Positions 1-24,037 of a DNA stretch of 24,037 nucleotides are shown here, piece after piece. The first letter of the stretch is position 1; the number at the start of each line of letters is the position of its first letter. Made by a program: the position numbers and the translations under genes. Source of the stretch: a virus. Below the pieces are notes generated by a model. It saw only the letters and a program-made list of their open reading frames with translations. It did not search any database and was not told the origin of the DNA. The DNA lies in UHGV virus genome UHGV-0103738. The stretch is one strand, 5' to 3'.

Positions 1-1032
1 ATGGGCGGTGAGTGCTTCATTGTTTTAACCAAAGAAAACAATGAGTTAAATGTTTCTATCCTGTCTGCTGATAAGTGCGACTGGACGCTCAACCGTGAAG
101 TAAGCAAAGAACGTGCGATATATCAAGGTGTGGAGTATGACGTGAACACAATGCGCCCTGTTGCATTTTGGTTTCGTAAAATCAACCTACTGACTCAGAC
201 TTACACAGGTGATAACTATCGCGTAGATGCTTCGCAAGTATGCCATTATTATCAACCACTTGCGGCTGAATCTCTGCGTGGCGTGACTGACTTCCTGCCA
301 GTGATTAAGGATATCGCACATCAAGACGCATTCCGCGAAGCTGTACTGGTCCAGAAACGAATTTCAGCTAGTAGCATGGCGTTCATCGAGCGTCCGAAAG
401 ATTCTGGTGACGATTTTGATACTGGTGAAGATGATGAACAATATCAAGCGCCGGAAGTTATTCACGATTTCGCGCCGGGTACTATTCAGGAATTGCCGGA
501 AGGGGCAACGATCAAGAGTATTCAATCCACGCAAAGCGGCGATGATTTCAATTCATTTAACGCTGGTATGTTCACTAGCATAGCAATGGGTCTTGGCGTG
601 TTCAATCAGGGCTTAACTGGCGATACTAGCCAAATAAATTACAGCGCTGCACGCTACGGCGAATTACTTCAAAGAACGCGCGTTAAAGCACTGCAAAACA
701 AATTAATTGAAACAGTGGTATTGCCAATTTTCGAAGCGTATCTACGCCATTATTCCGCGCGTGGTATTGTTCCGATTCGTATTACGGCAATTCCGCATAT
801 TATCGAGAACACTACTATTATTCGTCCGCGTTTTGAATCCGTCGATCCAATTAAAGACGTAAACGCCGAGATTGCTTTAATTGATAAAGGACTTAAATCA
901 CGTACTGCCGTTATATTAGAACGTGGTGACGATCCTGAAAAAGTATTCTCAGAGATTCAAGCCGAAAAGAGCGCACTAAATATTATCGTTGATGGTGAGG
1001 GTGAAGAAAAAAATTCCCCAGCCGATCCCTAA
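1..1032 (+). CDS. Portal protein, probably C-terminal part (ORF is open to the window start)
   Basis: 343-codon ORF ending 47 nt upstream of the prohead protease/capsid gene, which is the usual portal position. Acidic C-terminal region. No ribosome-binding context can be assessed at position 1, so the true start may lie upstream. Confidence 0.5.
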   Translation: MGGECFIVLTKENNELNVSILSADKCDWTLNREVSKERAIYQGVEYDVNTMRPVAFWFRKINLLTQTYTGDNYRVDASQVCHYYQPLAAESLRGVTDFLPVIKDIAHQDAFREAVLVQKRISASSMAFIERPKDSGDDFDTGEDDEQYQAPEVIHDFAPGTIQELPEGATIKSIQSTQSGDDFNSFNAGMFTSIAMGLGVFNQGLTGDTSQINYSAARYGELLQRTRVKALQNKLIETVVLPIFEAYLRHYSARGIVPIRITAIPHIIENTTIIRPRFESVDPIKDVNAEIALIDKGLKSRTAVILERGDDPEKVFSEIQAEKSALNIIVDGEGEEKNSPADP

Positions 1033-1078
1033 TAACCAACGGGGGGCGCAATGCCCCCAATTAATTAAAGGTGATTAA

Positions 1079-3091
1079 ATGCTTAAATTTCGCCGCGAAC
1101 TTAACGGTTACGGTGGAGTTATTAACGAAGGGCATAACGATCAATACGAATTTGAAATTGCTTTCTCCAGTGAACAGCCTTATCAGCGCCAATTCTGGGA
1201 TGAGCAAAATCAAGAAATGGTGGTATTAGATGAAATTCTGGTACATACACCGGAAGCGGTTGATCTGTCTCGTCTGAATAATAACGCTCCGTTGCTGTTT
1301 AATCATAATTTCGATAATCATTTAGGTGTCGTTTGTAACGCTCGAATCGATGCGGATAAAGTAGGCCGTGCGACCGTTAGATTCTCTAAGCATGGCACTT
1401 TGGCTAATGATATTCGTAATAAAGTCATTGAAGGTACGATGGAAAAAATTTCTGTCGGTTATGACATTAAAGAATATCACATCGATTATGCCAAAGGACA
1501 ATTGATTGTTACTAAGTTTGTTCCTTTCGAATTAAGTTTTGTTACGGTCCCGGCGGACGATTCGGTCGGTTTAAATCGCTCTCTAAATACTATCACAGTT
1601 AATTTGGAGGCTAAACGCGATATGACTAAAGAACAAATTGAAGAAATCAAAGAAGAACAAGAATCCGCTCAGGTTGAAGAAACTCCGGTAGAAGAAAATA
1701 AAGAACCGGAAGTTGAAGAAACTCAAGAGCGCCAAGTTGAAGAGAATAAAGAAGATGAAAATCTCGAAGACGGAAAAGACGCTGAACATCCTGAAAGTGT
1801 TGATGATGATAGTTCAACTGTTCGGGAAACAGAAGAAGTAAAAGAAGAACGTGAAGCTGCTCCGGTTGAAGAAGAAAAAACCGAGGAAGTGGCTGAACGT
1901 TCCGAAGAAGACGAATTAGAAATTCGCGAAATTGCACGCGAGTTAAATATTAACGAAGACGATGAAGAATTTAAACGCGCATTGGCAAATAAAGAAATTA
2001 CGCCGGAAGCATTCCGCACTAAGGCACTAAATAACATTACCAATGCTCAACGTAATAACGAACAAATTAATAAGGAACAAATCATGGAAAAAACTTTCGA
2101 TCTTAATAACGTAATCCGCTCCCTGGTAGATGGCGACGTGCTCGGCGCTAACGAAGCTGAATATTCCGCAATGGCTGCTACTGCAACTATGCAGCGTGGT
2201 CGTGCTGCTCGTGGTGGCTCTGTATTCGTTCCGGCTGCTGCTATGCGTGCTGCTGCTGATGGCAACACCAAAGCTAATCTGGTTGCTATCACTGACGAAA
2301 AACTGATGACTGAATCCTACATCGAAATGCTGTTGCCTCAGAGTGTTTTAGGCCGCCTCGGGGTGACTGTTTATAGTGGCTTGACTTCTCCGACCGCTAT
2401 TCCAAAAATGACTAAATCCAGCGTTGACGCTTTCGGATTCGTTGACGAAAATGGCGCTGCCCCCGAGTCACATGCGGAATTTTCGAACGTGAAACTGTCT
2501 CCGAAAACTTTTGCTGGTGGCAACCCGATCAGCCGTCAGTCGCTGAAAACCGTTCCGGGCATCGCTACCCTGATCACCGATCACATTAACAAATCTGTTC
2601 GGATCAAACTGGAACAACTGATTCTGTCTGATAAAGAAAATGCTCGTGGTCCGGCTGGTCTGGTTAAGCAACTGGTAGACGCTAGCCGCGTTACCAAGAA
2701 AGCTGCTTTCTCTTATAAAGACTTCCTGAAAGAAATTGCAGCACTGACTGACGCTGGCGTTCCTGCTCAGGCGATCAAGTTTGCGATGAGCGGTGCAACT
2801 GCTGCTGAACTGGAATCTACCCTGAAAGATAACGGCGTTTCCGGTTATATCATCGAAAACGGCAAACTGGCTGGTTACGAAGTAGTTACTTCTGGCGTTA
2901 TTCCGGCAGACCACATCGTTCTGGGTGACTTCTCCGGTATTACTATCGGTGAGTGGGGCGGTCTGGAACTGGATATGGATCTAACTACATACCGTGATCG
3001 TGGTGCGGTAGTGCCTCGTATCTTTGTAGATTTGGACTACGTTGTAGCACAGCCGGAAGCTCTGAAAGTTCTTCACATCTCCGCTGAATGA
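1079..3091 (+). CDS. Prohead protease / acidic scaffold-like linker / major capsid protein encoded in one reading frame (670 aa)
   Basis: Shine-Dalgarno AAAGGTGA at 1067-1074, ATG at 1079. N-terminal ~170 aa carry HK97-family prohead protease-like motifs (ISVGY, ELSFVTVPADD). A Glu/Lys-rich low-complexity segment spans ~1620-2080. The C-terminal ~335 codons switch to codons typical of highly expressed genes (ctg, cgt, ggt, gct, ttc), as expected for a major capsid protein. Stop is TGA at 3089-3091. Confidence 0.8.
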   Translation: MLKFRRELNGYGGVINEGHNDQYEFEIAFSSEQPYQRQFWDEQNQEMVVLDEILVHTPEAVDLSRLNNNAPLLFNHNFDNHLGVVCNARIDADKVGRATVRFSKHGTLANDIRNKVIEGTMEKISVGYDIKEYHIDYAKGQLIVTKFVPFELSFVTVPADDSVGLNRSLNTITVNLEAKRDMTKEQIEEIKEEQESAQVEETPVEENKEPEVEETQERQVEENKEDENLEDGKDAEHPESVDDDSSTVRETEEVKEEREAAPVEEEKTEEVAERSEEDELEIREIARELNINEDDEEFKRALANKEITPEAFRTKALNNITNAQRNNEQINKEQIMEKTFDLNNVIRSLVDGDVLGANEAEYSAMAATATMQRGRAARGGSVFVPAAAMRAAADGNTKANLVAITDEKLMTESYIEMLLPQSVLGRLGVTVYSGLTSPTAIPKMTKSSVDAFGFVDENGAAPESHAEFSNVKLSPKTFAGGNPISRQSLKTVPGIATLITDHINKSVRIKLEQLILSDKENARGPAGLVKQLVDASRVTKKAAFSYKDFLKEIAALTDAGVPAQAIKFAMSGATAAELESTLKDNGVSGYIIENGKLAGYEVVTSGVIPADHIVLGDFSGITIGEWGGLELDMDLTTYRDRGAVVPRIFVDLDYVVAQPEALKVLHISAE

Positions 3092-3217
3092 ACTCCTGTA
3101 GAACCATCTGAACCTTCCCCCGATTTGGGGGAAGAAAATCTGATTCCTGAACCGGAAGAAGAATCCCAGACGGTTAAGGCGAAAGCCACAGCTAAAAAAC
3201 AGCGTAAAACTAAAGAA
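3092..3217 (+). other. Putative in-frame TGA read-through extension of the capsid protein (42 codons, TAA at 3218-3220)
   Basis: The frame stays open for 42 codons after the TGA, encoding TPVEPSEPSPDLGEENLIPEPEEESQTVKAKATAKKQRKTKE. It ends 5 nt before a terminator hairpin. A parallel arrangement follows the tail tube gene. Confidence 0.45.
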
Positions 3218-3225
3218 TAATAATT

Positions 3226-3252
3226 AGCCCTGCCTAACGGTGGGGCTTTTTT
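3226..3252 (+). terminator. Rho-independent terminator after the capsid gene
   Basis: Stem AGCCCTGCC / GGTGGGGCT (9 bp, two G-U pairs), loop TAAC, followed by a T-run. Near-identical to the hairpin at 9094-9121. Confidence 0.75.
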
Positions 3253-3282
3253 GTATGTAAATACTCCATAAAGGGGGTAACT

Positions 3283-3573
3283 ATGTTCAAATTATCAGAA
3301 TCACAATTAAATCGAATGTTTAAAAGTGCTCCTGTATTTTCGGTGGAAGGTGGTAAATCAATTCGTGCTTATCATGAAATTACCACTACCGACGAACAAG
3401 GGGTAATTACAGAATCAGAATTTCTATTTTGTCGTGAGGGAGACTTAAATCAGGGTGATGTTGTCATTGTAGACGGTGAACGCTTCAAAGTTCAATACGT
3501 TAAGCGCAATGGTGATAATACTTCTGATTGCTTTATTGCTCGTGCAGGGGGTACACATGCTCGCTACCGTTAA
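3283..3573 (+). CDS. Hypothetical virion protein (head-tail connector or head completion candidate, 96 aa)
   Basis: SD AAAGGGGGTAA directly upstream of ATG 3283. Sits between the capsid and tail genes. No recognisable motif. Confidence 0.5.
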   Translation: MFKLSESQLNRMFKSAPVFSVEGGKSIRAYHEITTTDEQGVITESEFLFCREGDLNQGDVVIVDGERFKVQYVKRNGDNTSDCFIARAGGTHARYR

Positions 3574-3577
3574 TAAT

Positions 3578-3979
3578 ATGCCTAGACTGAAAATCAAACG
3601 CGCCTTGCAGGATATTATCGAACAAGATTTAGGTCTGGCTTTAAACGTAGAACAAACTCAGCAAGGCTTTAGTGATGACGTGGTTTGTTGGATTACCGGA
3701 ATGAATGAGACTTACAATAGGGTCCGTGGTGGTAATGCAATGCAAGCTGAATGCGTTATCGAAATGCAGTTGTATTCTCAGAATCATGAAACCAAAATTC
3801 ATGAGGGTATTTGCCAGATAATCCAGATTCAGCCGGATAATCCACGTTTTAAAGATTTGGGCTTCTCTATTTCAGATATCACTCCAGTAGCTTCTAATAC
3901 CGATTATGACGATGATTCTAGTGATGGGGGTATCGTTGGGACACTTAGCCTTAAATTTTCTTATCTAGCGCGTTTTTAA
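3578..3979 (+). CDS. Hypothetical virion protein (133 aa; start chosen at ATG 3578 rather than the track start 3476)
   Basis: Same frame as track ORF 3476..3979. ATG 3578 lies 4 nt after the upstream TAA (TAATAATATG), consistent with translational coupling. The longer version would overlap the upstream gene by ~100 nt. Confidence 0.45.
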   Translation: MPRLKIKRALQDIIEQDLGLALNVEQTQQGFSDDVVCWITGMNETYNRVRGGNAMQAECVIEMQLYSQNHETKIHEGICQIIQIQPDNPRFKDLGFSISDITPVASNTDYDDDSSDGGIVGTLSLKFSYLARF

Positions 3980-3988
3980 GGGGTAATA

Positions 3989-4822
3989 ATGAATATTACA
4001 CAAGATAACTTAGATATTTTCACGGGGTCACATGTTGAAGTGTCGATCTCTAACCAGATAGACAATCAGGTCGACTTTTTCGATCCTAGCTTTAGTTCCA
4101 TCGAGAACGTTGCAGCATTTCCTACGCTAACCGAATCCACAGAGATAGAAACTCTGGAAGAGTACGATCAGGACGCTACGGGGAAACTTGCTGGTTATCG
4201 TAGACTGGAACCGACAACACTCACGTTAAACCGTGTTCTGGATGACGAACATCAAGCAATGTTGATGAAAGCGGTAGAGGATAAAACACCTTTACGCTTC
4301 CGTATGTTCTATGTTGTGAACTCTGGCTATAGTGCTGCTAACACTGGTTACTATGTCATCTATGATGCTTACGTCACATCACACAAAACCCGTGGTAGTG
4401 ATAACAAAGCTGTAACACTGGAATTTAAACTTGAACCAGATGGCGGGATTTTGGATCGCGGTATTGCAACGGAGGGTCGTCTTCTCCGTCGCGGGGATTA
4501 TGGCGTAGGTGCAGGTGTACATCCATTCACAGGTCCGATTGATAGTGATGCTTTAGCCGGAAACCGTTTCGTAACTTACAAGGGAACTGCTAGCGGTAAT
4601 CCATATTCAGCCGACACATCATTAATTCACCTTCAAGCTAATGAGCATGGCGCATGGCAATTAACCTGTAATACTTCTGGCGCACCACGTTTACGCGTCC
4701 GAAATATTCAGGAAAACGGTCGCTCTGAATGGATCAAGGTATATTCCACCAATGAGAAACCGACACCTAGCGAAATTGGCGCAGTGGCTAAGACTGACCG
4801 GATCGATTTCGGCGAATACTAA
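3989..4822 (+). CDS. Tail-tube-like paralogue with a C-terminal domain carrying a tail-fibre motif (277 aa)
   Basis: SD AAGGGGTAA. N-terminal ~150 aa align by eye with the 157-aa tail tube protein (DIFTG..., AAFPTLTESTEIETLEEY vs AGFPETGIERGTVEVKSF, LRFRMFYVV vs IQIKVEYYV). The C-terminus has KVYSTNEKPTPSEIGAVAKTD, matching KMYHEGDKPTPGEIGAYTKAE in the fibre gene. Confidence 0.6.
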   Translation: MNITQDNLDIFTGSHVEVSISNQIDNQVDFFDPSFSSIENVAAFPTLTESTEIETLEEYDQDATGKLAGYRRLEPTTLTLNRVLDDEHQAMLMKAVEDKTPLRFRMFYVVNSGYSAANTGYYVIYDAYVTSHKTRGSDNKAVTLEFKLEPDGGILDRGIATEGRLLRRGDYGVGAGVHPFTGPIDSDALAGNRFVTYKGTASGNPYSADTSLIHLQANEHGAWQLTCNTSGAPRLRVRNIQENGRSEWIKVYSTNEKPTPSEIGAVAKTDRIDFGEY

Positions 4823-4854
4823 GGATTCTCCTACCTAAATAAAACATGAACGCT

Positions 4855-4885
4855 GGGAGGTTAACGCCTCCCTTATTCCTGTTTT
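4855..4885 (+). terminator. Terminator-like hairpin after the tube-like paralogue
   Basis: Stem GGGAGG / CCTCCC with loop TTAACG, followed by a T-rich tract (TTATTCCTGTTTTA). Confidence 0.4.
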
Positions 4886-4901
4886 ATAGTGAGGTGATTC
4901 G

Positions 4902-7900
4902 ATGCAGTCGATCCAATTTAAACGCACACAAACGGCTGGTAAAAAACCAACGCCGGAACAATTATCACAGGGCGAGATCGCCTTACAACTGGCGGACCAT
5001 GTGATTTACACCAAAGATAAAAATAATAACGTAGTCCAAATTAGTGTTTCTCCAGAAAAACACGCTGAACTGAATACGAAAGTAGACACCAACAAGGTCA
5101 ACACAGATAAAGTCATTTCAGCAAATAAAACCGAAGCCGCTAATAATCTGGCTACGGCTAAAGCTGAACTTAATCAGACTATCACTTCTACCCGTGATAC
5201 TCTCAATGCTTCAATCACTGCTGGCGATACCGCAGCCAACAAGCGAATTGATGCTTTGACTACCACAGTAGGTAACAATAAAACCGAAGCGGCTAACGCT
5301 CTGGCGGCTGCTAAGACTGAACTGAATCAGACTATTACTTCAACCCGCGATACTATCAACGCGACAATTAACAAGAACAAGACAGATATTAATGCGCGAG
5401 TTGATCAGACGAATACCAACGTTACCAACTTAACGAATACTGTCGCAGCAAATAAATCAGCAATAGAAAAGACGGTAGCGGATAATAAGAAAGATGCGGA
5501 CACGAAGATCACCAATCTTACTAGTACGGTCTCTGCGAATAAGACAGCCATTGAAAGAACTGTTGCAAATAACAAGGCCAGTGCCGATGCCGCAATTGCC
5601 GCAGCTAACCAGCGAATTGATTCTATTGAAGGTAGTGCCGATGCTGCTTACATCAAGAAGAATACCAATACTAAGCATGGTGGGTATCTGTTAAGCAAGA
5701 CAGCTAACTATTTGGAAGACCAGACAGCGAGAGATCTTAACTACTTTGGTGCTTTCCGTACCAATGGTCAAGATGGACTCATGGATCTAACTCTTAATGT
5801 TCCTCATTCTGCCGGTAAAGCGCACGGTCGCGGATTTACTTTCCGTTATGCGTCTGGTGGATCTCGTGTTGAAACCTATGGTTTTGATAGAGAAGGACAG
5901 AAGAACTTTAGCTATAAGATGTATCACGAAGGTGATAAGCCGACTCCTGGCGAGATTGGCGCATACACCAAAGCCGAAGTTGATAAGATGTTTGTTAAAA
6001 ACGTCGTTATGTCTGTTCCCAATTCTAGCGAAAACGTATCTGCATATTTCAAATTGGCAACCGCAACAATTCCACAAAACGGGCGTAGTGTGTTTTTCCG
6101 TATTCATGGTGGTAATGGTTACAACGTTACGGCATATGATCAGGTTGACGTAGTAGAAATTCTTCTGCGTAGTGGTAACGATAGACCTAAAGGTCTTAAC
6201 GTAATTGCATACCGTAGAAATACAAACAAAGATTTTGAGGTATTTGCTGTCAATACTTCCGGTGATAACTATGATATCTACGTGAAATATCAGCGTTATA
6301 CCGATAACGTTATTGTCGAATATGGGAAATCTGTTTATGTAAGTTTGACGGTTTATGATACGCCGGAAGCCACGTTAATTAAACCTTCCGTTGGTGTTAT
6401 CGGTGGTCGCAACGTAACTCTTTTTAATACTGAAAATAAACGTGGTGTGTTAAGTTTTGATGATAACACACAAAACAGCTATGACATTGTTCACTTGAGT
6501 AACGATAAAGGTACTGGACGGAAATATATTCGTAAATTCCGTAGCAACTATAACGAAATGGTTTGGCATGAAACCGTTCAGGGTGCTGTATATCGTCTTG
6601 CTACCGGTGCTACAGATTCTACAGAAGTTATTAGAATTGATTCTAATAGTGCAATACCGGGTAATTATAAAGGATATGTAATTACTGGTAAAATGGAATT
6701 GCACGGTAGTGGTAATGCGATGACTTTACATCGCCAGACTGGTCAAGCTGCATATATGGCGTGGTGGGATCGTCGTGATGGTAAAAACCAACGTAGTGGT
6801 TATATCGGTCATGCGGATGGTACTAGTGATGGTTTTGTGTGGCGTAATGATGTTGGTGCTAACTCATTTGATTTGGAAGGTAGTGGACAAGTAAATTTGA
6901 CTACAGGAAAAACAAAAATTGTATATACCAATGGTCAATATTATTCCGCTAACGCTGATGCATTCCGTATGATTTACGGTAAGTATGGTGCATTCTGGCG
7001 AAATGATGGTGGTAAAGTTTATCTGTTGTCTACTGCCGAAAATGATAGATTTGGTGGTTGGAACGGAAACCGACCATTCATTTACGATTTGACTAACGGT
7101 AAAGTTACTTTAGGTGGTGATGGTAACGAAGGCGCATTAGTTCTCGAAAGAGATAGCCGTGCTGCTCGATTTGCTGGCGATACATATATCGAGAAAGGGT
7201 TTTTAACCTTCTCTGCTGGGAGAAGCGGATCTCGTGATTATATTCGATTTAATCATTGGGGTGATAGTAATAATGCCCGTGATAACGTTTTGTACCTAGA
7301 AGATAGTCAAGGTAGACATTTTAGCACAGAGCGTGCGATGGGTACTGGTGCTCTTAAAGCAAACTTCTTAGGCGATCTTGAAGTTGGTGGTAAGTTTACT
7401 TGGGGTAAAAATACAGCTACATCCAGCTTTAATATTCGTGCTTGGGGTAACGATAGTCGTAAACAAGTATTAGAATGTGGTGATGAAAGTGGTTGGCATT
7501 GGTATACCCAACGTCCGGGCGGTCCGGGTACTACGGCAATTGAGTTTGCCATCAACGGTACTGTTAAGCCTCAAGCAATTCACACTGGCGGTAATATCAC
7601 GCTTAACGGTGCTGATATTGAATTTCGTCGCACTGGTAATAAGCATATCTGGTTTAGAGATCCAACTGGATTAGAACTAGGTTTGATGTATTCTGATGAT
7701 GCTGGTGTTATTCGCTTCCGTGGTCAGAAACAAGCCCAGACGTGGAAACTTGCGGATAAGATGATTCATCTTGAATCTGGTAGCGTCGGCGGATCTGATA
7801 AAGGTTTGATTCGTGGTAACGTTTCTGGTGGTAGCTGGTCTAGTTGGCGCGATCGTGCATCCGGCTTGCAAGTTGATTGCCCTCAATCAACCGATTCCGC

Positions 7901-8432
7901 TCATAACATCTGGAAAGCTACTCATTGGGGTAAATATCACATTGCAGCAATGGGTGTACACGTTCCTAGCGGTACTATCGGTAACGCTCTTGTTCGTCTG
8001 CATGTTAACGATACTAACTTTGACTTTAACGCTGCTGGTGACTTTACCGCAGGTCGTAACGGTAGCTTTAACGATGTTTACATTCGCTCTGACTCCCGTT
8101 TGAAGATTAACAAGGAAGAATTACAGGACGGTGCATTAGAGAAAGTAAACTCACTGAAAGTCTACACCTACGATAAAGTTAAATCTCTTTCCGATGACAC
8201 GGTGATTAAACGCGAAGTAGGTATTATTGCTCAGGATCTGGAAAAAGTATTGCCGGAAGCAGTAGGTATTCAATCCACCGAAGATCCAGAAAATCCAGAA
8301 GCAATCAAGACTATTTCTAACTCTGCTGTCAATGCTTTAATCATCAAGGCTATGCAGGAAATGGACGCCAAATATAAAGCACAGATCGAAGCATTACAGA
8401 AAGAAATTGCCGAACTGAAAGCAACTAAATAA
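4902..8432 (+). CDS. Side (L-shaped type) tail fibre with a C-terminal intramolecular chaperone / self-cleaving domain (1176 aa)
   Basis: SD GAGGTGA. N-terminal fibre-type motifs, a repeat-rich N/T/A shaft with 51-aa repeats, and a long Gly-rich beta region. The C-terminal ~114 aa begin RSDSRLKINKEE and end in a coiled coil, as in peptidase S74-type chaperone domains of phage fibres and endosialidases (Ser/Lys spacing S1063/K1068). Confidence 0.8.
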   Translation: MQSIQFKRTQTAGKKPTPEQLSQGEIALQLADHVIYTKDKNNNVVQISVSPEKHAELNTKVDTNKVNTDKVISANKTEAANNLATAKAELNQTITSTRDTLNASITAGDTAANKRIDALTTTVGNNKTEAANALAAAKTELNQTITSTRDTINATINKNKTDINARVDQTNTNVTNLTNTVAANKSAIEKTVADNKKDADTKITNLTSTVSANKTAIERTVANNKASADAAIAAANQRIDSIEGSADAAYIKKNTNTKHGGYLLSKTANYLEDQTARDLNYFGAFRTNGQDGLMDLTLNVPHSAGKAHGRGFTFRYASGGSRVETYGFDREGQKNFSYKMYHEGDKPTPGEIGAYTKAEVDKMFVKNVVMSVPNSSENVSAYFKLATATIPQNGRSVFFRIHGGNGYNVTAYDQVDVVEILLRSGNDRPKGLNVIAYRRNTNKDFEVFAVNTSGDNYDIYVKYQRYTDNVIVEYGKSVYVSLTVYDTPEATLIKPSVGVIGGRNVTLFNTENKRGVLSFDDNTQNSYDIVHLSNDKGTGRKYIRKFRSNYNEMVWHETVQGAVYRLATGATDSTEVIRIDSNSAIPGNYKGYVITGKMELHGSGNAMTLHRQTGQAAYMAWWDRRDGKNQRSGYIGHADGTSDGFVWRNDVGANSFDLEGSGQVNLTTGKTKIVYTNGQYYSANADAFRMIYGKYGAFWRNDGGKVYLLSTAENDRFGGWNGNRPFIYDLTNGKVTLGGDGNEGALVLERDSRAARFAGDTYIEKGFLTFSAGRSGSRDYIRFNHWGDSNNARDNVLYLEDSQGRHFSTERAMGTGALKANFLGDLEVGGKFTWGKNTATSSFNIRAWGNDSRKQVLECGDESGWHWYTQRPGGPGTTAIEFAINGTVKPQAIHTGGNITLNGADIEFRRTGNKHIWFRDPTGLELGLMYSDDAGVIRFRGQKQAQTWKLADKMIHLESGSVGGSDKGLIRGNVSGGSWSSWRDRASGLQVDCPQSTDSAHNIWKATHWGKYHIAAMGVHVPSGTIGNALVRLHVNDTNFDFNAAGDFTAGRNGSFNDVYIRSDSRLKINKEELQDGALEKVNSLKVYTYDKVKSLSDDTVIKREVGIIAQDLEKVLPEAVGIQSTEDPENPEAIKTISNSAVNALIIKAMQEMDAKYKAQIEALQKEIAELKATK
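5124..5429 (+). repeat. Two tandem 153-nt (51-codon) repeat units inside the fibre shaft
   Basis: AATAAAACCGAAGC(C/G)GCTAA...CTGAA(C/T)T(T/G)AATCAGACTAT(C/T)ACTTC recurs at 5124 and 5277. Protein units are NKTEAANNLATAKAELNQTITSTRDT... and NKTEAANALAAAKTELNQTITSTRDT... Confidence 0.7.
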
Positions 8433-8488
8433 TAAAAGTCGGGGGACTAGTTCCCCCGTAATAACAATTTTAATTAAGGGGTAATTCT

Positions 8489-8962
8489 ATGTCTCAGCAA
8501 TTCAAAGATATTTTTACTGGTGGTCTGGTAAGTCTGTTCTATCACGCCGATACCACTAACACCGACCTTGCCGATGAAGCATACGAAGAAATTAAAGAGT
8601 GTGCTGGTTTTCCTGAAACTGGTATCGAGCGCGGTACTGTAGAAGTTAAATCCTTCTCTTCTCAGTATAACCGTAAACTGGTAGGTAAACTGAACGTTCC
8701 TGATCTGACTCTGACCGTTAACTACATTCCTGGTGATGCGGTACATGAGAAGCTCATAAAGGCTGCCGAAGACGGTACGCGTATTCAAATCAAAGTTGAA
8801 TACTATGTTGACGCCGGAAAACAGACTGGTATTCGCACTGCTTTCAACGGCTTTATTTCTAAAGTTGCTATGAACGGTGGCGATGAAGAAGTGGTAACGA
8901 AAGAGTTTACCTTTGCTGTTGATGGTGCTCCGCTGAAACAGCAAATCTTCACTGCCGGATGA
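8489..8962 (+). CDS. Major tail tube protein (157 aa)
   Basis: SD AAGGGGTAA. Strongly biased highly-expressed codon usage. Lies upstream of the chaperone and tape-measure genes and is followed by a strong terminator. Stop is TGA at 8960-8962. Confidence 0.7.
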   Translation: MSQQFKDIFTGGLVSLFYHADTTNTDLADEAYEEIKECAGFPETGIERGTVEVKSFSSQYNRKLVGKLNVPDLTLTVNYIPGDAVHEKLIKAAEDGTRIQIKVEYYVDAGKQTGIRTAFNGFISKVAMNGGDEEVVTKEFTFAVDGAPLKQQIFTAG

Positions 8963-9085
8963 ACTAACGAAGAACTTCCTTTACCAGAACCGGAACCACT
9001 GCCGGAACATGAAGCGGTGGTGATTCCAGAAGTAGAAGAAGTTACGGCGAAAGCCACAGCAAAACGAGGCCGCAAGGCTAAGAAT
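8963..9085 (+). other. Putative in-frame TGA read-through extension of the tail tube protein (41 codons, TAA at 9086-9088)
   Basis: Open in frame after the TGA, encoding TNEELPLPEPEPLPEHEAVVIPEVEEVTAKATAKRGRKAKN. Same TGA-ACT context and same Pro/Glu-linker plus basic-tail architecture as the capsid extension. Ends 5 nt before the terminator. Confidence 0.45.
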
Positions 9086-9093
9086 TAATTTTA

Positions 9094-9121
9094 AGCCCTG
9101 CCTTAATGGTGGGGCTTTTTT
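9094..9121 (+). terminator. Rho-independent terminator after the tail tube gene
   Basis: Stem AGCCCTGCC / GGTGGGGCT, loop TTAAT, then a T-run. Same stem as the terminator at 3226-3252. Confidence 0.75.
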
Positions 9122-9136
9122 ATTGGAGTAATCAAA

Positions 9137-9643
9137 ATGGCAAATGTCGTTAAAGTTCCTGGCTGGATCGGGTCATCTGCTGTATCGGTGACGGGTAAGC
9201 GATGGATGAAAGAAGCATTAACAGCTTTAAAAGTTCCGGCTCCGCGTAATATGTCGGCAATGGCTGGTCGTGGTATGGATACGGTTGTAGCTACTGCATC
9301 GTGGTCTACTTCATTGGGTAATAACTGGGGTGTAACTGCTTCAAACTATCCTGTTTCCGGTATGCAAAGCAAAGGATCTATGGAGAACCCCGAAAACGTG
9401 GGCGTAGGGCGTCTGGTTGGCGTTATCGTTGGTCAATTCAATGGCGGTACTCCTACTATGGCTGTATATCTCCAGAACGGTAGAGCGGGGAATATAACCG
9501 TTAATTTGGGTGGTGCTGCTGTCACTGTTCCTTATAACAGTATGCAAAGTGGTTTTCATTACTATTGGTTAAGCAATCCTCCGGCTGCTTTCCTTACCAA
9601 CATTAAGAAGACTGGCACTAAGCAGACTTTGAAAATCTCTTAA
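9137..9643 (+). CDS. Hypothetical tail-associated protein (168 aa, Gly/Ser/Thr/Asn-rich)
   Basis: ORF with upstream GGAG, located between the tube gene and the chaperone genes. Composition suggests a beta-rich structural protein. No specific motif recognised. Confidence 0.45.
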   Translation: MANVVKVPGWIGSSAVSVTGKRWMKEALTALKVPAPRNMSAMAGRGMDTVVATASWSTSLGNNWGVTASNYPVSGMQSKGSMENPENVGVGRLVGVIVGQFNGGTPTMAVYLQNGRAGNITVNLGGAAVTVPYNSMQSGFHYYWLSNPPAAFLTNIKKTGTKQTLKIS

Positions 9644-9685
9644 ATTCTAAATAAACATATCGAATTAACTTAAGAGGAAACAAGA

Positions 9686-9994
9686 ATGAATATTAATGAA
9701 ATGCTGAAAGCTCTTTCTCCGAAACGTGAATCTCTGACCATCGGCGGATTCACGTTCTATGCTCGCCCTATGTCAGTAAAAGAATTTAACGAACATGTTT
9801 TCAATACTGATAAAGAAGACCGTGATGAACGTTCGATTCTTCGTTGTATTGAAGATGAAGACGGTAAACCGGTATTTGAATCTATGGAACAAGTTAAGGC
9901 ACTGTATACTAACGTCCGCAGTGAATTAATCGGTTTGGTTGCTCAAGCGTCATTGATGCAAGATCCGGCAGTAATTGAAAACGAGGTAAAGTAA
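9686..9994 (+). CDS. Tail assembly chaperone (lambda gpG-like by position, 102 aa)
   Basis: SD AGAGGAAA. Small acidic protein immediately upstream of the tape measure gene, with a second ORF in the -1 frame overlapping its 3' end. Confidence 0.55.
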   Translation: MNINEMLKALSPKRESLTIGGFTFYARPMSVKEFNEHVFNTDKEDRDERSILRCIEDEDGKPVFESMEQVKALYTNVRSELIGLVAQASLMQDPAVIENEVK

Positions 9995-10023
9995 ACCCGC
10001 TTCTGAATTTCTATTTTCGGCAA

Positions 10024-10374
10024 ATGATGCGATCGGGGCTTAGTAAAGATGAAATGGATAATATGCCAATCACTCTGTTTTGGAAATTATACATTTTCGA
10101 CACCTACTTAGAACCACAAAGCCCCGCGTTTCATGATATGCAGAATGCGATGTTGCAATATTCCATGTATATGACGTCGCAAGGAATGACTCGTGAAACT
10201 GCAAAGAAACTCAAGCCTAGCCAATTCCAATTAATTAGAGAAGAAAAACTCTTTAAAACTAAAGAAGAACTGGAAGAACTTGCACGCAAGAAAGAAGAAG
10301 AACGTAAAGCTGCAACATTGAGCATGTTCGATCCATCTTTGCTTGAGAAACTCAGAAGCGCACAAACGGGGTAA
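10024..10374 (+). CDS. Tail assembly chaperone -1 frame segment (gpT-like; frame open from 9979)
   Basis: ORF in the -1 frame relative to 9686..9994. No SD upstream of ATG 10024, and the frame is open back to 9979, overlapping the last five codons of the upstream gene. This fits expression as a frameshift fusion. Confidence 0.5.
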   Translation: MMRSGLSKDEMDNMPITLFWKLYIFDTYLEPQSPAFHDMQNAMLQYSMYMTSQGMTRETAKKLKPSQFQLIREEKLFKTKEELEELARKKEEERKAATLSMFDPSLLEKLRSAQTG

Positions 10375-10377
10375 TTT

Positions 10378-12810
10378 ATGACAAAACATATAGTAACAAT
10401 AGAAGGGGATAATAAAGGTCTAAGGAGAAGTACCAGTGAAGCCGCCGACCTTCTCGATAGTTTGTCTGAAAAGGCAAGTGGTATTGATTTTGGTGGTGGC
10501 TTGTCTGGTTTGACTGGATCTCTTCGTGGGATCGCTGGCTCTGCTGGTTTGGCTGCTGGTGGTATCGGCTTAGTTGCGACCGCAGTGGTTGCAGCCGCTA
10601 AAGCTGGTGCGGAATACGTTAAACAGTATTCAGAAGTATCTAAGGCGACCGGACTCTCGATTGAATCCCTTCAAAGACTAGAAAAGGAATTTTCTGGTAC
10701 TGGCCTAACAGTTGAAAAATTCGGTGATATCAACAAAGACACCTTAGATAAGATGGGTGATGCATGGGCTAACGGTGGTGGTATTGCTGATGACTTAGAA
10801 TCGGTTGGTCTTAAGTTAGAAAACTATGCTCACTTCATGACAGATCCGCAAGGTGGTATGAAAGCGGCGATCCAAGTGTTCTATGACATGAAGAAAGCCG
10901 GAAAATCAATGGCTGAAATCAAGTTCATGATGGAATCTTTAGCCAGTGATTCAAGCCATATGACCAGCCAGCTTGAGAAATATAATAGTGCTCAAGAGGC
11001 GATGATCGCTATTCAGAATCAATCTGTTAACGTCACCGAAGAAAACGCTAAAAAATATGATAAATTTTCTCAGAATATTAATAAGCTGGAAAATAACCTG
11101 AAAGGCGCAGCCATGACCATTACTGGTCCTTTGGTTGATAGCTTAAACTGGTTATTTGAATGGTTTAATATTGATTGGGAAAAGAGTTCTCTATTCAGGG
11201 CATTAGATCGACTGAATAAAGAAGGCAAGACCGCAACTGGTGGTATTCTTAACGCCAACCATAAAGACGCTCAAAAGATTATTGACAAGTACAATAAAGA
11301 AAAGCGTTGGAATAATCTAGCAGATTGGGAAAAGGCCGCGATCCGTGGTGCTGGTGTCGATCCTCGTACTGCTGGCTTTGATGTTGAAGGATTTAAGAAA
11401 CGTTTTGGTGGGTCTTATAAAACTTCAAGTGGTGCTCTGATTGTCGTAGATGCAGGTGAACATCTGACACGCAAGGCAGATCCTAACACTGATTTGACTA
11501 TACCAAATAAACCAGTAAGACCAGAATCATTGGGTAAGTCTGGCAACGAGAAGAAAGCCGAGGAAGAAGCCAAAAAGAAAGCGGAAGAGGCAGCTAAAAA
11601 GGCTAAGGAAGCCGCAGAAAAAGCACAGAAAGCACGCGAGGATGCAATCAAGCGACTGAATGCACTTGATGTTAAATTGCAAGGGCAAGTTGCAGCGTCT
11701 ATCACTTCTCAAAATAGCCAGTTGCAAAACAGCTTAAAAGATGTGAACGACGCGTTAGCTCTGGGCTTAATCTCTCAGGAAGACGCAGCCGCGAAACGCC
11801 AGGCGCTAATCGATCAGAATACTGAAAACGTTTATAAAATGATGTTGGGTGCTGATCCGATTGATGCTCTGAATGCTTTAACACAATTGCAACAAATCAG
11901 GGACAACGAGCTAGAAAGCCATAAACGGTTACTTGATGGTAAAGCTATCTCCTACGAAGAATATATGCGTCGTGTGAACGATACCGAGCAAAACTATTCT
12001 CAGATTGAAAATTCTTTACAGGGAATGGATGGTTATAAAACCAATCAATTAACTAGTGGTTATGATTATCAAGACTCAAATAATCCGTTTGCTAAATTTA
12101 ATGCAATCGATAAAGAGAAATCGGATGCTGAACAAGATTATAAGACCGATAAACTCAAGATTGACGGTATTAATGATCCGGCTAAACGGATGGAAGCATT
12201 AGAAAAACTCAATGAAAACCATCAAAAACGGATGGCTGCAATTGAAAAGAAATATGCTGATGCTCGTCAGTCAATAGCTGATGATATGTACGGCGGTTTT
12301 GCTGCTGCAATGACTCTCTTCGGGCAGGAAAACACAAAAGCTATGCAGATGGCTTTCAATGCTCATAAAGCATTCTCAATTGGACAAGCGACGGTGAACA
12401 TGTGGACGGCTGCTACCGATGCATGGAACGATCCGACCAACGTAACCACAGGTCAAAAGATCGCTGCTGCTGCATTGGCTGTTTCTCAGAACATGGGGAA
12501 CATTGCAAACATCAAGTCTACTAATGTTAGCGGTATGGCTCATGATGGTATCGATAACATCCCGCGTGAGGGTACATGGTTGCTTGATAAGGGTGAACGA
12601 GTAGTTGATCAGCGTACTAACGGTGATTTGAAAGACTTCTTATCTGCTCAAAAATCAGGCGGTGGTAACTCTCAGCCGATTGAAGTTAATGCGCCTTTGA
12701 ACATTAACGGCAACGTTAATAGCTCAGACAAGATGGTTATGGATGCTATCAAACGTCACGCTAAGTTAGTTGCTCAGGCGGTAGAAGACGCACAGCGTCG
12801 TAAGATGTAA
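10378..12810 (+). CDS. Tail tape measure protein (810 aa)
   Basis: Position after the chaperone pair. N-terminal Gly-rich hydrophobic segment, long coiled-coil and Lys/Glu/Ala-rich stretches, C-terminal Gly-rich region. Confidence 0.85.
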   Translation: MTKHIVTIEGDNKGLRRSTSEAADLLDSLSEKASGIDFGGGLSGLTGSLRGIAGSAGLAAGGIGLVATAVVAAAKAGAEYVKQYSEVSKATGLSIESLQRLEKEFSGTGLTVEKFGDINKDTLDKMGDAWANGGGIADDLESVGLKLENYAHFMTDPQGGMKAAIQVFYDMKKAGKSMAEIKFMMESLASDSSHMTSQLEKYNSAQEAMIAIQNQSVNVTEENAKKYDKFSQNINKLENNLKGAAMTITGPLVDSLNWLFEWFNIDWEKSSLFRALDRLNKEGKTATGGILNANHKDAQKIIDKYNKEKRWNNLADWEKAAIRGAGVDPRTAGFDVEGFKKRFGGSYKTSSGALIVVDAGEHLTRKADPNTDLTIPNKPVRPESLGKSGNEKKAEEEAKKKAEEAAKKAKEAAEKAQKAREDAIKRLNALDVKLQGQVAASITSQNSQLQNSLKDVNDALALGLISQEDAAAKRQALIDQNTENVYKMMLGADPIDALNALTQLQQIRDNELESHKRLLDGKAISYEEYMRRVNDTEQNYSQIENSLQGMDGYKTNQLTSGYDYQDSNNPFAKFNAIDKEKSDAEQDYKTDKLKIDGINDPAKRMEALEKLNENHQKRMAAIEKKYADARQSIADDMYGGFAAAMTLFGQENTKAMQMAFNAHKAFSIGQATVNMWTAATDAWNDPTNVTTGQKIAAAALAVSQNMGNIANIKSTNVSGMAHDGIDNIPREGTWLLDKGERVVDQRTNGDLKDFLSAQKSGGGNSQPIEVNAPLNINGNVNSSDKMVMDAIKRHAKLVAQAVEDAQRRKM

Positions 12811-12815
12811 TTAAA

Positions 12816-12859
12816 AGCCCCCATAGTCATAAATAATCATAAAACTATGGGGGCTTTTC
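12816..12859 (+). terminator. Hairpin with T-run after the tape measure gene
   Basis: Stem AGCCCCCATAG / CTATGGGGGCT (11 bp) with an 18-nt A/T-rich loop TCATAAATAATCATAAAA, followed by TTTT. Confidence 0.55.
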
Positions 12860-12860
12860 T

Positions 12861-13421
12861 ATGTTCAAATCCAAGAATATTAAAATCACAGATTTTACTC
12901 TTAAATCAAAACAACCTTTCTTCAAGGCGCAATCTATTTCTGGTAAGTTCCAGCGTCGCTTTACTGGCATTCATTTTTATGAAGCAGAATTTACAGCTAA
13001 TTTCATGGCTCAGGATATTAACGAAGTAAAAGAATTTGTAGCACGTCACCTTTTTGGTCGTCCTTTTAGTGTGCCACTGTCTTACTTTTCAAAATATACA
13101 GGTGATGTACGCCAGATGGTTACGGCTGCTGCTGGTACTGCTCGCGGTGGGCGTAAGGTGAGAATCTCCAACTTCACCGGAACACTGAAAGCGGGAACTA
13201 TCATCCAGTTTGAGAACCACAAGAAAATCTACACGATCACCGAAGACGTGAAATCAGGTGGTGAAATGAAACTCTTCCCTAACTTGCGTCAAAACGTCCT
13301 GGCTGGTGAGGTGATCAAGTATCAGAACGTAGAAGGCGAATTTGTTCTCAAAACTGAAAATATCGATTGGAAGATCGCCCAGATTGGCAAGATGAAATTC
13401 GAATTAGTGGAGAATGTATAA
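12861..13421 (+). CDS. Minor tail protein (distal tail protein candidate, 186 aa)
   Basis: First gene after the tape measure protein. Stop TAA overlaps the next start (TAATG at 13419-13423). Confidence 0.5.
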   Translation: MFKSKNIKITDFTLKSKQPFFKAQSISGKFQRRFTGIHFYEAEFTANFMAQDINEVKEFVARHLFGRPFSVPLSYFSKYTGDVRQMVTAAAGTARGGRKVRISNFTGTLKAGTIIQFENHKKIYTITEDVKSGGEMKLFPNLRQNVLAGEVIKYQNVEGEFVLKTENIDWKIAQIGKMKFELVENV

Positions 13422-14074
13422 TGGCAACTATTCAGGAATCATTCAGCAAACTATGCACTAATCTGGACTTCATCGAGGTCTACAACGACCAGACAGGTCA
13501 GAATGTGTCTAGATTGACTCTACCGCAGCTTTTCTCTACTGGATCGATGTTTCACATTATCGAAGTAGTAACCGCGTCAGGGGACGTTCTACGGCTTACA
13601 GATGGGTATTTCGATCTGGACTATAACGGATTTACGTATCTCGCAACGGGTGATTTTCTTCAAATCTCATCGAATACCGAAGAGAAGGAGATCAACAACA
13701 ACGGGATCAACGTAACTGTTTCTAACGTTCGCGAAGAATACATTACCCTGATTCGAAACAAGCAATTCGATAAATCTGATGTGAAAATCGAGATGGTTTT
13801 CCTTAACCCCAACACGGGCAAGGTTGAAACTACTTACCCTGTTTTCCGTGGGGTAGTCGATTCCATCGGTATTAACATCGAACATGAAGATGATGAGTGT
13901 AAAAACGAATCAGAATTTCAGCTTAATAGTATCTGGGAAGTTCTAGATAAAAACGCTCGTAGTCATGCCTCCGATGGTATCCACCGATCCTATGTTGGAA
14001 ACGAGAACGATCTATTCTTCTCCCGTGCCGGGAAGTGGCAAAGCGAAAGCAAGTGGCATTCATCGAAGAAATAA
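13421..14074 (+). CDS. Minor tail protein (217 aa; start at ATG 13421 rather than track start 13367)
   Basis: Same frame as track ORF 13367..14074. ATG 13421 overlaps the upstream stop by 1 nt. Sits at the lambda gpL-like position of the tail-tip cluster. Confidence 0.5.
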   Translation: MATIQESFSKLCTNLDFIEVYNDQTGQNVSRLTLPQLFSTGSMFHIIEVVTASGDVLRLTDGYFDLDYNGFTYLATGDFLQISSNTEEKEINNNGINVTVSNVREEYITLIRNKQFDKSDVKIEMVFLNPNTGKVETTYPVFRGVVDSIGINIEHEDDECKNESEFQLNSIWEVLDKNARSHASDGIHRSYVGNENDLFFSRAGKWQSESKWHSSKK

Positions 14075-14120
14075 TCCCTTCTCCCTAAGCCTAGTAAATA
14101 ACAGCATGGAGGTATTCAAC

Positions 14121-14540
14121 ATGCTAAAAACTAGGCTTATCACCGATTACATCAATTCTTTAATAGGTCAGGAGTTCGTTCAAGGCGAGAATGATTGCAA
14201 TCTCATTGCATGTAAGATCATCGATATTCTCGCTGGTACTGACCTATATAATTCTCTTTATAAAAAATATTCAACTAAAGAAGAAGGCTTGAAAATCTGC
14301 AAAGAATTAAGCGGATATTCAAACATCCTTCAACCAATTAAGAAACATTTCAAATTAGTCACTGATGATTTACAGGACGGCGACTTACTGGTCACAGCCC
14401 ACAAATTAGGAAACCGTAATTATTATTCCGTAGTTCCTCATTATTCCGGTTATGGCCTCGTTGAAGAAGATGGTATCTGGATGACCATTCCTGTTTCAGA
14501 CATTGACTATGAACAAGTTTATAGATTCGGGGGTGAATAA
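14121..14540 (+). CDS. Tail assembly protein, gpK-like with possible NlpC/P60-type Cys motif (139 aa)
   Basis: GGAGG at 14108-14112 sits 8 nt before ATG 14121. ENDCNLIAC resembles the catalytic Cys motif of NlpC/P60 domains. Located immediately upstream of the J-like gene, with a TAATG overlap at 14538-14542. Confidence 0.5.
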   Translation: MLKTRLITDYINSLIGQEFVQGENDCNLIACKIIDILAGTDLYNSLYKKYSTKEEGLKICKELSGYSNILQPIKKHFKLVTDDLQDGDLLVTAHKLGNRNYYSVVPHYSGYGLVEEDGIWMTIPVSDIDYEQVYRFGGE

Positions 14541-17500
14541 TGGGATTTGAAATATTGGTAGGCGCGGTTATTGCTGGTGCGTCTGCTGGGATGGCTGCTG
14601 CTGCAACATTTTCTGTTATGACCGCAGTCGCTATCGGTATGGCTGCTGGTGCAATGACCTTGATCGCTTCCACTGTAGGCGCACCAAAAACACCGAAAGT
14701 ACAAAGCCCAGATAATGCGGTGACACTAGGAACATCAAACGATCCGAAGACAGTATTACCCGTTCTTTTCGGTACTACCCGCACGGGTGCAATCTGCGTT
14801 TACAAAGCAATTTCTAAGCAAGAAAACAATAAGTTAGTGCAAATCTTCGCAATTGCAGAGGGTGAAATCGACCATTACAAAGCACTATTCATCGATAACA
14901 AAAATGTTCTTGTTGGTAAGAACATGACGATCCGTGATGGTGTACTGGACAAAGGCAACATTAAAGAAGAATACCGGAAAGTTTTAGAGGTTGAGTTCCG
15001 CACTGGTAAGAATCCTAACACCGCTTTGTCACTGGCAAAACGTCACTTAGGGTCAGACTGGAACGACAACTACAAAGGCAATGGTATTGCGACCATGTGT
15101 ATTGTGTTGCGTCGTGATGACAAATCTCTTGCTGCTGGTGTTGATATTCTCCAACCAAATAGCCAGGTAGCGGTAGACGTTTGCGGGTTAAAGATTCGTA
15201 ACCTTGAAACCAATGCTATTGAGGCTAGCACTAACGGCGTGGACCAGATTTTCCATTATCTGACAAATACAAAATATGGTCTTAGTGTACCAATTGAAAA
15301 CATCAACGTTGATTCATTCCTGAAAGTACGTAAGCAAGTACGCCAGATGGATTTGCATTCAAACGGTGCATGTGATCCGAACGCCAGCTTTAAAGAGAAC
15401 TTGACTAGCCTTATGCAGACTTTCGGCGGGGTGATGTTCGAATCCTTTGGACGTATTACGCTGAAACTGGATGCTCCTGATATTGTTAAGCATACCTTCA
15501 ATGAAGACAATATCATGATGGGTAAGGTATCACTGAAAACAGGTGGCACTAACGGTTATTTCAATACCATTAACGCGATGTATCAAGAACCATCAATCGA
15601 CTATTCAGAGCAAATGCTACGTTATCCGGCTGATGCTGAAAACGATGCTACTATTCGTCAAGATGGTCGAATTATCGCTAAAGATATTGAATATCGTTTT
15701 GTTAAGTCTAAAGCCCAGATTGATAAACTTGCGAGTATTGAGCGAAATAAATCTCGTATCACTCAGGTTATCAGCTTTATGACTACTGACGCATTCACTG
15801 CCGAAGTTTGGGACGTTATCAGCGTAACCTATGATGAATTGAAGCTGAATAATTCCTTATGGCGTATTACTGCAATTGATCGCTCGATTGATTCTGGTAT
15901 TGCTGGGATGATGACTATCACCGCTACAGAATATAATTCTCAGGTTTATACTGACCTGAACTATGCGGCTAACCCAGATAACCGACCAAGTGGTTTACCG
16001 GATTCAATGACAGTACAGAAGCCTACTAATTTCAGAATTAAGGCAACTGGCGAGACGATTTACGGTAAAAACGTTACTTTGACATGGGATGCACCAGAAG
16101 ATTTTAACCGCTACGGCTTCCAGATTGATTACCGTGTAAGCGGATCACCTAACTGGATTAAGTTGGGACAGACTTCACAGCAAATTTTCAGTGTCAATGC
16201 ACTGGCAAAAGATCGTTCCTACGATTACCGAGTTTGTGCTTTCGGTATCATCGCGAGATCCGATTGGGTAGAACTGATTAACCAGAATCCTACTGTTACC
16301 TATGAATTGCCGACTCCGGTTATTCGAATCAAAAATCAGGGTAGCACGCCAGGAACTTTCGAAGGTAATGATCTGATTATCGAATGGGAAAATCAGCAAC
16401 AATTAGATGTTGAGATCAACGGTGAAACTAACAAGTTTAGTGACCTGTTTGAAGCATACATTATCAAGGTGACTAACAAGGCTGGTAAGTCTATTCAGTA
16501 CCGTACCCGCGATCCTGAATCATGGACTTATACGCTTGATATGAACCAGTTTAACGGCCTTTCGCGTCAACTTACGGTAGAAGTATCAGCTAAGGGCTAT
16601 AACAACTCAGAGAGCGCCCCAGCGCGTTTAGTGGCTATCAACCCACAACATAAGCCAATGAAAGGTTTTAGTGCGCGTGGTGGCTTTAATACTGCGTTTG
16701 TTAGCTGGGCGGATGACGTAGAACATGACTATGCAGGGTCAATCATCCAGTATGCAACCGACAACACTTTCTCAGATGCAAGGGCAGTAAGTACGAATAG
16801 TGTTAGCCATACTTCCTTTGATATTGCTGACGGTGATTATTATATCCGTGGTGCTCACTACGATATTTTCGGTATGGATGATGCTGTTTGGTCTGAACCG
16901 TATTTCATGCAAATGAAGTCTACGATTAGTTGGGACGATCAGGACAAAGAAGCACTGGAAGACCTGATCGGTTTACAAGATCGCTTAGATGAAACTATCG
17001 CGGATGCTATTAAGCAAGCTGGCGCTAATGCCGATGCTAAAATTGATGCAATGCATAAGCAAATCACTACCGAGACGGGTAAAACTGTTCAAGCCTCAGC
17101 CGATACCTTAAAGAGTCTGATTGCTTCTGGTGATAAGGCAAGTTCAACTAAGATTGATCAGGTTAAAGCTGAACTGAAAGGCGATATCACCAAAGAAGTT
17201 AGCGCCTCCGCTACAACCCTGAAACAAGCAATTGCAACCAGTGAGGCAGCAAGCGCAAGTAAGATTGATCAAGTTCGGGTAGAAATGGATGGCAAGATTG
17301 CTGGTGTGAATCAGGAAGCAGATGTAAAAATCGATGCTTTGAAAGGAACCATTAACAGCAAATACAATCTGGCGGTTAATGCAGATGGTCGCGTGGCTGG
17401 TATTCATATGAGCGCAACCAATGATCCGGCAGAACCGACAAGAATCATCTTTACGGCTGATAAAATCGCGGTAGCTCCACAGAATGGATCGGGGGTATGT

Positions 17501-18316
17501 CCGTTTGGTATCGAAGGTAACAAGGTTTATCTCGATAATGCGATGATTCGTAATGCTGCAATTGGTACAGCCCAGATTAATGATGCGGCGATTACTACTG
17601 CCAAGATCGGCAATGCCGCAATTAACAGCGCGAAGATTCAGGACGGGGCAATCACTAACGCCAAGATCGTAAACGGTGCAATTGATAACGCCAAAATTGG
17701 TAACTATATCCAGTCTTCCAACTGGAACGGATCAACCGGATGGCATATCAACAAGAACGGGTCCGCTACGTTCATGAACGCTACCGTTAAAGGTAATATC
17801 ACGGCTGATTCTGGTACTCTGAACAACGTCACGATTAACTCTAGCTGTGTTATTAAGGGTATGCTTGAAGCTACTCAGGTTAAGGGTGATTTCGTTAAGG
17901 TGATTGGTCGTAAGTTCCCACACCGTGATGTTAACGTTGATAATGGTTATGGCGGCTATCCGCAAGGTACAGTAACCGTTCGCGTTGAAGATGATCACAA
18001 GTTCGATCGTCAAATCGTTATTCCGGCGATTAGTTTTGGTGGATTGCGAGCGCGTGAAGGGTCGAACAATAATACCTATTACGACACCTGTCGCCTGATT
18101 GTTCGTAAGAATGGGTCAGAGTTGTATAATAGGGCGTATGGCGGTAATACTGGTCTTTACTCAGGTGTTATTGATATGCCAGCGGGTAAAGGTGCTGTGA
18201 CCTTGACCTTTGAAGTGCAATCAAGCGCAATCAACAACTGGACGCCTAGCACATGGATCAGTGATTTAACTGTAATGGTAACTAAAAAAGCCACTACGGG
18301 TATTACTGTTTCTTAA
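14540..18316 (+). CDS. Central tail fibre / tip attachment protein, lambda gpJ-like, with an N-terminal gpI-like hydrophobic domain (1258 aa)
   Basis: C-terminal ~150 aa resemble the remembered lambda J C-terminus (TLNNVTINSSC..., VEDDHKFDRQIVIP, VIDMPAGKGAVTLTF, DLTVMVTKK). Fibronectin III-like segment around 16000-16300. N-terminal Ala/Gly-rich hydrophobic region followed by APKTPKVQ...VLPVLFG, resembling the lambda gpI C-terminus. Confidence 0.85.
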   Translation: MGFEILVGAVIAGASAGMAAAATFSVMTAVAIGMAAGAMTLIASTVGAPKTPKVQSPDNAVTLGTSNDPKTVLPVLFGTTRTGAICVYKAISKQENNKLVQIFAIAEGEIDHYKALFIDNKNVLVGKNMTIRDGVLDKGNIKEEYRKVLEVEFRTGKNPNTALSLAKRHLGSDWNDNYKGNGIATMCIVLRRDDKSLAAGVDILQPNSQVAVDVCGLKIRNLETNAIEASTNGVDQIFHYLTNTKYGLSVPIENINVDSFLKVRKQVRQMDLHSNGACDPNASFKENLTSLMQTFGGVMFESFGRITLKLDAPDIVKHTFNEDNIMMGKVSLKTGGTNGYFNTINAMYQEPSIDYSEQMLRYPADAENDATIRQDGRIIAKDIEYRFVKSKAQIDKLASIERNKSRITQVISFMTTDAFTAEVWDVISVTYDELKLNNSLWRITAIDRSIDSGIAGMMTITATEYNSQVYTDLNYAANPDNRPSGLPDSMTVQKPTNFRIKATGETIYGKNVTLTWDAPEDFNRYGFQIDYRVSGSPNWIKLGQTSQQIFSVNALAKDRSYDYRVCAFGIIARSDWVELINQNPTVTYELPTPVIRIKNQGSTPGTFEGNDLIIEWENQQQLDVEINGETNKFSDLFEAYIIKVTNKAGKSIQYRTRDPESWTYTLDMNQFNGLSRQLTVEVSAKGYNNSESAPARLVAINPQHKPMKGFSARGGFNTAFVSWADDVEHDYAGSIIQYATDNTFSDARAVSTNSVSHTSFDIADGDYYIRGAHYDIFGMDDAVWSEPYFMQMKSTISWDDQDKEALEDLIGLQDRLDETIADAIKQAGANADAKIDAMHKQITTETGKTVQASADTLKSLIASGDKASSTKIDQVKAELKGDITKEVSASATTLKQAIATSEAASASKIDQVRVEMDGKIAGVNQEADVKIDALKGTINSKYNLAVNADGRVAGIHMSATNDPAEPTRIIFTADKIAVAPQNGSGVCPFGIEGNKVYLDNAMIRNAAIGTAQINDAAITTAKIGNAAINSAKIQDGAITNAKIVNGAIDNAKIGNYIQSSNWNGSTGWHINKNGSATFMNATVKGNITADSGTLNNVTINSSCVIKGMLEATQVKGDFVKVIGRKFPHRDVNVDNGYGGYPQGTVTVRVEDDHKFDRQIVIPAISFGGLRAREGSNNNTYYDTCRLIVRKNGSELYNRAYGGNTGLYSGVIDMPAGKGAVTLTFEVQSSAINNWTPSTWISDLTVMVTKKATTGITVS

Positions 18317-18334
18317 AAATTTAATTTTAATAAT

Positions 18335-18375
18335 TAATCCCGCTTAATTCTTTTGAGTTAGGCGGGATTATTTTT
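18335..18375 (+). terminator. Terminator after the tail-tip gene
   Basis: Stem TAATCCCGC / GCGGGATTA (9 bp) with a long loop, followed by TTTTT. Confidence 0.6.
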
Positions 18376-18420
18376 ATCTAAATAATTCTGCCATGAAATT
18401 ATAAAAATATCGGGGGCGTA

Positions 18421-18699
18421 ATGACTGAAATTATATATGGCGGTATCGGTGTTATCGCCTTAATTTGCGGTGGTCTTTGGAGACTTCACCGAAATCAATT
18501 AGCAACTGAAAATAGATTGTCGAAATTGGAATCCAGCGACGCATTGTTAAACCAGAAGTTTGAGACGATGCAGAATAACCATACTCAGATTGCTGAACGT
18601 GTTTACCAAATGGAACAAACACTACACGGTATAGAGAAGAAAGTGGTTGCGATGGACGCCAAATTTGACCAAGTTCTCGACATACTCAAACAAAAATAA
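18421..18699 (+). CDS. Membrane-anchored coiled-coil protein (92 aa; holin/lysis-regulator or exclusion candidate)
   Basis: SD-like CGGGGGCGTA before the ATG. One N-terminal transmembrane segment (IIYGGIGVIALICGGLW) followed by RLHR and a coiled-coil tail. Confidence 0.5.
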   Translation: MTEIIYGGIGVIALICGGLWRLHRNQLATENRLSKLESSDALLNQKFETMQNNHTQIAERVYQMEQTLHGIEKKVVAMDAKFDQVLDILKQK

Positions 18700-18717
18700 T
18701 AATAAAGGGGTGAATAT

Positions 18718-18888
18718 ATGAAGAATAAACTTAAGAAATATTTTGGTTATCTCTTGATTATCGCCCTCACTTATAACGTAGCAATTAGACCTCTGCTTAC
18801 GTCCTTTGGGCTTGAACTCCCGGCTATGGCCGTGGATGAACAATTGCTAAGGACACTGGCGGGGGTCTTTTCGTTATTAGGGGGCTAA
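18718..18888 (+). CDS. Small membrane protein (56 aa), not in the supplied ORF track
   Basis: SD AAAGGGGTGAA 8 nt before ATG 18718. Sequence MKNKLKKYFGYLLIIALTYNVAIRPLL... has a basic N-terminus and one transmembrane helix. The stop sits 1 nt before the next gene's ATG. Confidence 0.35.
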   Translation: MKNKLKKYFGYLLIIALTYNVAIRPLLTSFGLELPAMAVDEQLLRTLAGVFSLLGG

Positions 18889-18889
18889 C

Positions 18890-19573
18890 ATGGCAACCAG
18901 TACCAATAAACGAAACGCTCTAAGGACTAAGAAAGCGTTACGGCAATGGTCTGAAAAGGCAACCGATACATTCGAAAGGGCGATAGGGGAAGGGGCGATC
19001 TTTGCTGCTCGTGCACTACAGAAGAAGATTAACAAGAATGTTGATAGACCTACTCGCTGGACTCAGCAAGCTGTAGGTAATACCAACTACAAGAACCGAT
19101 CAGGGACCAGACACCAAATCTTCATCAAGGGCGCAAGGGATAAGGACAAGAAGATCGGCAGTCAGGATGACTATCTGAAACACTATTTCGATGGCGGCAA
19201 AATCAATAAGCTAGTGCCAATCGCCAACGGTAAGGTCTTAGACTCCCACGGGAACATTAAGGCCATCAAAGGCGGTAAGATGATGCGTAACATCGAAAAC
19301 GGCAACTTCATCAAGGTAGAGAACAAGGAAGGGACTTTTATCATGAAGAAGTACAAGCCTAAGAAATCCCGAACCAAACGCGCTAAGAATGGATCGGCGG
19401 TGGCAAAACGTCGCTTAGAGAAACGCATCCAGAAACAGAGTAAGCGAATTGTTGCCGTTAAGTCGGATAAAATTTCTACTCGTTATTCGACGCTAGGATC
19501 GTGGGAAAGCAACGAGGAAATGATGCTTAAGAACATTAATAAGCACATTAAATCGCGCATGAGATACGTTTAA
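18890..19573 (+). CDS. Highly basic Lys/Arg-rich protein (227 aa), function unknown
   Basis: ORF tightly coupled to the upstream small gene. Very high K/R content throughout, with no transmembrane segment. Confidence 0.5.
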   Translation: MATSTNKRNALRTKKALRQWSEKATDTFERAIGEGAIFAARALQKKINKNVDRPTRWTQQAVGNTNYKNRSGTRHQIFIKGARDKDKKIGSQDDYLKHYFDGGKINKLVPIANGKVLDSHGNIKAIKGGKMMRNIENGNFIKVENKEGTFIMKKYKPKKSRTKRAKNGSAVAKRRLEKRIQKQSKRIVAVKSDKISTRYSTLGSWESNEEMMLKNINKHIKSRMRYV

Positions 19574-19611
19574 TCCATAAATACCCTCATAGAATCTTAT
19601 GGGGGTATAAC

Positions 19612-19959
19612 ATGGCTAAAAATATTTTCACTGAATTTCCTACTTATCCGGTCGATCAGCTTTCCGGTATTTTTATTAATGGCATTAGCCCAGAATCAAT
19701 GACCTATGATTTTGAGGCGAAGAGAGTTAAACATAAACAATATAAAGAATGTATCCGCGATCATGAAAAAGGGACCGTGTTTTGTGTCGCTACATTGGCT
19801 AAACGTCCTAAATATCGTTTTCGTGTAGGGCAAGAAGTTGATGTGGTTAATCCTTATAGCTTTAACTGTCTGGGCGATGCACGCGCGGTGTGTGTAGGTA
19901 CTGCTCCTTATTACATCAAGGGTATGCGCTTTATTGGTTATATCTTCGAAATGATCTAA
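19612..19959 (+). CDS. Hypothetical protein (115 aa, Cys-containing)
   Basis: SD TGGGGGTATAA before ATG 19612. No recognised motif. Confidence 0.5.
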   Translation: MAKNIFTEFPTYPVDQLSGIFINGISPESMTYDFEAKRVKHKQYKECIRDHEKGTVFCVATLAKRPKYRFRVGQEVDVVNPYSFNCLGDARAVCVGTAPYYIKGMRFIGYIFEMI

Positions 19960-19968
19960 GGGGGTAAT

Positions 19969-20322
19969 ATGTTAAGCAAACATTTTTCTCGCAAGGAATT
20001 TAAATGTAAATGTGGAAAATGTGATTATGATACAATCGACGCTGAATTACTGGTAATTCTTGAGGATGTACGAGAGCACTTCGGGAAGCCAGTAATTATT
20101 AACAGTGGGAACCGTTGTCCGACTCATAATAAGAATGTTGGCGGCGCAACCAATAGCTATCATGTTCGAGGCCGTGCGGCTGACATTGTTATCAAGGGTG
20201 TCTCGCCTGATATTGTTCATGCTTATCTTGATGGGAAATATCCTACTCAATACGGCTTAGGAAAATATAAAACCTTTACGCATATTGATTCCAGATCAAA
20301 AAAATCACGGTGGAATGGATAA
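19969..20322 (+). CDS. Peptidase M15-family zinc peptidase, probable endolysin (117 aa)
   Basis: SD AAGGGGGTAA. Motifs SYHVRGRAADI and FTHID match the His/Asp zinc-binding signature of M15-type cell-wall peptidases. No signal peptide. Confidence 0.65.
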   Translation: MLSKHFSRKEFKCKCGKCDYDTIDAELLVILEDVREHFGKPVIINSGNRCPTHNKNVGGATNSYHVRGRAADIVIKGVSPDIVHAYLDGKYPTQYGLGKYKTFTHIDSRSKKSRWNG

Positions 20323-20328
20323 AACAAA

Positions 20329-20352
20329 AGCGCCTCTGGTGGGCGCTTTTTT
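20329..20352 (+). terminator. Rho-independent terminator ending the + strand late operon
   Basis: Stem AGCGCC / GGCGCT, loop TCTGGTG, followed by TTTTTT, starting 7 nt after the lysin stop. Confidence 0.7.
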
Positions 20353-20536
20353 GTTAGAATATGCTGGCGACGTTAGCTATATTTCTGACCATTTTTTCAT
20401 TATAGACAAATATACCGCAGACGATAAAGTCGTTTTTGACGAAGTAGATCCGTCTCTGGTTGAAGTAATGAAAGAACCGGAAGACCTAGAGCTTGATTTA
20501 AGCCAATTATAGACTCTCTAACGCAATTAAATTAAA

Positions 20537-20558
20537 AAGGGGTACAAATGTACCCCTT
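20537..20558 (-). terminator. Terminator for the convergent – strand unit
   Basis: Perfect 9-bp palindrome AAGGGGTAC / GTACCCCTT with a 4-nt loop. On the – strand it is followed by a T-rich tract (TTTAATTT) and lies 37 nt downstream of the stop at 20595. Confidence 0.6.
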
Positions 20559-20594
20559 AAAGCGTTTGGTTCGTTATACGGCGATTTAGGCCGC

Positions 20595-20852
20595 CTATGA
20601 TTTATTTTCTTGTTCTATGAAAATCTTTCTCACCTCATCAGAATAAATGTCTAGTGATTCCTCATAACATTTTCTGTATTCATCGTAATTACTGGTGGTC
20701 TTTTGACATAGCAATTTCAATGTCTTATGTGCTCCATCAATGAAAGCATCTTCTCTATAGGTTAGCGGTCTACGCATTTCTTGGTCTACGGTTGCCAATG
20801 CCAAGCAAGAATTCATAGATAAAATTAAACCTAAAATCTTAATCATCTTCAT
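20595..20852 (-). CDS. Small secreted protein (85 aa; start at ATG 20852, track gives a TTG start at 20867)
   Basis: N-terminal signal-peptide-like sequence MKMIKILGLILSMNSCLALA followed by a hydrophilic domain with two Cys. The start region overlaps the 3' end of the recombinase gene. Confidence 0.5.
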   Translation of the reverse strand: MKMIKILGLILSMNSCLALATVDQEMRRPLTYREDAFIDGAHKTLKLLCQKTTSNYDEYRKCYEESLDIYSDEVRKIFIEQENKS

Positions 20853-20856
20853 TAGC

Positions 20857-22536
20857 TTAAATTCCAAATTCTTGTAATGGACCTGGTATTTCTTCTTCTG
20901 GTTTCCAGTTCTTATCTGTCAGCATGTCTAAACATGGATGCAGAACAAGCCCGTTACTCTCCAGAATCTGCCTATCATTGATAGTCTTCAAATCAACGAA
21001 GATCCGGCCTTTCCTCGGTCCTCTTGAATTTTCTATTACAACTCTCTGGGTCTTGCCATCGATGTATTCCAGTACAAACAAGTTTTTGTACTTGTCAATC
21101 CTGCTACACCCGATCCGTTTTAGAGCTTGCTTAATCTTAAACCGGACCTTAATGCGATCCTCGTTGTAAACATCTTCTAAATCAAATTCTGCGAGCTTCT
21201 CCCAGCCTTGAGAGTCAACAGAATACATTTCCTCTTCTGCCATCTTAAGTTGATTGTAGAGTGTTTCACGCTCGCTATTGAGGGTAGTAATCTGATCGGC
21301 TAGCTCCTTCGTTGCTCCTGTCATAGCAGAAAGGGTAATCAGGTTATCAATCTTGCGTGATATTTCATCAATCTGTACTTTCAAAGCCGGAACCGGATTA
21401 GCCTTATCTTCAGCAATCCAGATTTTATCAGCCAGCAATTGCAATACAGCTTTCTCTAATTGGTCGCCGCGAAAACTCCAGTTTGTATGCACACATTCAA
21501 TACGACTAGAGCGCATTGCATCGCATGAATAACGATATTGGTTAGGCCGTCTGTTTGTTCCTTTCACCTTAACCATAGCGGAACCGCAATGTTCACATTT
21601 CAATAGACCAACACCACTAAGCAAGGGAATAGGTTTAGCTTCTTCTTTGTCTCCAAAGTTACATGCTCTAACACCAATGCTTTTCTTAAGGTGATAAAAC
21701 TCAGCGTCATCTAGCACACGAGGATAATAATCCTTTAACTCATACTTAACGCCATCTACAGAGATTTCCTTGATACCAATCAAAGCGCGGGTATGGAACA
21801 ACCTTTCAATCATTGCCCGTGACCAGTTTGAATGCCTCTTGTGACTTGCGGCTGGTGGTGGTGTGTATGTCGCGTTAAGGTGATCCAGTATCTCGGCGGT
21901 TGACCGTCCATTCCTGCGTAATTCCACAACTTCCTGAACAATAGGGAAGAAGACCGGATGAGGAAGCACATAACCAGATGTGGTATCAGTCCACCACATA
22001 TTCTTTCCAATTTCCTCGATTGCAACAGCCGGATTTTGTGGATTTTCTTGATGAGCTTTAATCTTAATCAGTGCGCTTGAGTTAGTACGATTGCGCTTAG
22101 TCTGGCTTTCCTCATTACCACGGATGAATAAAAGGATGGAGAACATCAGGTCCATCGGGTTAGCGGTAACAGTATCAAGCGAGTAGATCTTGTTATCCAT
22201 GCCAGTAACAATGGTTATCCCCCTACGGATGATTGAAAGGAATAACTCCTGTGCACTGACAATATCGGCACGGGATAAACGGTCCAAGTTTTCGATGAAT
22301 AGCCAGCTACCAACAGGAACGGATCTACCTATTGCATCAAGGAAACGAGATAGCGCCCCTGTTTTGGAGTTAGCACCCTTAAACGCAGATACACCCAGAT
22401 CCTGATAATCATTTACCAGTTCAAGGTCATACTTTACCGCAATCTCTCTAGCCATCCTGATTTGTCGTTCATAACTCGAACCATCATTCTGACGCATAGA
22501 CGAGAAGCGAATATACGAATACAGTTTAGTTTTCAT
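20857..22536 (-). CDS. Large serine recombinase (integrase/resolvase family, ~559 aa from ATG 22536)
   Basis: N-terminal catalytic motif YIRFSSMRQ (Arg/Ser/Gln spacing of serine recombinases) and ENLDRLSR. Central recombinase region. Cys cluster CEHCGSAMV...YRYSCDAM...ECVH (zinc-ribbon-like), then a coiled coil. Track start is a TTG at 22551; the first ATG is at 22536. Confidence 0.85.
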   Translation of the reverse strand: MKTKLYSYIRFSSMRQNDGSSYERQIRMAREIAVKYDLELVNDYQDLGVSAFKGANSKTGALSRFLDAIGRSVPVGSWLFIENLDRLSRADIVSAQELFLSIIRRGITIVTGMDNKIYSLDTVTANPMDLMFSILLFIRGNEESQTKRNRTNSSALIKIKAHQENPQNPAVAIEEIGKNMWWTDTTSGYVLPHPVFFPIVQEVVELRRNGRSTAEILDHLNATYTPPPAASHKRHSNWSRAMIERLFHTRALIGIKEISVDGVKYELKDYYPRVLDDAEFYHLKKSIGVRACNFGDKEEAKPIPLLSGVGLLKCEHCGSAMVKVKGTNRRPNQYRYSCDAMRSSRIECVHTNWSFRGDQLEKAVLQLLADKIWIAEDKANPVPALKVQIDEISRKIDNLITLSAMTGATKELADQITTLNSERETLYNQLKMAEEEMYSVDSQGWEKLAEFDLEDVYNEDRIKVRFKIKQALKRIGCSRIDKYKNLFVLEYIDGKTQRVVIENSRGPRKGRIFVDLKTINDRQILESNGLVLHPCLDMLTDKNWKPEEEIPGPLQEFGI

Positions 22537-22545
22537 ACCATTTCC

Positions 22546-22585
22546 AAACAAAAACGCCCCTACCGCGTATTATAACGATAGGGGC
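22546..22585 (-). terminator. Hairpin with T-run immediately upstream of the recombinase start (– strand)
   Basis: 10-bp stem whose one imperfect position is a G-U pair only in the – strand transcript, followed on the – strand by GTTTTTGTTT. The loop contains TTATAAT. Confidence 0.5.
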
Positions 22586-22599
22586 TAGGTGATTAAAGA

Positions 22600-23019
22600 T
22601 TAAAGAATTTCACGGCAGCTAATCAGGGAATAAGACGTATCACCTTTTTTAACATCAAATATAGGCGCGCCATCTACAGAATGCAGATATTTGATGTAGG
22701 ATTTACCATCTTCGGAACCATAATATTCTTCTTTCTCGTTCTTATCTTCTTTCAGTTTTGGGCTTTTGATTGTTTTATCAAATACCGGATCGTTGAAAGC
22801 AAATTGACTATTATCATCATTCACTCGAACCTTTACACCGATAAAACCACGGTATTTGCCAGACGGCGCATGATAATAACGGTCGCCATCACTCAGGTAG
22901 CGTGTATCATCTCCTTTATATTCGAAGTAGGAATTGCACACATAATAGGTATAGGTATTAGCATTCGCAGCACCAACCAAACCCAGAGCAAGAACAACAC
23001 CAGCGATAATCTTTTTCAT
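22600..23019 (-). CDS. Secreted (periplasmic) Tyr-rich protein (139 aa)
   Basis: SD AAGAGGAAA. Classic Sec signal peptide MKKIIAGVVLALGLVGAANA. Two Cys in the mature part. Confidence 0.6.
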   Translation of the reverse strand: MKKIIAGVVLALGLVGAANANTYTYYVCNSYFEYKGDDTRYLSDGDRYYHAPSGKYRGFIGVKVRVNDDNSQFAFNDPVFDKTIKSPKLKEDKNEKEEYYGSEDGKSYIKYLHSVDGAPIFDVKKGDTSYSLISCREIL

Positions 23020-23064
23020 AGTAGAATTTCCTCTTGTTGTTTGAATTACGATATATTTATATCA

Positions 23065-23187
23065 TTAAAAGTTAATGCTAATAATCAGCCCAAACACAAC
23101 CGCACCAATCAAATCAATCCAGTTAATACACAGCGAATATTCTTTCTTGAATGTCTTAGATGAAATGCCATCATGAAATTGTTTCAT
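23065..23187 (-). CDS. Small membrane peptide (40 aa), not in the ORF track
   Basis: SD-like GGGGTGAG before the ATG. Sequence MKQFHDGISSKTFKKEYSLCINWIDLIGAVVFGLIISINF has a C-terminal transmembrane helix. Confidence 0.3.
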   Translation of the reverse strand: MKQFHDGISSKTFKKEYSLCINWIDLIGAVVFGLIISINF

Positions 23188-23190
23188 TGC

Positions 23191-23271
23191 TCACCCCATA
23201 CTAACGACAATATAAGAAAGACTAATCATGGTTGTGAGACTACCTCCCACGAATGAGATAAAAGCTAACAT
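23191..23271 (-). CDS. Very small hydrophobic peptide (26 aa), not in the ORF track
   Basis: GGAG 8 nt before the ATG. Sequence MLAFISFVGGSLTTMISLSYIVVSMG. Its stop overlaps the SD of the next small ORF. Could equally be a leader or non-coding. Confidence 0.2.
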   Translation of the reverse strand: MLAFISFVGGSLTTMISLSYIVVSMG

Positions 23272-23285
23272 GTTTGATTCTCCAT

Positions 23286-23313
23286 TTAAAAAGCGGTGGG
23301 AATTACACCCACC
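23286..23313 (-). terminator. Terminator-like hairpin after the 145-aa gene (– strand)
   Basis: Stem GGTGGG / CCCACC with a 7-nt loop, followed on the – strand by GCTTTTT. Confidence 0.5.
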
Positions 23314-23327
23314 AAATTAGAAATTAA

Positions 23328-23765
23328 TTAAGCGCGAACGATGGTCAGAGTATCCAGCAAACCTTTTTCGTATAATTCGAAACACGTTTTATATTGCTCA
23401 ATCTTCCAACCGTAGCGGGTGATCTTATTCAGTAGAATAATCACGGTATTCTCATCTAGGTATTGTCCTTGCTTACCAATTACATATGACTCGCGGGATA
23501 GTCTCAGCTTACGGAAACCTTTAACACCTAATTCCTTAGCCACCGCTTTAATCTCGTTAATCTCACCTTCTGCGGCTACATATTCAGCGTCGATAATCTC
23601 AGTTGATGATCTCAGTGCTACCAGAACTAAGGCCATTGCTTCTTCTTCGGTACGAGCAACACCAGCTTTCTCGAAAGTCATCTCACCAAATTTACGAGTC
23701 ATAATATTGAACATTGTCTGTATTCCGTTTAAATCGGCGGGAATAGTACCCGCCAAATTAGACAT
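23328..23765 (-). CDS. Hypothetical protein (145 aa)
   Basis: ORF whose ATG overlaps the upstream stop (TAATG at 23763-23767). No recognised motif. Confidence 0.55.
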   Translation of the reverse strand: MSNLAGTIPADLNGIQTMFNIMTRKFGEMTFEKAGVARTEEEAMALVLVALRSSTEIIDAEYVAAEGEINEIKAVAKELGVKGFRKLRLSRESYVIGKQGQYLDENTVIILLNKITRYGWKIEQYKTCFELYEKGLLDTLTIVRA

Positions 23766-24037
23766 TACTTCTTGCTGATAAACTCTTTAGCGATAAAGTT
23801 GATTACTTCTTTCAGCTTCTTGTCTGTATCGATGCACGCTGGTAATTCTTCTTTAATATCCTGCGGCAGATACACATTGCCTTTAAAGTGGAGGAAACCA
23901 TCATTACCAATCATGTAGGAGAACATCCATTCACAATCGTTATCCGCTTCCCAGAACGCCACGGTCTCATCCCCAATCAAGGTAATGTCCATGTTGCGAC
24001 GCGCTGCGTAGTTGATGATTGCTTTACCGATGTTCAT
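23765..24037 (-). CDS. Hypothetical protein (90 aa as seen; ATG falls exactly at the window edge, so it may extend upstream)
   Basis: ORF ending in a TAATG overlap with the next gene. No recognised motif. Confidence 0.45.
   Translation of the reverse strand: MNIGKAIINYAARRNMDITLIGDETVAFWEADNDCEWMFSYMIGNDGFLHFKGNVYLPQDIKEELPACIDTDKKLKEVINFIAKEFISKK

Follow-up and report, generated by a model that had tools for sequence, protein, structure and literature searches.

What are two small genes doing at the outermost edge of a prophage, and when would the phage or its host make the encoded proteins? This question is raised by a stretch of viral DNA of 24,037 nucleotides (UHGV virus genome UHGV-0103738), which as a whole we term the window. 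A sequence-only reading of this DNA had pointed to two minus-strand ORFs at its end, of 90 aa (here ORF-B) and 145 aa (here ORF-A), and had suggested early or accessory functions such as anti-defense or host takeover. We have analyzed the genes, their genomic surroundings and their relatives.

ORF-B and ORF-A lie at the right end of an E. coli prophage

The window covers the 24 kb on the right-hand side of a ~34-kb prophage of E. coli. The ORF pair and its surroundings, 1.5 kb in all, match the chromosome of E. coli 14EC029 with 100% identity, and the same 1.5 kb are found in 60 of 5,426 complete E. coli genomes. Judged from the annotated context, the prophage has a size of ~34.4 kb and interrupts the antitoxin gene hicB. 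Its gene content includes a terminase (gpA), a portal, a capsid protein, tail genes, an M15-type endolysin and a large serine recombinase, and this copy of the prophage carries an IS3. The nearest integrase among sequenced phages is ~30% identical. Comparison of both junctions with the hicB reading frame reveals GGCAA as the crossover core that they have in common. The right prophage end is located 39-41 nt past the last base of the window, and ORF-B is the outermost gene at this end.

Read from the end inwards, the minus-strand block consists of ORF-B, ORF-A, a terminator, two tiny hydrophobic ORFs, a gene for a 139-aa secreted protein, a hairpin and int. The block had been described as divergent from the late operon, and this description has to be corrected: in the prophage map it converges on the plus-strand tail and lysis genes, and a divergence, from terS, exists only across attP in the circular map as deduced from relatives.

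The gene hicB is not the sole target of this phage type. The same phage arms, with ORF-B behind them, are also integrated in ycdX. For this reason we rejected the idea that ORF-B substitutes for the disrupted HicB, and HicB is also absent from the best 50 Foldseek matches of ORF-B. A literature search on the family and locus identifiers and on hicB or ycdX prophages returned nothing relevant.

Both ORFs are genuine genes of two uncharacterized phage protein families

The coordinates of the two minus-strand ORFs could be confirmed (Table 1), and both are genuine genes under purifying selection, as judged by matches to PHROG families and by dN/dS. ORF-B is complete: an in-frame TAA is found 13 codons upstream in the full locus, and a Shine-Dalgarno sequence (GAGGGGG-N7) precedes its ATG just beyond the window. 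The protein matches PHROG 6147 along its entire length (E = 8.3e-33; residues 1-85 align with positions 1-88 of the 91-position profile), tblastn retrieved 422 phage records, and comparison with a 70%-identical E. coli homologue yields a dN/dS of ~0.14.

Table 1. Positions of the features discussed in the text. Numbers are window positions unless a locus (L001, L002) is named.
Feature	Position	Strand	Remarks
ORF-B	23765..24037	-	90 aa, acidic (pI 4.9), PHROG 6147 family, predicted soluble
ORF-B start codon	24035..24037	-	ATG, last triplet of the window
ORF-A, 145-aa reading	23328-23765	-	from the ORF listing
ORF-A from Met18	23328..23714	-	128 aa; most likely reading, from starts in relatives, PHROG 14908 and selection
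Spacer from ORF-B stop to Met18	23715..23765	-	51 nt; readable as 17 extra codons
Putative decayed terminator stem-loop	23734..23756	-	GGCGGG-N7-CCCGCC; T-run reduced to GATTTAAA
Intrinsic-terminator-like hairpin with CTTTTTAAAT	23284..23329 (stem 23294-23314)	-	terminator scan and fold
Shine-Dalgarno, 5'UTR and -10 TATCAT	L001 21539-21577		outside the window, right prophage end
Crossover core GGCAA	L001 21578-21582		within the 17-nt promoter spacer
-35 TTGACT and AT-rich tract	L002 ~16741-16746 (-35)		left prophage end

ORF-A is composed of two parts, an acidic helical N-terminal part (aa 18-66 in the numbering of the 145-aa reading) and a basic C-domain (aa 67-145, pI 9.3). The C-domain belongs to PHROG 14908 (aa 68-142 on profile positions 3-77 of 83, E = 2.4e-19), while aa 1-67 lie outside of this family. 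Compared with PHROG 14908, ORF-A hence bears ~50 extra residues at its N-terminus, and the entries in which these searches found this part are all from Escherichia and Shigella. Purifying selection acts on both parts of ORF-A, with 2 non-synonymous against 5-7 synonymous changes in the N-terminal part. The C-domain was retrieved from 57 phage records. An exhaustive profile search among 1.84 billion representative proteins found only 58 clusters and thus the family is small.

The AF2 model of ORF-B has a pLDDT of 90.5 and shows an alpha-beta4-alpha-alpha fold, in which a helix and a four-stranded sheet are followed by a short helix and a long C-terminal helix. In the model of ORF-A the C-domain (pLDDT ~85) has the order alpha-beta-beta-alpha-beta-alpha-beta and the helical N-terminal part stays below 50. 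No obvious signal peptide or membrane-spanning segment was seen by eye in either sequence, and both proteins are probably small, soluble and cytoplasmic.

The sequence-only reading had been able to assign no motif, and the same result is obtained with database and fold searches. Scans of both proteins against Pfam, NCBIfam and PADLOC gave nothing above noise, and sequence and profile searches against the PDB gave nothing significant. Foldseek searches of the PDB with both models reached best E-values of 0.05-0.1, and the query-normalized TM-scores of the top-ranked hits were 0.44 or lower; against BFVD, the ORF-B model matched only uncharacterized phage proteins. Both PHROGs are annotated as "unknown function", and neither the source annotations nor the literature assign a function to either protein. 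The checks by remote homology and structure that the earlier reading had called for have thereby been carried out and revealed no homology to structural or replication proteins, the result that would have refuted that reading.

Several apparent matches were inspected and rejected. The best Foldseek hits in the PDB, an RWD-like Spc24/25 domain for ORF-B (E = 0.1, TM 0.42) and the PulM C-domain for ORF-A (E = 0.05), were read as generic alpha/beta similarity. A Rho_N match on ORF-A (E = 0.03) was dismissed, as the AF2 model shows a helix followed by a beta-hairpin and no helix-extended-helix arrangement. Names that NCBI gives to some family members ("beta/alpha barrel domain-containing", "type I 3-dehydroquinate dehydratase") were not reproduced by NCBIfam and are treated as spurious. 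The domain fusions of the C-domain family (P0103, P0108, P0109, P0114 and others) contain no known Pfam domain.

ORF-A most likely starts at Met18, behind a decayed terminator

The two genes had been described as translationally coupled through a TAATG overlap. The overlap of stop and start codon, by one base, exists at position 23765, and the coupling is doubtful. In three relatives (OkiPb01713, PE15 and MEI003) ORF-A starts at Met18. Two of these, OkiPb01713 and PE15, lack ORF-B and have a 128-aa ORF-A CDS annotated directly at the prophage end; the sequence of OkiPb01713 shows the same leader, ACGAGGGGGTACAACA-ATG, fused to Met18, so that the 5'UTR is joined to MFNIM. In MEI003 the ORF-B stop codon TAA is followed by 12 nt and then by the ATG of Met18. 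Residues 1-20 of the 145-aa model have a pLDDT below 50. Most likely, ORF-A is a protein of 128 aa. The 144-aa protein P0048, whose N-terminus differs and which is encoded on a contig of 1 kb, is probably a chimera and was left aside.

The 51 nt in front of Met18 are more likely an intercistronic spacer than coding sequence. A 40-nt direct repeat with 80% identity links positions 23731-23770, which include the stop codon of ORF-B and codons 1-11 of the 145-aa reading, to positions 23290-23329, the terminator after ORF-A. Alignment of the two copies shows a compensatory change in the stem, GGCGGG/CCCGCC in the spacer against GGTGGG/CCCACC, and a degraded T-run in the spacer copy. The RNA fold of the 70-nt spacer context has an energy of -18.2 kcal/mol (z = -2.8). 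In PSJ-22 an intact terminator is located directly after ORF-B, and TAATT occupies the position of the window's TAATG; a single substitution has therefore created the overlapping ATG. The spacer is most likely a decayed terminator that now permits read-through, and the coupling of ORF-B and ORF-A is probably an artifact of one substitution in this variant. In Salmonella, however, an overlap (ATGA) does exist between the homologue of ORF-B and the C-domain gene, which encodes 81 aa.

The overlaps bear on the idea that the genes form a translationally coupled toxin-antitoxin or abortive-infection pair. They are small and adjacent, their stop and start codons overlap both in the window (TAATG) and in Salmonella (ATGA), and the insertion into the toxin-antitoxin locus hicB might invite such a reading. 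We regard it as extremely improbable, because the window's overlap is probably fortuitous, the phage arms are found integrated in ycdX as well, either gene can be present without the other in prophages and in virulent phages, and neither protein matches a toxin or antitoxin family in Pfam, NCBIfam or PADLOC. Type II toxin-antitoxin systems would be expected to show obligate co-occurrence together with a recognizable fold, and this combination is not seen here.

The claim that the ORF pair precedes a terminator holds. A terminator-like hairpin with a T-run lies 14 nt past the ORF-A stop; its energy of -12 kcal/mol (z = -1.4) is not significant when taken alone. The element is kept in relatives as the 3' boundary of a cassette, after ORF-A in OkiPb01713 and right after ORF-B in PSJ-22. 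A search of the ORF-B/ORF-A region against Rfam gave no matches.

A mosaic cargo slot between att and int

ORF-B and ORF-A are separable cassettes, each with a Shine-Dalgarno leader and a hairpin boundary, and do not form an obligate pair. While the window has ORF-B and ORF-A between att and int, OkiPb01713 and PE15 have ORF-A only, and PSJ-22, integrated in ycdX, has ORF-B together with unrelated genes for proteins of 113 aa and 81 aa. Among the Salmonella prophages, one set (L007-10) contains the C-domain gene only and another (L011-13) contains ORF-B, the C-domain gene and a gene for a lipoprotein (phrog_10370). The constant parts of the slot are the arm and leader on one side and the tiny ORFs, the hairpin and int on the other side. 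The slot also houses a gene for a secreted protein here and a lipoprotein gene in Salmonella.

This organization resembles that of phage morons. Morons are cassettes of a gene and a terminator that are found between conserved phage genes, for example in lambdoid phages, and that are expressed from the prophage by a promoter of their own. Small, swappable and terminator-bounded cassettes in a mosaic slot near att are found here as well, and a terminator at the 3' end and variable presence among relatives agree with the definition. Unlike morons, the cassettes have no own promoter that we could find, and they share one leader and a candidate promoter at attP (see below); the consensus scan found no site of at least 9/12 in attR ahead of ORF-B, nor in the intervals that separate the cassettes.

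Homologues in virulent phages are found among early-type genes

Members of PHROG 6147 and PHROG 14908, among them phAPEC8 gp255, Bas11 gene 55 and RB49p190, are encoded by virulent phages, where the two families occur separately, in arrays of small genes almost all of which have only a hypothetical annotation. Their neighbors are early-type genes such as alt and DNA methyltransferase genes. RB49p190 is located between DNA ligase and alt, two genes away from a DNA methyltransferase; phAPEC8 gp255 lies in the left-end cluster of small genes, downstream of a predicted promoter; and gene 55 of the T1-like phage Bas11 heads a co-directional run of genes that continues to a Dcm-like methylase and a helicase. 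Salmonella prophages and RB49-like phages of the T4 type encode the ORF-A C-domain as a stand-alone protein of ~80 aa. In contrast to these virulent phages, the phage studied here is temperate and has the genes beside attP and int.

Based on these associations, we tentatively consider anti-defense or host modulation the leading functional class. The proteins might bind a component of the host or of a competing phage soon after DNA entry; such timing is suggested by the homologues in small, mostly unnamed gene arrays of virulent coliphages. The basic C-domain of ORF-A may bind nucleic acid. The earlier proposal of an early or accessory role is in line with two findings, the homologues among early-type genes and the candidate promoter on unintegrated DNA that is described below.

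As a separate observation, a 101-aa homologue of ORF-B is encoded after parA-parG on Salmonella contigs of ~22.6 kb, on which phage genes for a portal and a terminase are also found.

Joining of the prophage ends creates a candidate promoter

We reconstructed attP in silico by joining the right and the left prophage end at the GGCAA core. In the direction of ORF-B, the joined ends read ...GGGGCTTTTTATTGCAAAATTTTTAGTTATTTTGGG TTGACT acattcgggttgcctaa TATCAT gtacccacaataacacGAGGGGGtacaaca ATG. A consensus scan identifies here a sigma-70 match, TTGACT-17-TATCAT, with 10 of 12 positions, placed 24 nt upstream of the strong Shine-Dalgarno sequence. The two hexamers come from opposite prophage ends, with the crossover core in the spacer between them (Table 1), and the -10 hexamer, a leader of ~25 nt and the Shine-Dalgarno sequence belong to the right end. 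In the window and 181 kb of related loci, sites with at least 10/12 matches have a background of 0.06-0.08 per kb per strand, and consequently the 70 nt in front of the start codon are expected to contain ~0.005 such sites.

Integrated DNA looks different. No site of at least 9/12 was found by the consensus scan on the promoter strand of attR, attL or attB. Upstream of ORF-B the prophage has 39 nt of phage DNA, followed by the hicB 3' fragment in antisense orientation, and no promoter-like site is found in this stretch. On the minus strand from position 24037 down to int, the most promoter-like site is a single 9/12 match.

The junction geometry, with hexamers on opposite ends, is found in the window's lineage and in three further ones, with matches of 10-11 of 12 positions. 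PSJ-22, which is integrated in ycdX and has an ORF-B of only 70% identity, shows TTGACT-17-TATCAT; OkiPb01713 shows TTGACT-17-TATAAT (11/12); and MEI003 shows TTTACA-18-TATCAT, in which two substitutions in the -35 hexamer retain a 5/6 match. A weaker -10 hexamer, TACCAT, is present in one Salmonella lineage. Between the window's prophage and PSJ-22, arm and leader are identical at 62 of 69 positions; the ORF-B CDS next to them reaches 75% identity, and its synonymous sites are nearly saturated. A hairpin with a T-run is found immediately upstream of the -35 hexamer in 14EC029 (by folding) and in OkiPb01713 (by eye).

Conservation of the hexamers could also reflect recombination and not transcription, since both lie inside the ~50-bp attP that the integrase must bind. 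When the sequence is read for symmetry, neither hexamer has a counterpart in the other arm of the imperfect dyad (GGGT...ACAT / ATGT...ACCC). We searched IMG/VR, JGI metagenomes and GTDB representative genomes for an intact attP or a virion-derived genome and found none: the four metagenome matches of the attP scan are all integrated forms, and the three GTDB matches are chance hits in unrelated taxa. Taken together, the sequence data incline us slightly towards a functional split promoter.

If so, host RNA polymerase would transcribe ORF-B and ORF-A from the attP promoter on injected or excised phage DNA, and integration would bisect the promoter and leave both genes silent in lysogens. In the variant seen in the window, the terminator after ORF-A would end this transcription unit. 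In the Salmonella relatives no terminator follows the cargo, and the same transcript could reach int. The combined statement that the cargo is expressed early from unintegrated DNA through the split promoter and belongs to the class of defense-inhibiting or host-modulating proteins appears plausible to us, if a little short of evenly balanced. In its widest form the proposal would be that a sigma-70 promoter split at attP switches off the cargo, and possibly int, upon integration, and that ORF-B and ORF-A are unrecognized early counter-defense or host-modulating proteins shared with T4-, rV5- and T1-like virulent phages; this form we put forward with clear reserve.

Less likely alternatives: expression in the lysogen, in the lysogeny decision or upon excision

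Another promoter for the slot may exist, because the secreted protein and the lipoprotein encoded in it are cargo of a kind that is usually expressed in lysogens. These two genes, and the classic moron anatomy of an att-proximal mosaic slot closed by a terminator, would be well explained if ORF-B and ORF-A were morons that are transcribed from the resident prophage and act in superinfection exclusion or in defense of the host. For both integration sites, nothing promoter-like is found in attR in front of ORF-B, and the neighboring host genes have the wrong orientation. Moreover, the homologues are mainly found in virulent phages, which form no lysogens, and PADLOC gave no match. Hence, we regard expression as lysogenic morons as unlikely.

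Expression from incoming DNA, as it would be provided by the candidate attP promoter, is also compatible with a role in the establishment of lysogeny. ORF-B and ORF-A would then be co-expressed with int and would aid or bias integration, either by a logic like that of lambda CIII or as an integrase accessory. They are located upstream of int and co-directional with it in every lineage, the Salmonella cargo lacks a terminator before the small ORFs and int, and integration itself would turn the promoter off. On the other hand, both families are common in strictly virulent phages without integrase, either gene can be missing from otherwise similar prophages, and in the window a terminator separates the ORF pair from int. 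This makes a lysogeny-establishment role quite improbable in our view.

The vicinity of int could further suggest that one of the proteins is a recombination directionality factor, a protein that turns the large serine integrase towards excision by binding to it. Directionality factors of serine integrases, such as phiC31 gp3, Bxb1 gp47, TP901-1 Orf7 and SPbeta SprB, are small, diverse and hard to recognize by sequence. However, such a factor must be made from the prophage before excision, where no promoter was found, and if it was produced together with Int from incoming DNA it would block integration. Homologues in virulent phages that lack an integrase, and the dispensability of either gene in relatives that keep the same int, also argue against this function, which we consider very improbable.

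Relation to known regulatory switches

What lifts this locus above the routine are the candidate integration-split promoter and the architecture of cassettes bounded by leader and terminator; if the promoter is not functional, these are just two more hypothetical phage accessory genes. If it is real, expression would be hard-wired to the time in which the DNA is free and would stop upon integration. The first genes behind attP would then encode functions that are needed on arrival and would be rational picks for screens for anti-defense or host takeover. PHROG 6147 and PHROG 14908 are widespread among coliphages, and any function established for the two proteins would also apply to many phages of the therapeutic type.

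To our knowledge, integration-split promoters in tailed phages have not been described, and a literature search turned up no case of such a logic. In mobile elements related principles exist. IS circles such as those of IS911 and IS30 form junction promoters from their joined ends. Expression that depends on the circular form has been described for Pcirc of ICEclc and for the joint-dependent transcription of the Tn916 tra genes (PMC5812530). In all of these systems, and in the candidate described here, joined ends create or connect a promoter for genes that are silent when integrated. In ICEclc and Tn916 a whole promoter is moved upstream of the genes, whereas here the -35 and -10 hexamers reside on opposite ends and the crossover falls into the spacer. 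The closest geometry is that of the IS junction promoters, which also have their hexamers on opposite ends. Our case differs from all three in that it concerns a tailed phage that has a large serine integrase and in that the first genes behind the junction are swappable accessory cargo.

Phages are known to use the difference between prophage and free genome at att as a regulatory switch, and the candidate promoter would belong to this class. Examples are the retroregulation of int by lambda sib and the integration-dependent immunity of mycobacteriophage BPs; in KplE1, the intS promoter reportedly overlaps attL. Systems such as lambda sib and BPs act on the mRNA or protein of int or the repressor, through the 3' end or by truncation, whereas in the phage described here it would be the promoter itself that is bisected.

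Attachment sites and host flanks

Phage arms that are nearly identical occur at two chromosomal sites, hicB and ycdX (related loci L014-L019; hits H158 and H181-H195). The two attB half-sites are similar (TTTAGGTTTGCC versus TTTGGATTCCC), and at the junctions the base immediately 5' of the core CC is polymorphic. In relatives, a gene for a small terminase subunit (phrog_57) faces the cargo slot across attP, the joined prophage ends (L015 36965-37531; L025 11257-11811). Thus, attP separates the packaging genes from the block formed by int and the cargo. At this place, the prophage of the window has acquired an insertion that comprises an LprI-like gene and a terminator.

The hicB reading frame is interrupted by the prophage behind codon 103 or so. 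From there, the phage arm appends NPNVVNPK and a stop codon to the split antitoxin gene, and the C-terminal DNA-binding part is lost. The hicA gene carries a frameshift in E. coli 14EC029, whereas it is annotated as intact in OkiPb01713. The HicAB module may be deregulated by lysogeny.

Features of the prophage and its flanks (L001 and L002, right and left junction loci in the 14EC029 chromosome)
Feature	Location	Strand	Remarks
Host flanks of the prophage	L001 21575-21694; L002 16752-17060		antitoxin gene hicB split
IS3-family element	L002 12170-13332		beyond the window, in the left part of this prophage copy; in non-structural region
Hairpin	window 22556-22585	-	11-bp stem, one mismatch, GCCCCTATCGTTATAATACGCGGTAGGGGC, then T-run
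139-aa ORF	window 22600-23019	-	N-terminus signal-peptide-like
26-aa ORF	window 23191-23271	-	hydrophobic; between cargo and int
40-aa ORF	window 23065-23187	-	hydrophobic; between cargo and int

Elements between int and the cargo genes

The start of the serine-integrase gene int (ATG at 22536) is directly preceded by a hairpin and a T-run, and the loop of this hairpin contains TATAAT. The hairpin sequence is identical in one Salmonella prophage, where the adjoining genes have strongly diverged. It could be a terminator that puts int under the control of read-through, or it could be another regulatory element.

Since the N-terminus of the 139-aa ORF resembles a signal peptide, its product is probably a secreted or periplasmic protein. 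The equivalent position is occupied by a 105-aa lipoprotein (phrog_13472/10370) in Salmonella and by unrelated genes in PSJ-22. We consider the 139-aa ORF a candidate for superinfection-exclusion cargo. The two tiny hydrophobic ORFs, for which no Rfam or PHROG assignment was obtained, are kept in E. coli PSJ-22 and in Salmonella relatives. Their products could be small membrane proteins; alternatively, the two ORFs could form a type I toxin-like module.

Integrity of the prophage and wider context of ORF-B

In the prophage stretches that were covered, the annotation lists neither a repressor nor a replication gene. Given this and the IS3-family insertion, the window's prophage copy may be defective.

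A 101-aa homologue of ORF-B, the 90-aa cargo protein, is encoded directly 3' of parA-parG on Salmonella contigs of about 22.6 kb (L030 6362-7612). These contigs also carry genes for a terminase and an SU10-type portal. The arrangement suggests a phage-plasmid context. ORF-B is also matched by those records labeled 'Campylobacter phage' that equal the Salmonella contigs in size.
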